Below, piece by piece: positions 1 through 64,000 of a DNA stretch of 64,000 nt. The notes beneath the pieces are model-generated. The model was given only the letters and a program-made list of their open reading frames with translations, was not told the origin of the DNA and did not search any database. A program made the position numbers and the translations under genes. The stretch is taken from assembly GCA_963764715.1 (NCBI GenBank), contig CAVXTP010000014.1, positions 96,001 through 160,000 of the forward strand, read 5' to 3'. The stretch comes from an uncultured Acidobacteriota bacterium. GTDB taxonomy: Bacteria > Acidobacteriota > Thermoanaerobaculia > UBA5066 > Gp7-AA6. The first letter of the stretch is position 1. Each line of letters opens with the position of its first letter.

Positions 1-1
1 C

Positions 2-139
2 CGCCGCATCCCGGCCGAGGAGATCGGCGAGACGCTCGCCCTCTACGAGACCCTCCTCGCCGAGGCGCGCAAGGACGACCTCATGGCCGCCGACGTCCGG
101 GGCGAGATGAGCGGCACCGCGCCGGAGGAACCGCGATGA
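2..139 (+). CDS. hypC: HypC/HupF hydrogenase chaperone, 3' end only (truncated by window edge)
   Basis: Frame 2 reads RRIPAEEIGETLALYETLL...*, like a HypC C-terminal helix; its TGA overlaps the hypD ATG (ATGA). Confidence 0.65.
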   Translation, partial: RRIPAEEIGETLALYETLLAEARKDDLMAADVRGEMSGTAPEEPR

Positions 140-1281
140 TTCTGCGGGAGCTTTCGGCCGCGGCCCGCGAGGTCAAGTTCCGCGACCCGCAGCTGGCGCG
201 GCGGCTCTCCGCGCAGATCGCCCGTCACACCGCCGAGATCGGGCGTTCCCCCGTCTCGGTGATGCACGTCTGCGGCAGCCACGAGCAGGCGATCGCGAAG
301 TGGGGCCTGCGGGCGACCTTCCCGAAGGACCTCAACGTCATCATGGGGCCCGGCTGTCCCGTCTGCATCACCGACATGCCCGAGGTCGACGAGGGCGTGG
401 CGCTCGCCCGGCAGGGCGTCGTCATCGCCACCTACGGCGACATGGTCAAGGTCCCCGGGACGGTCCAGTCCCTCGCGGACGCCCAGGCCGCGGGCGCCGA
501 GGTGCGCGTCGTCTACAGCGCGGAGCAGGCGGTCGCCCTCGCCCGCGAGACCTCGAAGGAGGTCGTCTTCTTCGCGACCGGCTTCGAGACGACGGCCGTC
601 GCGACCGCGGCGATCGTGCGGGGACCGCTGCCGCCGAACTTCTCCGTGCTCTCCGCCCACAAGTACATCCCCCCGGTGATGGAGATCGTCGCCGAAATGC
701 CCGAGACGCGTGTCGAGGGGTTCCTCGCGGCCGGGCACGCCGCCGCCATCACCGGCTGGGGAATCTTCGAGGCCTTCGTCGAGCGCCACGGGATCCCGGT
801 CGTCGTCGCGGGCTTCGAGCCGCTCGACATCCTCGCCGGCCTCGCGCGCCTGGTGGAGCTGATCCGCGACCGGACGCCGCGGGTCGTCAACATGTTCCCG
901 CGCTGCGTCACCCGCGCCGGGAACCTGCGCGCGCAGGAAGAGCTCTGGAGCGTGTTCCGTCCCGTCGGCGGGCGCTGGCGGGGCATCGCCCACGTCCCGA
1001 ACGGAAACCTCCGGCTGCGCGACGAATGGGCCCGCGTCGACGCGCGCCGGCGTTTCGCGATCGACCTGACCGGGCTCTGGGACTACGCGCCGCCGACCCT
1101 GGCGGCGAGCTGCATCTGCGGGGACATCATGTCCGGCATCGCGTCCCCGAAGGACTGCTCCCTCTTCGGCCGCGAGTGCGTGCCGGACACGCCCGTCGGC
1201 GCGTGCATGGTCTCGAGCGAAGGGACCTGCAAGATCTGGCACCAGTACGGCGGGATTCCCAACCTCGGAGAAGCGCTGTGA
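136..1281 (+). CDS. hypD: Hydrogenase maturation protein HypD
   Basis: Motifs MHVCGSHE, GPGCPVC, GFETT and the C-terminal CxCG...C...C...GACMVSSEGTC Fe-S cysteines. Confidence 0.97.
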   Translation: MILRELSAAAREVKFRDPQLARRLSAQIARHTAEIGRSPVSVMHVCGSHEQAIAKWGLRATFPKDLNVIMGPGCPVCITDMPEVDEGVALARQGVVIATYGDMVKVPGTVQSLADAQAAGAEVRVVYSAEQAVALARETSKEVVFFATGFETTAVATAAIVRGPLPPNFSVLSAHKYIPPVMEIVAEMPETRVEGFLAAGHAAAITGWGIFEAFVERHGIPVVVAGFEPLDILAGLARLVELIRDRTPRVVNMFPRCVTRAGNLRAQEELWSVFRPVGGRWRGIAHVPNGNLRLRDEWARVDARRRFAIDLTGLWDYAPPTLAASCICGDIMSGIASPKDCSLFGRECVPDTPVGACMVSSEGTCKIWHQYGGIPNLGEAL

Positions 1282-1283
1282 AG

Positions 1284-2322
1284 ATGCTGACGATTCTCGA
1301 AGAGCGGGTGACCCTCAAGCAGGGGGCGGGGGGCCGCGCCATGCGGTCCCTGATCGAGGACGTGTTCCTGAAGGAAATGCCGGCGCCGCCCGACGCTCTC
1401 AAGGGGATCGGCGCCGAGGCGATGGACGACGGCGCGGCGCTCTGGCTCGGAGACCGATACCTCGTCGTCACGACCGACTCGCATGTCGTCCATCCCATTT
1501 TCTTCCCCGGAGGCGACATCGGGCGGCTCTCGGTCTCCGGCACCGTCAACGACCTCGCCATGATGGGCGCGACCGAGGTGCTGGCCCTGACCTGCGCCGC
1601 CGTCATCGAGGAGGGCTTCCCGCGCGCCGAGCTCGAGCGCATCCAGGACTCGATCCGCGCGACCTGCCTCGAGGCGGGCGCCGCGATCGTCACGGGCGAC
1701 ACGAAGGTGATGGGCCGCGGCGAGATCGACGGGATCGTGCTCAACACCACGGGCCTCGGCCTGACCGACCGCGTCGTCCCGGACTCGGGGCTCTCGCCCG
1801 GGCGACCGGATCCTCGTCACGGGCACCGTGGGCGACCACGGCCTGGCCATCATGGCCGCCCGCCACGCCCTGGAGCTCGAAGGCGCGCTCGCGTCCGACG
1901 TCGCGCCGATCAACGGGCTCATCCGCGCGGCGCTGTCCGCCGCGGACGGCGCGATCGTCGCCATGAAGGACCCCACGCGCGGAGGGCTCTCCTCCGCCCT
2001 CCACGAGATGGCGGAGAAGAGCCGCGTCGGCATCCTCCTCGAGGAGCCCTCCGTCCCGGTCACCTCCGCCGTCCGCGCCGCGGGCGATCTCCTCGGGATC
2101 GATCCGCTCCACGTCGCCAACGAGGGCAAGGCCGTCCTCGGCGTGCGTCCGGAAATGGCCGAGCGCGTGCTCGCCGCGCTCCGCGCGCATCCCCTCGGGA
2201 GGGACGCCGCCATCGTCGGCACCTGCATCGCCGAGCGCCCCGGCTCGGTCATCCTGGATACGGGCTTCGGGCGGCGGCTCCTCGCCGAGCCCGAGGGCGA
2301 GCCCCTCCCCCGCATATGCTGA
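1284..2322 (+). CDS. hypE: Hydrogenase maturation carbamoyl dehydratase HypE, with one frameshift near 1800
   Basis: GAGGRAM, TTDSHVV, FFPGGDIG, GTVNDLAM and GDTKV lie in one frame; DPTRGG, ANEGK and terminal LPRIC lie in another; there is an extra base in cccgggcgacc at ~1800. Confidence 0.92.
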
Positions 2323-3065
2323 CGCCCCGCGTCCGCGTCGCCGTCCTCTGCTCCCGGCGCTGCCCGGGGCTCGAGAATCTCCTCGAGGGCCACCGCCGAC
2401 GCGAGTGGGACCTCGTCGGCTGCCTCGTTTCCGGCGACGAGCTTGCGGAGCGGCGGGAGCTCGAGGCCGCGCGCGTCCCCGTGCGGTGGCACTCGATCCG
2501 CGCCTTCTACGCCGGCCGGCCGCTCTCCGACCTCGCGCGGCGGCGCGAATACGACCGTGGAATCGTCGAGCGCCTCGACGCCTGGCGGCCGGAACTCGTG
2601 CTCCTCTCGAGCTATCTCTATCGGTTGACGGAGCCGATGCTCGAGGCCTTCCCCGGCCGGATCGTCAACGTCCACGGCAGCGACCTCGCGCTCACGGGAC
2701 GCGACGGGCGCCCGGTCTACCCGGGGTTGACGGCCGTGCGCGACGCGATCCGGGCGGGCGAGCCCGAGACGCGGGCGACCGCCCACGTCGTCACCGAACG
2801 CCTGGACGAGGGCCCGATCCTCCTTCGTTCGCGGCCCTTCCCGGTCGCGCCGCTCGTCGCGGACCTGCGGCGGCGCGGGCTCGCCCACGCCGTCAACGCC
2901 TACGCCTTCGCGCACCAGGAGTGGATGCTCGCGACCGCCTGGGGACCTCTGCTGACGGACGCGATCGCGTTGATGACGGGGCGGGTCGAGCGCGGCCGCG
3001 CCCGGTTCGAGATCGGACCGGCGGACCGTCGCGCGCCGGCCGCCGCCGCGGGGGCCCCGCGATGA
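2316..3065 (+). CDS. N10-formyl-THF-dependent formyltransferase family protein (PurN-like; candidate HypX N-terminal module)
   Basis: IVNVHGSD, YPGLTAVRDAI, TAHVVTERLDEGPI formyltransferase motifs; start overlaps the hypE stop. Confidence 0.85.
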   Translation: MLTPRVRVAVLCSRRCPGLENLLEGHRRREWDLVGCLVSGDELAERRELEAARVPVRWHSIRAFYAGRPLSDLARRREYDRGIVERLDAWRPELVLLSSYLYRLTEPMLEAFPGRIVNVHGSDLALTGRDGRPVYPGLTAVRDAIRAGEPETRATAHVVTERLDEGPILLRSRPFPVAPLVADLRRRGLAHAVNAYAFAHQEWMLATAWGPLLTDAIALMTGRVERGRARFEIGPADRRAPAAAAGAPR

Positions 3066-3895
3066 CGCACATCCGGGTGGACCGCGACGGCGCCGTCGCC
3101 TTCCTGACCATCGACCGGCCCGAGCGGTTCAACTCGCTCGACGTCGAGACGGCGCGTGACTTTCGCAAGGCCGGCCTCGCGCTCGCCCGGGACCCGGCCG
3201 TCCGGGCGGTCGTCCTCTCCGGCATCCCGGGCGCCTTCTGCAGCGGCGCGGACCTGAAGTACATCCGGTCGGGCGGAAAGCGGGAGGACCTCGGCTACCT
3301 GCAAGGCGCGCGGCCGGAGCAGACCGGCTACGGAGAGATCTTCAAGCAGATCCTGGAGTACATCCACAGCACGATCTCCGAGATCAAGCGCGCGCCCAAG
3401 CCCTTCGTCGCGGCGGTGGACGGGGTCGCCGCGGCCGGCGGCTTCGGGATCGCCATGGCCTGTGACCTCGTCTACGCCTCCGACCGGTCGACCTTCGAGT
3501 GGGCGTACGGAAAGACCGGGCTGACGGGAGCGGAGAGCTCGACCTTCTTCCTGCCGCGGCTCCTGGGTCTTCGCCGCGCGATGGAGCTCGTGCTTCTCAA
3601 CCCGCGCCTCGACGCCGCGCGGGCCCTCGAGTACGGACTGATCAATGGCGTTTTCCCGGCCGTGACCTTCGACGCCGAAGTCCGCGCGATCGCCCGGCGC
3701 CTCGCCGAGGGCCCCACCGAGGCGCTCGGCATCGCCAAGAGCCTGGTCCAGCAGGCGGCCGGAGTGGACCGCCTCGATCACCACCTCGACCGCGAGCTCG
3801 AGCAGCTCGCGCGGATCGCCGACGGGGCGGATTTCGCGGAGGGCCTCGAGGGCTTCTTCGCCCGCCGGCCCGCGCGCTTCGGCGGCGGGGGCTGA
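3062..3895 (+). CDS. Enoyl-CoA hydratase/isomerase (crotonase) family protein (candidate HypX C-terminal module)
   Basis: LTIDRPERFNSL, AFCSGADL, KPFVAAVDGVAAAGGFGIAMACD; ATGA overlap with the upstream gene. Confidence 0.9.
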   Translation: MTHIRVDRDGAVAFLTIDRPERFNSLDVETARDFRKAGLALARDPAVRAVVLSGIPGAFCSGADLKYIRSGGKREDLGYLQGARPEQTGYGEIFKQILEYIHSTISEIKRAPKPFVAAVDGVAAAGGFGIAMACDLVYASDRSTFEWAYGKTGLTGAESSTFFLPRLLGLRRAMELVLLNPRLDAARALEYGLINGVFPAVTFDAEVRAIARRLAEGPTEALGIAKSLVQQAAGVDRLDHHLDRELEQLARIADGADFAEGLEGFFARRPARFGGGG

Positions 3896-3900
3896 GCCGC

Positions 3901-4248
3901 GTGCACGAGTACTCGATCGTCCAGGCGCTCGTCGAGCGGGTCGAGGCCGAGGCCGCTCAGCGGGGCGCGGCGTCCGTCCACCGCCTCCACGTCCGGATCG
4001 GCGAGGCGTCGGGCGTCGAGATCGATCTGCTCAAGACGGCCTACGGCGTCTTTCGCGAGCGCACGATCTGCGAGACGGCGGATCTCTCGATCGTCCCGGT
4101 CCCCGCGCGATGGGAGTGCCCCCGCTGCCACGGAGACATCCCGCGGGGATCGATTCTTCGCTGCGCGGAGTGCGCGGTCCCCGCTCGCCTCGCGGCCGGA
4201 GACGAGATCTTCCTGGACCGAATCGAGATGGAGGTGGCGAGTGTGTGA
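3901..4248 (+). CDS. hypA: Hydrogenase nickel metallochaperone HypA
   Basis: GTG start, N-terminal MHEYSI, two CxxC (CPRC, CAEC), GDEIFLDRIE. Confidence 0.95.
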   Translation: MHEYSIVQALVERVEAEAAQRGAASVHRLHVRIGEASGVEIDLLKTAYGVFRERTICETADLSIVPVPARWECPRCHGDIPRGSILRCAECAVPARLAAGDEIFLDRIEMEVASV

Positions 4249-4960
4249 GACCCGCGACCGCGGCGACCTCGAGTCCGTACCCGTCGAAGTGCGCGATCGG
4301 ATCCTCTCCGGCAACGACCGGACCGCCCGCCACAACCGCGAGCACTTCGCCTCGCGGGGGCTGCTGGCGATCAACCTGATGGGCTCGCCCGGCGCAGGGA
4401 AGACCGCCGTCCTCGAAGCCACCGCCCGGGCCGTGCAGGGGCGCCTGCGGCTCGGCGCGCTCGCCGGCGATCTCGAGACCGACCGCGACGCGCAGCGGCT
4501 GCTGCGGGCCGGCATCCCCTCGGTCGCGATCACCACGGGCTCGGCCTGCCACCTCGACGCCGAGCTCGTCCACCGCGCACTGCACGGTTTCCCCGTCGAC
4601 GACCTCGACATGCTCTTCATCGAGAACGTCGGCAACCTGGTCTGCCCCGCCGTTTACGACCTCGGGCAGGCCGCCAGCGTCGTCGCGCTGTCGGTGACCG
4701 AGGGCGAGGACAAGCCCGTGAAGTATCCGGTCATGTTCCGCAAGGCCGACCTCGTCCTGGTCACGAAGACGGACCTGCTGCCGCACCTGCCCGAGGTGAG
4801 CCTCGCGGCGATCGAGGACGCGCTGTCGCGCGTCATGCCCTCGCCCCGCCTCATCCCGTTCTCGGCGCGGACGGGCGCCGGCGTCGACGCCTGGCTCGAC
4901 TGGCTGGAGGAACGGCGCCTGAACGCCGTCCTCGCGCTCGAATCCCGGGTGCGGGCGTGA
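4241..4960 (+). CDS. hypB: Hydrogenase nickel incorporation GTPase HypB
   Basis: GSPGAGKT, CHLDA, ENVGNLVCPA, EGEDKPVKYP, TKTD. Confidence 0.97.
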   Translation: MCETRDRGDLESVPVEVRDRILSGNDRTARHNREHFASRGLLAINLMGSPGAGKTAVLEATARAVQGRLRLGALAGDLETDRDAQRLLRAGIPSVAITTGSACHLDAELVHRALHGFPVDDLDMLFIENVGNLVCPAVYDLGQAASVVALSVTEGEDKPVKYPVMFRKADLVLVTKTDLLPHLPEVSLAAIEDALSRVMPSPRLIPFSARTGAGVDAWLDWLEERRLNAVLALESRVRA

Positions 4961-5604
4961 ACGGCCTGTTCGCGGCCCTGGCCCTCGGAGCCCTGACGGT
5001 CGGAAGCCTGCATACGCTGGCGCCGGACCACTGGGTCCCGTTCGCGGCGCTGGCGCGCGCGCGCGGCTGGTCGGCGGGACGGACGCTGCGCGTGACGCTC
5101 GCCTGCGGCTTCGGCCACGTCACGGTGTCGGCCCTGCTCGGCGGGCTGGGCCTTCTCTTCGGCATGGGGATCATCGAGCGCTTCGGCCGGCGGATGGAGG
5201 CTGCCGCGGGCGTGCTCCTGGTGGGATTCGGCGTGGCGTACGCGATCTGGGGGCTTCGCCGGGCGGCCGGGCGAAAGCTCCACGGCCATTCCCATGCCCA
5301 CTACGACCACATCCACGACTCGGGCGGCATGACGGCCTGGACGCTCTTCGTTCTCTTCTCCGCCGATCCGTGCGTGGCGGTGATCCCCCTCCTCTTCGCG
5401 GCGGCGCCCCTGGGGGCGGCCGCGGCGGCCGGCATCGTCCTCGTCTACGAGATCTCGACCCTCGCGACCATGGTCGCCCTGGTCCTGCCGGCGCGGGCCG
5501 GCGCCTCCAGGCTGCGCGCCCCGTGGCTCGACCGTTACGGGGACGCCGTGGCGGGCGCCCTGATCGCGGCCATCGGTCTCGCCGTCGGGGCCCTCGGCAT
5601 CTGA
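4957..5604 (+). CDS. Nickel/cobalt transporter-like membrane protein (NiCoT/UreH/RcnA-related)
   Basis: HTLAPDHW motif, several hydrophobic helices, His-rich loop HGHSHAHYDHIH; last gene of the hyp operon. Confidence 0.7.
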   Translation: MNGLFAALALGALTVGSLHTLAPDHWVPFAALARARGWSAGRTLRVTLACGFGHVTVSALLGGLGLLFGMGIIERFGRRMEAAAGVLLVGFGVAYAIWGLRRAAGRKLHGHSHAHYDHIHDSGGMTAWTLFVLFSADPCVAVIPLLFAAAPLGAAAAAGIVLVYEISTLATMVALVLPARAGASRLRAPWLDRYGDAVAGALIAAIGLAVGALGI

Positions 5605-5703
5605 AGCCCCCCCGGACCCCCCGGCGCAGCGGATGATGCGTTTGCACCATGCGCGCGCCCGGCGCGCCTGTCTACCCTCGAGTTGAACGCACGGAGGTGG
5701 GTG

Positions 5704-6258
5704 ATGACACTTCTGAATCTCTTTCTGATCGTCCTGGCCGTCTCCCTGATTCCGGTGATTTTCGTCTCCGTCCGCGCCTACCGGCGTTACCGGGGCGCAC
5801 GGGTGGTCACCTGTCCCGAGACGAAGCAGACGGTCGCCGTGACGATCGACCGGGGCCATGCCGCGGCCACGACCCTCGCCGGCGAGCCGGAGCTGCGCCT
5901 CGAATCCTGCACGCGCTGGCCCGAACGGCAGCACTGCAACCAGGCGTGCATCTCCCAGATCGAGAGCTCGCCCGACGGCTGCCTCGTGCGCAACATCCTC
6001 ACCCACTGGTACGAGGGAGCCTCCTGCGCCCTCTGCGGAAACAAGATCGAGATTCACTGGGGCGACAACAGGCCGGCGATCCTGGGTCCGGACAACAAGT
6101 CGCTCGAATGGGACGAGATCCGGCCCGAAAAGCTGCCGGAGATCCTGGCGACGCACAAGCGGGTCTGCTGGAGCTGCCACGTCGCGAACACGTTTCACGA
6201 CCAGTACCCGGACCTGGTGACCGAGCGCAAGGCCGCGCCCGAGCGCCGCGTCTCCTAG
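5704..6258 (+). CDS. Membrane-anchored Cys-rich hypothetical protein
   Basis: GGAGG RBS upstream; N-terminal TM helix; CPET, CxxWP, CNQAC, CALC and CWSCH motifs. Confidence 0.75.
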   Translation: MTLLNLFLIVLAVSLIPVIFVSVRAYRRYRGARVVTCPETKQTVAVTIDRGHAAATTLAGEPELRLESCTRWPERQHCNQACISQIESSPDGCLVRNILTHWYEGASCALCGNKIEIHWGDNRPAILGPDNKSLEWDEIRPEKLPEILATHKRVCWSCHVANTFHDQYPDLVTERKAAPERRVS

Positions 6259-6385
6259 TCCGGGACCGAACGACCGGACACTCGAGACCGAGGCCAGGTC
6301 GGCCAGTGCCGGCGGGACGACCGCCGGCACATCTCCGTTTCGAGAGAGACTGGGTTGGCTCGGCCCATCGACCGGAGGGAGACGA

Positions 6386-6919
6386 ATGAAGATCAGGCCA
6401 TCGACTCCGACGGGAGGCTCGGCCCTCCGGCTGGGGACGCTGTTCGCAATCGCTCTGGCCGGTGCTCCGGGGGCGACCCTCGCTCGGGGTGCCCCGTCCG
6501 AGCAAGGAGAGGGTGGCCGGCCCTCCGACCCGTGGCAGGTCAGTCAGATCGTGAAACCGGAAGACCTCGCCGCGTCCCTGTCGAAGGCGGCGGCCGACAA
6601 GCCTTTGCTGCTCTACGTCGGGCCCCGGTTCCCCTACCTGGGCGGTCACATCGCGGGGTCGATCTTCGCCGGACCCGCGTCGAAAACCGAGGGTCTCGAG
6701 GCGCTGAAGGCGGAGGTGAAGAGTCTCCCCCGGGACAAGCCGATCGTCATCTATTGCGGCTGCTGTCCCTGGAAGGTTTGTCCCAACATCCGCCCGGCCT
6801 TTCGCGCCCTGCAGGACATGGAGTTCAGGAACGTCCGGGTCCTGTATCTGCCGACGAATCTGCGGCAGGACTGGATCGACAAGGGATGGCCGACTCAGAA
6901 GGGAGACGATGCCCGATGA
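6386..6919 (+). CDS. Exported rhodanese-like domain protein
   Basis: GHIAGS, IVIYCGCCP, FRNVRVLYL..DWIDKGWP; signal-peptide-like N-terminus; GGAGG RBS. Confidence 0.8.
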   Translation: MKIRPSTPTGGSALRLGTLFAIALAGAPGATLARGAPSEQGEGGRPSDPWQVSQIVKPEDLAASLSKAAADKPLLLYVGPRFPYLGGHIAGSIFAGPASKTEGLEALKAEVKSLPRDKPIVIYCGCCPWKVCPNIRPAFRALQDMEFRNVRVLYLPTNLRQDWIDKGWPTQKGDDAR

Positions 6920-6968
6920 GGAGCGATTCCTGAATCCATAGTCCCCCCGGGCCGAGGACAATCCAGAG

Positions 6969-9652
6969 TCAGCGGGGGTTCCCGCCCGGCACGAGAGCCG
7001 GCCAGTCGACGATCACGCCGATGGGCGCCGGTTCGGCCGTCGCGATGTCGATCAGGAATCGCTGGCCGGAGGAATCGACGTCGTAGTCGCGCAACTCTCC
7101 GTCGAGCGGAAACAGCAGCGTCGGGGCGCCCGGGTCCGGACTCGGGCCCGGACGGATCGCGACCGCCGTGAGTCGGCCCTCGCCCGACACGTAGAAGAGC
7201 TCGCGACCGTCCCGCCGCCACCGCGGCAGCCTTCCACCGCCGGAGGAGATCCGGATGCTCTGGCCGCCACCGTCCACCGGACGCAGGTAGATCTCGCGCG
7301 CGCCCGACTCGTTGGAGACGTAAGCCAGCCAGCGTCCATCGGGCGAGAACGCGGACTCGCCTCGAAGAAAGGCGTCTGCGCGACGGGCACGGCTCCTTCG
7401 AACCCGAGAGGGGCAGGAACCAGATGTCTCCGTTGGTCTGGCGGCTCCACTCGCTGAAGACCAGCGTCCGTCCGTCCGGCGACGCGTCTTCGCGGGTTCT
7501 GGACTCCGGGGCGGCGCAGCAGCGGAGCGTCGCGTCCGGGCGACGACGCGGGGATCTCGAAGAGGTCGGGAGGACCGAACCGGTCGCCGCGGAAGAAGAT
7601 CTTCGTCGCGTCGGCCGACCAGACCGGCGCCTGGTCGTCGCCCTCGTCGACCGTGAGACGCAGCGGCAAGCTTGCGCGCGAGGTCGTAGAGCCAGATGTC
7701 GGAGGTTCCCTGCTTCTCGTCGCGGACGGTCGGCCGCGACCGTCCGGCCGTCGGGCGAGAGCCGGACATGCGAGACGATTCCCTCCAGGCCGATCGTCTC
7801 GATCGGGCGGCCGGAACGGTCCAGCCACACGACGCGGCTCGGGTTGCGCAGCTTCTCGTAGGAGATGACGCCGGCCTGCGACGTCGAGAATCCCGCCTGC
7901 GCCGGGCCGTTGAAGTAGTAGACCCGCTCGGCCAGCGTGGTCGCTTCGCCAGAAAGCCGCAGGGTGCGGAGCGTCGAAGCGCTGCGCCAGGAGAGAGCCT
8001 TGCCGGGCGTAGATCAGGTATCCCGGAGCGACGTACTCGACCCGGGACCAGATCGCGTCGGAGATCGGCGTGATCTCCCGCGAATCGAGCGGAGCCCGCG
8101 TTCAGGTACCAGCGTCGATCCCCCTGGGCCTCGAAGTCGCGCGACAGAAAGAGGAACCGGCGGCCGTCGGGAAGGAAGTGCGGCCAGAGGCCGACGTTCT
8201 CCTTCCTGTCCTTGTAGATGATCCGGCTGCGGCTCGCCGCCCTCGGCGGCGACGGCGTAGATCCCGGGTCCCTGCGGCCCGATCTGGGCGAAGAGGATCG
8301 TGCCGGCTGAGCCCCAGCTCGCCAGCGTCTCGAGATAGGGCGCATCGCAGATCGTCCGGGGAGGCCCGCCGGCCAGATCCATCCGCTGGAGCTTTCCGTC
8401 CGCGAAGAACCCCAGCGATCGGGAGTCGGGAGACCAGAAAGGCGAGACGCCTCCCTCGGTCCCCTCGAGGGCCCGGACCTCGAGCGAGTCGAGGGCGCGA
8501 AGGTAGATGCGCCGGCGGCCCGACGCGGCGCCCACGATGGCGAGGTTGCGCCCGTCGGGCGACAGCGAAGTCTGTCCTTCGATCTCGCCGGATTCGAAAC
8601 CCACGCCCTCCGGAAGCGACACCGAGAACCGGATCACGCGGCGGCGCCGCGGGAGGCCGCCCGCGTCCCGCCGTCAGCGCCCAGCCGAGCGCGGCCGCCA
8701 GCGCCGCGGCGATCGCCCAGGGCGCGCCCGTCGCCAGGCCGCGCCGCGCCGGGCCCGCGGGTCGCGTCACGCCGGTCCCGCCGCTCGCTTCGCTCAGCCG
8801 GTCCTTGAGCGTCGCGAGGTCCCGCGCGAGGTCGCGGGTCGAGGCGTACCGGTCGTCCGGCGCTTTCGCGAGGCAGCGCTCCACGACCCAGCGCAGCGGC
8901 GCCGGCGCCAGCGGGGCGAGCGCCGCGATCGCTTCGGGCTCGTCGCGGATGATCGCCGAGAGGGTCTCGGGGGTGCTTCCGCGCTGGAACGCCCGCTTGC
9001 CCGTCGCCATCTCGTAGAGGATCGAGCCGAGCGAGAACTGGTCCGACCGGAAGTCGACCGGCTTGCCGAGCGCCTGCTCCGGCGACATGTAGCCCGCCGT
9101 CCCCATCACGACCCCCGGCTCGGTCGCCCCGGAGACGGTCGGCGACGACGTGACTTCGCTCGAGCCCTCGGGCTCCGTCAGCTTCGCGAGGCCGAAGTCG
9201 AGGATCTTCACGAAGCCGTCCTTCGTGACCATCAGGTTCTCGGGCTTCAGGTCCCGGTGCACGATCCCGGCGCCGTGGGCCTTCGCGAGGCCGTCGGCCG
9301 CCTGCGCCGCGACCGAGAGCAACGAGCGGACCGGCAGCGCGCCCTCCGCCAGCGCCTCGCGCAGCGTCCGTCCGTCGACGAGCTCCATCGCGATGAACGC
9401 CACCCCGTCGGCCGAGCCGATGTCGTAGATCGTGACGAGGTTGGGATGGTTGAGCGCCGACGCCGCGCGCGCCTCCTTCTCGAAGCGCTTCAGGCGCTCG
9501 ACGTGCGAGGCGACCTCCGCCGGCAGCACCTTGATCGCGATCTCGCGCTGCAGCCGCGGGTCCCGCGCCCGGTACACCTCGCCCATCCCGCCCGCGCCGA
9601 GCGGCGCGACGATCTCGTACGGGCCGAGGCGCTGACCGGTGCGAAGCGACAT
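6969..9652 (-). pseudogene. Ser/Thr protein kinase with C-terminal TolB/PD40 beta-propeller; multiple frameshifts in the 3' half (pseudogene or sequencing errors)
   Basis: Intact kinase domain (LGAGGMGEVY, HRDLKPEN, DFGLAK, YMSPEQ) and TM helix; SPDGR repeats continue across several frames between ~7000 and 8650. Confidence 0.8.
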
Positions 9653-9788
9653 CGGGGAGTGCCCCGATACTACCTCCCGAAGCTCGCCCGGGACGAACGG
9701 ACCAAAAGCCCGGACGAATCGGCCGGCGGCCCCGATTCTCCGATCATTCTCCGTTCCCGTCCCGATCCTTATGGGCTAGCCTGATCGC

Positions 9789-10865
9789 ATGCATCCACGC
9801 TTGGCGTTTCCGGCCGCTCTTCTCTCCGCCGCCGCTCTCGCCCGCGCGGGCGCGGCGGCCGCCCAGGAGCCGGCCGACCGGCAGGGCGCGGTCCAGGAAG
9901 AGGTCGTCGTCGAGCGCGTCGTCATCGACGCGCACGTCATCGGACCCGACGGCAACCCGCTCCCCGACCTGACCGCCGAGGACTTCCGCGTCAAGATCGA
10001 CGGCCGCTCCGTCATCCTCGAGGACGTCGAGTGGCTGCCCGGCGACAAGCCCGAGAACGACGCCTCGGCGCTCGTCGGCATCGAGGGGGAGGAAGCCGAG
10101 CGCTTCCGGCAGGACGCGCCGCCGGGCCGCCTCATCGTCTTCTTCTTTCAGCACGACGGCAGCCAGACCACCCGCCTGCACGGCCTGATGCGCAACGCCC
10201 AGCAGGCCCGCCGCTTCCTCGACACGCTCCTGCCCACGGACCGGATCGCGGTCGCTTCGCACGACTCGCAGCTGAAGCTGCGGCAGGACTTCACGTCCGA
10301 CCGGGCGAAGATCGAGACCGCGATCACGTCCTCGATCCGCACGTCGATGCCGCCCGAGCCGGACCCCGCGAGCCAGCCCTCGATCGGACGCTACCTCGAC
10401 CGCGACCGCGGCGAAGAACGCGGGACGACGGACCGCGCGATCGAGGTCCTCGCCCGCGCGCTCGAGCCGCTGCCCGGCGGCAAGTCGATGGTGTTCTTCG
10501 GCTGGGGCCTCGGCAGCACGCAGGGCGGAGTCAGCGGCCCCGTCGCCTCCGAGTCCCGGGACTACAGCGAGATGATCTATTCGCTCGGCCGCTCGCGAAC
10601 CAACCTCTTCACGCTCGACGTCGCCGACGCCGACTACCACTCCCTGGAGGATTACCTCAAGCAGGTCTCCCAGGTGACGGGCGGCACCTACCAGAAGACG
10701 CACATCTTCCCGGCCCTCGCGATGGAGCTCGTCCGGCGGACGATCTCGGGCCGCTACATCCTGGTCGTCGTGAAGCCCCGCGGCACCCGCGGCGACCACC
10801 AGATCGACGTACAGCTCGTCGGCCGGAAGGGCTACGTCTACGCGAGGCAGTACTACCAGGACTGA
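9789..10865 (+). CDS. VWA-related domain protein (acidobacterial type), exported
   Basis: Signal peptide; VIDAHVIGPDGNPLPDLTAEDFRV, QDFTSDR, LPGGKSMVFF, TGG motifs. Confidence 0.8.
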   Translation: MHPRLAFPAALLSAAALARAGAAAAQEPADRQGAVQEEVVVERVVIDAHVIGPDGNPLPDLTAEDFRVKIDGRSVILEDVEWLPGDKPENDASALVGIEGEEAERFRQDAPPGRLIVFFFQHDGSQTTRLHGLMRNAQQARRFLDTLLPTDRIAVASHDSQLKLRQDFTSDRAKIETAITSSIRTSMPPEPDPASQPSIGRYLDRDRGEERGTTDRAIEVLARALEPLPGGKSMVFFGWGLGSTQGGVSGPVASESRDYSEMIYSLGRSRTNLFTLDVADADYHSLEDYLKQVSQVTGGTYQKTHIFPALAMELVRRTISGRYILVVVKPRGTRGDHQIDVQLVGRKGYVYARQYYQD

Positions 10866-10902
10866 ATCGCGGGGATCGAGCCTGACTCCAGCGCCCCGGT
10901 TT

Positions 10903-10962
10903 GTAGGGGCGGGGCTTGTCCCCGCCCGGCGTCACAAGGCGGCCGCAAGAGGCCGCCCCGAC
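10903..10962. repeat. GTAG-type REP doublet (REPIN-like)
   Basis: GTAGGGGCGGGGCTTGTCCCCGCCC plus an inverted degenerate copy GGCGGCCGCAAGAGGCCGCCCCGAC, between convergent genes. Confidence 0.75.
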
Positions 10963-10984
10963 GGCCATCAACGGCCGGGAGCCC

Positions 10985-12000
10985 TTACCGCCGCTCGAGC
11001 GTCGCCCTTCCCGAAGTTTCCTTCGCCAGCCCTTCGGAGGCGAGGAACGCCTTCGCCGCGGCGTCGCCGAGCAGGGTCGCATCCCAGAACGCGACGGTCA
11101 CAGCTTTCAGGTCCTTGAAGATCGCGACCTCCTCGTCGACCGACGGCGCGCCCTTGCCGCGCCCGGACAGCGAGGCTCCCGGCTCGGCGTACTGTCCCGT
11201 GAAAGACAGGGCGCCGGCGCCCCGCAGCAGCAGCATGAACTTGTCCCCCGGCGGCGATAGAGCGAATGCGTCGAGGCGCCACGAGGAGTCCTGCCCCTTC
11301 GGGCCCTTGTCGCGCGAGCCCGTCACGACCATGAGCGGGCGGGCGACATGCGACCAGGAGCTCCTGGTGAACCCGCGCCAGCCCTGGCCCGGCGGCGAGA
11401 GCAGGAGGAACGCCTTCGGACGGGGATCGGCGAAGCTCTTTCCCTTTTCGCCCTTCGGCACGTCCACCGTCGCCCCCGCGAGAAGGCCGGCGGTGTACGC
11501 GCCGTAGGCCTGTCCGCCCACGCCGATCCTGGCGGCATCGATCCGGCCGGCGAGCGACGGGACGCGCTCTCCGACGAGCGCGAGCGAATCGAGAACGAAC
11601 GCGAGGTCGCGCGCCCGGTTCTCCCACGCCTTCGGATCGGCCGCGCTCTTCCCGGAGCGCCGTCCGCGTGCGACGGGGCGAGGACCACGTACCCGCGCGT
11701 CGCCCAGAAGCGCAGGAGCGGCCGCGAGTCTTTCGCCGTTCCGGACTCTCCGTGCGAGAAGACGATCACCGGGAACGGTCCGTCGCCGCTCGGGTAGGTC
11801 ACCGCGATCGGGATCTCGCGCCGGCGCGCGTCGTCGCGCAGTCGCACGTCGGCCTCGGCCGCCACCGCGATTCCGCTCCGCGCGAGCTCCGCGGCCGGCG
11901 GAGCGACGGGCGGCGGCGCCGGGGAGGACGGGCCCGGGGAGGCGGCGGGCGCGCAGGCCGTCGCGAGGCATAGGCTCAGTGTGCCGAGGAATCGCCGCAT
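10985..12000 (-). CDS. Alpha/beta-hydrolase-fold lipoprotein, probably catalytically inactive; frameshift near 11660
   Basis: Lipobox-like LATAC; PVIVFSHG, GYVVLAPSH, RIGVGGQAYGA, VTGSRD; two halves lie in different frames. Confidence 0.75.
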
Positions 12001-12016
12001 GGAGCTCCGTGACGGT

Positions 12017-14798
12017 TCAGGGCCGGAAGATGAGGTCAGCATATCCCCGGACGGTGTCGAACCGCGGCGCCGCGCTCTGGATCCAGGCCGCCCCGACGCG
12101 AAACGAAACGGACCGCCCGAACTCGGCGGGGATCAGACGCTCGAGACGCGCCTCCGCGCCGGCGACGCGCACCGGTTGGGGCCGCAGCGAGCCCGGGTTC
12201 CACGCGCGCAGCCACTCCCCGTAGAGGACGAGAGGCCACGCCGACGCCTCCGCCTCGGCGCGGTACGCCTCGAACTTCTCGCCGAGCTGGACGGCGAAAG
12301 GCAGCGCCCGGCTCTCGATGCGGTTGCGGTCGAAGCCGGGCGGCAGGATCGTCGAAGGCGAGCCGCCGATCTCGAAGACGTCGAAGCGCGTCGGCTGACC
12401 GCCCGTGTCTCCCCAGCGCGCGCCCGCCGAGAACGTCGCGAGCGGAGTGACGCCGAAGAGCCGGGCGTTTCCGGCCGCCTGGCTCCAGCCGCGGCCGTCG
12501 GTCTCGCCGGCCGATCCCCGGGCCTCGAGGTCGACTCCCCCGCCCCACCGGCCCCGCGTGCGCCGGTAGACCGCGCGCAGGCGCGCGGTGCCGAGCGCCC
12601 GTCCGAAGTCGCGGCCCGTCGCGAGGGCGTCGTAGTTCGCCACGCCTTCGCCGCCGTCGACCTCGAGGCGTCCCCAGTCGAAGGCCCGGGCCCAGGCGGC
12701 CTCGAAGTAGCCTCCGCGGCGCTCGACGTCGAGCGCCGGACGTGGCGCGAGGCTCTGGCGGCCGGGCTTCTCGAGCGCCGAGAAGAGCTGGAGCGAGACC
12801 GTCACGGGCAGGCCGCGCCAGGCGGCCGCGATCGTTCCGCCGCGCGGCCCGGGCGTGTTGCCGACCGAGCCCGCGGCGAGCCAGTGCAGGCGCCCGACCA
12901 CGTCGCCGCCGTCGACGCCGAGCTGCACGGTGTCCCCGTCGGGACCGAGGGAGAAGTTCAAGAGCGGACGGACGGCCTGCGAGGGCCATACCGAGTAGGG
13001 CCGGTCCGGCGCCGTGGGCCCGGCGACGATCGGCGGCGCGGCCTCCCGCCGCGGCGCGCCGAGCGGCTCCTCGCCCGACGGCGGCGCCGGCGCGAGGTCC
13101 AGGCGGCGGACGTCGACTCCCCGCGCCGTCCAGTCGAGGAAGTAGAGCGCGCGGCCGTCCGGCGACGGCGCCGGCGCGAAGGCGCCGCCGGTCACGCGGG
13201 TGCGGACCGTCGCGGCACCCTGGCCGTCGGCTGGAATCGCGGCGACGTTCCAGGTCCCCGTTCCGTCGGACGTCACGAAGATCGTCGAGCCGTCCGCGCT
13301 CCACGCGGGAGCGGCCGCGGCCGCTCCGGCGACGGCGAGCTCGGTCAGCTTCCCGCCCGCGGCGGGCACCACGACGAGCCGCCACCGGGCGTCGCGATGC
13401 AGCAGCGCCGCGACGCGTGTCCCGTCCGGTGAGAGGCGGGGCTCCGCCCAGACCGGCCAGTCGCCGGGGACGAGGCCCTCGCACGCGATCTCGGCGACTT
13501 CGCCGGTCGCGAGGTCGACGCGCACGAGCGCCGTCGCTCCGAACCGCGACCGGACGGCGACGGCGAAGCGGCCATCCCGCGAAGGGTCGGCCTGGGACAC
13601 GTCGGCCCGCCGCGTCACGCGGGCGACCGAGCCGCGCTCCCAGTCCCAGAGATACAGGTCCCGCCGGAGAACGCCTTCGTCGTCCGGCGCGCGCCGCGAG
13701 AAGAGCACGCGCCGCCCGTCCGGCATCCAGCGCGGGTCGGCCGGAGAGTATCCGTCGAGCCGCGGCAGGGTCCGCAGCGGCTCCCGCTCGGTCTTCTGCG
13801 GCGCGAGGTCCCAGACCGACAGCAGGCTCACGCGCCGGGACGGGTCGCGGCGGACGAGGAGCTTCGAGCCGTCGGGTGAAACCTGCGGCGAGAGCGTCGA
13901 GCCCTCGAGCGAGAGCACGAGGTCGCCGTCGACGAGGCCCGCCGCCTTCAGCCGTTTCTCCTCGTCGATCGCCCGCGCGCAGGACTCGGCGACGAAACGC
14001 TCGTAGAGGTCCTTCGGCGAGTCGCCGTAGACCTCCCGGAAGGAGGCGTCGAAGCCGTCCGCGAACCGCGAGGCCATCCTCTGCCAGAGATCGGGCAGGC
14101 TGTTCGGGCCGGCCCGGTCGACGAGCCACTCGAGGTAGGCCGACCCCACGAGGTACGGCATCGCATCCGAGAGCCAGCCGTCCCCGCTCGTCGAGATCCC
14201 CGTAGGCCGGGAGCTTGCCGGCGATCGCGAGCCCGCGAAGGACCATCGCGCGCAAGCTCGAGGCCGGCCGCCCCGAGCCCGTCAGCGCGCCCTCGACGAG
14301 CGTGGCGTAGCCTTCGATCAGCCACCTCGGGGAACCGAAAACCAGCGGGCCGAACGGCGCGGGCGAGAGTCGAGACACGAAGCCGCGCCATCCCGGCGCC
14401 GGCCGCGCGAGATGGACGACGTGCGCCACCTCGTGCGTCGCCAGCATCTCCGTCCAGTCGCGGAAGTCCGAAAGCTCCGACGCCGCGCCCGGCGGGGACG
14501 TCCAGAGCAGGATCTCGGGCCGGTCGAGAAACGGCGCGGCGGCGCCGTTGGCGTCGGCCGCGGGGTCCGACACCACCACGTCGATCGGCCGGTCGGGAGC
14601 AAAGCCCACGAACGCCGCGACGCGCGCGTGGATCGGCTCGAGCTGCCCCGCGGCGTGCCGGGCCCAGGCCTCGAAGGGCGCCGGAAAGTGGACGCGGAAG
14701 TGGGCGGTCTCGACGGTGCGCCACTCGGCCGACGGCCCCTGCGCCGCCGCGGCGGACGCCAGAGCGAGGAGGAATCCGACGAGCCCGCCGCGGCGCAT
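12017..14798 (-). CDS. Exported protein with N-terminal HExxH metallopeptidase-like domain, TolB-like propeller and probable C-terminal beta-barrel; frameshift near 14190
   Basis: WRTVETAHFRVHF, THEVAHVVH, PRWLIEGYAT; SPDG repeats; alternating beta-strand C-terminus. Confidence 0.75.
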
Positions 14799-14875
14799 CG
14801 CCGAGAGGCTATCAGGGGGTCGCCTGCTAAAATCGCGGCGAAAATCCGCACCCGTGTAAAACGAAGGAGAGGTCG

Positions 14876-16849
14876 ATGCCCAAGGCCCTTCGCACCGCTC
14901 TCGCCCTGGCCCTCGTCTGGACGGCCGGGACCGCCGCCGCCCAGACCTGGACTCCCATCGGGCCGTGGACGGGAGAAGTCAAAGCGCTCGCGATCGACCC
15001 CTCGGCCCCGGCGACGCTCTATGCCGGGACGTTCGGCGGCGGCCTCTACCGAACGACGGACGGGGGCGCGACGTGGACGTTGTGCGACGCGGGCTTCCCC
15101 CGCGACTCGGTGGTCGAGGGCGTCGCCGCCGACCCGTCGTCCCCGAAGACGGTCTGGGCGGTGACCAACATGGAGGGCGTCTACCGCAGCGCCGACGGGG
15201 GCGCCACCTGGAAACGCGTGCTCGCGATCGAGCGGCAGGAGTGGGCCGCCCTCGCCGTCGACCCGAAGGGCGTCGCGTACGCGGCCGGAGACACCACCGG
15301 GCCAAAGCCCGGCGTCCACCGCTCGAGCGACGGCGGTCGCACCTGGACGCATTCGGACAAGGGCTTCCCGCACAACTTCCGCCTCCGCGCGCTCGCCGTC
15401 GATCCCAGGACGCCCGCGACGATCTACGCCGGCACGATCAGCGACGGCATCTTCAAGTCGACCGACTCGGGCGGCACGTGGGCCCCCTCGAGCGACAAGA
15501 TCGAGAAGGAAAACATCCATGCCCTCGCGGTCGACCCGGTCGGCCCCGAGACCGTCTGGGCCGGGACCAACGGCGCCATCTACCGGAGCGACGACTACGG
15601 CAAGACCTGGGTGAAGAAGAGCCCCGACAAGTGGCGGCCCTTCGACGGCGACGCCTTCGCCATCGATCCCAACGACCCCAAGATCGTCTACGCCGCCGTC
15701 CCCAACCGCGTCATCAAGACGACCGACCTCGGCCGCAACTGGGCCGAGATCGCGAAGGGCTTCAACTGGATCAACTTCTCGGTGCTCGCGCTCGATCCGG
15801 CCGGGCCGCTCTACGCCGGCACCAATCGCGAAGGCGTGCTGAAGACGACCGACGGCGGACGGACCTGGTCGCCGACGCCCGACGGATTCAGCGCCGCGGA
15901 CGTGAAGGCGCTCGTGTCCGACCCGTCGGCGCCGGGCACGGTGTACGTCGGGACCGTGCAGGGCAACGTCGCCCGCACGACCGACGGCGGCCGGACGTGG
16001 ACCCGCCTCGCCGAGGGGATGACCACGACGGACGTGCGCGCGGTCGCGATCGACCCCACCTCGCCGAAGATCATTCTCGCCGGGACGGACGAGGGCATCT
16101 TCCGCAGCACCGACGGCGGCGAGAGCTGGGAACTGGTCCACAAGGACATCGTCGTCACGCGCAGCGTTCTGGCGTTTGTTTTCGATCCGGCCGACCCGAA
16201 GCGCGTCTACGCCCGCGATCCCGACACCGTCTACGCCAGCACCGACGGCGGGAAGTCCTGGAAAGAGATGCCGGACCTCGAGCGCGGCTCGAGCCTCAAC
16301 GGGTTCTTCGGGTTTGCGGCGCTGCCCGGCTCGCCCACGACGCTCTTCATCAGCACGCACGCGGGGCTCTTCAAGTCGACCGACGGCGCGAAGACGTGGA
16401 GCCCGAGCGGGGCGGGCCTTCCCCATTCCCAGATCCAGACGATCGTCGCCGATCCCGCGACGAAGACGATCTACCTCGGCACCGAGGACGAGGGTGTCTT
16501 CCGGAGCTCCGACGGCGGCGCGACGTGGACGGCGGGCCACCAGGGCCTCGGGCGCGCCAACGTCCAGGTCCTCTTCCTCGACCCGGCCGAGCCGAAGTCG
16601 CTCTACGCCGGGACCTGGAAGAAGGGCGTCTTCCGATCCCAGGACGGGGGCACGACCTGGCGCCCGGTCGGCGGGGAGCCGCCGCATCCCGACATCACGG
16701 CGCTCGCGCCGGACTACGCCAGCCCGCGCCGCCTCCTCGTCGGCACCGCCGGGCGGAGCGTCTGGAGCCTCGACACGAGCGCCGCCGCGGCCCCTCCCGC
16801 CCCGACGCCGGCGAAGAAGGCTCCCGCTCCGCCGAAGAAGAAGCCGTAA
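14876..16849 (+). CDS. Secreted BNR/Asp-box repeat (VPS10/YCF48-like) beta-propeller protein
   Basis: Signal peptide; repeated S/T-x-D-G-G-x-T-W boxes and ALAIDP motifs; AAGGAG RBS. Confidence 0.9.
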   Translation: MPKALRTALALALVWTAGTAAAQTWTPIGPWTGEVKALAIDPSAPATLYAGTFGGGLYRTTDGGATWTLCDAGFPRDSVVEGVAADPSSPKTVWAVTNMEGVYRSADGGATWKRVLAIERQEWAALAVDPKGVAYAAGDTTGPKPGVHRSSDGGRTWTHSDKGFPHNFRLRALAVDPRTPATIYAGTISDGIFKSTDSGGTWAPSSDKIEKENIHALAVDPVGPETVWAGTNGAIYRSDDYGKTWVKKSPDKWRPFDGDAFAIDPNDPKIVYAAVPNRVIKTTDLGRNWAEIAKGFNWINFSVLALDPAGPLYAGTNREGVLKTTDGGRTWSPTPDGFSAADVKALVSDPSAPGTVYVGTVQGNVARTTDGGRTWTRLAEGMTTTDVRAVAIDPTSPKIILAGTDEGIFRSTDGGESWELVHKDIVVTRSVLAFVFDPADPKRVYARDPDTVYASTDGGKSWKEMPDLERGSSLNGFFGFAALPGSPTTLFISTHAGLFKSTDGAKTWSPSGAGLPHSQIQTIVADPATKTIYLGTEDEGVFRSSDGGATWTAGHQGLGRANVQVLFLDPAEPKSLYAGTWKKGVFRSQDGGTTWRPVGGEPPHPDITALAPDYASPRRLLVGTAGRSVWSLDTSAAAAPPAPTPAKKAPAPPKKKP

Positions 16850-16893
16850 CCTTTCCCGGACGCGGCCGTCTCCTCCTTCGAGATGGAGGAACC

Positions 16894-17622
16894 ATGCGTC
16901 TGAAAGCGACCCTTCTGGCGGCCCTGCTGATTCTCCCCACGGCCTCCCGCGTGGAAGCGGGCGGCGCCCCCGAGACGACCCCCAAGGCCAAAGAGAAGAA
17001 GAAGATCGTCGTGGTCTCGCCCGAGAAGGAGATCGTCGTCGACGACGACGGCGTCTTCGTCTCCGGCGACGAGGACTTCGAGACGTTCGCGGACCTGCGC
17101 GATTTCGAGGGCCTGCCCGGGTTCGGATGGTCCGAGGGCGGCGGCACCATCGGCGTGCGTCCCGTCGAGATGACGCCCGACCTTCGGGTTCACTTCGGCG
17201 CTCCGAAGGAGGCCGGCGTTTTCGTCGGCACGGTCGAGAAGGATTCGCCGGCCGCGAAGGCCGGGCTCCAGGTCGCCGACATCGTGACGACGGCCGACGG
17301 CGAGAAGATCGGATCGACGCGCGACCTCGTGCGCGCGATCCGGCGCAAGAAGGAGGGCGAGACCGTCAAGCTCGAGCTTCTGCGCAACCGCGCGCCGAAG
17401 ACGCTGACGGTGACGGTCGCCGAGCGCGAAGGCGGAAAGGTCCGCGTCGGCGACTTCGGGCCCGGGATGCGGAAGTTCAAGTTCCGCCACTGGGGCGTGC
17501 CCCCGGTCCCGCCCGCGCCCCCCGTCGCCCCGGTCCCTCCCGGCTCTCCGGATCTCCGGGAGCGGCTCGACGACCTCGAAAAGCGCCTCGACGCGCTCGA
17601 AGGGCGCACTCCGAAAAACTGA
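16894..17622 (+). CDS. Exported PDZ domain protein
   Basis: GGAGG RBS, signal peptide, GVFVGTVEKDSPAAKAGLQVADIV PDZ motif, Pro-rich and coiled-coil tail. Confidence 0.85.
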   Translation: MRLKATLLAALLILPTASRVEAGGAPETTPKAKEKKKIVVVSPEKEIVVDDDGVFVSGDEDFETFADLRDFEGLPGFGWSEGGGTIGVRPVEMTPDLRVHFGAPKEAGVFVGTVEKDSPAAKAGLQVADIVTTADGEKIGSTRDLVRAIRRKKEGETVKLELLRNRAPKTLTVTVAEREGGKVRVGDFGPGMRKFKFRHWGVPPVPPAPPVAPVPPGSPDLRERLDDLEKRLDALEGRTPKN

Positions 17623-17646
17623 ACGAGATTCCTCAACCTTCCTCAC

Positions 17647-17678
17647 GGGCCGCCGGCCGATCCGGCGGCCCTTTTTTT
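17647..17678 (+). terminator. Rho-independent terminator
   Basis: GGGCCGCCGG-ccgat-CCGGCGGCCC stem-loop followed by T7. Confidence 0.9.
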
Positions 17679-17763
17679 CGCCTTCCCGGCGGGTCGGCCC
17701 CGCGAACGGCGGGATAGAGTTATCGAAACCGCGACGCCGTCGCCGAACCCGGGAGGCCCGCCC

Positions 17764-19086
17764 ATGTCGGAGCTCCGCCGCGACCTCACGCTCTATGACG
17801 CCATCAACCTGGTGATCGGCACGATCATCGGGTCCGGCATCTTCCTCGTCCCGGCCGAGATCGCACGGGCCGTCCACCAGCCCGGCTGGATGCTGGCGGT
17901 CTGGGTCATCGGCGGGGTCCTGACGATGCTCGGCGCGCTGTCGCTCGCCGAGCTCGGCGCCGCGATGCCCGACGCCGGCGGGATCTACTCCTTCATCACC
18001 CGCGGCTTCGGCCGGCTGCCCGGATTCCTCTGCGGCTGGATGCTCTTCACGGTCGCGACCTCCGGCTCGATCGCGACCCTCGGAGCGGCCTTCCCGATCT
18101 ACCTCGGGGCCTTCGTTCCCCTGAACCCGACGACCACGAAGGTGGTGGGCGTCCTCGCGATCGCTCTCCTGACGTGGATCAACATCGTCGGAGTCAAGAA
18201 TGGCGCGCGGGTCGGCAACGTGCTGACGGCGCTCAAGGTCGGCGGGCTCGTCGTCATGGTCGTCGTGATCTTCCTCCTGCCGGGCCCCGCGCCCGACGCG
18301 ACGCGCGCGCCCGCGGCGCCGCTCCCGACCGGGCCCGTGCCGCTGGCGGCGGTGGGCGTGGCGCTCGTCGCCGTGCTCTGGGCGTACGAGGGCTGGCACG
18401 ACGTCAGCTTCGCCGCCGGCGAGATCCACGAGCCGCAGAAGAACTTCCCGCGGGGCCTCATCGGCGGCGTGGCGATCGTGATCGCCCTGTACCTGCTGGC
18501 CAACCTCGCGTATCTCAAGGTGCTCACGCCGGCCGAGATCGCGGCCTCCGACCGCGTCGCGCTGACGGCGATGACGCGCGTGACCGGGGAGTGGGGCGGC
18601 AAGCTCCTGACCGCCGCGATTCTCTGCTCGATCCTCGGCGCGATGAACGCTCTCATCCTCGCCGGCCCCCGGGCCTACTACCAGATGGCCAAGGACGGCC
18701 TCTTCATCGACCGCGTCTCGCGCGTGCACCCGAAGTGGCGCACGCCCGTCGAGGCGCTGCTCTTCCAGGGACTGTGGTCCGGGTTCCTCGTCCTCATCAT
18801 CGGCGGCTTCTCGCAGCTCTTCACCTACGTGATCTTCGGGGGCTGGATCTTCTACGCCCTCGCCGTGCTGTCGGTGATCGCGCTGCGCAAGAAGGAGCCC
18901 GGCCTCGTGCGGCCGTACCGCGTGCCCGGCTACCCCTTCGTCCCGATCCTCTTCGGAGCGACCGCCCTGGCGATCGTCGTCAACACGCTCATCGAGACGC
19001 CGCGGGAGTCCCTGTTCGGCCTCGGCTTCATCGCGCTGGGGATTCCGGTGTACTGGCTCCAGCGGAAGCTCCGGCCGGCCCGCTGA
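17764..19086 (+). CDS. APC-family amino acid permease
   Basis: IGSGIF, AELGAAMPDAGGIY, LWAYEGW, RPYRVPGYP; about 12 TM segments. Confidence 0.92.
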   Translation: MSELRRDLTLYDAINLVIGTIIGSGIFLVPAEIARAVHQPGWMLAVWVIGGVLTMLGALSLAELGAAMPDAGGIYSFITRGFGRLPGFLCGWMLFTVATSGSIATLGAAFPIYLGAFVPLNPTTTKVVGVLAIALLTWINIVGVKNGARVGNVLTALKVGGLVVMVVVIFLLPGPAPDATRAPAAPLPTGPVPLAAVGVALVAVLWAYEGWHDVSFAAGEIHEPQKNFPRGLIGGVAIVIALYLLANLAYLKVLTPAEIAASDRVALTAMTRVTGEWGGKLLTAAILCSILGAMNALILAGPRAYYQMAKDGLFIDRVSRVHPKWRTPVEALLFQGLWSGFLVLIIGGFSQLFTYVIFGGWIFYALAVLSVIALRKKEPGLVRPYRVPGYPFVPILFGATALAIVVNTLIETPRESLFGLGFIALGIPVYWLQRKLRPAR

Positions 19087-19609
19087 GCGCGGAGCGCGAG
19101 GCGGGGTCCTTCGCCCCTCCGCGTCCGATCGCCTTCGTCATCTCCTCGAGGCGCAGGCGCTCCAGGCTTTCGATCGGGAGTGCGGTGAAGAGACCGAGGC
19201 GTCGGAAGATCTCGACGGCGACCTTCCGGACGAGCCTCCGCTGCGGCTCCTCCCCGTCGACTCCGTCCGGATCCTCCGACCCCCAGTGCGCGACGATCGG
19301 CTGGCCCGGCCAGACCGGGCACGACTCGCGCGCCCGGTCGCACACCGTGATGACGAAGTCGAACCCCACGCCCCGGAACTCTTCCCAGGACTTGCTCCGC
19401 GCTCCGCTCACATCGACGTGGTACTCGTTCTTCAGCAGGTCGAGCACGAGCGGGTTCACGCGGCCGCGCGGGCTCGATCCGGCGCTGAACGCCTCGAACC
19501 GCAGTGGGTCGAGCTTCCGAAGAAGGAACTCCGCCAGGATGCTCCGGGCGGAATTGCCCGTGCACAGAAAGAGGACCTTGAATTTCTTCCGAGCGGATCC
19601 ATCGTCCAT
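19028..19609 (-). CDS. arsC: Arsenate reductase ArsC (LMW-PTP fold)
   Basis: FLCTGNSARS, ITVCD..RESCPVWPG, HWGSEDP; GGAGG RBS. Confidence 0.9.
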   Translation of the reverse strand: MDDGSARKKFKVLFLCTGNSARSILAEFLLRKLDPLRFEAFSAGSSPRGRVNPLVLDLLKNEYHVDVSGARSKSWEEFRGVGFDFVITVCDRARESCPVWPGQPIVAHWGSEDPDGVDGEEPQRRLVRKVAVEIFRRLGLFTALPIESLERLRLEEMTKAIGRGGAKDPASRSALSGPAGASAGASTPESPAR

Positions 19610-19684
19610 CGATTCCTCCCCGCCGCGCGTCGGCGCGGCGTCGTTACGGTTCACGGACCGATGACGCCTTCCTTCAACGAAGCC

Positions 19685-20164
19685 TCAGCAGCAGGCCGCC
19701 GGAAGCGACGCCTTCTCCGTGCCCTCGGAAGTCGACGCCGCGGCGGCGGGCTGGCAACAGGTCGTCGTCGAATCGGCCTTCCGGTCGACGTCCTCCAGCA
19801 CCGTGTAGACCTCCCAGCGGTTGCCGTCGGGATCCGTCACCCAGAACTTTTCCTGGAGCGCGTAGCAGCAGGCTTCCCGCTTCTCCTCCTCGGTCGGAAG
19901 GCCGTTGACCCCTAAAGCGCTCTTCCACTGCCTCACCTGCTCGGGCGAGTCGACCCGGATGCCCAGATGCGAGAGGGCACCCGAACCGCGGATCTCGCCG
20001 GGCTGGAGGGCGAGATGGATCTCCGGTTCGGCGGCGACGAACTTCGCATAGTCCGCCTTGAGCTTGCGAGGCTCGCCGAGAAAGCGCCGATAGAAGTCGA
20101 CGGAACGGGAAAGATCCGAGACGTTCAGAGAGATGTGGACCGCAGACGGCATGAGAGCCTCCAT
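19685..20164 (-). CDS. arsI: ArsI/CadI glyoxalase-family protein (putative C-As lyase)
   Basis: HISLNV, DYAKF, LSHLGI, CCYALQEKFWVTDPDGNRWEVY. Confidence 0.85.
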   Translation of the reverse strand: MEALMPSAVHISLNVSDLSRSVDFYRRFLGEPRKLKADYAKFVAAEPEIHLALQPGEIRGSGALSHLGIRVDSPEQVRQWKSALGVNGLPTEEEKREACCYALQEKFWVTDPDGNRWEVYTVLEDVDRKADSTTTCCQPAAAASTSEGTEKASLPAACC

Positions 20165-20205
20165 TTCGAAAGATAATGAATGATCGATCTATCGAGCCAA
20201 TTTTT

Positions 20206-20514
20206 TTAGACGGCTTTGGCTACGGCCTCCGCGAGGCCGGCCAGGGCGGCCTCGTTTCTCCGGTAGAACACCCATCGGCCCCGCTTCTCGGCCTCGACGA
20301 GGCCGCTGCGCCGGAGCAGGTCCATGTGATGCGAGACGGCCGCCTGGGAAAGGCCCACGGCGGTCTCGATGTCGCAGGCGCAGAGTCCCCGCTCGTCGCG
20401 GGCGATGAGCTCGCAGCAGGACTGGCCGCGCGACCTCAGCAGGTCCAGGATTTTCAGACGCGTCGGGTCCCCCAGCGCCTTGAAGATGACCACCAGCTCA
20501 TCGGCACGTCTCAT
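20206..20514 (-). CDS. arsR: ArsR/SmtB family repressor
   Basis: FKALGDPTRLKIL, LCACDI, LSQAAVSHH, KRGRWVFY. Confidence 0.9.
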   Translation of the reverse strand: MRRADELVVIFKALGDPTRLKILDLLRSRGQSCCELIARDERGLCACDIETAVGLSQAAVSHHMDLLRRSGLVEAEKRGRWVFYRRNEAALAGLAEAVAKAV

Positions 20515-20552
20515 ACATCGATAAATGTAGAACTGACGAAACCTTCTGTCAA
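20514..20552 (-). promoter_or_regulatory. Sigma70 promoter with overlapping palindromic operator for arsR-arsI-arsC
   Basis: TTGACA-17 nt-TACATT on the minus strand; inverted repeat TACAT-cgataa-ATGTA at 20514-20529. Confidence 0.7.
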
Positions 20553-20737
20553 GCCCCCGGAGTGAATTGCCGGAGAATGGGCTAACTTATTCTGCTAAAA
20601 GAGCTTTAATGGCAAAAAGAATCTGCTGGAACTGGCATCCGGGCAAAATTTTTCTGCCCGAACGGCCTCGCCGGCAGACGATTTCTACCTGTCGCCGCTG
20701 CCGCCGAGCCAGACTCCGCATCCGGGTCGGGCGCATC

Positions 20738-20784
20738 TTGACGACGGCGCTCCGACGTCCGTATATTTCGTGTAGTGACGAAAT
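20738..20784 (+). promoter_or_regulatory. Sigma70 promoter and palindromic operator for the acr3 operon
   Basis: TTGACG-18 nt-TATATT; perfect inverted repeat ATTTCGT-N6-ACGAAAT at 20765-20784. Confidence 0.7.
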
Positions 20785-21979
20785 GACGAAACCGGTCCCT
20801 CCCCCGCCGGCACTCCACGCACCGAAGGTGTTGGAGCCGAGCGTGGCCGGGAAGCTTTCCCTGCTCGACCGCTACCTGACCGTCTGGATCTTCGCCGCGA
20901 TGGCCCTGGGCGTGGGAATCGGCTACTTCATCCCGGCCTCGCACGCGTTCATCAGCCGCTTCGACGTGGGGACGACCAACATCCCCATCGCGATCGGTCT
21001 GATCCTCATGATGTATCCGCCGTTGGCGAAGGTGAAGTACGAGCAGATGGGCCGAATCTTCCGCGACTGGAAGATCATCGGGCTGTCCCTGGCGCAGAAC
21101 TGGATCATCGGCCCGATCCTGATGTTCGCCCTGGCGGCGCTGTTCCTCCACAACCATCCGGAGCTGATGGTCGGGTTGATCCTGGTCGGCATCGCCCGCT
21201 GCATTGCGATGGTGCTGGTCTGGAACGAGCTGGCTGGAGGCAACAGCGAGTACGCCGCGGGGCTGGTGGCGGTCAACAGCGTCTTCCAGGTCCTGTTCTA
21301 CGGCCTGTTCGCCTGGGTGTTCGTGACCGTGCTGCCGGGCCGGCTCGGCATCGACCTGTCGGTCGTCCAGGGCGCCGGCGGAAAAACGCTCCGGGACATC
21401 ACCATCGGAGAGATTTTCCGGAGCGTGTCGATCTACCTGGGTATCCCCTTCGCCGCGGGCATTCTCAGCCGCGTCATCCTGCTGCCGACGAAGGGCCGGG
21501 AGTGGTACGAGAAGAAGTTCATTCCCCGCATCTCGCCGGTCACTCTGGTCGCGCTGCTCTTCACGATCGCGATCATGTTCAGCTTCAAGGGCGACAAGAT
21601 CGTGCAGTTTCCGATGAAGGTGCTGCTGGTCGCCATTCCGCTGACGTGCTACTTCGCGCTGATGTTCCTGGTCACCTTCTTCATGGCCCGGCGGCTCGGA
21701 AGCGACTACAGCCGTAGCGCGACCCTGGCCTTCACGGCCTCGGGCAACAACTTCGAGCTGGCGATCGCCGTTGCGATCGCCGTCTTCGGCATCACCTCCG
21801 ACGTCGCGTTCGCCACGGTCATCGGCCCGCTCGTCGAAGTGCCGGTGCTGATCGGCCTCGTCCACGTGAGCCTGTACTTCCTTCGCCGGTTCTATGGAGG
21901 CAAGGTCGAGGGCGACGGCCTCGGGGCGGCGACGGCGGAAATGTCACGGGGCTTCGCACCCCGGAGGACGACGAAGTAA
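20783..21979 (+). CDS. acr3: Arsenite efflux permease Acr3
   Basis: [49 protein letters not shown]. Confidence 0.95.
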
Positions 21980-22410
21980 TGCCAAAGCTTCCCGAGCTCG
22001 TGCGCATTCACAAGGCGCTGGCTCACCCGGTCCGTCTCCGCATCCTCGCGATGCTGCGGCGCGGCCCCCTCTGCGTCTGCCAGATGACGGCGGTCCTGCA
22101 GCTCGCCGCCTCCACCGTCTCGGCCCACCTGTCGGACCTGCGCCGGTCCGATCTCGTCCTGGAGCGCAAGGCCGGGAAGTGGGTCGAGTACCGCCTTGCG
22201 GACGATGCTTCCGACGCGGCCCTCGCAAGCATTCCCTGGGGAGACCTCGAGAAGGACACCATGGTCACGCGGGACCGGGCGCTTCTGAAGGAGCTCCGCA
22301 AGGTGCCCCTCGAGGAGCTCTGTCGCGTCGACCTCGATCTCTCCCGGCTCGGAATCCGGCTCCCCGTCCGGGACGCTCCCGCCTCCTCGAAACGCACGGA
22401 AAGCGCATGA
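21979..22410 (+). CDS. arsR: ArsR/SmtB family regulator
   Basis: KALAHPVRLRIL, LCVCQM, STVSAHL, GKWVEY. Confidence 0.88.
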   Translation: MPKLPELVRIHKALAHPVRLRILAMLRRGPLCVCQMTAVLQLAASTVSAHLSDLRRSDLVLERKAGKWVEYRLADDASDAALASIPWGDLEKDTMVTRDRALLKELRKVPLEELCRVDLDLSRLGIRLPVRDAPASSKRTESA

Positions 22411-23510
22411 CTCCGCAGATCCCGGCCACGCCCGCAAGCGTCTTTCCTTCCGGCGGCTCGCTCCCGGTCTTCAATCCGCCCGCGGCTCCGCCGGCCTCCC
22501 TGCCCCGCCGCCTCGCCCTCGTCGCCGGCGCAGGTCTCGCCTGGCTTCTCCTCTACGCGAGCCTCCCGGCGATTGCCGGCTGGATCACCCACGGGCTCCT
22601 TGGACTGCCGCCCGCGGGCCGCCTGTCCGAGGCGGTCCAGTTCTTCACCTACGACGCCCCGAAGGTGTTTCTCCTCCTCGTCGCCGTCGTCTACGCGGTC
22701 GGGATCGTCCACACCTTCGTGACGCCCGAACGGACGCGCCGGCTCCTCGCCGGCCGGCGCGAGGCGGCCGGCTACCCGCTCGCCGCCGCTCTCGGCGTCG
22801 TGACACCGTTCTGCTCGTGCTCGGCGGTGCCCCTCTTCATCGGGTTCGTCACGGCGGGCGTGCCGCTGGGCGTCACCTTCACGTTCCTGGTCGCGGCGCC
22901 CATGGTCAACGAGGTCGCACTCGTGCTCCTCCTCGGGCTCTTCGGCTGGAAGGTCGCGGGACTCTATCTCGTGACCGGCCTGGCCGTCGCAACGGCCGCC
23001 GGCGCCGTCATCGGGCGCCTCCACATGGAGGGCTCGGTGGAGGACTGGCTCTTCGCGACGCGGGCGAGCACCGAGCTCCGGGTGAACGCCCCCACGTGGG
23101 CGCAGCGGCTCGGCGACGCAGCCCTGTCGGTCCGCGACGTCGTCGGAAAGGTCTGGCTCTACCTCGTCGCCGGCATCGCGGTGGGGGCCATCATCCACGG
23201 CTACGTCCCGACCGACTTCATGGCGTCGTTCATGGGCCGGTCCTCGTGGTGGGCCGTGCCGCTCGCCGTCCTCATCGGCATCCCGATCTACTCGAACGCG
23301 GCGGGCGTCGTGCCGGTCGTCCAGGCGCTCCTCGCCAAGGGCGCGGCGCTCGGGACCGTGCTCGCCTTCATGATGGCGGTGATCGGGCTGTCGCTGCCCG
23401 AGACGATCCTCCTTCGCAAGGTCCTGAAGCGCCGGCTCATCGTCGTGTTCATCACCGTCGTCGCCATTGGAATCCTTCTCGTCGGCTATCTCTTCAACGC
23501 CATCCTCTGA
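22407..23510 (+). CDS. arsP: ArsP/DUF318 family permease
   Basis: TPFCSCSAVP, APMVNEV, GIPIYSNAAG, LSLPE. Confidence 0.85.
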   Translation: MTPQIPATPASVFPSGGSLPVFNPPAAPPASLPRRLALVAGAGLAWLLLYASLPAIAGWITHGLLGLPPAGRLSEAVQFFTYDAPKVFLLLVAVVYAVGIVHTFVTPERTRRLLAGRREAAGYPLAAALGVVTPFCSCSAVPLFIGFVTAGVPLGVTFTFLVAAPMVNEVALVLLLGLFGWKVAGLYLVTGLAVATAAGAVIGRLHMEGSVEDWLFATRASTELRVNAPTWAQRLGDAALSVRDVVGKVWLYLVAGIAVGAIIHGYVPTDFMASFMGRSSWWAVPLAVLIGIPIYSNAAGVVPVVQALLAKGAALGTVLAFMMAVIGLSLPETILLRKVLKRRLIVVFITVVAIGILLVGYLFNAIL

Positions 23511-23544
23511 TCCCAACCTGGTGAGTCACCAACCGGAGGCGCCC

Positions 23545-23793
23545 ATGGACACCATTCGAAAGATCGAGATCCTCGGCCCCGGCTGCAGCCGGTGCAAAGA
23601 GACGTACCGCGTCGTTCAGCAAGTGGTGGCCGAGGCCGGTGCGAGTTTCGAGGTGACGAAGGACGATTCCATCGAACGGATGCTCGAGCTCGGACTTCTC
23701 GCGACCCCCGGAGTCGTGGTGGACGGGAACGTAATGCTGTCGGGCCGCGTTCCGAAGCCTCAGGAAGTCCGCAGGCTCCTCGGCCTCGGATGA
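23545..23793 (+). CDS. Small thioredoxin-like redox-active disulfide protein
   Basis: [24 protein letters not shown]; GGAGG RBS. Confidence 0.88.
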
Positions 23794-24221
23794 CGAAGGG
23801 CGTCCTCTTCCTCTGCGTCGCGAACTCCGCCCGCAGCCAGATGGCCGAGGGGCTCGCACGCGCGGCGTTTGGCGATCGAGTCCCGGTGGCGAGCGCAGGC
23901 TCGCACCCCACAGGCCTGAACCCGCTCGCGGTCAAGGCCCTCGCGGAGCTCGGCATCGACATCTCCGGGCAGCGCTCGAAATCCGTCGATTCCATCGATC
24001 CCAGCACGGTGGGCCTCGTCGTGACCCTCTGCGCGGACTAGGTCTGTCCGGTCTTCCTGGGCGAGGCCCGCCGCCTCCATTGGCCGCTCCCCGACCCGGC
24101 CGGGGCCCGGGGGACGGACGAGGAGCGCCTGGCGAAGTTCCGCCAGGTGCGCGACGAGATTCGCCGTTGGTTGCCATCCCTCTTCGAGGCTTCCGCCGGC
24201 ATCTCCGCACCCAGGACCTAA
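23790..24221 (+). pseudogene. arsC: Second ArsC (LMW-PTP fold) with an in-frame TAG at 24039-24041
   Basis: [15 protein letters not shown]...VTLCAD*VCPVFLG..HWPLPDP continues in frame to TAA at 24219-24221. Confidence 0.8.
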
Positions 24222-24322
24222 CGACACAGGAAACGAGTACCGGGGAAATCCGGCTGAGGCTCGTCAGACGCGAAGGCGATCCAAAGACTCCGGCTATCCG
24301 CCTCGGCCGGCACTCTGGCCCG

Positions 24323-25660
24323 CTACCGCGCCCCCGCTGCCTCGAAGGACTCGCGGATGATCGCGAGGGCCTCCTCGATGTCCGAGCGTCCGACGTTCAG
24401 GGCCGGCGCCACGCGGAAGACGTTGCCGTCGAGGCCGCTCTTTCCGACGAGGAGGCCGCGCCGGCGCGTTTCCTCGAAGACGCGATTCGTCAGGGCCTTC
24501 TCGGGCGTGCGGTTGCCCGCGGGTTCGTCTTCGACGAGCTCGATCGCCTGCATGAGGCCCATCCCGCGCACGTCGCCGACGTTCTTCGGGAAGCGGCGCT
24601 TGAGCTCCTCGAAGCCGTCGCGCAGGACCCGGCCCATCCGCTCGGCGTTGCCGGGCAGGTCCTCCTCCTCGATGATGCGGATCGTCGCGTTCGCCGCTGC
24701 GCACGCGACCGGGTTACCGCCGAAGGTCGAGATCGTCAGCGCCTTCAGCGAGGCCGCGATCTCGGGCGTCGCGACGCAGGCGCCGAGGGGCAGGCCGTTG
24801 GCGATGCCCTTGGCCATCGTCATGATGTCGGGCGCGACGCCGTAGTGCTCGATGCCCCAGAACTTGCCGCCGGTGCGGCCGAAGCCCGTCTGGACCTCGT
24901 CGCAGATGAAGACGCCGCCGTACTTCCTGACGATCCCGACGGCGATCTCGAAGTACTCCGGCGGCGGCGTGATGAAGCCGCCGACGCCCTGGATCGTCTC
25001 GGCGAGAAAGCCCGCGATCCGGCCGGAGGTCGTCGTCCGGATCAGCTCCTCGATGTCCTTCGCGCAGGCGACGCCGCAGGAGGGATACGTCAGTTTCAGC
25101 GGGCAGCGGTAGCAGTACGGCGCCATCGCGTGCTTGATGCCTGGGACCGGCGAAGCCAGCGGCTTCCAGGTCGAGACGGCCGTCAGCGACTGGGCGAGCA
25201 TCGAGCGTCCGGAGTAGCCGTGGCGCAGGGCGACGATCTCGGAGGCCCCGGTGTGGAGCTGCGCGAGCATGACCGCGGTCTCGTCGGCCTCCGTGCCCGA
25301 GCTCGCGAGGAAGCTCTGCCGCATGCGCCCGGGCGCCAGGCGCGCGAGCGTCTCGGCGAGCTCGACGGCGGGGATCGTCGGGTAGAGCGTCGAGACGTGC
25401 GAGAGCCGGCTGATCTGCGCGACGACGGCGGCGTTGACCTTCTCGTTGGCGTGGCCGACGGAGACGGTCAGGATCCCCCCGAAGAAATCGAGGTACTCGT
25501 TGCCGTCGGCGTCCTTGATCCGGAGGCCCCGGCCCTCCGTCAGGACGAGGGGCTCGGCGTAGTACTGGATCGTCGCGGGAAGCATGTACTCCTTGTGCTT
25601 CTCGCGGACCTCGCGCGTCGTCGCGCTCGTCGGGGCCTGGGCCTTCGTCGTCGTGGTCAT
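24323..25660 (-). CDS. Class III PLP aminotransferase (beta-alanine/alanine-glyoxylate aminotransferase 2-like)
   Basis: YLDFFGG, SGTEADE, ETIQGVGG, DEVQTGFGRTG, MAKGIANG, TFGGNP. Confidence 0.9.
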   Translation of the reverse strand: MTTTTKAQAPTSATTREVREKHKEYMLPATIQYYAEPLVLTEGRGLRIKDADGNEYLDFFGGILTVSVGHANEKVNAAVVAQISRLSHVSTLYPTIPAVELAETLARLAPGRMRQSFLASSGTEADETAVMLAQLHTGASEIVALRHGYSGRSMLAQSLTAVSTWKPLASPVPGIKHAMAPYCYRCPLKLTYPSCGVACAKDIEELIRTTTSGRIAGFLAETIQGVGGFITPPPEYFEIAVGIVRKYGGVFICDEVQTGFGRTGGKFWGIEHYGVAPDIMTMAKGIANGLPLGACVATPEIAASLKALTISTFGGNPVACAAANATIRIIEEEDLPGNAERMGRVLRDGFEELKRRFPKNVGDVRGMGLMQAIELVEDEPAGNRTPEKALTNRVFEETRRRGLLVGKSGLDGNVFRVAPALNVGRSDIEEALAIIRESFEAAGAR

Positions 25661-25686
25661 CGGAATCACCTCGAGCCGGGATCGGC

Positions 25687-25743
25687 GTAGGGGCGGGGCT
25701 TGTCCCCGCCCGGTTCAACAGGGCGGCCACAAGGGCCGCCCCT
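25687..25743. repeat. GTAG-type REP doublet
   Basis: GTAGGGGCGGGGCTTGTCCCCGCCC (identical to the 10903 copy) plus GGGCGGCCACAAGGGCCGCCCCT. Confidence 0.78.
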
Positions 25744-25754
25744 GGGACCGGGAC

Positions 25755-27203
25755 CTAAAACCAGCGTGAAATCACCACTTTCTTGTCCGTGTAGAACTCG
25801 TAGGCGTCGCGCCCGTGCGCCTTGAGGTCGCCGAAGAAGCTGTCCTTGGCCCCTCCGAACGGGAACTGGGCCATCGGCGCCGCCACGCCGATGTTCACCC
25901 CGACCATCGACGCGGTCGCGAGCCGCGCAAACTCCCGCGCGGCCTTGCCGCTCGACGTGAAGATCGAGGTCGCGTTCGCGTTCGGGTGGGCCTGCATGAC
26001 GCGGATCGCCTCCTCGAGGCTCCCGACGGGCGTGATGGACGCCACCGGGCCGAAGATCTCCTCGCGGCCGATCGCCATCCCGGGCGACACACCGTCGAAG
26101 ATCGTCGGTCCGAGGAAGAAGCCCTTCGCCCGGCTGGCCACGGGGTGCGCCCGGCCGTCGAGGACGAGACGGGCGCCCTCGGCGACGCCCTTCTCGATGT
26201 AGGAGACGACGCGCCGCCGGTGCGTGTCGCTGATGACCGGGCCCATCTCGACGCCCGGGGCCGCGCCGTCCCCGACCTTCAGCGCGTTCGCCGCCGTGGC
26301 GAGGCGCTCGCGCGCCTCCGCGTGGACGGGGCCGACGGGCAGCAGCACGCTGCCGGCGAGGCAGCGCTCGCCGGCGCAGCCGAAGAAGGACTCCGTGAGG
26401 ATCTCGATCGTCCGGTCGAGATCGGCGTCCGGCATCACGACGACGAAGTTCTTCGCGCCTCCGAGGGCCTGGACCCGCTTGCCCGCGTGCGTGGCGCGCC
26501 GGTATACGGCCTGCGCCACCGCCGTCGAACCGACGAAGGACACCGCGCGGATGCCGGGATGGTCGCAGATCGCTTCGACGACGGCGCGCCCCCCGTTGAC
26601 CAGGTTGACGACACCCGGCGGCAGGCCGCACTCCTCTAGAAGCGTCGCCATCAGGCGCTGCGTCAGGGGGACCTGCTCCGACGGCTTGACGATGAACGTG
26701 TTGCCCGTCGCGACGGCGAACGGGAGGAACCAGAGGGGCACCATCGCCGGAAAGTTGAAGGGCGCGATCGCGGCGCAGACGCCGAGCGGCTGGCGCAGCA
26801 CCTGGCAGTCGATGCCGGAGGCGATGTTCTCGAGGCCGTAGCCCATCATGAGCGAGGGCGTGCCGCAGGCCACCTCGACGCACTCGATCCCGCGCCGCAC
26901 ACTGCCCCGGGACTCGTCGAGGGTCTTGCCGTGCTCGCGCGTCACGGTCGCGGCGATCTCGTCGAAGTGCTCCTCGAGGAGCTCGCGGAACCGGAACATC
27001 GTGCGCGCGCGCGCGACGACGGGGGTGTCGCGCCAGCCGGGGAAGGCGGCCTTCGCGGCGGCGACCGCCCGATCGAGGTCCTCGCCGGTCGAGAGGGGGG
27101 TGCGCGCGATGACTTCGCCCGTCGCGGGGTTGTGGACGTCGAGGAAATCGGTCGCTCGCGAAGAGACCCAGGACCCGGCGATGAAGTTGGGGAGCGATTC
27201 CAG
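25755..27203 (-). CDS. mmsA: CoA-acylating (methyl)malonate-semialdehyde dehydrogenase; probable CTG start
   Basis: PFNFPAMVPLW, KPSEQVP, FVGST, GGAKN, AGERCLA, EIFGPV; homology extends upstream to ESLPNFIAGSW..VHNPATGE, preceded by GGAGG-N5-CTG. Confidence 0.92.
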   Translation of the reverse strand: MESLPNFIAGSWVSSRATDFLDVHNPATGEVIARTPLSTGEDLDRAVAAAKAAFPGWRDTPVVARARTMFRFRELLEEHFDEIAATVTREHGKTLDESRGSVRRGIECVEVACGTPSLMMGYGLENIASGIDCQVLRQPLGVCAAIAPFNFPAMVPLWFLPFAVATGNTFIVKPSEQVPLTQRLMATLLEECGLPPGVVNLVNGGRAVVEAICDHPGIRAVSFVGSTAVAQAVYRRATHAGKRVQALGGAKNFVVVMPDADLDRTIEILTESFFGCAGERCLAGSVLLPVGPVHAEARERLATAANALKVGDGAAPGVEMGPVISDTHRRRVVSYIEKGVAEGARLVLDGRAHPVASRAKGFFLGPTIFDGVSPGMAIGREEIFGPVASITPVGSLEEAIRVMQAHPNANATSIFTSSGKAAREFARLATASMVGVNIGVAAPMAQFPFGGAKDSFFGDLKAHGRDAYEFYTDKKVVISRWF

Positions 27204-27309
27204 TGGGACCTCCCGCGGACGGACGGCCGACGGCAGAGGAGACTATAGCCCCGCTCGTCCGCCGTCGGCGGTCCGCGGTCTGAAGCCTGAGTTCTTCGGT
27301 CTCTTCGAC

Positions 27310-27744
27310 CTATTCGTCGCAGTCGGGGCAGCCGAGAAACGGGATGGGGTCCGAGGGCGACGGGTGCGCGTCGCCGGCGATCCCGGCCCACGCGCCGCCG
27401 TGGGCGTGCCAGAGGTAGCACTCCAGGCGGTAGGCCTCGTTCGCGTCGTCGGCCAGGATCCACCCGAAAAGAACGTTGGGAATCGCGCTGCGGGCGTGCT
27501 GGAGGAGCCGCTGGCGAAGGTCGACGTCGTCCCGGCCGACCCTCTCGGAAACCTGGCCGTCGGCGGCCACGCTCTTCAGGAAGAAGACGCCGGGCCGGCC
27601 GGGCGGCACGTTCCGGGCGACGTTCTGCTCGGTCAGCCGGATCGCGGGCTGGATCCGAACGCTCGGCGGAAGACCCGGAAAGAGGGAAAGCTGCGCCGGG
27701 TCGAAGGGTGGAGGTTGCTGGCGTGCGCGCCCGGCGAGCCTCAT
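27310..27744 (-). CDS. Small GIY-YIG-like protein with N-terminal QLSLF motif and C-terminal metal-binding residues
   Basis: PGVFFL..RVGRDDVDLRQRLLQH..EAYRLECYLWH..HP..CPDC. Confidence 0.6.
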   Translation of the reverse strand: MRLAGRARQQPPPFDPAQLSLFPGLPPSVRIQPAIRLTEQNVARNVPPGRPGVFFLKSVAADGQVSERVGRDDVDLRQRLLQHARSAIPNVLFGWILADDANEAYRLECYLWHAHGGAWAGIAGDAHPSPSDPIPFLGCPDCDE

Positions 27745-27848
27745 CGTTGGGGCCCATTTTAGCAGGCCGGCGCGCGTTTCTCGAACTCCATCCCCGTTTC
27801 CGGCCGCTGGCGCTTGTACAATCGCGGCCGCTTCTACGAGGAGGACCG

Positions 27849-28412
27849 ATGAGACTGAAGACCGTTTCGCTGACGCTTCTCGGCGCCCTGGTGTCGTTCG
27901 GACTTCTGGCCCAGGGCGCGGGCGCGCCCACGGCGGCGCCGAAAGCCGCCGGCGTTCCGGGCGGAGCCGGGGGCACCAAGATCTCGGGAACGATGCGCTG
28001 CGGCAAGACCACGCGCAACGCCGTCGAAGTGGGCGACGAAGCGGGCCACGCCCTCGCGGTCGGGAAGACCCCCTGCACGTGGACCAAGGCGATGACGATC
28101 GGCGGCTCGACGACCAAGGAGGGCACGAGCTCGGCGCTGAGCGACGCACGCGGCGACGTTTCGTCGGATCACGGGTACCACGTCGGAACGATGGCGAACG
28201 GGGACAAGTACTTCGTCCGGTTCGACGGCCGCTCGGAGTCGAGCAAGGGCGCGCTGCAGGGCCAGATCGGGCGCTGGGGCTTCACGGGCGGCACCGGAAA
28301 GCTGACGGGCCTGCAGGGCCGCGGCACCTACAAGACCTCCGCCGCGGCCGCGGACGGATCGACGACCGTCGAGGTCGAAGGCGATTACCGGCTGCCCGAG
28401 CCGTCCAAGTAG
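27849..28412 (+). CDS. Secreted beta-rich hypothetical protein
   Basis: GAGGAGG RBS, signal peptide, WGFTGGTGKLTGLQGRGTY motif. Confidence 0.75.
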   Translation: MRLKTVSLTLLGALVSFGLLAQGAGAPTAAPKAAGVPGGAGGTKISGTMRCGKTTRNAVEVGDEAGHALAVGKTPCTWTKAMTIGGSTTKEGTSSALSDARGDVSSDHGYHVGTMANGDKYFVRFDGRSESSKGALQGQIGRWGFTGGTGKLTGLQGRGTYKTSAAAADGSTTVEVEGDYRLPEPSK

Positions 28413-28435
28413 CCGTGACGGCCGTGAGGTCGCGC

Positions 28436-28864
28436 ATGCTCGCGTCGAGGGCTCTGCTTCTTTCCGCCGCTCTCGGGCTCGCTGCCGCCGCGGAGGCGCT
28501 GCCGCCGCCCGGGGCCGGGGAATACGAGATGACGACCTACCAGGTCGCCTTCCTCCGGAAGGGGCCGGCCTGGACGCCCGGCTCGACGCCCGAGCTCGAG
28601 AAGCTCCAGGCCGCCCACCTCGCCCACATCGGAAAGATGGCCGAGAGCGGCAAGCTCATCATCGCCGGGCCCTTCTCCGACGGCGGGGACCTCCGCGGCA
28701 TGTTCATCTTCCGTGTCGACACGCTCGAGGAAGCGAAGGCGCTCGCCGAGCAGGATCCCGCCGTGAAGGCCGGGCGCCTCGTGCTCGAGTGGCATCCGTG
28801 GTTCGCGGCGAAGAACATCGTCGTCACGCCCCGCGCCCAGGCGCCGCCGGCCGCGCACCCTTAG
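28436..28864 (+). CDS. YciI/YCII-related domain protein, exported
   Basis: AHLAHI, LIIAGPF, RGMFIF, DPAVKAG. Confidence 0.85.
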   Translation: MLASRALLLSAALGLAAAAEALPPPGAGEYEMTTYQVAFLRKGPAWTPGSTPELEKLQAAHLAHIGKMAESGKLIIAGPFSDGGDLRGMFIFRVDTLEEAKALAEQDPAVKAGRLVLEWHPWFAAKNIVVTPRAQAPPAAHP

Positions 28865-28931
28865 CGCCGCGCCGGGGAATCCCCGGAATAGAATTGGCGC
28901 GCGCCCGGGTTGCCGGTGCGCGGAGGTACCC

Positions 28932-29309
28932 ATGCGACCGGCGATCCTGCGGTTTTCACTCGCTCTCTTCGCGGCCTGCGCCGCCGCGGCCGTTTCCGCC
29001 CTTCCGGGCCCGGATGCGCCGCCGACCTGCCCCGCGATCGACCCCCCGGCCGCCCCGGCCGGCGCCGGAGTGCGCGCGTTCGTCGATCCCGTGACACGGA
29101 AGCTCCGGCCGCCGACCGCCGCCCAGAAGCGTCAGCTGGTCGTGCCGGTCCGCGATCGGGCATCCCGAACCTACGCCGTGATCTTTCGGCCGGACGGGTC
29201 GCGCCTCGTCGAGCTCGACGACACGTTTTCGATGAGCGTCGTCGCGACCAGGGCTCCCGACGGCGCGCTCGAGTATCGCTGCGTCAACCGGCCGACCGAG
29301 GAGAAGTGA
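28932..29309 (+). CDS. Small secreted protein coupled to the downstream peptidase
   Basis: GGAGG RBS, signal peptide, AFVDPVTRKLRPPT motif; stop overlaps the next start (GTGA). Confidence 0.75.
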   Translation: MRPAILRFSLALFAACAAAAVSALPGPDAPPTCPAIDPPAAPAGAGVRAFVDPVTRKLRPPTAAQKRQLVVPVRDRASRTYAVIFRPDGSRLVELDDTFSMSVVATRAPDGALEYRCVNRPTEEK

Positions 29310-30796
29310 CGGTGGCGCGCTTTGACCGGCTCGGCGTCCTGGCGCTCGCCGCGGCGGGGATCCTCGCGGCGGCCCCGGCGCGGCCCGCCGCAGTGATCAC
29401 GGTCGTCAACAACGACGGTCCGGGCGAGGGATTCAACGACGCGACCGCCGCGACCCCGGTCGGCGGCAACACGGGAACGACCGTCGGGCAGCAGCGCCTG
29501 ATCGTCTTCGAGCGGGCGGCCGCGATCTGGGGCGCTCAGCTCGATTCCCCGGTCGAGATCAAGATCCGGGCGACCTTCGATCCGCTGTCGTGCGACGCCA
29601 ACACCGCGACGCTCGGTCAGACCCGCCCCAACACCGTCGTCGCCGACTCGCCGGGAGTGCCTCTCGCGGGCGTGTGGTACCCCGCGGCCCTGGGGAGCCG
29701 GTTCGCGGGCTCGGATGTCGACCCGACCGGCGAAGACATGGTCGCGCAGTTCAACTCGAATCTCGGCCAGGCCGGCTGCCTCGACGGCGTCGGCTGGTAC
29801 TACGGGCTCGACGACAACCACGGCGACCAGATCGACCTCGTCACGGTGCTGCTCCACGAGTTCGCCCACGGCCTCGGCTTCCTGTCGCTCGTCGACGAGT
29901 CGACCGGGGCCGAGTTCCTGAACACCCCCGACATCTTCGAGTCCTTCATCCTGGACACCGAATCCAACAAGCACTGGATCGACATGACGCCGGCCGAGCG
30001 GGCCGTCTCCGCGATCAATACGGGCAATCTCGCCTGGGACGGCGCCAACGGAGTCTCGTTGGCGCCCGAGTATCTCGGCCCGAGTCCCGTGCTGACGGTC
30101 GACTCGCCCACGTCCCTCGCCGGCGACCGACGGGTCGGAACTGCGACGTTCGGGCCGCCCGTGTCCGAGGAGGCCGTGTCGGGGGTCCTCGTCCAGGCCG
30201 CGGATCCGAATGACGTCGCCGGACCCTCGACGACCGACGCCTGCAGCGCGCTGACCAACGCCGCCCCGATGGCCGGCCACGTCGCGATCGTCGACCGCGG
30301 CACCTGCACGTTCGTCTCGAAGGCCGCCAACGTCCAGGCCGCCGGCGCGATCGCGATGGTCGTGGTCGACAACGTCCCCTCGTCCGCGCCGGCCGGGATG
30401 AGCGGAGACGACGCATCCGTCACGATCCCGTCGGTCCGCCTCACCAAGGCCGACGGCGACCTTCTCAAGGAGAACCTGGCCGCCGGAATCGTCGTCTCGC
30501 TGCGCATCAACCCGCGGAGCCTCGCGGGCACCGGGGCGGGCAAGCGGCCGCTCCTCTACGCGCCCGATCCGGACGAGCCGGGCTCGTCGATCTCCCACTG
30601 GGACACGAGCGTGACGCCGAACCTCCTGATGGAGCCGAACATCAACGGCGACCTCGGGCACGACGTCGACCTCACGCTGCCGGTCCTGCGGGACCTCGGC
30701 TGGACGTCGGACGCGGTGCCGCCCCCCGCGCCGCGGTCGGCGCCCGCGCAAACCCCCGCGGACCATTCGACGCGGGCTCTGGCCGAGCGGCCGTAA
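29306..30796 (+). CDS. Secreted zinc metallopeptidase with PA domain
   Basis: NNDGPGEGFND, HEFAHGLGF, PA motif AIVDRGTCTFVSKA, GSSISHWD. Confidence 0.88.
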   Translation: MTVARFDRLGVLALAAAGILAAAPARPAAVITVVNNDGPGEGFNDATAATPVGGNTGTTVGQQRLIVFERAAAIWGAQLDSPVEIKIRATFDPLSCDANTATLGQTRPNTVVADSPGVPLAGVWYPAALGSRFAGSDVDPTGEDMVAQFNSNLGQAGCLDGVGWYYGLDDNHGDQIDLVTVLLHEFAHGLGFLSLVDESTGAEFLNTPDIFESFILDTESNKHWIDMTPAERAVSAINTGNLAWDGANGVSLAPEYLGPSPVLTVDSPTSLAGDRRVGTATFGPPVSEEAVSGVLVQAADPNDVAGPSTTDACSALTNAAPMAGHVAIVDRGTCTFVSKAANVQAAGAIAMVVVDNVPSSAPAGMSGDDASVTIPSVRLTKADGDLLKENLAAGIVVSLRINPRSLAGTGAGKRPLLYAPDPDEPGSSISHWDTSVTPNLLMEPNINGDLGHDVDLTLPVLRDLGWTSDAVPPPAPRSAPAQTPADHSTRALAERP

Positions 30797-30880
30797 CACG
30801 GCGGTCGCGCTCGGGAGCGCCGGAAGAGGTTCACCTGGAGCTCCGGACCGTGGGGTCGAGCCGGCCCGGGGCGCCCGACG

Positions 30881-31285
30881 TCAGGACGACGCGAGCTTCT
30901 CGATTCCGGCCCACTCCTTGTCGGAGACGGGCATGACCGAGAGACGCGAGATGCGGACCAGCGGGAACTCTCGAAAGGCCGGCGAGGCCTTGATCTCCGC
31001 GAGCGTGACGGGCCGCGCGAGCTTCTTCAGCGGCACGACGTCGACCGCGTACAGCTTTCCGCTCTCGTCCTTCGGATCCGGATAGGCGTCCCCGGCGGCC
31101 TTCGCGGTCCCGACGACGGCCTTCTCGTCTCCCGTGTGGTAGTAGAAGACCCGATCGCCCTTCTTCACCGAACGCAGGTGCTTCTGGGCGAGCGGATTCT
31201 TCACGCCCGTCCAGCTCGTCTTTCCGTCCCGGGCGAAATCATCCCAGGAGTAGTGCGTCGGCTCTTCCTTGAACAAGAAGTTCAT
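30881..31285 (-). CDS. EVE domain protein
   Basis: FLFKEEP..YSWDD, WTGVKN, FYYHTG, PVTLAEIK, RLSVMPV. Confidence 0.92.
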   Translation of the reverse strand: MNFLFKEEPTHYSWDDFARDGKTSWTGVKNPLAQKHLRSVKKGDRVFYYHTGDEKAVVGTAKAAGDAYPDPKDESGKLYAVDVVPLKKLARPVTLAEIKASPAFREFPLVRISRLSVMPVSDKEWAGIEKLASS

Positions 31286-31315
31286 TGCGGTCTCCTTACC
31301 TCTTCGCTCCCGGTC

Positions 31316-31367
31316 GTAGGGGCGGCCCTTGTGGCCGCCCGAGGGCGGGGGCGAGCCCCGCCCCTAC
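31316..31367. repeat. GTAG-type REP doublet (both termini intact: GTAG...CTAC)
   Basis: GTAGGGGCGGCCCTTGTGGCCGCCC-ga-GGGCGGGGGCGAGCCCCGCCCCTAC. Confidence 0.8.
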
Positions 31368-32689
31368 GAACCGGGGCCCGGCCTCGGCCGGTTCCGGTAC
31401 CTTTCGTACAGCCGTTTCTGCCTGTCCGTCAAATCGAGTGCCCTGCCGTCGACGTACGCGGCGACGACGTGCGATCGCAGGTCGAGGACGTCCCCGTCGG
31501 TCAGGATGAACGTCGCGTCCTTGCCGGCCTCGATCGAGCCGACGCGGCCGTCGACGCCGAGCACCCGGGCGGGCTCGAGCGTCAGCGCGGCGACCGCCTT
31601 CTCGCGCGGGAACCCGTACGCGACGGCCGTGGCGGCGAGCTGCGGGTAGTTCCGGACGTTCGACGCGTCCGAGCCACCGTCGTTGAAGATCACGCGCACG
31701 CCGGCCCGGTCGAGCACGGCCGCGTTGGCGAACTGCACGTCGTACGTCTCGTCCTCGCGTTGCGGCAGGTCGAGCGGCGACTCGACGATGACCGGCACGG
31801 CGGCCGAGGCGAGCTCCCCCGCCATCCGCCACGCGTCGGCGCCTCCCCAGACGACGAGCCGAAGCTTCTCCTCGGCGGCCCACTTCACGGCGTCGCGGAT
31901 CTGGGCCAGCCGCTGCGCATGCACGACGACGGGGATCGCGCGGTCGATCGCCGGCAACAGCGCGGCGAGCTTCGGGTCGAAGTCGTGCTTCGGGACCCCG
32001 GCCGTCCCCTCGGCCGCGCGGGCGCGGCCGTAGGCGCGCGCGTCGCGGAAGGCTTTCTTCAGCTTCTCGAGGGCTTCGTCGCGGGCCTTCTCCTGGGCCT
32101 TGACCGACCTGCTCGCGTCGGGCGACCGGTCGATCGCGAGGGAGGGCCACTCGACCGTGATCGCGGCCGGCGCCTTGAGCGTCGCGTCCTCGCGCGTCCA
32201 GCCGTCGAGCTTCATCGCCGCGACGCTGCCGGAGACGATGCCGCCGCCGGGCGTGATCCCGGCGAGCAGCACGCCGCCCGAGCGGGCCACGGGCAGCAGC
32301 TCCGAGTCGAGATTCATGGCCACGTCGGCCCGGGCCGCCGGGTTGATCTCGCCGAGCTCCTCGACGTCGAGCATGGAACGGACCGCCGAGATCTCCTCGA
32401 GGCCCAGGACCGTCAGCGGCGGGAAGAGCGGCGGATAGACGTGCCGGCCGGCGCCGTCGACGACCGGGACGCCCGGTGGCGGAGCGGCGCCCGGCGCGAC
32501 CGACGCGATCTTCCCGTCCCGGACGACGAGGGTGCCGTTGGGAACGTCGGGCCCCGAGACCGGGTGGATCGTCGCGCCGACGATCGCGAAGACGGCCGGC
32601 GGCGGCGGCGCGGTCGGGGGAGCGGGGGTCTGCCCCGCGAGCCGCGCCGCCGACAGCGCGAGCAGGACGGCGAGGATCCGCGGCTTCAT
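31364..32689 (-). CDS. Exported amidohydrolase family protein
   Basis: Signal peptide; GATIHPV, VDGAGRHVYP, GSIEAGKDA; ATGA overlap with the upstream gene. Confidence 0.88.
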   Translation of the reverse strand: MKPRILAVLLALSAARLAGQTPAPPTAPPPPAVFAIVGATIHPVSGPDVPNGTLVVRDGKIASVAPGAAPPPGVPVVDGAGRHVYPPLFPPLTVLGLEEISAVRSMLDVEELGEINPAARADVAMNLDSELLPVARSGGVLLAGITPGGGIVSGSVAAMKLDGWTREDATLKAPAAITVEWPSLAIDRSPDASRSVKAQEKARDEALEKLKKAFRDARAYGRARAAEGTAGVPKHDFDPKLAALLPAIDRAIPVVVHAQRLAQIRDAVKWAAEEKLRLVVWGGADAWRMAGELASAAVPVIVESPLDLPQREDETYDVQFANAAVLDRAGVRVIFNDGGSDASNVRNYPQLAATAVAYGFPREKAVAALTLEPARVLGVDGRVGSIEAGKDATFILTDGDVLDLRSHVVAAYVDGRALDLTDRQKRLYERYRNRPRPGPGS

Positions 32690-35412
32690 CGCGCGCCTCC
32701 CTCTTTCGCGCCCTCGCCGGGCTTGCCCTCGTCCCGGGCGGCCTCGGCCCGGATCTTCGCCTTCGCGACGAGGGCCGCGCGCTCGGCCTCGCGCTGCGGA
32801 CGCGCCGCGAGGTCGGCGGCGCGGTCGAAGTACTTCTTTCCGTCGATCCAGGTCTCGAGCGCCACCGTCGTGGTCGACATCGGATCGCCGCTCCAGACCA
32901 CGAAGTCCCCGTCCTTGCCGGCCTCGAGCGAGCCGACGCGGTCCGCGATGCCGAGCTGCCGGGCGGGATTCGAGGTCACGAACGCGAGGGCGTCGGCGGG
33001 CGGCACCCTTCCGTACTTCACGGCCTTGGCGGCCTCCAGGTTGAGGCGCCGGGCGAGCTCGTCCGAGTCCGAGTTGAAGGAGACGAGCACCCCGCGCTCG
33101 CGCATGAGCGGGAACGCGTACGGGATCGCGTCGAACACCTCGACCTTGTAGGCCCACCAGTCCGAGAAGCCCGACGCCCCGGCCCCGTGGCGGGCGATCT
33201 CGTCGGCGACCTTGTAGCCCTCGAGGGCGTGCTGGAAGGTCCCGACCTTCACGCCGAATTCCTCGGCCGAGCGCATCATCTGCAGGATCTCGTCCTTGCG
33301 GTAGGAGTGGCAGTGGATCGTTCGCTTGCCCTCGAGGATCTCGGCGATCGCCTCGAGCTGCAGGTCCGGGCGGGGCGGGATCGGGCGGGCGCCCTTGACC
33401 GCCGCGGCCTTCCGGTACTCCTCCTGCCGGCGCCGGTAGTCGCGCGCCGCCTGGAACCTTTCCCGGATCGACTCGGCGACGCCCATCCGCGTCGCGGGGT
33501 ACCGCGGCTTCGGGTTCCTCCAGTTGGACTGCTTCGGGTTCTCTCCCAGCGCGAACTTGATGCCCGGCGGCGCGCCGGCGAAGATCAGGTCGTCGGGCCC
33601 GCCGCCCCACCGCCACTTGACGATCTGATTCTGCCCGCCGATCGAGTTGGCCGAGCCGTGCAGCACGTTGGCGACGGTCGTTCCGCCCGCGAGCTCGCGG
33701 TAGATGGCCGGGTCGAGCGGCGAGAGGACGTCGCGGACGCGGACCTCGGCGGTGACGTTGTGGGTCGACTCGTTCGTCTGGTCGTCCATCGCGGAATGCG
33801 AGTGCGCGTCGATGATTCCGGGGGTGACGTGCCTGCCGCGGCCGTCGACCTCGAGCGCGCCGGACGGGGCCGCGAGGCCCTTCCCGACGGCGACGACCCT
33901 TCCGCCGACGACGAGGACGTCGGCGTCCTCGAGAACCCCGGCCGGGCCCTGCGTCCACACGGTCGCGCCGCGCACGACCACGGCCGAAGGCGCCGCCACC
34001 GGCCCCGCCTCGCGCGCCGGGGCCGGCCGCACGTCCGGCGCCGCAGCGACTTTCGGAGCCCCGGGCGCCGCCGGTTTCTTCTCGGGGAGGTCGATTCGCT
34101 CGCCGTCGATCCAGATCTGGGACACCGCGCTGGTCTCTTCGAAGGGAGCCCCCGTGCGCACGACGAGGCTCGCCACCTTGCCCGCCTCGAGGGTTCCGAG
34201 CCGGTCGGCGAGGCCGAGCTGCCGCGCCGGCACGGTCGTGACCGCGGCGAGCGCGTCGTCCGGCGACAGGCCGCGGCCGATGGCCTCGCGCACGCGCTCG
34301 TCGAACGTGCCGATCTCCTCGAGCCCGGCCGTGGTGAACGAGAAGGATAGGCCCGCGTCCCGCAGCCAGCGGGGATCGGACGGCGCGCGGTCGAAGGCGC
34401 GCAGGCGCGTCATCGAGACGTCGAGCCACTCCTCCTCGCGATCGAGCTTGTCGGGCTGCGGGAAGGCGACGCGCAGGACGAGGTCGGGGCGCGCGGCCGC
34501 GACCTCCGACAGCAGGCGGTACTCGTCGCCGGCGGCGACGAACCGGGCCTTGACCTTCATCTCGTTCGCCACGCGGGCCGCCCGCAGGAGCGACAGCACG
34601 TCGGTCGTCTCGAACACGACGGTCTCGCGCCCCTCGGCCGCCGGCACGAGCGCCGCCGTCGCCGCGACGAAGCGGGGCCGCGCATTGCCCGACGGGGACG
34701 CGGCGTACGCCGCCTCGGCGTCCCGCCACCAGAGCGCGTCGAGGAAGGCCTGGCGCGTGACGGCCACGCCACCCATGTTCGACGTCGGGTAGGTGTCGTC
34801 GTCCGGGCCCTTCATCGCGACGATCTGTCCGTTCGAGGGATCGAGGATGCGGCCCGAGAGGGGGCCGTCGGTCAGGCTGACGACGGCTCCCTGCCCGCGC
34901 AGGACTCCGGCCGACGGGACCGCCGCGACGACCCCGAAGCCCTGGCGCCGAAGCTCCTCGGCGACGTCGTCCTTGATCGCGAGCCCGTCGAGCGCGCGCT
35001 CGTCGGCGCGGACGGCCGCCACGGGATGCGCGGCCGGCCCGGTTTCGCGGGGCGCGGACGACGGCGCCGGCTTCGGCGTCTCGTCGTCCTTCGGGCGCTT
35101 CGAGGGCCGGCCCGCGAGACGGTCCGTGGTGACGTACGGGTCGATGAACGCCGCGTGGACCACCTTGCCCGACACGTCGATGACGGCGGCGTCGGCCGGA
35201 ATCGCCGTCGCCGAGGCGGGGCCCACGGCCTCGATGACGCCGCCGCGCACGACGACGACGCCGGCCTCGATCGTCCGGCCGGGGGCGACGATGACGCGGC
35301 CGCCGGTCAGGGCGTAGGCATTGCGGTCCGTGGAGGCGGCGACGGCGCCCCGGGGAAAAACGAGCGACGAGAGAAGCAGGCCGGCGAGAAACCGTCGGGA
35401 ATGTTGGTGCAT
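32686..35412 (-). CDS. Exported two-domain amidohydrolase family protein
   Basis: Two amidohydrolase modules; PGIIDAHSH, KFALGENPK, HCHSY, FQHALE, NSDS, GSLEAGKDGD. Confidence 0.9.
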   Translation of the reverse strand: MHQHSRRFLAGLLLSSLVFPRGAVAASTDRNAYALTGGRVIVAPGRTIEAGVVVVRGGVIEAVGPASATAIPADAAVIDVSGKVVHAAFIDPYVTTDRLAGRPSKRPKDDETPKPAPSSAPRETGPAAHPVAAVRADERALDGLAIKDDVAEELRRQGFGVVAAVPSAGVLRGQGAVVSLTDGPLSGRILDPSNGQIVAMKGPDDDTYPTSNMGGVAVTRQAFLDALWWRDAEAAYAASPSGNARPRFVAATAALVPAAEGRETVVFETTDVLSLLRAARVANEMKVKARFVAAGDEYRLLSEVAAARPDLVLRVAFPQPDKLDREEEWLDVSMTRLRAFDRAPSDPRWLRDAGLSFSFTTAGLEEIGTFDERVREAIGRGLSPDDALAAVTTVPARQLGLADRLGTLEAGKVASLVVRTGAPFEETSAVSQIWIDGERIDLPEKKPAAPGAPKVAAAPDVRPAPAREAGPVAAPSAVVVRGATVWTQGPAGVLEDADVLVVGGRVVAVGKGLAAPSGALEVDGRGRHVTPGIIDAHSHSAMDDQTNESTHNVTAEVRVRDVLSPLDPAIYRELAGGTTVANVLHGSANSIGGQNQIVKWRWGGGPDDLIFAGAPPGIKFALGENPKQSNWRNPKPRYPATRMGVAESIRERFQAARDYRRRQEEYRKAAAVKGARPIPPRPDLQLEAIAEILEGKRTIHCHSYRKDEILQMMRSAEEFGVKVGTFQHALEGYKVADEIARHGAGASGFSDWWAYKVEVFDAIPYAFPLMRERGVLVSFNSDSDELARRLNLEAAKAVKYGRVPPADALAFVTSNPARQLGIADRVGSLEAGKDGDFVVWSGDPMSTTTVALETWIDGKKYFDRAADLAARPQREAERAALVAKAKIRAEAARDEGKPGEGAKEGGAR

Positions 35413-35509
35413 GACGGGGCGGGATTCTATGCGAGAGGGCGCGGGATTCGCGTATGCTTCGCGGCTGCGGCGCCCCCTCGGCGCCCGTCATTTGAGGAGG
35501 AACCAGACG

Positions 35510-36148
35510 ATGATTCGACGCAACCTGATTCTTGGAACGATCGTGGCACTCGCGGCGGCCACGGCCGTCACCGCCCAGGATCGCAAGCCCCTTTCCCCGG
35601 CGGGCACGGCGAGCGCGATGGTCGGGGGCACCTGGAGCGCGCCCGACAAGGACGGCAACAGCAAGTACGACGGCGGGAAGTGGCTCGAGGTGACCTACAG
35701 CCGGCCGATGCTTCGCGGCCGCACGGACATCTTCGGCAAGGGCGCCGACTACGGCAAGAAGGTCTCCGACAACGAGAAGGTCTGGCGCACCGGCGCGAAC
35801 GCGACGACGAAGCTGAAGACCGAGGCTCCGCTGATGATCGGCGGCAAGCGGATCGAGCCCGGATCCTACGACGTCTTCGTCGAGCTCAAGGAGCCGGCGT
35901 GGACCCTGATCCTCTCGACGCAGCCGACGCAGGACAAGTACGACCCGAACGACAAGACGAAGATCTGGGGCGCCTACGGCTACGACCCCAAGTTCGACGT
36001 CGTGCGCGTGCCGATGACGATGCTCCAGCCCAAGGCCTCGATCGACCAGTTCACGATCGCTTTCGTCGACATGACGAACGACGGCGGCAAGCTCGCCATG
36101 GCCTGGGAGAAGACCGCGGGCGTCGTTCCCTTCACCGTCGCCAAGTAG
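35510..36148 (+). CDS. DUF2911 domain protein, exported
   Basis: GAGGAGG RBS; LSP, VTYSRP..RGR.IFG, VWRTGAN, WGAYGYD. Confidence 0.85.
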   Translation: MIRRNLILGTIVALAAATAVTAQDRKPLSPAGTASAMVGGTWSAPDKDGNSKYDGGKWLEVTYSRPMLRGRTDIFGKGADYGKKVSDNEKVWRTGANATTKLKTEAPLMIGGKRIEPGSYDVFVELKEPAWTLILSTQPTQDKYDPNDKTKIWGAYGYDPKFDVVRVPMTMLQPKASIDQFTIAFVDMTNDGGKLAMAWEKTAGVVPFTVAK

Positions 36149-36161
36149 GTCTCTGCACGCC

Positions 36162-38144
36162 GTGAACAGAGTCGGGGCGGCCCTTGCGGCCGCCCTCGTT
36201 TTGACGGGCGCCGCCTCCGGGGAGGACCGCGCCATCCCCTTCTGGCCGAACGCGGTGCCCGAGGCCATCCACGCGGAGGTCGACGGCGTCGCGACGCTCG
36301 AGACGGTCCGCCAGCTCGCGCAGTTCCACCGGGTCCAGGGCTCGCCGGGCTTTGCGGCCGCGGCCGAGCTCATGAAGCGCAAGGCGATCGCGGCGGGACT
36401 CGCGGACGCCTCGATCGAGCGGTTTCCGGCGGACGGGAAGACGAAGTACGCGCACTTTCTCTCGCACGTCGGGTGGGACCCGGTGTCGGGCCTCCTCGAG
36501 GAGGTCGCGCCGACCCCGCGCATCGTCGCCTCCTTTCCGGACCTGCCGGTCGCGCTCGCCGATTACAGCCAGGACGCCGACGTCACGGCCGAGCTCGTCG
36601 ACGCGGGCGCCGGCACCGACGCGTCCGACTACGCGGGCCGCGACGTGCGCGGCAAGATCGTCCTCGCCGACGGGACGCTTCCGGTCGTGCACCGTCTCGC
36701 CTGCGAGGAGCGGGGAGCGGCGGGCTTTCTCTCGGCGTACCCGAACCAGAAGACCCCCTGGTCCGGCGACGACCGCGACCTGATCCGCTGGGGCCACCTC
36801 TCGCCCTATCAGGTCCAGAACCGATTCGCCTTCATGGTCTCGAAGCGGCAGGCCGAGGACTACCGGGCGCGCCTTGCGGCCGGCGAGAAAATCGTCCTGC
36901 GCGCGCGCGTGAAGGCGAAGATGGTCCCGGCGAGCTACGACGTCGTCGTGGCGACCCTCCCCGGCACCGACCCCTCGGCGGGCGAGATCGTCGTGACGGC
37001 GCACCTCTGCCACCAGTCGGCGGGCGCCAACGACAACGCCTCCGGCAGCGCGGCGATCCTCGAGGTCGGCCGATCTCTCGCCGCGGCGGTCCGCCGCGGA
37101 ACGCTGCCGCGGCCGAAGCGGACGATCCGGTTCCTCTGGCTTCCCGAGATCACCGGCTCGCAGGCGTACCTCGTGCGCCACCCCGAGCTCGTCAAGGCCT
37201 TCGTCGCCGGAGTCCACATGGACATGGTCGGCGGCGTGCTCTGGACGACGAAGGGCACATTCCACCTCTCGCGCACGGCCGAGACCCTGCCCCACGTCGT
37301 CAACGCCGTCGCCGAAGCCTGGTTCGACCAGGTCGTCGCCGCGTCCCGGAGCTACGCCGAGGGCCGGGAAGCGAGTGCGTACGCCGGCTTCGTCTGGCCG
37401 CCCGGGTCGCGCGAGAGCTTCCTCGGCGACGTCCGGGCGATCGAGATGGGCAGCGACCACGAGGTCTTCGAGGCCGCGGGATTCCGCGTGCCGATGGTCT
37501 ACTTCCACGACTACCCCGACGTCACGATCCACACGCAGAAGGACCTGCCCGAAAACCTCGACGCGACGAAGCTCGGCCGCGTGGCCTACATCGGGGCCGG
37601 CACGGTCTGGACGCTCGCGGCGTTGCCCGACACCGAGGCCCCGCGCCTGCTCGCCGTCGCGCGCGCGTCGGTCGAGCGGCAGGTGCTGGCGCGCGGGGCC
37701 GCCCCGGGACCCGACCCCGCGCTCGCCGCGCGCGAGGCCATCGCGTCCGGCATCGGCACGCTCGAATCGCTCGCGCGCCTCTGCCCGTCGGTCGCCCCCG
37801 ACGTCGCGAAGGACGTCGAGCACCTGCGGGCCGCGATGCCGCCCGCGCCTCCCGCCTCCGACCGCCGGCGGCCGCTGAAGAACCCGGAGATCCGCGGGCC
37901 GCTCAACGTCTACTACTACGATTACTTCGCCGACATCCCGGGCGCCAACCTGACCGGGATCGCGCTCGCGGCGCGGCCGGACGGCGAGGTCCTCGCCTAC
38001 GAGGCCATCAATCTCGCCGACGGCACGCGTTCGGTGTCGGAGATCCGCGACGTCCTTTCGGCCCGTTACTCCCCCGTCGAGACCGCGGCGGTCGCCGAGT
38101 ACTTCGACCGCCTGGCGAAGGCCGGCGTCGTCACCTACCGGTGA
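36162..38144 (+). CDS. M28-family peptidase with PA domain (DUF4910-like)
   Basis: HRVQGSPG, AHLCH..GANDNASGSA, WLPEITGS, MDMVG, GSDH. Confidence 0.85.
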   Translation: MNRVGAALAAALVLTGAASGEDRAIPFWPNAVPEAIHAEVDGVATLETVRQLAQFHRVQGSPGFAAAAELMKRKAIAAGLADASIERFPADGKTKYAHFLSHVGWDPVSGLLEEVAPTPRIVASFPDLPVALADYSQDADVTAELVDAGAGTDASDYAGRDVRGKIVLADGTLPVVHRLACEERGAAGFLSAYPNQKTPWSGDDRDLIRWGHLSPYQVQNRFAFMVSKRQAEDYRARLAAGEKIVLRARVKAKMVPASYDVVVATLPGTDPSAGEIVVTAHLCHQSAGANDNASGSAAILEVGRSLAAAVRRGTLPRPKRTIRFLWLPEITGSQAYLVRHPELVKAFVAGVHMDMVGGVLWTTKGTFHLSRTAETLPHVVNAVAEAWFDQVVAASRSYAEGREASAYAGFVWPPGSRESFLGDVRAIEMGSDHEVFEAAGFRVPMVYFHDYPDVTIHTQKDLPENLDATKLGRVAYIGAGTVWTLAALPDTEAPRLLAVARASVERQVLARGAAPGPDPALAAREAIASGIGTLESLARLCPSVAPDVAKDVEHLRAAMPPAPPASDRRRPLKNPEIRGPLNVYYYDYFADIPGANLTGIALAARPDGEVLAYEAINLADGTRSVSEIRDVLSARYSPVETAAVAEYFDRLAKAGVVTYR

Positions 38145-39172
38145 AGATCGCGCAGATCGCGTCGATCCGGTTCCCCGTCCCCCCGCGTTCCCATGGCGGG
38201 ACCGAGCTCGCGATCGACCTTCTGACCCGGGGACTCCTCGCGCGCGGGCACCAGGTCACGCTCTTCGCCTCCGGCGATTCGACGGCGCCGGCGACCCTGC
38301 ACGCGGTCGTCGCGCGGGCGGCGACCGAGGACCCGGCCTCGACGAGCTACCTCGAGAACGAGCACGAGGCGCGTAACGCCGCCGAGGCCTACCGCGCCGC
38401 CGACCGGTTCGACGTGCTCCACTCCCACTGGCCGACGCCGGCGGCCTACTTCTCGGACCGGACCGCGCGCCCGAGCGTCATGACGTACGCCTACATGGAG
38501 AAGCCCCTTCACGACTATTACCGGGCGAATTACCCCGGCCTCCAGGGCGTCTGCATCAGCGAGGCGCAGAACCGGATGCTCGGCGGCGGCCTGCCGGTCA
38601 TTCCCTACGGCGTCGACGTCGATCGGATCCCCTTCGGCGCCGCGCCGGAAGAGTTCCTGCTGACCGTCGGCCGGCTCGTGCCGCACAAGGGAGCCGACCG
38701 GGCGATCGCGATCGCGCGCGCCGCGGGGCTTCCGCTCGTCATCGTGGGCGCCGTGACGCCTTACCTCGCGGAAAGCGAGCCTTTCGCCCGCGAGCGCGTC
38801 CTCCCGCACGTCGACGGCCGGAGGGTCGTCCACCACGAACAGCTCCCCAACGCCGAGGTGCTGTCCCTCATGGCCCGCGCGAAGGCCTTCCTCTTCCCGA
38901 TTTCCTGGGAGGAGCCGTTCGGCCTCGTCGTGGCCGAGGCGATGGCCGCCGGCACTCCCGTCGTCGCGACCCCGGCCGGCTCGTTGCCCGAGCTCGTCGA
39001 GCACGGCGTCACCGGTTTCCTCGGCCGGACGGACGAGGAGCTGGCCGCCTTCGTCCGCGAGGTCGGCCGCATCGACCGCGCGGCCTGCCGCCGCCGGGCC
39101 GAAGAGCGTTACAGTGCCGGACGCATGGCCGCCGACTACGAGGCGCTTTACCGAAGGCTCGGGGCGCGATGA
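38141..39172 (+). CDS. GT4 glycosyltransferase
   Basis: VPPRSHGGTE, LFASGDS, GRLVPHKG, WEEPFGLVVAEAMAAGTPV. Confidence 0.92.
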   Translation: MKIAQIASIRFPVPPRSHGGTELAIDLLTRGLLARGHQVTLFASGDSTAPATLHAVVARAATEDPASTSYLENEHEARNAAEAYRAADRFDVLHSHWPTPAAYFSDRTARPSVMTYAYMEKPLHDYYRANYPGLQGVCISEAQNRMLGGGLPVIPYGVDVDRIPFGAAPEEFLLTVGRLVPHKGADRAIAIARAAGLPLVIVGAVTPYLAESEPFARERVLPHVDGRRVVHHEQLPNAEVLSLMARAKAFLFPISWEEPFGLVVAEAMAAGTPVVATPAGSLPELVEHGVTGFLGRTDEELAAFVREVGRIDRAACRRRAEERYSAGRMAADYEALYRRLGAR

Positions 39173-40323
39173 GCTTCGACTTCTCGCCCGAGAACCTCGA
39201 CCGGGAGTTCCCGGTCCGCCGGAACCTCGTCTACCTCAACCACGCGGCCGCCTCGCCCTTGCCCCGCCGCGTCGCCGACGCGATCGTCGCGCACGTCGAG
39301 AACGTCCGGGACCGGGGCATCGCGGACTGGCGGCGGCACTACGGCGACGTCGAGAAGACCCGGGCGAAGGCGGCGCGCTTCATCGGCGCCGCGCCCGAGG
39401 AGATCGCGTTCCTCCCGAACACCTCCTGGGCGGTCAACCTCGTCGCCCTCGGCTTTCCGTGGCGGAAGGGCGACAACGTCGTCACCGACGACATGGAGTT
39501 TCCCTCCAACGCCTACCCCTGGCGCGCGCTCGAGCGCCGCGGCGTCGACTGCCGGGTCGCCGTCAGCCACGGGGGCCGCGTCACGCTCGATTCGCTCGCG
39601 GCCCTCGTCGACGCGCGCACGCGGGTCGTCGCCGTCTCCTGGGTGGCCTTCCACAACGGCTTCGTCTTCCCGCTCCGGGAGATCGGCGCCCTCTGCCGAA
39701 AGCACGGGATTCTCTTCTTCGTCGACGGGATCCAGGGCCTCGGGCTCCTCCCGGCCGACGTCCGCGGCGCCGGAATCGACGTCCTCGCGGCCGACGGCCA
39801 CAAGTGGCTCTACGGCGCGGAGGGCGGCGCCGTCTTCTACGTCTCCGAGAAGGCGCGGGACCGCGTGCCGGCGATCGCGTCCGGCTGGTGGAACCTCAAG
39901 ACCGAGGGCGACTACCTCGAGTACCGGGCCTCGCCGTACGAGGGCGCGCGGCGCTACGAGCCGGGCACGCTGCCGATCGACCACGTCCGGGGCCTGTCGG
40001 CGTCGCTCGATCTCCTCGAGGAGATGGGCGGCGAGGCCGTCCTCTCGCGGGTGCTCGGCCTCGTGCGCACGCTCGCCGAGGGCCTCGACCGCCGCGGCTG
40101 GAAGATCGCCACGCCCGAGCCGTTCGCGTCCGGGATCCTCGCCGCGCGCCCGCCGGGCGGCGAGGTCGCCCGGTGGGCCAAGGCCCTCGAGGGGCGCGGC
40201 ATCATCGTCGCCCCGCGCGAACGCGCCGTGCGCTTCTCGCCCCACGCCGGCAACGACGAGGGCGAGATCGAACGGGCCCTGCGGGAGATCGACCAGATCG
40301 CGAGCGTCACCGGAACAGGCTGA
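39169..40323 (+). CDS. Class V PLP aminotransferase (cysteine desulfurase-like)
   Basis: YLNHAA, EFPSN, VDGIQGLG, DGHKWL, RYEPGT, RFSPH. Confidence 0.9.
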   Translation: MSFDFSPENLDREFPVRRNLVYLNHAAASPLPRRVADAIVAHVENVRDRGIADWRRHYGDVEKTRAKAARFIGAAPEEIAFLPNTSWAVNLVALGFPWRKGDNVVTDDMEFPSNAYPWRALERRGVDCRVAVSHGGRVTLDSLAALVDARTRVVAVSWVAFHNGFVFPLREIGALCRKHGILFFVDGIQGLGLLPADVRGAGIDVLAADGHKWLYGAEGGAVFYVSEKARDRVPAIASGWWNLKTEGDYLEYRASPYEGARRYEPGTLPIDHVRGLSASLDLLEEMGGEAVLSRVLGLVRTLAEGLDRRGWKIATPEPFASGILAARPPGGEVARWAKALEGRGIIVAPRERAVRFSPHAGNDEGEIERALREIDQIASVTGTG

Positions 40324-40326
40324 GGC

Positions 40327-42261
40327 CTACGGGCGCGGCCCGAGCTCCCGCGTCGCGCCGCGACCCTCGACGGGAACGACTTGGCCGCGAGGCGCGGGGG
40401 CCTGGGCGACGGCGCGGCGGTAGACCGCCCCGCCCCGCGTTCCCGCGAGGACCGTCCCCCCGTCGAGCACGGCGAGCGCCAGCACCTGAGGATCGGAGAG
40501 CCCGGTTCCGGCGAGGGTCCAGGTCGCGCCCCCGTCCGCGCTCTGGTAGACGCCGACGGGCGTCCCGGCGTAGATCGAGCCCCCGGCCTCGTCCCGGACG
40601 AGGGCATAGACGCCCGCCGAGGGGAAGCCGCCCTGGACGCGCGTCCAGCTCGTGCCGTCGTTGTCGCTGACGTAGAGGCCCGGGTCCGCGCCGGCGAAAA
40701 CGCGGTGGGCGGACGCGGAGGAGAGCACGGCCCGTACGGGGCCCGAGACGCCGGTGCTCTTCTTCGTCCAGCTCGCTCCACCGTCCGTCGAGAAGTAAAC
40801 GCCGTCCTGCGCGCCGGCGACGACCGCCGAGGCGGACGTCCCGGGCGCGAGCGACAGCGTCTGGACGTCCGTCGTGCCCGCCGCCGCGGTCCAGCTCGTC
40901 CCGCCGTCGGTGCTCCGGTAGACGCCGGAGAGCGTGGCGGCGAGGATGTCCGTGGCGCTTCGCGGCAGGATCGCCCGGACGATGGTACCGGGAAGGCCGG
41001 CGTCCACGCGCTCGAAGTTCGCTCCGTCGTCGGAGCTCCGGAAGATCGCGTCGGCGGTGCCCTCGAAGATGACGCCGGGCGAAAACGGATTGAACGTGAG
41101 CACGGTCCCGAAGCCGACGAGCGGAAACGTCTGCCAGGTGCGTCCGCCGTCGGTCGACTCGGCCCCGCGGGCCGTGCCGAGCGCCAGCACGCGGCCGGAG
41201 GTCGCGGGATCCGGCGCGAGGCTCGCGACCGTCATGACGTTGACGCCCTCGCCCGCCGAAAACGCCCCGAACTGGTCGCTCACGAACAGCCCCCCGGGAT
41301 CGAGCGGCGGGTTACCGGTGCCGACGAGGAGCCGGGCCGACGCCCCCGGCGAAGCCGGCCAGGCCGCGATCGCGTTGGCGAAGAGCTGCGGCAGGTCGAG
41401 GTGCTGCCAGGCCGACGAACCGAACGCCGCCCCCCACGCGCCGTTGATGTTGGCGAGATACGCGACCCCGTTGGAATCGACGATCAGGTCCTTGACCGCG
41501 ATCGCGCCGGCGCCCGTGGTGAACGGCCCCCACAGTCCGCCGTCGTCGATCGACCGGAACACGCCCACGTTCGTGCCGGCGTAGAGGGTCGAAGACGTGG
41601 TCGGGTCGACCGCGATCGCCGAGACGTGGAGATTGCCGATGTTGTTGTTGAGCTCGGTCCAGGTCGCGCCCGAGTTCTCGCTCCGGTAGACCCCGTTGTC
41701 GACCGTGCCCAGGTACACGCGCGCGGCGTTGGTCGGGTCGACCGTCAGGGCGTCCGGCCGGAAGGTCGACGCCGGCGTCGTGAGGGTCTCCCAGGTCGCG
41801 CCGGCGTCGGCGCTGCGGCCGACCCAGCCCGAGAGGCTCGCGGCGTAGGCCGCCGCGCCCGCCGGGTCGAAGACGAGCGCGTCGATCGTGTCCGCCGGGA
41901 CCGGCGCGCCGAGCAGCGCCCAGGACGCGCCGCCGTCGGCGCTGCGAAACGCGCCGACGTCCGTGCCCGCGAGCACGATCTGCGCGTTCGCCGGGGAAAC
42001 CGCGAGGCTCCGGACGTCGAAGTTGGTCAGGCCCGAGCTCGCGATCGACCAGCTCGCCCCGCCGTCCTCGGTCCTGAAGACGCCGCTCGAGTCGCCGGCG
42101 AGATATGCGACGTCCGGATCCGACGCCGCGGCCGCCACGACCAGGACCGCGCCTCCCGCCGGGCCGACGCTCGTCCACGCGGCGTCCGCGCCCGCCGCCG
42201 CTGCGGCGACGCCGGCGAGAAGCAGCACGGTGGCGCCGCGCCGCGGAGTTTCAGAACGCAC
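40327..42261 (-). CDS. Secreted BNR/Asp-box repeat protein
   Basis: Signal peptide, WTSVGPAGG, many SxDGGxSW boxes; start uncertain (GTG 42261 or 42276). Confidence 0.85.
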   Translation of the reverse strand: MRSETPRRGATVLLLAGVAAAAAGADAAWTSVGPAGGAVLVVAAAASDPDVAYLAGDSSGVFRTEDGGASWSIASSGLTNFDVRSLAVSPANAQIVLAGTDVGAFRSADGGASWALLGAPVPADTIDALVFDPAGAAAYAASLSGWVGRSADAGATWETLTTPASTFRPDALTVDPTNAARVYLGTVDNGVYRSENSGATWTELNNNIGNLHVSAIAVDPTTSSTLYAGTNVGVFRSIDDGGLWGPFTTGAGAIAVKDLIVDSNGVAYLANINGAWGAAFGSSAWQHLDLPQLFANAIAAWPASPGASARLLVGTGNPPLDPGGLFVSDQFGAFSAGEGVNVMTVASLAPDPATSGRVLALGTARGAESTDGGRTWQTFPLVGFGTVLTFNPFSPGVIFEGTADAIFRSSDDGANFERVDAGLPGTIVRAILPRSATDILAATLSGVYRSTDGGTSWTAAAGTTDVQTLSLAPGTSASAVVAGAQDGVYFSTDGGASWTKKSTGVSGPVRAVLSSASAHRVFAGADPGLYVSDNDGTSWTRVQGGFPSAGVYALVRDEAGGSIYAGTPVGVYQSADGGATWTLAGTGLSDPQVLALAVLDGGTVLAGTRGGAVYRRAVAQAPAPRGQVVPVEGRGATRELGPRP

Positions 42262-44020
42262 TCGTGTCCGCCACACTCGCGAGATTACCGCGTTCGTTGT
42301 GGTAGGTGCGGCGTTCGCCCGTCAGCGTGTCGGTCACGGTGATCTGGTACTCGACGTTGGAAAGCGCCCCATAAAAGACCCAGAAGTGCCCGTTGAACCC
42401 GCGCCCGTCGAGGACCTTCACGACGAGCTCGATGTTGGCGGGATCGAAGAACCAGAAGTATCCGGTATCCGCCGTGAGGGCTTCGGTGGGCGCCGGAGCC
42501 GAGGGCCCGAGGGGTGTTCGGGTGAAGACGGCCTCGACGCTGAACCGCCCCTGCTGAAGGCACACGGTGTACGGCCCGCGCTCGCAGGCCGCGGCGAGGG
42601 CGGACTGGAGCGGCGACCGCGGCGGCGGCGGCGGGCCGAGGGGCGCCCGGCCGGCGTCCCGAAACGCGGACGTGTCCGCCACGCTCGCCTGCCACCCCTG
42701 CGGGTTGACGTAGCTCTGGATCGCGCCGGTCGCGGTGTCGAGGACGGTGATGACGTACTCGACGTTGGAGAGGGCGCCGTAAAAGACCCAGAAGTATCCG
42801 TCGAACGACCGGCCGTCGAGGACCTTGACCGCGACCTCGATGTTGTCGGGCTCGAAGAACCAGAAGGCGCCGGTATCCGGGGTCAGGGGGACGGCCTGCG
42901 CGATGCCCGCGTCGTGGCGCGTCCGCCACGAGGCCCGGACGAGAAAACGCGCCTCCTGCAGGCAGAGTGAATCGGCGCCCGCCGCGCAGGTCTCGACCGG
43001 TCCGATCGTGATCCGCAGCAGGGTCCCGTTGCCGCCGGCATATACGCGTTCGGGCCGCGACGGGTCGAGCACGACGGTGAAGAGCGCGCTGCCGCGCAAG
43101 CCGGTCGGCGTCCATGCCGCGCCGCCGTCGCGGCTGCGAAACAGGCCGTCGAGGTGAGTTCCGGCGTAGACCGCCGACTCGGGACCCGCCGCAAGCGTCG
43201 TGACGGGCGAAGCCGGCAATCCGAGACCCGCGCTCGCCCACGCGTGTCCTCCGTCGGACGTCCGGAACAGGCCGGCATCCGTCGAGACGTAGAGCGTTTC
43301 GGGCGCGTCGGGGGCCAGCGCGAGCGCGGTCGAGAGCGCCGACGTCAATCCCGCGGAACGCGGGGCCCAGGACACGCCGGCGTCGTCCGAGAAGTAGACT
43401 ACCGCTCCGGCCGGGTCCCCCGCCACCGCGGCCCAGATCCGCCCGGGATTCGCGCCGTGCGCGGCGAACGCCTGCACGGCTTTCCCGGCGAACGGCGCGA
43501 TCTCCGTCCAGGTCAGTCCGGAATCGAGGCTCGCGAGGGTCGCGAGCCTGCCGGACCGCGAGACGCAGGTCAGCACGGGGCCGCCGGCCGGGCTCGCGTA
43601 CAGCGACGCGACGCCCTGCGACGACACGACCGTGAACCAGCTCTCTCCCGCGTTGGCGCTGCGGAAGATGGACCCACCGGCCGAGGCCGCGAAGACGACG
43701 TCGGGATCCACCGGATCGATCGAGATCAGCGTGAACGCCCAGTAGGTCGGGTTGGCGGGGATGGTCGACGGCACGCGATCCTGAAGGAGCTGCCGCCAGG
43801 TCGTGCCGGCGTCTTCGGTCTTGTAGAGCCCGCGGCTGACCCCGGCGTACAGCGTCGCGGGATTCTGGGGATCGATGGCGATCGCGCCCACGGGCCCGAC
43901 GTAGTTGCCCGGAACCGCGGCGTCGGGACCGATGCTGTCCCAGCGGTTGAGGTCTTCACCCGCCGAGCGGGCGGCGAGTCCGAGGGTCGCGAGGAGTATC
44001 GCGAGCGTCCGTCGCTGCAT
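42251..44020 (-). CDS. Secreted BNR-repeat protein with two tandem C-terminal FWFF..VKVLDG..FWVFYG domains
   Basis: Signal peptide, Asp boxes, duplicated ~100-aa domain ending SVADTSAF. Confidence 0.85.
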   Translation of the reverse strand: MQRRTLAILLATLGLAARSAGEDLNRWDSIGPDAAVPGNYVGPVGAIAIDPQNPATLYAGVSRGLYKTEDAGTTWRQLLQDRVPSTIPANPTYWAFTLISIDPVDPDVVFAASAGGSIFRSANAGESWFTVVSSQGVASLYASPAGGPVLTCVSRSGRLATLASLDSGLTWTEIAPFAGKAVQAFAAHGANPGRIWAAVAGDPAGAVVYFSDDAGVSWAPRSAGLTSALSTALALAPDAPETLYVSTDAGLFRTSDGGHAWASAGLGLPASPVTTLAAGPESAVYAGTHLDGLFRSRDGGAAWTPTGLRGSALFTVVLDPSRPERVYAGGNGTLLRITIGPVETCAAGADSLCLQEARFLVRASWRTRHDAGIAQAVPLTPDTGAFWFFEPDNIEVAVKVLDGRSFDGYFWVFYGALSNVEYVITVLDTATGAIQSYVNPQGWQASVADTSAFRDAGRAPLGPPPPPRSPLQSALAAACERGPYTVCLQQGRFSVEAVFTRTPLGPSAPAPTEALTADTGYFWFFDPANIELVVKVLDGRGFNGHFWVFYGALSNVEYQITVTDTLTGERRTYHNERGNLASVADTSAF

Positions 44021-44047
44021 GAAGGACCCCCTTTTGTCGGGCGCTTC

Positions 44048-44063
44048 CGCACGAACGATGCCA
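44048..44063 (-). promoter_or_regulatory. Putative sigma54 -24/-12 promoter
   Basis: TGGCAT-CGTTC-GTGC (GG-N10-GC) upstream of the 44020 start. Confidence 0.5.
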
Positions 44064-44125
44064 TGAGTCGAGACCGGCAGGTCCCGACCGGTGAGCGACT
44101 TGGTGTTCGGCGGGCATGCGATCCT

Positions 44126-44141
44126 GTCCCAGATTTGGGAC
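44126..44141. promoter_or_regulatory. Palindromic putative activator (bEBP) site
   Basis: GTCCCA-gatt-TGGGAC, centred exactly between two divergent GG-N10-GC elements. Confidence 0.5.
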
Positions 44142-44203
44142 GGCTTGTCCCCCGAACGCTCCAGAATTCTCGCGAAGAGAGCGGCAAATGGCCGGAGAAT
44201 GAT

Positions 44204-44219
44204 CGGCATCTCGATTGCT
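44204..44219 (+). promoter_or_regulatory. Putative sigma54 -24/-12 promoter
   Basis: CGGCAT-CTCGA-TTGCT (GG-N10-GC) upstream of the 44262 start. Confidence 0.55.
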
Positions 44220-44261
44220 CTCTACGGCGACAGTCAGACCCGTAAACCGCGGGAGGTCGTC

Positions 44262-45920
44262 GTGAAACGGTGGCTCTACGGAGTCTTGGTCCTTTGCCTG
44301 AGCGTCCCGGCGGCCCCGCAGGAGAAGCAGCCACCCCAGGAGCAGCAGCCACCCTACGTCGAGCGGGTCGAGGTGCGGGTCCGTTCGGTGCTCGTCTTCA
44401 TCACCGACGCGAAAGGCAAGCCGCTCGTCGCCGCCCCCTCTCCGGCCGACCTTCGCGTAACCGAGGACGGGAAGCCCGTCGAGGTTCTCGCGGTCGAGCC
44501 GGCACGGCCGGCAGCCACGGCGCCGTCGACCACGGCGACGACGGGGGACGGAGCAACGGCGACGCCCGTCGTGCGTGAGGCAGCGGCCGTTCCGCAGTAC
44601 CTCTACCTCGACACGACGTCCCTGCAGGTCCGCTCCGTCCCGCGGATCGTCGAGACCCTCGACCGCCACCTCGAATCCCTTCTCGCGAGCGGACCCCTCG
44701 AGGTCGTCGTCGCGGACCCCGATCCGAAAGTCGCGCTCCCCTCGACCCGTGACGTCGCGGCCATCCGGGCAACTCTGAAGACTCTCCCCACGACCGCGGT
44801 GGGAAAGCAGCGCATCTACGAATCCCGCCGCGACTCACTGACCCAGATGCTCTACGACCAGACCAATCGGGGCACGACCAGCGGCCCGAGCCGGCCCGAG
44901 CTGCGAACCGCGATTCGGCAGGAAATGGCGCTGATCACGACGTCGCTCGATCGCCTCGACACCTGGGCCGCGACGCTTCCCTACGACCGGGCTTCGGTCG
45001 TCTACCTCTGCAACGACGGCTTCGACGGCGACCTGACCGAGGTCTATCGAAAGGTCCTGAACGAGAGCCTGAGCTTCGAGGACCACCAGGCCGCCATGCA
45101 GCTCCAGATGGAGTTCGGGCGGGACGCCGCCAACATCACGGCGCGGGCCGGCGACATCCTCGCGGGTCGTGGCGCGACCGCGATCGTGCTCGCGTTCGGC
45201 AACACCGACTCCGACTTCGCCACGAGCGCCGCCAACCAGGGCAAGCTCGGCACCACGGCGATCCGCCGGCCGACCAACTCGATGCCGATCAACTATTTTG
45301 CCCGGCCGAACGAGCCGCTCCTCGCGATCGCCGACCGTACGGGAGGCGAGGTCGTCTCCGTCGACAGTAAGCTGCCCCGGGCGCTCGACGACGTGGGAGG
45401 CGCTTACCTGGTGTCCTTCCGCAGCCACGCGCCGGCGGATGGGCATGCGCACCCGCTCGAGATCACGAGCGCGTCGAGCGCGATCCGGGTCCGCGCGCCG
45501 CGCGCCGTTCTCGCCGCGACGCCCCAGGCGGCATCCGCCGGGCAGGCGGTTCGCGCGCTCTCGACGCCGTCGGGCGCCGGTTCGCTGCCCGTCACGGCGG
45601 CGATCGCGGACGCCGAGAAGGCGGAGAAGGACCGGATGCGGGGACGGCTGGAAGTCTCGGCCGACCTGGGATCGATCGCCGAGGCGCTCGAGACGCTCGG
45701 GCCCGGGCGGATCCGTGTCACCGTCGCCGTCGAGAACACGAAGGGCGCCCCCTTCACCCGGAGCGAGGAAGCGGAACTCGACCACTCGGGCCAGGGAACG
45801 ATGTGGTCCTACGAAGCCAACATCACCTGGCCGCCCGACGCGACACGGGTGGCCGTGACGATCGAGGAGCTGAAGACGGGCGCGCGCGGCAGCGCGGTGG
45901 CCGAGCTGCCGAAGGACTAG
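44262..45920 (+). CDS. VWA-related domain protein (acidobacterial type), exported
   Basis: GGAGG RBS plus GTG, signal peptide, VFITDAKGKP..DLRVTEDGKPV, IADRTGG, AYLVSF. Confidence 0.8.
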   Translation: MKRWLYGVLVLCLSVPAAPQEKQPPQEQQPPYVERVEVRVRSVLVFITDAKGKPLVAAPSPADLRVTEDGKPVEVLAVEPARPAATAPSTTATTGDGATATPVVREAAAVPQYLYLDTTSLQVRSVPRIVETLDRHLESLLASGPLEVVVADPDPKVALPSTRDVAAIRATLKTLPTTAVGKQRIYESRRDSLTQMLYDQTNRGTTSGPSRPELRTAIRQEMALITTSLDRLDTWAATLPYDRASVVYLCNDGFDGDLTEVYRKVLNESLSFEDHQAAMQLQMEFGRDAANITARAGDILAGRGATAIVLAFGNTDSDFATSAANQGKLGTTAIRRPTNSMPINYFARPNEPLLAIADRTGGEVVSVDSKLPRALDDVGGAYLVSFRSHAPADGHAHPLEITSASSAIRVRAPRAVLAATPQAASAGQAVRALSTPSGAGSLPVTAAIADAEKAEKDRMRGRLEVSADLGSIAEALETLGPGRIRVTVAVENTKGAPFTRSEEAELDHSGQGTMWSYEANITWPPDATRVAVTIEELKTGARGSAVAELPKD

Positions 45921-45931
45921 CCGCACACCCG

Positions 45932-48900
45932 ATGGAGATCCTGTCGTATCCCATCGGCCTTCTCGTCGGGCTCTTCCCGATTGCCGTCGCGCTGGGTCCG
46001 TCGCAGGCCCCCGCGCATCTCCTGCTCGACCATCGTCCCGTCTGCGAGGTCACGGCGCGCTCCCCGGGTTGCATGGTGGATCTCGGGCGCGATCCGCGCG
46101 TCCACCTGCTCGAGCTCGTCCGCACCGACGCCGCCGGCCACGTCGCGGAGCGCGTGCGCCGCTGGATCAACCGGCCGGGGATCGAGCCCGAGATCCTCGC
46201 CGCGGTTTTCTGCAATGAGGCGAAGCGCCGCTGCGACTTCGACCTCACCTGGGCCCATCCGGACCGACTCGAACCTTCCCGCGTCGACCTGTCCCTCGAC
46301 GGGCGCTCCGTCTGGCATGGCAAGGACCGCAAGGGCACCGTTGCGCTCGCGGCCGGCGCGAAGCCGCAGGTCGCCGTCGCCGACGCTCTGTTTCCCGACG
46401 GCAGCCGCGCGACGTACACCCGGACGCTCTACGCCTTCAATCCCGAGGAAGCCCAGGTCGCGCTGCAGGCCGTGCCGATCGTCCCGGCCGAGGGGTCCGG
46501 TTCGGACGAGGAGATCGCCGCGCGACTGCGTGGCGCCGGCCAGCCGGTGCGGATCGTGGAAGAGACCGAAGGCGCGCTCACTCTGGTCCTCGAGCCGGAG
46601 GTGTTCGACAAGGTCCCGGGAATCCGATCCGCGCCGTCCGAGCTCGGCCGCCACGTCGTCGAGATACGGTCGCCGACGGGAGCGCTTTCCCGGGCGATGC
46701 CGGTCCATATCATCGTGCCGGACGAGAACCTGTCGTCGTTCGTCACGACGACGAGCGGAATCGGTCGCAAGCTGCTCGTCGGGGTTCCGCGCTGGTCGCG
46801 CGTGGCCGATGCCGTGGCGGCCGCCGGCTACGCTCTCGGCGGGTCGCCTCAGCGCCGCGCCCTGGTGCTCGTGCTCGGGGGCTTCGACCGGCCCAACGTC
46901 AGCAACTACTCCGCCGCGCAGGCCCAGGCCTATCTGTCCCAGGTGATGGTCCCGCTCGAGGTCTGGCGCATCGGCTCGGAGGACATCGCTCCCGAATGGC
47001 CCGCCGGACGGGTCATCCGCACGCTGTACGACCTCTACGCCGCTTTCCACGGCGTCACCGGATTCATCAAGCGCCAGCGCATCGCGTGGCTCGAGGGAAC
47101 AGGTGAGACCCGTCCAGCCGGAAATGCGCTCGCGCCCGGAATTGCGCTCGCGGGGCGCGTGGCATCGGACGTCGCAGGCCCCGCGCGCCCGGCGGTCGAC
47201 GCGGCGGCGCCTTCTCTTCCCTCGACGGGACCGGACGGCGGCGCGGTTCATGCCGTCGCCTCCGCAGGCGACGGCTCGATCGCCTACGCGGCGACCTACG
47301 CCGGCGTGTTCCGTTCGCGCGACGGTGGCGGGACCTGGACCGACGTGTCCGTGGGCCTCCCCGGAACGCCCGTCCGGTGCCTGGCCGCGAACCCGGAGCG
47401 TCCGGACTCGGTCTTCGCGGGGACCGAATCCGGGCTGTTCCGGTCGGAGGACGCCGGAGGTCGATGGCTCGCCGGCCGCGGGGTCGACGGGGCGATCTCC
47501 GCTCTCGCCCTCGATTCGAGCAGCCGGGGCCCGCTTTATGTGGGCACTTCCGATCGCGGAATCTATCGAAGCGAGGACGGCGGCAAGACGCTTCTGGCAA
47601 CGACGCTCACCCATGGCGACGTTCGTGCCATCGCGGTCCATCCGCGCGACCGCACGGTTTGGGCGGCGGTGGACGGAGGCGTATTCCGCAGCGCCGATCG
47701 CGGCTGGACATGGACTTCCGCCGGGACCTTCGGCGACCTGGTCCTCGGCCTCGCATTCGACGCGCGCGGCGCGGCACTCTACGCGGCAACGGCCGGAGAC
47801 GGGCTCTCGGTCACCACGGATTCCGGCGCCACCTGGAAGAAGACGGCCCTCGCGAACGCGTATCTCACCTCGATCCTCACATCGGGTCCCGGAGGGGGCC
47901 TCCTCGCCGGATCGCCCGACGGGATCTTCGCCTCGTCCGGAGCCCGCTGGACACTCTCGAGAGTCGGCGCGGTGGAGTCGCTCGCGGCGATCCGGCCGGG
48001 CGCCTGGATCGCCGGCGCCGCCTCCGGGATCCTGCGGGCGGATACCGGGCACCGCTGGGTCGAATCGAACGCCGGGCTGACGGCCCGTTCCGTCCACGCG
48101 CTCGCGATCGCTCCGGGCAGCTCCGCCCCGCTTCTCGCCGCGACATCGACCGGCCTCTTCGCCCGCGGCGCCGAAGGTCGCTGGGACCCGCTGCCGGGCA
48201 CACCGGGGACTTCGGCCTGGTACTCGATCGCCGCCGGCGGCGGGACCGGGGGAGCGATTCTCGCCGGATCCGCCGGTGAGATCGGGCGCGGCTCCGCGGA
48301 CGCCTGGTCCTGGTTCCCGACACCGGCGGTCTTCGGCCTCGCCGCGAGTCCCGGAGATCCGGGTCTCGCGTGCGCGGCCACGCGCGGAGGAATTCTCCGC
48401 TCGGAGGACGGCGGCGTGTCCTGGAAGGACTCGTCGAGCGGCCTGGCGAAGACCTTCGCGCTCCAGCTCGCCTTCGACGCGGCGAGCCCCTCGACGCTGT
48501 ACGCCGGAACGGCCGGAGCAGGCGTTTTTCGTAGCGGCGACGGCGGAAAGTCCTGGAAGGCCGGCGGCCGCGAGCTCTCGCGGGCCATCGTACGCTCGCT
48601 CGCGGGGGGCGTCGGCGCGGCCGGAGTCTTATATGCCGGCACCGACGGAGGCGTCTTCGGAAGCGTGACGGGCGGGAAGTCGTGGACCGCGCTCGTCGAC
48701 GGTCTGCCGCGCGCGCCCGTCTATGCCCTGGCCGCCGACCCCGCCGCGCCGCTGACGCTGTACGCGGGCACCGCCGCCGGCCTCTACGTGACTTTCGACG
48801 CGGGAAAGGCCTGGAAACCCGTGGCGCAGGCGCCGATCGCACCGATCACGGCGCTGTCGCTCGACGGCGCGGGCCGGGTGCTCCACGTCGCAACGCTCGG

Positions 48901-48934
48901 CGCCGGGGTTTTCGACCTGCCGCTGGCGCCATAG
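45932..48934 (+). CDS. Large protein: uncharacterised N-terminal region fused to a BNR-repeat beta-propeller
   Basis: Long ORF; C-terminal ~600 aa with GPDGGAV start and SxDGGxxW boxes. Confidence 0.8.
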   Translation: MEILSYPIGLLVGLFPIAVALGPSQAPAHLLLDHRPVCEVTARSPGCMVDLGRDPRVHLLELVRTDAAGHVAERVRRWINRPGIEPEILAAVFCNEAKRRCDFDLTWAHPDRLEPSRVDLSLDGRSVWHGKDRKGTVALAAGAKPQVAVADALFPDGSRATYTRTLYAFNPEEAQVALQAVPIVPAEGSGSDEEIAARLRGAGQPVRIVEETEGALTLVLEPEVFDKVPGIRSAPSELGRHVVEIRSPTGALSRAMPVHIIVPDENLSSFVTTTSGIGRKLLVGVPRWSRVADAVAAAGYALGGSPQRRALVLVLGGFDRPNVSNYSAAQAQAYLSQVMVPLEVWRIGSEDIAPEWPAGRVIRTLYDLYAAFHGVTGFIKRQRIAWLEGTGETRPAGNALAPGIALAGRVASDVAGPARPAVDAAAPSLPSTGPDGGAVHAVASAGDGSIAYAATYAGVFRSRDGGGTWTDVSVGLPGTPVRCLAANPERPDSVFAGTESGLFRSEDAGGRWLAGRGVDGAISALALDSSSRGPLYVGTSDRGIYRSEDGGKTLLATTLTHGDVRAIAVHPRDRTVWAAVDGGVFRSADRGWTWTSAGTFGDLVLGLAFDARGAALYAATAGDGLSVTTDSGATWKKTALANAYLTSILTSGPGGGLLAGSPDGIFASSGARWTLSRVGAVESLAAIRPGAWIAGAASGILRADTGHRWVESNAGLTARSVHALAIAPGSSAPLLAATSTGLFARGAEGRWDPLPGTPGTSAWYSIAAGGGTGGAILAGSAGEIGRGSADAWSWFPTPAVFGLAASPGDPGLACAATRGGILRSEDGGVSWKDSSSGLAKTFALQLAFDAASPSTLYAGTAGAGVFRSGDGGKSWKAGGRELSRAIVRSLAGGVGAAGVLYAGTDGGVFGSVTGGKSWTALVDGLPRAPVYALAADPAAPLTLYAGTAAGLYVTFDAGKAWKPVAQAPIAPITALSLDGAGRVLHVATLGAGVFDLPLAP

Positions 48935-48946
48935 GAATCGATCGGA

Positions 48947-48971
48947 GGGCGGCCGCGAGGGCCGCCCCTAC
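48947..48971. repeat. Single GTAG-type REP (reverse orientation)
   Basis: GGGCGGCCGCGAGGGCCGCCCCTAC, between convergent genes. Confidence 0.65.
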
Positions 48972-49039
48972 GACCGGGGTCGGATCGCGCGTTCGAGTGG
49001 GTTTTCGTCGCAGTGCGAGCCTGGTCCCCGCCCGGTCCC

Positions 49040-49987
49040 CTACTCTTCCGGCGGGACCGCGTCGATCTCGAGACCGGATTCGTCGGCGAGCGCGGTCCGG
49101 TTCCGGCCCGTCTTCTGGGCGCGCGCGAGCGCGCTGCCGGCCGCGATCAGGAGAGCCGAGTCGTCGAGCCCCGCTTCCCCGCCCTCGGCCGCGACGCCGA
49201 GCGAAAGGGTCACGGGCACCGGGCCGGCCGAGGTGAGGACCGGGCGGTTGGCGAAGTTCTCGCGGATCCGCTCGGCGACCGTGAGCGCCCCGAGGCCGTC
49301 GGAGCCTGGCAGGACGATCAGGAACTCCTCGCCGCCGTAGCGGCCGACCGAATCGTAGGGCCGGACGGAGGAGTTCATGCGCCGCGCGGCCTCGCGCAGG
49401 ACCTCGTCGCCGACCGGGTGCCCCAGGTTCTCGTTGACCTTCCGGAACTCGTCGAGGTCGGCGAGCACCACGCCGACCGAGCCGCTCTTGCGCCGCGCGC
49501 GGTCGCGTTCCTTCTGCAGCACCTCGAGGATCGAGGCGTGGTTCCAGGAGCCGGTGATCGCGTCGCGGGTCGACTGGATCCGCAGCGCGTCCTGCGAGGC
49601 CTTGAGCGCCTGCTCGGTCTCGATGACGCGGGCGCCCGTCCGGATCCGCGCGCGCGTCTCGACCGAGTCGAGCGGCGCGAAGAGGAAGTCGTCGGCGCCG
49701 GCGTTCAGGCCGTCGAAGAGCTCCTCCTGGCCGCGGGAGTCGACGAGGAGCAGCACGTAGGCGGACGGAAGGTCGGGGTGGAGGCGGAGGCGCCGGCAGA
49801 CGTCGATGCCGAGCATCCCCTCCATCCGCCAGGCGAGAACGGCGAGGACGGGCTTGCGCTCCGACTCGATCTTCGCCCAGGCGTCGACGCCGTTGCGGGA
49901 GGGGGTCACTTCGTAACCCCACTTGATCAGCCAGCCCTCGAGCTGGCGCATCCGCTCGGAATCGCTGTCGGCGAGGAGGACCCTCAT
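49040..49987 (-). CDS. REC-GGDEF diguanylate cyclase (PleD/WspR-like) with atypical receiver domain
   Basis: Receiver (VLLADSD, AGADDF); RPYD I-site; RYGGEEF. Confidence 0.9.
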   Translation of the reverse strand: MRVLLADSDSERMRQLEGWLIKWGYEVTPSRNGVDAWAKIESERKPVLAVLAWRMEGMLGIDVCRRLRLHPDLPSAYVLLLVDSRGQEELFDGLNAGADDFLFAPLDSVETRARIRTGARVIETEQALKASQDALRIQSTRDAITGSWNHASILEVLQKERDRARRKSGSVGVVLADLDEFRKVNENLGHPVGDEVLREAARRMNSSVRPYDSVGRYGGEEFLIVLPGSDGLGALTVAERIRENFANRPVLTSAGPVPVTLSLGVAAEGGEAGLDDSALLIAAGSALARAQKTGRNRTALADESGLEIDAVPPEE

Positions 49988-50030
49988 CGTGTTGCAGCGA
50001 ATCGTAGCAAAGTCGCGTCCGGCGCCCGGC

Positions 50031-50801
50031 CTAGAGCCGGTCGAAGCCGACGAGATCGATCTTCTGCTCGCGGACGAGGGCCCGGATGTTCGGGTCGCAC
50101 AGCACCTCGACCTCCCACTCGCGCTCGTCGACGTAGGCGGAGCCGCGGCGCAGCTCCTCGTCCGCCTTGCCGGGGTGGCACATCAGCTCGCTCGTGCCCT
50201 CCGGAAGCTCCGCGAGGATGCGCTCCATCTCCTCGAACGTGGCCCCCTGCGCGTAAAAGGAGTCGATGAACCGGTCCGGCGTCCGCACGCCCGCGGCGCG
50301 CAGGGCCCGCCGGGCGTCCTCGCTCGACGCGCGCACGGGCAGGGACCGCTTCTTCGCGACCGCGGCGAAGACGGGCGCGACCGAGGGGTGGAGGGCCACG
50401 TGGTGGTGCGAGTCGAGGTGGGTCGGGGATTTGCGCGCGAGAACCTCGAAGATCCCGATCTGCGCCTCGAGCTCGAGGAGCACCTCCTCGGGCGGCAGGC
50501 GCGGGGGGAGGTCCTCGCGGCTCCTCGGGAACGCGCCGCCCGGCGCGAGATGGGGGACGTCGTGCGCGGCGGCGGCGGGCCGGCCCCCGCCGGTCAGGGC
50601 GAAGTGCAGGCCGAGCGAGAGCCCGCGGGCGCGCTCGGCCGCCTCGCGGATGCCTCGGGCGGCGGACTTCTCGAGGACCATCACGGTCGCCGACGTCACG
50701 ATTCCCCGGGCATGGGCCTGCAGCACGCCCGCGTTGACCCCCGCGGAGCGTCCGAAGTCGTCGGCGTTGACGATGAGGCGTTTCACGCGTTCCGGCGCCA
50801 T
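50031..50801 (-). CDS. ChbG/HpnK/YdjC family deacetylase
   Basis: LIVNADDFG, LGLHF, THLDSHHH, ELMCHPG. Confidence 0.92.
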   Translation of the reverse strand: MAPERVKRLIVNADDFGRSAGVNAGVLQAHARGIVTSATVMVLEKSAARGIREAAERARGLSLGLHFALTGGGRPAAAAHDVPHLAPGGAFPRSREDLPPRLPPEEVLLELEAQIGIFEVLARKSPTHLDSHHHVALHPSVAPVFAAVAKKRSLPVRASSEDARRALRAAGVRTPDRFIDSFYAQGATFEEMERILAELPEGTSELMCHPGKADEELRRGSAYVDEREWEVEVLCDPNIRALVREQKIDLVGFDRL

Positions 50802-50836
50802 TCTGCAACAGTTTCGTCGGCGATAATTGCGCTCCG

Positions 50837-51223
50837 ATGGCCACGCGCGGAATCCGGGGAGCGACGACCGTCGACGCAAACGCCGCGGATGCGATCAAGG
50901 AGCGCACGCTCGAGCTGCTCGGCGTCCTGGTCGCGTCGAACGGCCTGCGCCCGGAAGACGTCGCGAGCGCGACCTTCACGGTCACGGCGGACCTCGACGC
51001 GGAGTTCCCGGCGCTCGCCGTCCGCTCGCTGCCGGGCTGGGAGGACGTCCCGCTCCTGTGCGCGCGCGAGATTCCAGTCGAGGGATCGCTCGGGCGCTGC
51101 ATCCGCGTCCTGCTCCACTGGAACACGGACCGCCTCCAGAGCCAGGTCCGCCACGCCTTCCTGCGCGGCGCGCGCGGGCTGCGCCCGGCCTGGGCGGTCC
51201 GCGTGGACGGCGACGAGCCGTGA
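50837..51223 (+). CDS. aroH: Chorismate mutase, AroH class
   Basis: RGIRGATTV, FTVTADLDAEFPA, VPLLCAREI, CIRVLLH, LRP. Confidence 0.93.
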   Translation: MATRGIRGATTVDANAADAIKERTLELLGVLVASNGLRPEDVASATFTVTADLDAEFPALAVRSLPGWEDVPLLCAREIPVEGSLGRCIRVLLHWNTDRLQSQVRHAFLRGARGLRPAWAVRVDGDEP

Positions 51224-52044
51224 GGCAGGTCGCGGTCGCCGGCCTCGGGCTGATCGGGGGCTCCCTGGCGCTCGCGGTGAAGGCCCGGGGCTGGGACCAC
51301 CGGGCCTCGGCGCGCGAGGCGGCCCGCCGGCGCGGCATCGACGTCGCCGACACGCTCGCCGAGGCGCTCGACGGCGCCCGGATTGCGGTCGCGGCGGTCC
51401 CGAGCGACGCGGCGCCCGCCCTTCTCCTCGAGATGTTCCGCGCGGCGCCGTCCGCCGTCCTGACCGACGCCGCCTCGATCAAGCGGCCGATCGCGGACGG
51501 CGCGGCGGCGCTTCCCGCCGGGGCCCGCTTCGTGGCCGGCCATCCCATGGCGGGCTCGCAGAAGAGCGGCGTCGAAGCCGCCGACGCCGGCCTCTTCCGG
51601 GGCCGTCCCTGGATCCTCTGCCCGACCGCGCGTTCGGACGAAGAGGCCCTGGCGGCGGTCGAGGAAGTCGTGCGCGCCGCCGGCGCCCGGCCCGTCCGTC
51701 TCGACGCGGCGAGCCACGACGCCCTGATGACCTGGGCGAGCCACCTTCCGCTGGCCGTCGCCGCGGCCCTGGCGAGGGCGGCGGGAGCGGGGGCCGGGCC
51801 GGAGCTTTCCAGCGTCGCGGGCCCCGGCCTCCTCGACACCACCCGGCTCGCCGGCCAGCCGGCGCCACTCGCCCTCGAGCTCGCGCTCGCCGACCCGCGG
51901 GCGCTGGCCGACGCGGTGGACGCCGTGCGCGAAGAGCTCGCGAGGCTCGGCGGGGCCCTGCGCGCGGGAGACGCGGCCGCGATCCGCGCGTTCCTCGAAG
52001 AAGCCTCGGCCCGGCGGCGGGACCTCGGTCAGTCCGTCCCGTAG
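51220..52044 (+). CDS. tyrA: Prephenate dehydrogenase
   Basis: [33 protein letters not shown]. Confidence 0.9.
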
Positions 52045-53732
52045 CGGCGGCGCACTTCTGCGGCGAGCGCGGCAAAGCCCGGGAGGTCGAGGCTCTGGGC
52101 CCCGTCGGAGAGCGCGTGCTCGGGATCGTTGTGCACCTCGACGAGGATACCGTGCGCGCCGGCCGCGAGCCCCGCGAGCGCGAGCGGCGCGACGATCGAC
52201 CGGATTCCCGCGGCGTGGCTCGGGTCGACGATGACGGGCAGGTGCGTGCGCTCGCGGACGAGGGCCACGCCGTTCAGGTCGAGCGTGTGCCGCGTCGCCC
52301 GCTCGAACGTCCGGATGCCGCGCTCGCAGAGGATGACCTCGGGGTTGCCGTCGGCGAGGATGTACTCGGCGGCCGAGAGCCACTCGTCGAGCGTCGCGCC
52401 GCCGCCCCGCTTCAGGAGGACGGGCTTGCCGGCGCGGCCTGCCGCGCGGAGCAGCGCGAAGTTCTGCATGTTGCGCGCACCGATCTGCAGCACGTCCGCA
52501 TACCGGGCGACGACGGGGACCTCTTCCCAGGAGAGCACCTCCGTCACCACGGGCAGGCCGGTCTTCTCGCGCGCCTCGGCCAGGAACTTCAGTCCGCGCA
52601 CGCCGAGGCCCTGGAAGTCGTACGGCGACGTGCGCGGCTTGTACGCCCCGCCGCGGAGCAGATCGGCCCCCGCCGCCGCGACCGAGGCCGCGACTTCGAG
52701 GAGCATCTCCTCCCCTTCGACCGAGCAGGGCCCGGCCATGAGGACGGGCCGATCCCCGCCGATCTCGACGCCTCCCACGGTGATGCGCGTGCCCTCCGGG
52801 TTCTGCCGCCGGTCGAAGAGCGGCATGTCGGGCTTCGGGCGATGGTGCGCGGGCGCGGGCGTCGGCGCGGCCGATGGCGCCGTGCCGTCGTTCCACTCAC
52901 GGTAGCTTCCGAGGATGACGACCTTGGTCACGAGGGCCTCGGCCGACTCGATCGCCTCGGCGAGGCGCGGCTCGTCCGGCGCGCCCTCGACGTCCACGTA
53001 GAAGCGGTACGTCCACGGCGCCGTCCGTTCCGGCCGCGACTGGAGCGAGGTCAGGTTGACGCCGCGCGACGCGAACGCCTGCAGCGCGGCGGCGAGCATT
53101 CCCGGCTTGTGCGGCAGCCAGAGAAGGAGCGAGGTCTTGCGGCGGACGGGCGCGCCGTCGGGAGCGGCGGAGGCCGCCGGCTCGCGCGTGAAGGTCAGAA
53201 AGCGCGTCTGGTTCGAGGGATCGTCCTCGATGCGTTCGGCGAGCGGCGCGAGGCCGTAGGCCCCGCCCGCGCCGAGCGGCGCGATCGCCGCCTGGTCGCG
53301 CCGGCCGTCGCGCGCCACGATCTCGGCGCTGCCCGCCGTGTCCCACTCGCTGACGAGCTCGGCCTGCGGCAGGTGCGCCTCGAGCCAGATGCGGCACTGC
53401 CCGAGGGCCACCGGGTGCGACAGCACGCGCCGGATCTCCGAGAGCGGCGTCCCCGGAGCCCCCAGGAGCGCGTGGTAGACGGGCAGGAGGATTTCGTCCG
53501 AGAGATGCAGCGCGCCGTCGCCGAAGGCGTCGTGCAGCAGGTCGTAGGTCGCCGTGACCGATCCGAAGAGCGAGTTTTCGATCGCGAGGCATCCGGCGTC
53601 GGCGCGGTCCGCACGCACGGCCGCGACGACCTCCCGGACCTCGCGGCACGGCACGATCGTCGCGTCCGGCCAGCGCCACTTCGCGGCCGACTCGGAGAAG
53701 GATCCATGGGTTCCCTGGATGGCGACGCGCAC
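52029..53732 (-). CDS. pheA-aroF: Fusion of prephenate dehydratase (with ACT domain) and type I-beta DAHP synthase
   Basis: N-terminal [33 protein letters not shown]; C-terminal [34 protein letters not shown]. Confidence 0.92.
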
Positions 53733-53741
53733 GGGACCTCC

Positions 53742-53777
53742 AGAAAGAAAAAGGCCCCGCCGTTTCCGGCGGGGCCT
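53742..53777 (-). terminator. Attenuator terminator upstream of pheA-aroF
   Basis: Minus strand AGGCCCCGCCG-GAAA-CGGCGGGGCCT followed by TTTTCTTTCT, directly before the GGAGG RBS. Confidence 0.85.
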
Positions 53778-53805
53778 CGAGTTCCGATTTCGGTTGGCGC
53801 GATCG

Positions 53806-53883
53806 CTAACGCACGCTCCCCGAACCGGACGCGCCGCAGGCCGCGCCGGAGCCGGTCAACGGGGAGTACCAGTATCGCGTCAT
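53806..53883 (-). CDS. Leader peptide [25 protein letters not shown] (aromatic amino-acid attenuator)
   Basis: 25-codon uORF with tandem Tyr-Trp-Tyr codons, lying between the promoter and the terminator. Confidence 0.8.
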
Positions 53884-53892
53884 CGCCCGGGC

Positions 53893-53921
53893 AGGATAGG
53901 CCTCGACAGCGGAGGTGTCAA
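53893..53921 (-). promoter_or_regulatory. Sigma70 promoter of the leader/pheA-aroF transcript
   Basis: TTGACA-17 nt-TATCCT, 9 nt before the leader ATG. Confidence 0.8.
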
Positions 53922-53996
53922 CCGGGCGGCCCGGCATAGAATCCGGCCGTCCTCGCGGCGCCGCCCGAAAGCCGCGCCGCAGGCAGGAGGAACACC

Positions 53997-54479
53997 ATGC
54001 ATCCGACGAAGAACGATCTCCCGCAGAAGGTCCGATCCAAGGTCGGCTCGGTCCTCGCCGATCGCCTCGCCGACGCGACGGACCTGATGCTCCAGACCAA
54101 GCAGGCCCACTGGAACGTCAAGGGCCCCAGCTTCATCGCCCTCCACGAGCTCTTCGACAAGGTCAACGACTCCGCCGAGGAGTGGGTCGACCTGATCGCC
54201 GAGCGGATCGTGCAGCTCGGCGGGCAGGCCGAGGGCACCCTGCAGGCCACCGCCGCGCGCACCTCGATGACGCCGTATCCGATCTCGATCGTCAGCGGCA
54301 AGGACCACGTCGAGGCCCTGTCCTCGGCGCTCGCGTCCTTCGGCAAGAAGGTGCGCGCCGCCATCGACAAGACCGACAAGCTCGGCGACAAGGACACGGC
54401 GGACCTCTTCACCGAGGTGTCGCGGGACGTCGACAAGTACCTCTGGTTCGTCGAGGCGCACAACCAGCGCGCCGAGTAG
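53997..54479 (+). CDS. dps: DNA starvation/stationary phase protection protein Dps
   Basis: KQAHWNVKGPSFIALHELFD, DLIAERI, DKYLWFVEAH; AGGAGG RBS. Confidence 0.95.
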   Translation: MHPTKNDLPQKVRSKVGSVLADRLADATDLMLQTKQAHWNVKGPSFIALHELFDKVNDSAEEWVDLIAERIVQLGGQAEGTLQATAARTSMTPYPISIVSGKDHVEALSSALASFGKKVRAAIDKTDKLGDKDTADLFTEVSRDVDKYLWFVEAHNQRAE

Positions 54480-54484
54480 CGGCG

Positions 54485-55411
54485 GTGGCCGCCGGCTCGA
54501 AGTGGCGGCGTCTCTCGACCGAGGCGGTTCATCCCCGGTCCCGGAATCTCGACCGGCTCGGCGTCGAGGGCGTCGTCGCGCTGATGCAGGCGGAGGACCG
54601 CCGCGCGGTCGGGGCCGTGAAGGCCGCCCGCCGCGACATCGCGCGCGCCGCCCGGGCGCTGCGCGAGGTCTACCTCGCCGGCGGAAAGTGCCTGCTCTTC
54701 GGCGCCGGCACGAGCGGCCGGCTCGCGGTGCTCGAAGCCGCCGAGCTGCCGCCGACCTTCGGCACCGACCCCCGGCGGATCCGGGCCGTCATGGCCGGAG
54801 GGCGCGGCGCCGTCTTCCGGTCGCGCGAAGGGGCCGAGGACGCAAGGCGCGCCGGGGCGCGGGCGGGAGCGCGCGCGGAGGGCCGCGACCTCGTGATCGG
54901 AGTTTCGGCGAGCTCGGTGACGCCCTTCGTGCGCGGAGCGCTCGCCTCGGCGCGGGTCCGCGGCGCCCGCACCGTGCTCCTGACCGCGCACGCCCCCGGA
55001 GCGGCGCGCGCCCTCGCGGACGTCGTCGTCGTTCTGCGCGTCGGGCCCGAGGTCGTCGCCGGCTCCACGCGGCTGAAGGCCGGCACGGCGACCAAGCTCG
55101 CGCTCAACCAGATCACGACGGCCGCGTTCGCGTCCTCGGGACGCGTCTTCGGGCCCTGGATGCTGGACCTCTCGCGCGGCTCCGCCAAGCTCCGCGACCG
55201 GGCGGCGCGGACCGTCGCCGCCGCCTCGGGCGCCGCGCCCGCGCGGGCCCGCCGGCTGCTCGCGCGCGCCGGCGGCGACGTGCGCCTCGCGATTCTCATG
55301 GCCCGTACTGGCCTCGATCTGCGCGCGGCGCGCGCCGCCCTGGCCTCGGCGGGCGGGAACCTCAGGGCCGCGCTGGAGCGCCCGCGGAAAGGGCCTCGAC
55401 GGCGAGCCTGA
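54485..55411 (+). CDS. murQ: N-acetylmuramic acid 6-phosphate etherase
   Basis: TE..HPRSRNLD, GAGTSGRLAVLEAAELPPTFG, EGAED, GPEVVAGSTRLKAGTATK. Confidence 0.92.
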   Translation: MAAGSKWRRLSTEAVHPRSRNLDRLGVEGVVALMQAEDRRAVGAVKAARRDIARAARALREVYLAGGKCLLFGAGTSGRLAVLEAAELPPTFGTDPRRIRAVMAGGRGAVFRSREGAEDARRAGARAGARAEGRDLVIGVSASSVTPFVRGALASARVRGARTVLLTAHAPGAARALADVVVVLRVGPEVVAGSTRLKAGTATKLALNQITTAAFASSGRVFGPWMLDLSRGSAKLRDRAARTVAAASGAAPARARRLLARAGGDVRLAILMARTGLDLRAARAALASAGGNLRAALERPRKGPRRRA

Positions 55412-56294
55412 CCGCGCCCAGGGCCGGCTCGTCCCGCAGCGGCACCACGCGCGCGCCCGGGGCCGCGAGCCGCTCCGCGACCGCCCTCTCGAGCGTCGGG
55501 ACCGCGCGGAAGGTCCCGCCGGAGAGCACCACGTCGTAGGACTGTCCGGCGAGCCCGAGGCGCTCGCGCACGCTCGCCGCGGCGAGCACGAGCTCGTTCG
55601 AGGCCGCGGCCAGGATCGATCGCGCCGCCTCGTCTCCCGCCTGGGCCGCTTCCTCCACCTTCACCGCGAAGTCGGCGACCCGCTGGCGCGGAAATTCGCC
55701 GTCGTAGACCGCGCGCAGGATCTGCTCGGGCCGCGCGATCTCGAAATGTGCGATGAGCGCCTCCTGGAGCCGCGTCGGAGTACCGCGGCCGTCGGCGGCG
55801 CGGAGAGCCTCGCGCACCGCCCGCACGCCGATCCAGAACCCGGACCCCTCGTCGCCGAGGTGCCACCCCCAGCCTCCGGCGCGAGCCGTCTCGCCGCGCG
55901 CGTTCTGTCCCCAGGCGATCGAGCCCGTGCCGCAGACGAGCGCGAGGCCGATCCGCTCCGGCGATCCCGCGACGAAGGCGATGCGCGCGTCGTTGGTGAC
56001 GACCACGCGCTCGCGAAATCCGAGACGGCGAAGGATCGCGCGGAGCACCGCTTCGTCGTCGGGCCGGTCGGCCCCCGCGATGCCGAGCGCGAGCGCCTCC
56101 GGACGCGGCACCCCCGGCTCCTCCAGCTCCTCGACCACGCCGTGGAGGACCTTCTCGACCGCGAGCTCCCCGTGGGTGCGGAGGTTCGCTCCTCCGGATT
56201 GCACCCGTCCGAGAACGCGTCCCGACGCATCGGCGAGGAGGCCGACCGTCTTGCTGCCGCCGGCGTCGATCCCGAGGACGCGGCGCACGCTCAC
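55362..56294 (-). CDS. BadF/BcrA-type N-acetylglucosamine/MurNAc kinase
   Basis: GIDAGGSKT, VTNDA, CGTGS, GGWGWHLGDEGSG. Confidence 0.88.
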   Translation of the reverse strand: MSVRRVLGIDAGGSKTVGLLADASGRVLGRVQSGGANLRTHGELAVEKVLHGVVEELEEPGVPRPEALALGIAGADRPDDEAVLRAILRRLGFRERVVVTNDARIAFVAGSPERIGLALVCGTGSIAWGQNARGETARAGGWGWHLGDEGSGFWIGVRAVREALRAADGRGTPTRLQEALIAHFEIARPEQILRAVYDGEFPRQRVADFAVKVEEAAQAGDEAARSILAAASNELVLAAASVRERLGLAGQSYDVVLSGGTFRAVPTLERAVAERLAAPGARVVPLRDEPALGAVRLAVEALSAGAPARP

Positions 56295-57889
56295 GTCTCC
56301 CGCGCGCCGCGGACGCCGAAGCGCGCGGCCACGAACGCGGCGGCTCCGGCCCCGACGACGAGGCCCACGACGCCGAGGCCGGCGAGCCGGACCCAGTCCG
56401 AGGCGGCGGCCGGGGAAAGCGTGCGGACGAGCGCCGCGCCGAACTCAACGCCCCTTCCGGGGGAGAGCCGGGCCGCCTTGAGGGCGCCGAGCGTCGCGGA
56501 GATCGCGACGGCCACGGCGAATCCCGCGAGCGCCGCGCCGGCGGCGACGGACGCGAAGCGCGTCCGCGACACCGGCCGCGCCTCCATCCGATCGAGCGCG
56601 TCGAGCCGCGGCTCGCGGCCCCCGATCGGCGCGAACTGCTGCAGGAGCAGGAGCCCCGGGATGGACGCCACCGTGCAGACGAAGAAGAACGGCGTCCAGC
56701 CGAGGGCGTCGGCGAAATAGCCCGCGATCGGACCGGTCACGGTCCGGCCGAGAGCGAAGATGGACGAGAAGAGCGCGTACTGCGTGGCCGAGAACTTCCG
56801 CTCGGTCATGCGGAGCAGGAGCACGCCGAAGGCGCCGGTCGCCATGCCCTGGCAGAGGTTCTCCAGGGCGATCGCGCCGTACATGGCGAGGCGATGGGAC
56901 ATCGGCTGAACCACCGCTCCGACGATCCCGCCGGCGCAGGGCGACCCGGGCGTGAGGTGATCGACGAGAACCTGGCCGAGGAACCCGACGTCCTGGAGGC
57001 ATCCGAAGACCCACAGACAGCGCGTCAGGCCGAAGCGCTCGGTCGCCGCACCGCCGAAGAGCGTGCCCGTGATGAGGCAGGTCAGGCCGATCGTCGCCGT
57101 GGCGAGCCCCACGTCCTCGGGCACGTAGCATTTCTGGATCAGGAACGGGCGCACGAGCGCCGTCGCCAGGTTCTCGCCGAACTTGTAGAAGAACAGGAAC
57201 CCCAGGATCGGAAGGATGCCCTGGCGCCGGAAAAGGTCGAGGAGCGGGCCGAAGACCGCCTCCCGCAGCGTCCGGGGCGGCGGGGGCGGAACGGCCGGCT
57301 CCGGCGACCAGAGCACCACGGCCGCGAGCGGCAGGAAGAGGAGCGCGACGCCGGCGAGCACCGGGGGCCAGCCGAGGCGCTGCCCGAGCGTGATCGTGAC
57401 CGCGCCCGACAGCAGGACGGCCGTCCGGGCGAGCGCGGTCCGCGCGCCGACGGCGAGCCCCTGCTCCGAGCGCTCCAGCACCTCGACCGCGTAGGCGTCG
57501 ATGACGATGTCCTGTGACGCGGACCCGAACGCGATCAGGAGCGCGAGCAGCGCGATCACCGTGACGTCGGCGGTCGTGCCGAATCCCGCGAGCGCGAGGA
57601 CCGAGCCCATCAGCACGAGCTGGCAGACCAGAATCCAGGACCGCCGGCGGCCGATCGCGCCGAAGCGGGGGCCGAACCGGTCCATCAGCGGCGACCAGAG
57701 AAACTTGAAGGTCCACGGCGCCTGCGCGAGCGAGAAGAGCCCGACCGTCTTGATGTCGACGCCCCGGTACGTGAGAAAGGCCGGCAGGGCGATCCACACC
57801 AGGCCGAGGGGCAGGCCCGAGGAGAACGACTGGAGCGTGACGGCGCCGATGCGACGGGAGGAGAGCGCCGCGGAGAGGCTCGTCCACAT
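56291..57889 (-). CDS. ampG: AmpG family muropeptide MFS transporter
   Basis: FSSGLP, PWTFKFLWSPLMD, GRRRSWI, SASQDIVIDAY, SATQYAL. Confidence 0.92.
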   Translation of the reverse strand: MWTSLSAALSSRRIGAVTLQSFSSGLPLGLVWIALPAFLTYRGVDIKTVGLFSLAQAPWTFKFLWSPLMDRFGPRFGAIGRRRSWILVCQLVLMGSVLALAGFGTTADVTVIALLALLIAFGSASQDIVIDAYAVEVLERSEQGLAVGARTALARTAVLLSGAVTITLGQRLGWPPVLAGVALLFLPLAAVVLWSPEPAVPPPPPRTLREAVFGPLLDLFRRQGILPILGFLFFYKFGENLATALVRPFLIQKCYVPEDVGLATATIGLTCLITGTLFGGAATERFGLTRCLWVFGCLQDVGFLGQVLVDHLTPGSPCAGGIVGAVVQPMSHRLAMYGAIALENLCQGMATGAFGVLLLRMTERKFSATQYALFSSIFALGRTVTGPIAGYFADALGWTPFFFVCTVASIPGLLLLQQFAPIGGREPRLDALDRMEARPVSRTRFASVAAGAALAGFAVAVAISATLGALKAARLSPGRGVEFGAALVRTLSPAAASDWVRLAGLGVVGLVVGAGAAAFVAARFGVRGARET

Positions 57890-57971
57890 CCCCACGCGGC
57901 CGCTCGAAGGCATCGGCGACCAGTCTACGATCCTTGACAGTCGAATCGGCCCTCTGATCTCGTACCGGCCC

Positions 57972-59273
57972 ATGTTGACCCTGCTGACCGCGCCCGTGCT
58001 CGCCGGCCTTCTCGCGGCCCCGACCGCCTCCGCCTCCCCCGTCGTCGTCCCGCTCCCGCAGCTCTACCCCGAGCTCGAGGCGTTCTACGTCGACCTCCAC
58101 CAGAACCCCGAGCTCTCGCTGCACGAGGAGAAGACCTCGGCCAAGCTCGCCGCGAAGCTCGAGGCCCTCGGCTACGAGGTCACCCGGAAAGTCGGCGGCT
58201 TCGGGGTCGTCGCCGTGATGAAGAACGGGAACGGCCCGACGCTCCTGATCCGCGCGGACATGGACGCGCTTCCCGTCGAGGAAAAGACGGGGCTCCCTTA
58301 CGCCAGCCGCGTCATGGCGAAGAACGACGCGGGGGTCGACGTTCCGGTCATGCACGCCTGCGGTCACGACGTCCACATGACCTCGCTCCTCGGCGCGGCC
58401 AGCCTGCTCGCCCGCGCCAGGAAGAGCTGGCGGGGCACGCTCGTGCTCGTCGGCCAGCCGGCCGAAGAGGGCGGCGGTGGAGCCCTGCGCATGGTGAACG
58501 ACAACTTCCTCGGGCGCTTTCCCCGGCCCGACTACGCGATCGCGCTCCACGACACGCCCTCGCTGCCGGCCGGAACGCTCGGCTACACGCCGGGCTTCGC
58601 GCTCGCCGCCGTCGACTCCGTCGACGTCACGGTGTACGGCCGCGGCGGCCACGGCTCCCGGCCCGAGGCGACGGTCGATCCGATCGTGATCTCCGCCCGC
58701 ATCGTCACGGCGCTCCAGACGATCGTGGCCCGGGAGGTCAGCCCCTTCGACGCGGCCGTCGTCACCGTGGGCTCGATCCACGGCGGCACCAAGCACAACA
58801 TCATCCCCGACGAGGTGAATCTGCAGCTGACGGTGCGCTCGTACAAGCCCGAGGTGCGCCGCCGCGTCCTCGCCTCGATCGAGCGCATCGCCCGGGGAGA
58901 GGCCGAGGCGGCCGGCGCCCCGCGGGCGCCCCGCATCGTCGACGAGGGCCACGGCGCGACCTACAACGACCCGGTGCTGACCCGCCGGATCGCGGCGGCG
59001 CTCGCGCGAACGTTCGGCGCCGACCACGTCCGCGAGACGCCGCCGGTCATGGGCGGGGAGGATTTCGGCGAGTTCGGAAAGGCCGCCGCCGCGCCCTCGC
59101 TGATCTTCTGGCTGGGCGCGAGTCCTCCCGCGGCCTGGGCCGCCGCGGCCGGCGACGTGACGAAGCTGCCCTCGCTCCACTCCTCGAACTGGGCCCCCGA
59201 CAAGGAGCCGACGCTGAAGACCGGGGCCTCGGCGCTCGTCGTCGCCGCGATGGAGATCCTGAAGAAGCCCTGA
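57972..59273 (+). CDS. M20D amidohydrolase (hippurate hydrolase-like), exported
   Basis: LHQNPELS, RADMDALP, MHACGHDVH, QPAEE, GGHGSRP, GGEDF, LHS. Confidence 0.92.
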   Translation: MLTLLTAPVLAGLLAAPTASASPVVVPLPQLYPELEAFYVDLHQNPELSLHEEKTSAKLAAKLEALGYEVTRKVGGFGVVAVMKNGNGPTLLIRADMDALPVEEKTGLPYASRVMAKNDAGVDVPVMHACGHDVHMTSLLGAASLLARARKSWRGTLVLVGQPAEEGGGGALRMVNDNFLGRFPRPDYAIALHDTPSLPAGTLGYTPGFALAAVDSVDVTVYGRGGHGSRPEATVDPIVISARIVTALQTIVAREVSPFDAAVVTVGSIHGGTKHNIIPDEVNLQLTVRSYKPEVRRRVLASIERIARGEAEAAGAPRAPRIVDEGHGATYNDPVLTRRIAAALARTFGADHVRETPPVMGGEDFGEFGKAAAAPSLIFWLGASPPAAWAAAAGDVTKLPSLHSSNWAPDKEPTLKTGASALVVAAMEILKKP

Positions 59274-59343
59274 CCCTTCCCCGCCGCCCCTGGCCCGCGC
59301 GATTCGGCGGCGCGGCGCAAACCAACCGGGTTAGGATTGCGCC

Positions 59344-61292
<1,949 letters not shown>

Positions 61293-61296
<4 letters not shown>

Positions 61297-62426
61297 GCGG
61301 CCCGGCCCGGAACCGCCCGTTCCTGCGGTGGGCCGCCGCGGGCCTTTTCCTCGGCGCGCTCGCCCGGGCCGCTTCGGGGCAGACGGCGGCGGCGGGGACG
61401 GCGGATCCCGGCCGGGAGCTCGCGATCGGCGTCTTCGAGTCGCCGCCCTGGGCGATGAAGGACGCGAGCGGCCAGTGGCAGGGACTGACCGTCGACCTCT
61501 GGAAGGACCTGGCCACCGACCTCCAGTTTCGCTATCGATTCGTCGAGGCCGGGCCCGACGCCATTCTCGACCAGATCAGTCAGGGCACTTTGGATACCGC
61601 GGCCGCCCCGTACGCCGCGACGGTCGAGCGGGAACGGGAAGTGGACTTCAGCCACGCCTACGCCGCCGCGGGGATCGGCATCGCGATCCTGAGGGTGCGC
61701 GAGGAAGACCGGTGGCTCGGCGTCGTCGAAGCGCTCTCGACGCCGACCGCGATTCGGCTCTACACGGGCATCGTCGCGCTGGTGTTCCTGGCGGGCGCCG
61801 CGCTGTGGCTCCTCGAGCGCCGCCGCAACGCGATGTTCTCGGGTCGCGCCCTCCAGGGCATCGGGTCCGGGTTCTGGTGGGCCGGCGTGACGACGGTCGG
61901 CGTGGGATACGGCGACAAGGTCCCGATCACCTTCTGGGGCCGGCTCGTGGGGCTCTTCTGGATGTTCGTCAGCCTCATCCTGATCACTTCGTTCACCGCG
62001 TTCGTCACGACGAAGCTCGCGCTCTTCGACGTCGCCCGCATCCAGGGGCCCGGCGCGCTGCGGCATGCCGTCGTCGGGACCGTGGAGGGCTCGGCGTCCG
62101 TCGACCTGCTGCGGCGCGAGGAGCTGGCGCACCGCGTCTATCCCGACGTGCCGAGCGCCCTCCAGGCCCTCCTCGCGGGCGACGTCAAGGCCATCGTCTA
62201 CGGCTCGGTCGTACTGCGCTATTACGCCGACCGCGATCCGGGACGGCGGATCGAGGTCCTGCCCGGCCAGATCGAGGCGTTCAACTTCGCGTTTCCGCTG
62301 AAGGACGGCAGCCCGCTGCGCGAGCCCCTCAACGAGGCGCTCCGCCGCGTGCTGAACGAGTCGCACTGGAACGACCTGAAGGACCGTTACCTCGGCAAGG
62401 GCGCCGCCGGGGGCATCGGCCAGTGA
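61293..62426 (+). CDS. GluR0-like ligand-gated ion channel (split periplasmic binding domain plus K+-channel pore)
   Basis: S1 ([13 protein letters not shown]), M1, pore [21 protein letters not shown]2, S2. Confidence 0.85.
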
Positions 62427-62812
62427 CCCGCCGCAACGTCTCGAGCGGCGCCCCCTGGGAGCCGATCGTGGGCTACTCGCGGGCGGTCCGCGTCGGCGAC
62501 GTCGTCCACGTCGCGGGGACGACGGCCACGGGGCCCGACGGCCGCATCGTCGGCCTTGGCGACGCCTACGCCCAGGCCGCGCGGGCGCTCGCCAACATCG
62601 CCTGGGCCCTGGAGAAGGCGGGCGCGCGGATGTCCGACGTCGTGCGCACGCGGATCTACGTCGTCGACATCGCCGACTGGGAGAAGGTCGGCCGGGCGCA
62701 CGGCGAAGTCTTCGGCGACATCCGCCCCGCGGCCACCATGGTCGAGGTCTCGCGGCTCATCGATCCGGAGATGCTCGTCGAGATCGAGGCCGAGGCGATC
62801 GTCGAAGACTAG
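62423..62812 (+). CDS. RidA/YjgF family protein
   Basis: [40 protein letters not shown]. Confidence 0.92.
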
Positions 62813-63168
62813 GCCGGCGACTCGATCGGCGTGACCGCCGCCTGGTCCTCTTCTCCCGTGCGGATCCGGTAGACCTTCTCGACGGGCAGGACGAAGATCT
62901 TCCCGTCGCCCACCGAGCCCGTGCGCGCGGCACCCACGATCGCCCGCACGGTCCGCTCGACGAAGTGGTCGGAGACGCCGATCTCCAGGCGCACTTTTTC
63001 GGCGAGCTCCATCTTGACGGTCGTTCCGCGATAGGTCTCGACCCTCTCGGTCTCGCCGCCGTGCCCCTCGACGCGGTGGAGCGTCAGGCCCCGCACCTGC
63101 GCCCGGAAGAGCCCCTCGAGAACGTCGGGCAGCTTCTCGGGACGGATGATGGCGACGACGAGCTTCAG
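62809..63168 (-). CDS. glnK: P-II nitrogen regulatory protein; probable CTG start overlapping the amt stop
   Basis: [42 protein letters not shown]. Confidence 0.9.
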
Positions 63169-64000
63169 CCGGATCCTCCCTCGGCGGGAGCGGGGACGCC
63201 GAGCGCGGGGCCCGCCGTCTCGGGAAGGACCAGGATCGCACCTTCGCCGCGCGCGTAGGCCTCCTCGCCGTGCTGGGTCACGTCGAGGCCCATGCCCTCG
63301 TCGCGCACCCCGGCGCGCAGGGGCGCAAAGACCCCGATGAGCTTCAGGAGGCCGAAGGTCGCGAGGCCGCTGTAGGCCATCACCGCCAGCACCGAGACCG
63401 CCTGCACGGCGAGTTGACGCGGGTTGCCGAAGAGCAGGCCGTCGGCCGAGCCGTTCCAGGCCTTCTGCGCCAGCACGCCGGTCAGCAGCGCGCCCACCGT
63501 CCCGCCGAGGCCATGCGCCGCGACGACGTCGAGCGAATCGTCCAGCCGCGTCCTGGCGCGCCACAGGAGCGCGAAATAGCTCGGGAAGGCGCCGATCCCG
63601 CCGAGCAGGATCGCCGAGAGCGGGCCGACGTAGCCGGCCGCCGGTGTCACCGCCACGAGGCCCACGACGATCGCCGTCGCGGCGCCGACCGCCGTCGCTC
63701 GGCCGGTGCGCGCCAGGTCGAGCAGCGTCCAGACGACGAGCGTCGCCGTCGGAGCAAAGAGCGTGTTGACGAAGGCGAGCGTCGCGGGGCCGCCGACGCC
63801 GAGCGCGCTTCCCGCATTGAAGCCGAACCAGCCGAACCACAGCAGACCCGCCCCGAGCAGCGTGAACGGCACGTTGTGCGGCAGAATCGCCTGCCGCGCA
63901 TAGTCTTTGCGGGGCCCCAGCACGAATGCCGCGACGAGGGCGGCCGCGCCCGCGTTCACGTGGACGACCGTCCCGCCCGCGAAGTCGAGGGCGCCGAGCC
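63165..64000 (-). CDS. amt: Ammonium transporter, 5' part outside the window
   Basis: LDFAGGTVVH, LLWFGWFGFNAGS, VTPAAG, DDSLDV..HG, GLDVTQHGE. Confidence 0.95.
   Translation of the reverse strand, partial: LGALDFAGGTVVHVNAGAAALVAAFVLGPRKDYARQAILPHNVPFTLLGAGLLWFGWFGFNAGSALGVGGPATLAFVNTLFAPTATLVVWTLLDLARTGRATAVGAATAIVVGLVAVTPAAGYVGPLSAILLGGIGAFPSYFALLWRARTRLDDSLDVVAAHGLGGTVGALLTGVLAQKAWNGSADGLLFGNPRQLAVQAVSVLAVMAYSGLATFGLLKLIGVFAPLRAGVRDEGMGLDVTQHGEEAYARGEGAILVLPETAGPALGVPAPAEGGSG

What the first reader, a model, noticed from the sequence alone, without database searches (positions are those of the whole stretch)
2316..3895. Apparent split (two-gene) HypX-type CO-ligand biosynthesis system inside the hyp operon
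Seen: two translationally coupled genes sit between hypE and hypA. One is a formyl-THF formyltransferase (NVH and LDEGP catalytic motifs intact). The other is a crotonase-fold protein that lacks the usual hydratase glutamates and carries AYGKTGLTGAESST. Known: HypX/HoxX makes the CO ligand of the [NiFe] cofactor aerobically from N10-formyl-THF via formyl-CoA, and is one polypeptide with exactly these two domains in this order. As I recall it, the HypX crotonase domain has H-Y-K-x-M-G-(N)-L-Y-G-S-E-Y-W-T with the proposed decarbonylation Tyr/Glu pair; the Y-x3-G-L-x-G-x-E-x-x-T pattern here matches it. Inference: this is a heteromeric, split or ancestral HypX that standard annotation would miscall as purN plus enoyl-CoA hydratase. 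The ATGA overlap and canonical crotonase N-terminus argue for a real two-gene layout rather than a frameshifted fusion.
Basis: partly seen in the sequence, partly recalled or inferred. Interest (0 to 1): 0.9.

Follow-up and report, generated by a model that had tools for sequence, protein, structure and literature searches.

The report
Unfused HypX-like genes in hyp operon
Two separate genes inside a hydrogenase-maturation operon, a folate-type formyltransferase and a crotonase-fold enzyme, look like an unfused and independently recruited counterpart of HypX, the enzyme that makes the carbon monoxide ligand of [NiFe] hydrogenases in air.

Summary
Window 2316-3065 encodes a 249-aa Formyl_trans_N protein (FT) and 3062-3895 a 277-aa crotonase (ECH). 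They overlap by ATGA and lie between hypE and hypA.

The two-gene layout is not an assembly artefact. FT has its own stop in all 46 FT+ECH loci examined, and 36 of the 46 keep the RTGA overlap.

The ECH is the constant part. Relatives were found at 442 places in 185,579 species genomes. All 80 loci fetched lie in hyp clusters, across at least 8 named phyla. FT accompanies it in only 36 of those 80.

ECH Tyr149 and Glu158 are invariant in 87 of 87 sequences. BLASTP, hhalign and MAFFT align them with the essential Tyr439 and Glu449 of HypX.

Neither protein is a HypX orthologue, however. The ECH is nearer to PaaG-like crotonases and the FT to PurN/PurU. "Split or ancestral HypX" is therefore not supported.

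My reading is a non-orthologous, unfused HypX-like route: formyl-THF to formyl-CoA to CO. I put it at about 0.55. No curated family or paper found describes it. Function is inferred, not shown.

The parts
136..1281 (+). hypD
   Evidence: Pfam HypD 1.5e-122
1284..2322 (+). hypE, read in two frames in this assembly. The AIRS half runs 1284 to about 1796. The AIRS_C half runs 1828-2322 and ends PRIC*. There is one extra base near 1796.
   Evidence: Alignment to two relatives shows a 1-nt surplus. Related contigs of 3 of 4 soil runs lack one base at 1796/1797.
2316..3065 (+). FT: a stand-alone, PurN-like N10-formyl-THF-type formyltransferase (P0001, 249 aa). NVH is at 2667-2675 and LDEGP at 2802-2816. 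It has a family-specific C-terminal segment, AYAxAHxEWM..WG.
   Evidence: Pfam Formyl_trans_N 1.5e-20. PurN TIGR00639 scores 66.8 bits against a cut-off of 150.1. The real purN is at C9:92459-93025, 236 bits. His120 is kept in 67 of 67, Asn118 in 64 of 67 and Asp164 in 66 of 67 sequences.
3062..3895 (+). ECH: hyp-linked crotonase-fold protein (P0002, 277 aa). Tyr149 is at nt 3506-3508 and Glu158 at nt 3533-3535. The motif FEWAYxKTGLTGAESST is nearly invariant.
   Evidence: Pfam ECH_1 8.6e-47. Tyr149, Glu158, Glu146 and Trp147 are each kept in 87 of 87 sequences. Aligned to HypX Tyr439 and Glu449.
3062..3065 (+). ATGA start/stop overlap of FT and ECH (translational coupling)
   Evidence: An RTGA overlap is kept in 36 of 46 FT+ECH loci.
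3901..4248 (+). hypA (GTG start)
   Evidence: Pfam HypA 5.5e-25
4241..4960 (+). hypB-like GTPase
   Evidence: Pfam cobW/HypB/UreG 4.6e-17
4957..5604 (+). Conserved membrane protein with a His-rich loop (HGHSHAHYDHIHD). A nickel permease is my guess.
   Evidence: Translation. No Pfam hit. Found next to hypB or the ECH in many of the 80 loci.

Best explanation
The two genes are genuine, separate members of the hyp operon of an aerobically respiring, H2-oxidising Acidobacteriota bacterium. Source names for close homologues read Thermoanaerobaculia.

Most likely they supply the CO ligand of the [NiFe] cofactor by the same chemistry as HypX, but with two non-fused and non-orthologous proteins:
1. 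The PurN-like formyltransferase moves the formyl group of N10-formyl-THF onto the thiol of CoA.
2. The crotonase binds formyl-CoA in its oxyanion hole and decarbonylates it to CO and CoA, using the invariant Tyr149/Glu158 pair.
3. The CO goes to the iron on HypCD.

The crotonase is the core component. The formyltransferase is an accessory that ties the crotonase to the C1 pool. Where it is missing, formyl-CoA would have to come from general metabolism.

Shown here: gene structure, hyp linkage, residue conservation, and alignment to the HypX catalytic residues. Inferred: substrates, CO release and hand-over to HypCD.
For: Gene structure
- FT and ECH lie in different frames with an ATGA overlap.
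- FT has its own stop in all 46 FT+ECH loci examined. The RTGA overlap is kept in 36 of them.
- Three short-read contigs from three studies bridge the junction with no frame-changing indel.
- No credible fused form was found. The 6 'longer' proteins carry wrong-frame stretches. None of the top 150 FT representatives is about 550 aa.

hyp linkage
- ECH orthologues are present in 11 of 41 relatives and 11 of 401 phylum genomes.
- They form a discrete group: every hit at E<=1e-60 is at E<=1e-104.
- 442 relatives were found in 185,579 species genomes. Of the 80 fetched, 80 lie in hyp clusters and 78 lie downstream of hypE.
- In four loci the pair sits between hypD and hypE instead, still as FT followed by ECH.
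- FT orthologues at 293 bits or more occur in 11 of 401 genomes, and 10 of those 11 also have the ECH. Nine are adjacent to the ECH. The others lie next to a hypC paralogue or between hypF and hypB.

Catalytic residues
- Tyr149 and Glu158 are invariant in 87 of 87 sequences.
- They align with C. necator HypX Tyr439 and Glu449 by BLASTP, hhalign (98.7%) and MAFFT.
- Muraki et al. 2019 (PMC6802093, passages read) report that mutants at these positions have a HypX-minus phenotype.
- None of the 8 own-genome paralogues and none of the 3 closest PDB crotonases has Tyr at the first position or Glu at the second.
- P0002 is the best match to the HypX C-domain in its genome: 2.6e-7, against 2.9e-4 for the next.
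- FT keeps His120 in 67 of 67, Asn118 in 64 of 67 and Asp164 in 66 of 67 sequences. hhalign puts His120 and Asp164 on HypX His74 and Asp109.

Context
- No canonical HypX was found in the own genome.
- A bona fide purN lies elsewhere in the genome.
- The cluster encodes an uptake hydrogenase with cytochrome b and cytochrome c.
- COX1 is present in the own genome and in 10 of 10 other ECH-bearing genomes tested.
Against: - There are no functional data.
- By sequence and fold the ECH sits with ordinary single-domain crotonases. PaaG and 2ej5 score 1e-36 to 1e-49. HypX is absent from the 60 best of about 200 PDB sequence hits and from the Foldseek rows shown, ranks 1-49. The shared Tyr/Glu could therefore be convergence or coincidence.
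- The background for 'only HypX shares Tyr/Glu' is small: 8 paralogues and 3 PDB chains.
- The AlphaFold model is mediocre (pLDDT 69). It scores below 50 across residues 150-161, which cover Glu158 and begin one residue after Tyr149. Active-site geometry could not be checked.
- FT is missing from 44 of 80 loci, and from the whole genome in 5 of 5 ECH-only genomes tested.
- On the ECH tree the FT state changes at least 14 times, at least 7 of them forced by well-supported branches.
- One genome (G121) has hyp-linked FT copies but no ECH orthologue was found with this query.
- The non-overlap with HypX carries little weight, because HypX is in only 2 of 401 genomes of the phylum sample.
- 179 of the 192 HypD-bearing genomes in that sample have neither the ECH nor HypX.
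- COX1 presence has no control for base rate.
Confidence: 0.55

Rival explanations
1. The two proteins are hydrogenase-maturation accessories with a role other than formyl-CoA decarbonylation. The crotonase might act on another acyl-CoA. The formyltransferase might formylate a Hyp protein directly, for instance a thiol or amine of HypC, or act as a deformylase that supplies formate.
For: hyp linkage is strict, but FT and ECH are separable. ECH occurs alone in 44 of 80 loci. FT occurs directly after a hypC paralogue, or between hypF and hypB, away from any ECH. FT resembles PurU deformylases as well as PurN. ECH is nearest to PaaG-type isomerases.
Against: The invariant Tyr/Glu pair falls exactly on the two residues needed for HypX function. 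The only known maturation step that uses these two folds together is HypX's. The pairing is translationally coupled in 36 of 46 loci.
Confidence: 0.3
2. Ordinary housekeeping genes, purN plus a fatty-acid or phenylacetate enoyl-CoA hydratase, that happen to sit in the operon.
For: Source annotations read 'PaaG isomerase' or 'enoyl-CoA hydratase-related'. The best NCBIfam hits are generic ECH and PurN models.
Against: All NCBIfam scores are far below the cut-offs. The real purN is at C9, 236 bits. The hydratase glutamates are absent. All 80 fetched relatives lie in hyp clusters, across at least 8 named phyla. FT orthologues are found almost only in ECH-bearing genomes, 10 of 11.
Confidence: 0.03
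3. An assembly frameshift has cut a single fused HypX gene in two.
For: The assembly does contain indels. hypE is frameshifted and a COX1 gene on C24 is found in two adjoining pieces. The frame of gene 2 is open upstream to 2405.
Against: The same boundary recurs in many loci. FT has its own stop in 46 of 46 loci and the RTGA overlap is kept in 36 of 46. Independent short-read contigs bridge the junction without frame-changing indels. No credible fused homologue exists. Neither half is HypX-like in sequence.
Confidence: 0.02

Closest known systems
HypX/HoxX (Cupriavidus necator pHG1 HoxX, P0004; Aquifex aeolicus HypX, PDB 6J0P)
   Same: It sits in the hyp cluster after hypE. It combines a formyl-THF-type transferase module with a crotonase module, in the same order. 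Both crotonases lack the first hydratase Glu. The Tyr and Glu of the crotonase module align with the essential Tyr439/Glu449 of C. necator, which are Tyr416/Glu426 in A. aeolicus. The FT His and Asp align with HypX His74 and Asp109.
   Different: There are two polypeptides instead of one. The FT is PurN/PurU-type (Asn-x-His...Asp) and about 250 aa. The HypX N-domain is Fmt/FDH/ArnA-like and carries a second sub-domain (PMC6802093). The ECH is a full canonical crotonase, only 28% identical to HypX over 205 aa. It has one residue fewer between Tyr and Glu, and it lacks the HypX C-terminal tail. The FT module is dispensable in more than half of the loci.
PaaG-type and other single-domain enoyl-CoA hydratases/isomerases (PDB 4fzw_C, 2ej5, 4lk5)
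   Same: These are the best sequence and fold matches, with full-length ECH_1 architecture.
   Different: They have Phe where P0002 has Tyr149. Their catalytic Asp lies one residue before the position of Glu158. P0002 carries an insertion of about 14-19 residues, around residues 68-106. P0002 has no paa or beta-oxidation neighbours and is always in hyp clusters.
PurN (GAR transformylase) and PurU (formyl-THF deformylase)
   Same: Formyl_trans_N fold, with Asn118-x-His120 and Asp164 kept. These are the best PDB and NCBIfam matches.
   Different: Scores are far below the equivalog cut-offs: 66.8 against 150.1 bits for PurN. A separate true purN exists. P0001 has a family-specific C-terminal extension. 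It is linked to hyp genes.
Hydrolase domain of 10-formyl-THF dehydrogenase (formyl transfer to a 4'-phosphopantetheine thiol)
   Same: It is a precedent for a Formyl_trans_N enzyme handing formyl to a pantetheine thiol, the step proposed for FT (PMC6802093 discussion, read).
   Different: It is a different sub-family, and the acceptor is a carrier-protein arm rather than free CoA. This is analogy only and was not tested here.

Membership tests
HypX/HoxX | One polypeptide with an N-terminal formyltransferase domain and a C-terminal crotonase domain | tested here: not met
   Two ORFs in different frames. FT has its own stop in 46 of 46 loci. No credible fused homologue.
HypX/HoxX | Sequence membership: HypX is the closest characterised relative of each part | tested here: not met
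   FT against HypX by BLASTP is not significant. hhalign probability is 52%. ECH matches generic crotonases at 1e-36 to 1e-49, and HypX is not among the best 60 PDB hits.
HypX/HoxX | Crotonase-domain Tyr and Glu: Tyr416/Glu426 in A. aeolicus, Tyr439/Glu449 in C. necator | tested here: met
   Tyr149 and Glu158 align with them in BLASTP, hhalign and MAFFT. Both are invariant in 87 of 87 sequences. Geometry was not verified, because the model scores pLDDT below 50 across residues 150-161.
HypX/HoxX | Transferase triad His74-Asp80-Asp109 | tested here: inconclusive
   His120 and Asp164 align with His74 and Asp109 at low profile confidence. No counterpart of Asp80 was established. FT instead has the PurN-type Asn118.
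HypX/HoxX | Encoded in the hyp/hox cluster next to hypE | tested here: met
   Window layout. 80 of 80 fetched relatives lie in hyp clusters. In pHG1, hoxX follows hypE.
HypX/HoxX | Releases CO from N10-formyl-THF via formyl-CoA and is needed for aerobic maturation | not testable with these tools
   Needs biochemistry and genetics.
Crotonase superfamily (Pfam ECH_1) | Profile match over the whole domain | tested here: met
   ECH_1 8.6e-47, profile positions 3-249 of 251. Foldseek TM about 0.7-0.85 to crotonases.
Enoyl-CoA hydratase proper | The two catalytic glutamates | tested here: not met
   Gly129 and Tyr149 stand where 6 of 8 and 7 of 8 own-genome paralogues have Glu. Naming these positions Glu144 and Glu164 of rat ECH is from recall.
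PurN (TIGR00639 equivalog) | Score above the curated cut-off | tested here: not met
   66.8 bits against a cut-off of 150.1. The true purN at C9 scores 236 bits.

The most novel reading that the evidence does not exclude
The hyp-linked crotonase is a stand-alone acyl-CoA (formyl-CoA) decarbonylase that arose independently of HypX. It would be the CO-ligand synthase of a large, almost wholly uncultured set of soil H2 oxidisers. The phyla named on the fetched records include Acidobacteriota, Myxococcota, Gemmatimonadota, Binatota and Rokubacteria/Methylomirabilota.

The formyltransferase is a mobile add-on, gained and lost many times, that plugs the crotonase into the folate C1 pool. It may also work directly with HypC.

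That would be convergent re-invention of the HypX chemistry from different family members. It would also give a natural system in which the two half-reactions are separated.
Probability: 0.4. Interest if true: 0.85.

Novelty: new variant of a known kind. Interest (0 to 1): 0.7.

Why it matters
How the CO ligand of [NiFe] hydrogenases is made is settled only for HypX-bearing aerobes. The 2025 review read here (PMC12134894) still lists the source and enzymes of CO as the main open question, and names formyl-CoA as a candidate precursor.

A second, unfused and non-orthologous formyltransferase/crotonase system would matter in four ways:
- It would extend aerobic CO-ligand synthesis far beyond the known HypX hosts.
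- It would allow the transfer step and the decarbonylation step to be studied on separate proteins.
- Its crotonase-only form raises the possibility that metabolic formyl-CoA can feed cofactor synthesis.
- It would give annotators a marker that is now filed as PaaG or purN.

It would also add a small two-gene option to the tool kits used to express O2-tolerant hydrogenases in other hosts.

Tried and rejected
- Complex prediction of ECH (A1) with FT (A3): 'no answer', score 0.00 in both runs. This is no evidence either way. The claim of a heteromer stays untested.
- The look-up of sequencing runs: no RNA holder was listed. No run holds more than 0.24 of the sampled words, so the source sample's reads were not seen and expression is unknown.
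- AlphaFold2 model of the ECH: mean pLDDT 69.4, with residues 150-161 below 50. It was not usable for active-site geometry.
- Foldseek against the PDB: it only confirms a generic crotonase fold.
- tblastn of the ECH against plasmids: one generic hydratase at 39% identity. No cultured or plasmid-borne orthologue was found.
- 'Longer' search for fused forms: 6 proteins, all with wrong-frame Arg/Pro-rich stretches. I read them as miscalls from error-prone assemblies.
- Non-overlap with HypX: true in the 16 ECH-bearing genomes searched, but uninformative at a base rate of 2 in 401.
- Literature searches found no paper describing a hyp-linked stand-alone crotonase or formyltransferase. One search was badly framed and one search was swamped by 'hyper...' words.
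- Buerstel 2016 (PMC5187695) is not held. Schulz 2020 (JACS) was not looked up; it carried no PMC id in the reference list. Supplements are closed. Any of these might mention stand-alone homologues.
- The other 362 of the 442 relatives were not fetched.
- The tallies include the unpublished genome G064 as one of 401. It had HypD but no ECH, FT or HypX match. No other claim rests on it.
Full report
**What is in the window.**
The plus strand carries hypD (136-1281), hypE (1284-2322), a 249-aa formyltransferase (FT, P0001, 2316-3065) and a 277-aa crotonase (ECH, P0002, 3062-3895). hypA (3901-4248), a hypB-like GTPase (4241-4960) and a His-rich membrane protein (4957-5604) follow.

FT and ECH overlap by ATGA. 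FT also overlaps the end of hypE.

The window is C14:96001-160000 of a 4.36-Mb genome in 26 contigs, 96.8% complete. Just upstream on the same contig lie a [NiFe] hydrogenase small subunit and large subunit, a b-type cytochrome, the HyaD protease, a c-type cytochrome, hypF and hypC.

The large subunit is closest to the membrane-bound uptake enzymes 3myr and 4c3o. Source names for close ECH homologues place the organism in Thermoanaerobaculia, phylum Acidobacteriota.

**Is the split real?**
hypE is frameshifted in this assembly. Its AIRS and AIRS_C halves lie in different frames. Relatives lack one base near 1796, and so do related contigs from 3 of 4 soil runs. A COX1 gene on C24 is also found in two adjoining pieces. 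A frameshifted fusion was therefore a fair worry.

The evidence excludes it:
- Among relatives, 11 of 41 genomes have the ECH. Of the 10 that are not the own genome, 9 have FT just upstream, in another frame.
- Over 46 FT+ECH loci, FT always ends in its own stop. In 36 of them the stop overlaps the ECH start as RTGA. Six have a spacing of -1 to +89 nt, and four starts were not determined.
- Three short-read contigs from three studies bridge 3062 with only in-frame 3-nt differences or none.
- The 6 longer proteins found with the ECH contain wrong-frame stretches.
- None of the 150 best representatives of FT has a fused length.

**Distribution and context.**
The ECH is a discrete orthologous group. 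In 401 genomes of the phylum, 11 have a hit, and all of these hits are at E<=1e-104. Nothing else reaches 1e-60.

All 10 non-own loci from that search lie in hyp clusters. Eight have FT. In four of them the pair sits between hypD and hypE.

A scan of 185,579 species genomes gave 442 relatives, and the best 80 (68-97% identity) were fetched. All 80 contain hyp genes and 78 have hypE upstream.

FT is present in 36 of the 80, both by tblastn and by an FT profile.

By the phylum named on the records:

| Phylum | With FT | Without FT |
|---|---|---|
| Acidobacteriota | 35 | 18 |
| Gemmatimonadota | 1 | 4 |
| Myxococcota | 0 | 10 |
| 'delta proteobacterium' records | 0 | 4 |
| Binatota | 0 | 3 |
| Rokubacteria | 0 | 2 |
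| Methylomirabilota | 0 | 1 |
| Deferrimicrobiota | 0 | 1 |
| 'Nitrosotalea' bin | 0 | 1 |

On an ECH tree of 87 rows, 41 with FT, the FT state needs at least 14 changes. At least 7 are forced by well-supported branches, against a mean of 29 for shuffled labels.

Five ECH-only genomes were searched whole. They have only PurN/PurU-level hits to FT (E 1e-7 to 1e-11) and no canonical HypX.

Conversely, FT orthologues (293 bits or more; the next best hit is 89.5 bits) occur in 11 of 401 genomes. Nine are next to the ECH. In G096 the FT follows a hypC paralogue on another contig, while the ECH sits in the main hyp cluster. G121 has FT between hypF and hypB, plus a divergent FT-like copy (28% identity) after a hypC paralogue. 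No ECH orthologue was found there with this query.

So both genes are hyp genes. The ECH is the constant part and FT is a frequent but separable partner.

**Relation to HypX.**
I took HoxX from pHG1. It matches the A. aeolicus HypX structures at 2e-166.

Muraki et al. 2019 (PMC6802093; passages read) give these facts:
- The transferase triad is His74, Asp80 and Asp109.
- The decarbonylation candidates are Tyr416 and Glu426.
- The corresponding C. necator Tyr439 and Glu449 mutants are HypX-minus.
- HypX is a monomer.
- HypX forms a 1:1:1 complex with HypC and HypD.

For the ECH:
- BLASTP of P0002 against HoxX gives 28% identity over 205 residues (E 4e-10 for the pair). It puts Tyr149 on Tyr439 and Glu158 on Glu449, with one gap between them.
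- hhalign of 15 ECHs against 12 HypX sequences gives the same pairing at 98.7% probability. MAFFT agrees.
- Tyr149 and Glu158, and also Glu146 and Trp147, are invariant in 87 of 87 ECHs.
- None of the 8 crotonase paralogues in the genome has Tyr or Glu at these positions. Most have the hydratase glutamates that P0002 and HypX both lack.
- The three nearest PDB crotonases have Phe at the first position. They have Asp one residue before the second.
- P0002 is the genome's best match to the HypX C-domain.

Against orthology:
- The ECH matches PaaG-like crotonases at 1e-36 (single sequence) to 1e-49 (profile).
- HypX is not among the 60 best PDB sequence hits, nor among the Foldseek rows shown, ranks 1-49.

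For FT:
- It matches PurN and PurU, at 8.6e-18 for the best. HypX is not among its 22 PDB hits.
- BLASTP against HoxX is not significant.
- hhalign gives 52% probability. It still places His120 on His74 and Asp164 on Asp109.
- FT keeps His120 in 67 of 67, Asn118 in 64 of 67 and Asp164 in 66 of 67 sequences.
- It is not the housekeeping purN, which lies on C9.

The system therefore works like HypX on paper, but it is not a split copy of it.

**Physiological setting.**
No canonical HypX was found in the own genome. In the phylum sample HypX occurs in 2 of 401 genomes, neither of which has the ECH.

HypD occurs in 192 of 401 genomes. So 11 hyp-bearing genomes have the ECH, 2 have HypX and 179 have neither. 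Non-overlap is what functional equivalence predicts, but it is too weak to count at this base rate.

Heme-copper oxidase subunit I is present in the own genome and in 10 of 10 other ECH-bearing genomes tested. This fits maturation in air, but there is no control for base rate.

**Mechanism proposed.**
FT transfers formyl from N10-formyl-THF to CoA. The ECH decarbonylates formyl-CoA with Tyr149 and Glu158. The CO is captured on HypCD.

Gene structure, linkage and residues are shown here. The chemistry is inferred from HypX.

In ECH-only organisms formyl-CoA must have another source. FT beside HypC suggests that FT may also meet the scaffold directly. Both points are open.

**Novelty.**
No NCBIfam or Pfam family singles these proteins out. 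Source names are generic.

The 2025 review of cofactor biosynthesis (PMC12134894; passages read) describes HypX only as a two-domain protein of Pseudomonadota. It lists the CO source as unresolved.

The searches found no description of a hyp-linked stand-alone crotonase or formyltransferase. Two key subscription papers and all supplements could not be read.

**Verdict.**
This is a new variant of a known kind of system. It is widespread in uncultured soil bacteria and directly testable.

Noticed in passing
window 1790-1800: hypE carries one extra base relative to two relatives and to related short-read contigs of 3 of 4 soil runs. Its two halves therefore lie in different frames. This is probably an assembly error rather than a pseudogene. 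A COX1 gene at C24:50059-51481 is likewise found in two adjoining pieces.
   Followed up: partly
L025 4847-6217 (C14:88846-90216), hydrogenase small subunit: In the BLASTP alignment to HoxK, the N-terminal cluster-binding motif reads QDCCGNTES where HoxK has LECTCCSES. That is a different cysteine pattern at what I recall as the proximal cluster. The hydrogenase subgroup and its O2 tolerance were not worked out.
   Followed up: no
window 4957-5604: A conserved 215-aa membrane protein with a His-rich loop and no Pfam match follows hypB, or follows the ECH directly, in many of the 80 loci. A nickel permease is my guess.
   Followed up: partly
L132 7573-8711 and L134 6806-7748: A hypC paralogue is followed within a few bases by an FT-family gene, away from the main hyp cluster. 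The neighbours are a GNAT/ADP-forming acyl-CoA ligase (Pfam, L132 only), CBS and DUF6335 proteins (Pfam, L132 only), and a gene of about 1200 aa that looks like a pyruvate:ferredoxin oxidoreductase from its first residues only.
   Followed up: partly
L062, L069, L072, L073, L075, L079, L082, L088, L103: In these 9 of the 36 FT-bearing loci the FT lacks roughly profile positions 28-77. It is a shorter variant whose N-terminal sub-domain is partly deleted.
   Followed up: no
L076 4001-6001, and the joint 2302>3069 in run X1: L076 has about 2 kb of unidentified DNA where its near-identical relative L072 has FT. One soil contig joins the end of hypE to the start of the ECH through 26 other letters, with no FT. 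Both look like recent FT loss or replacement.
   Followed up: no
L056 (record titled Nitrosotalea sp.): A bacterial-type hyp cluster with the ECH sits in a bin labelled as an ammonia-oxidising archaeon. Its ECH is nearly identical to that of a Myxococcaceae bin (L063). This is probably a binning error.
   Followed up: no
G013, G016, G034: Several relatives have few contigs but 57-78% completeness, and their ECH and FT hits are broken across frames. That is the signature of indel-rich long-read assemblies in this group.
   Followed up: no
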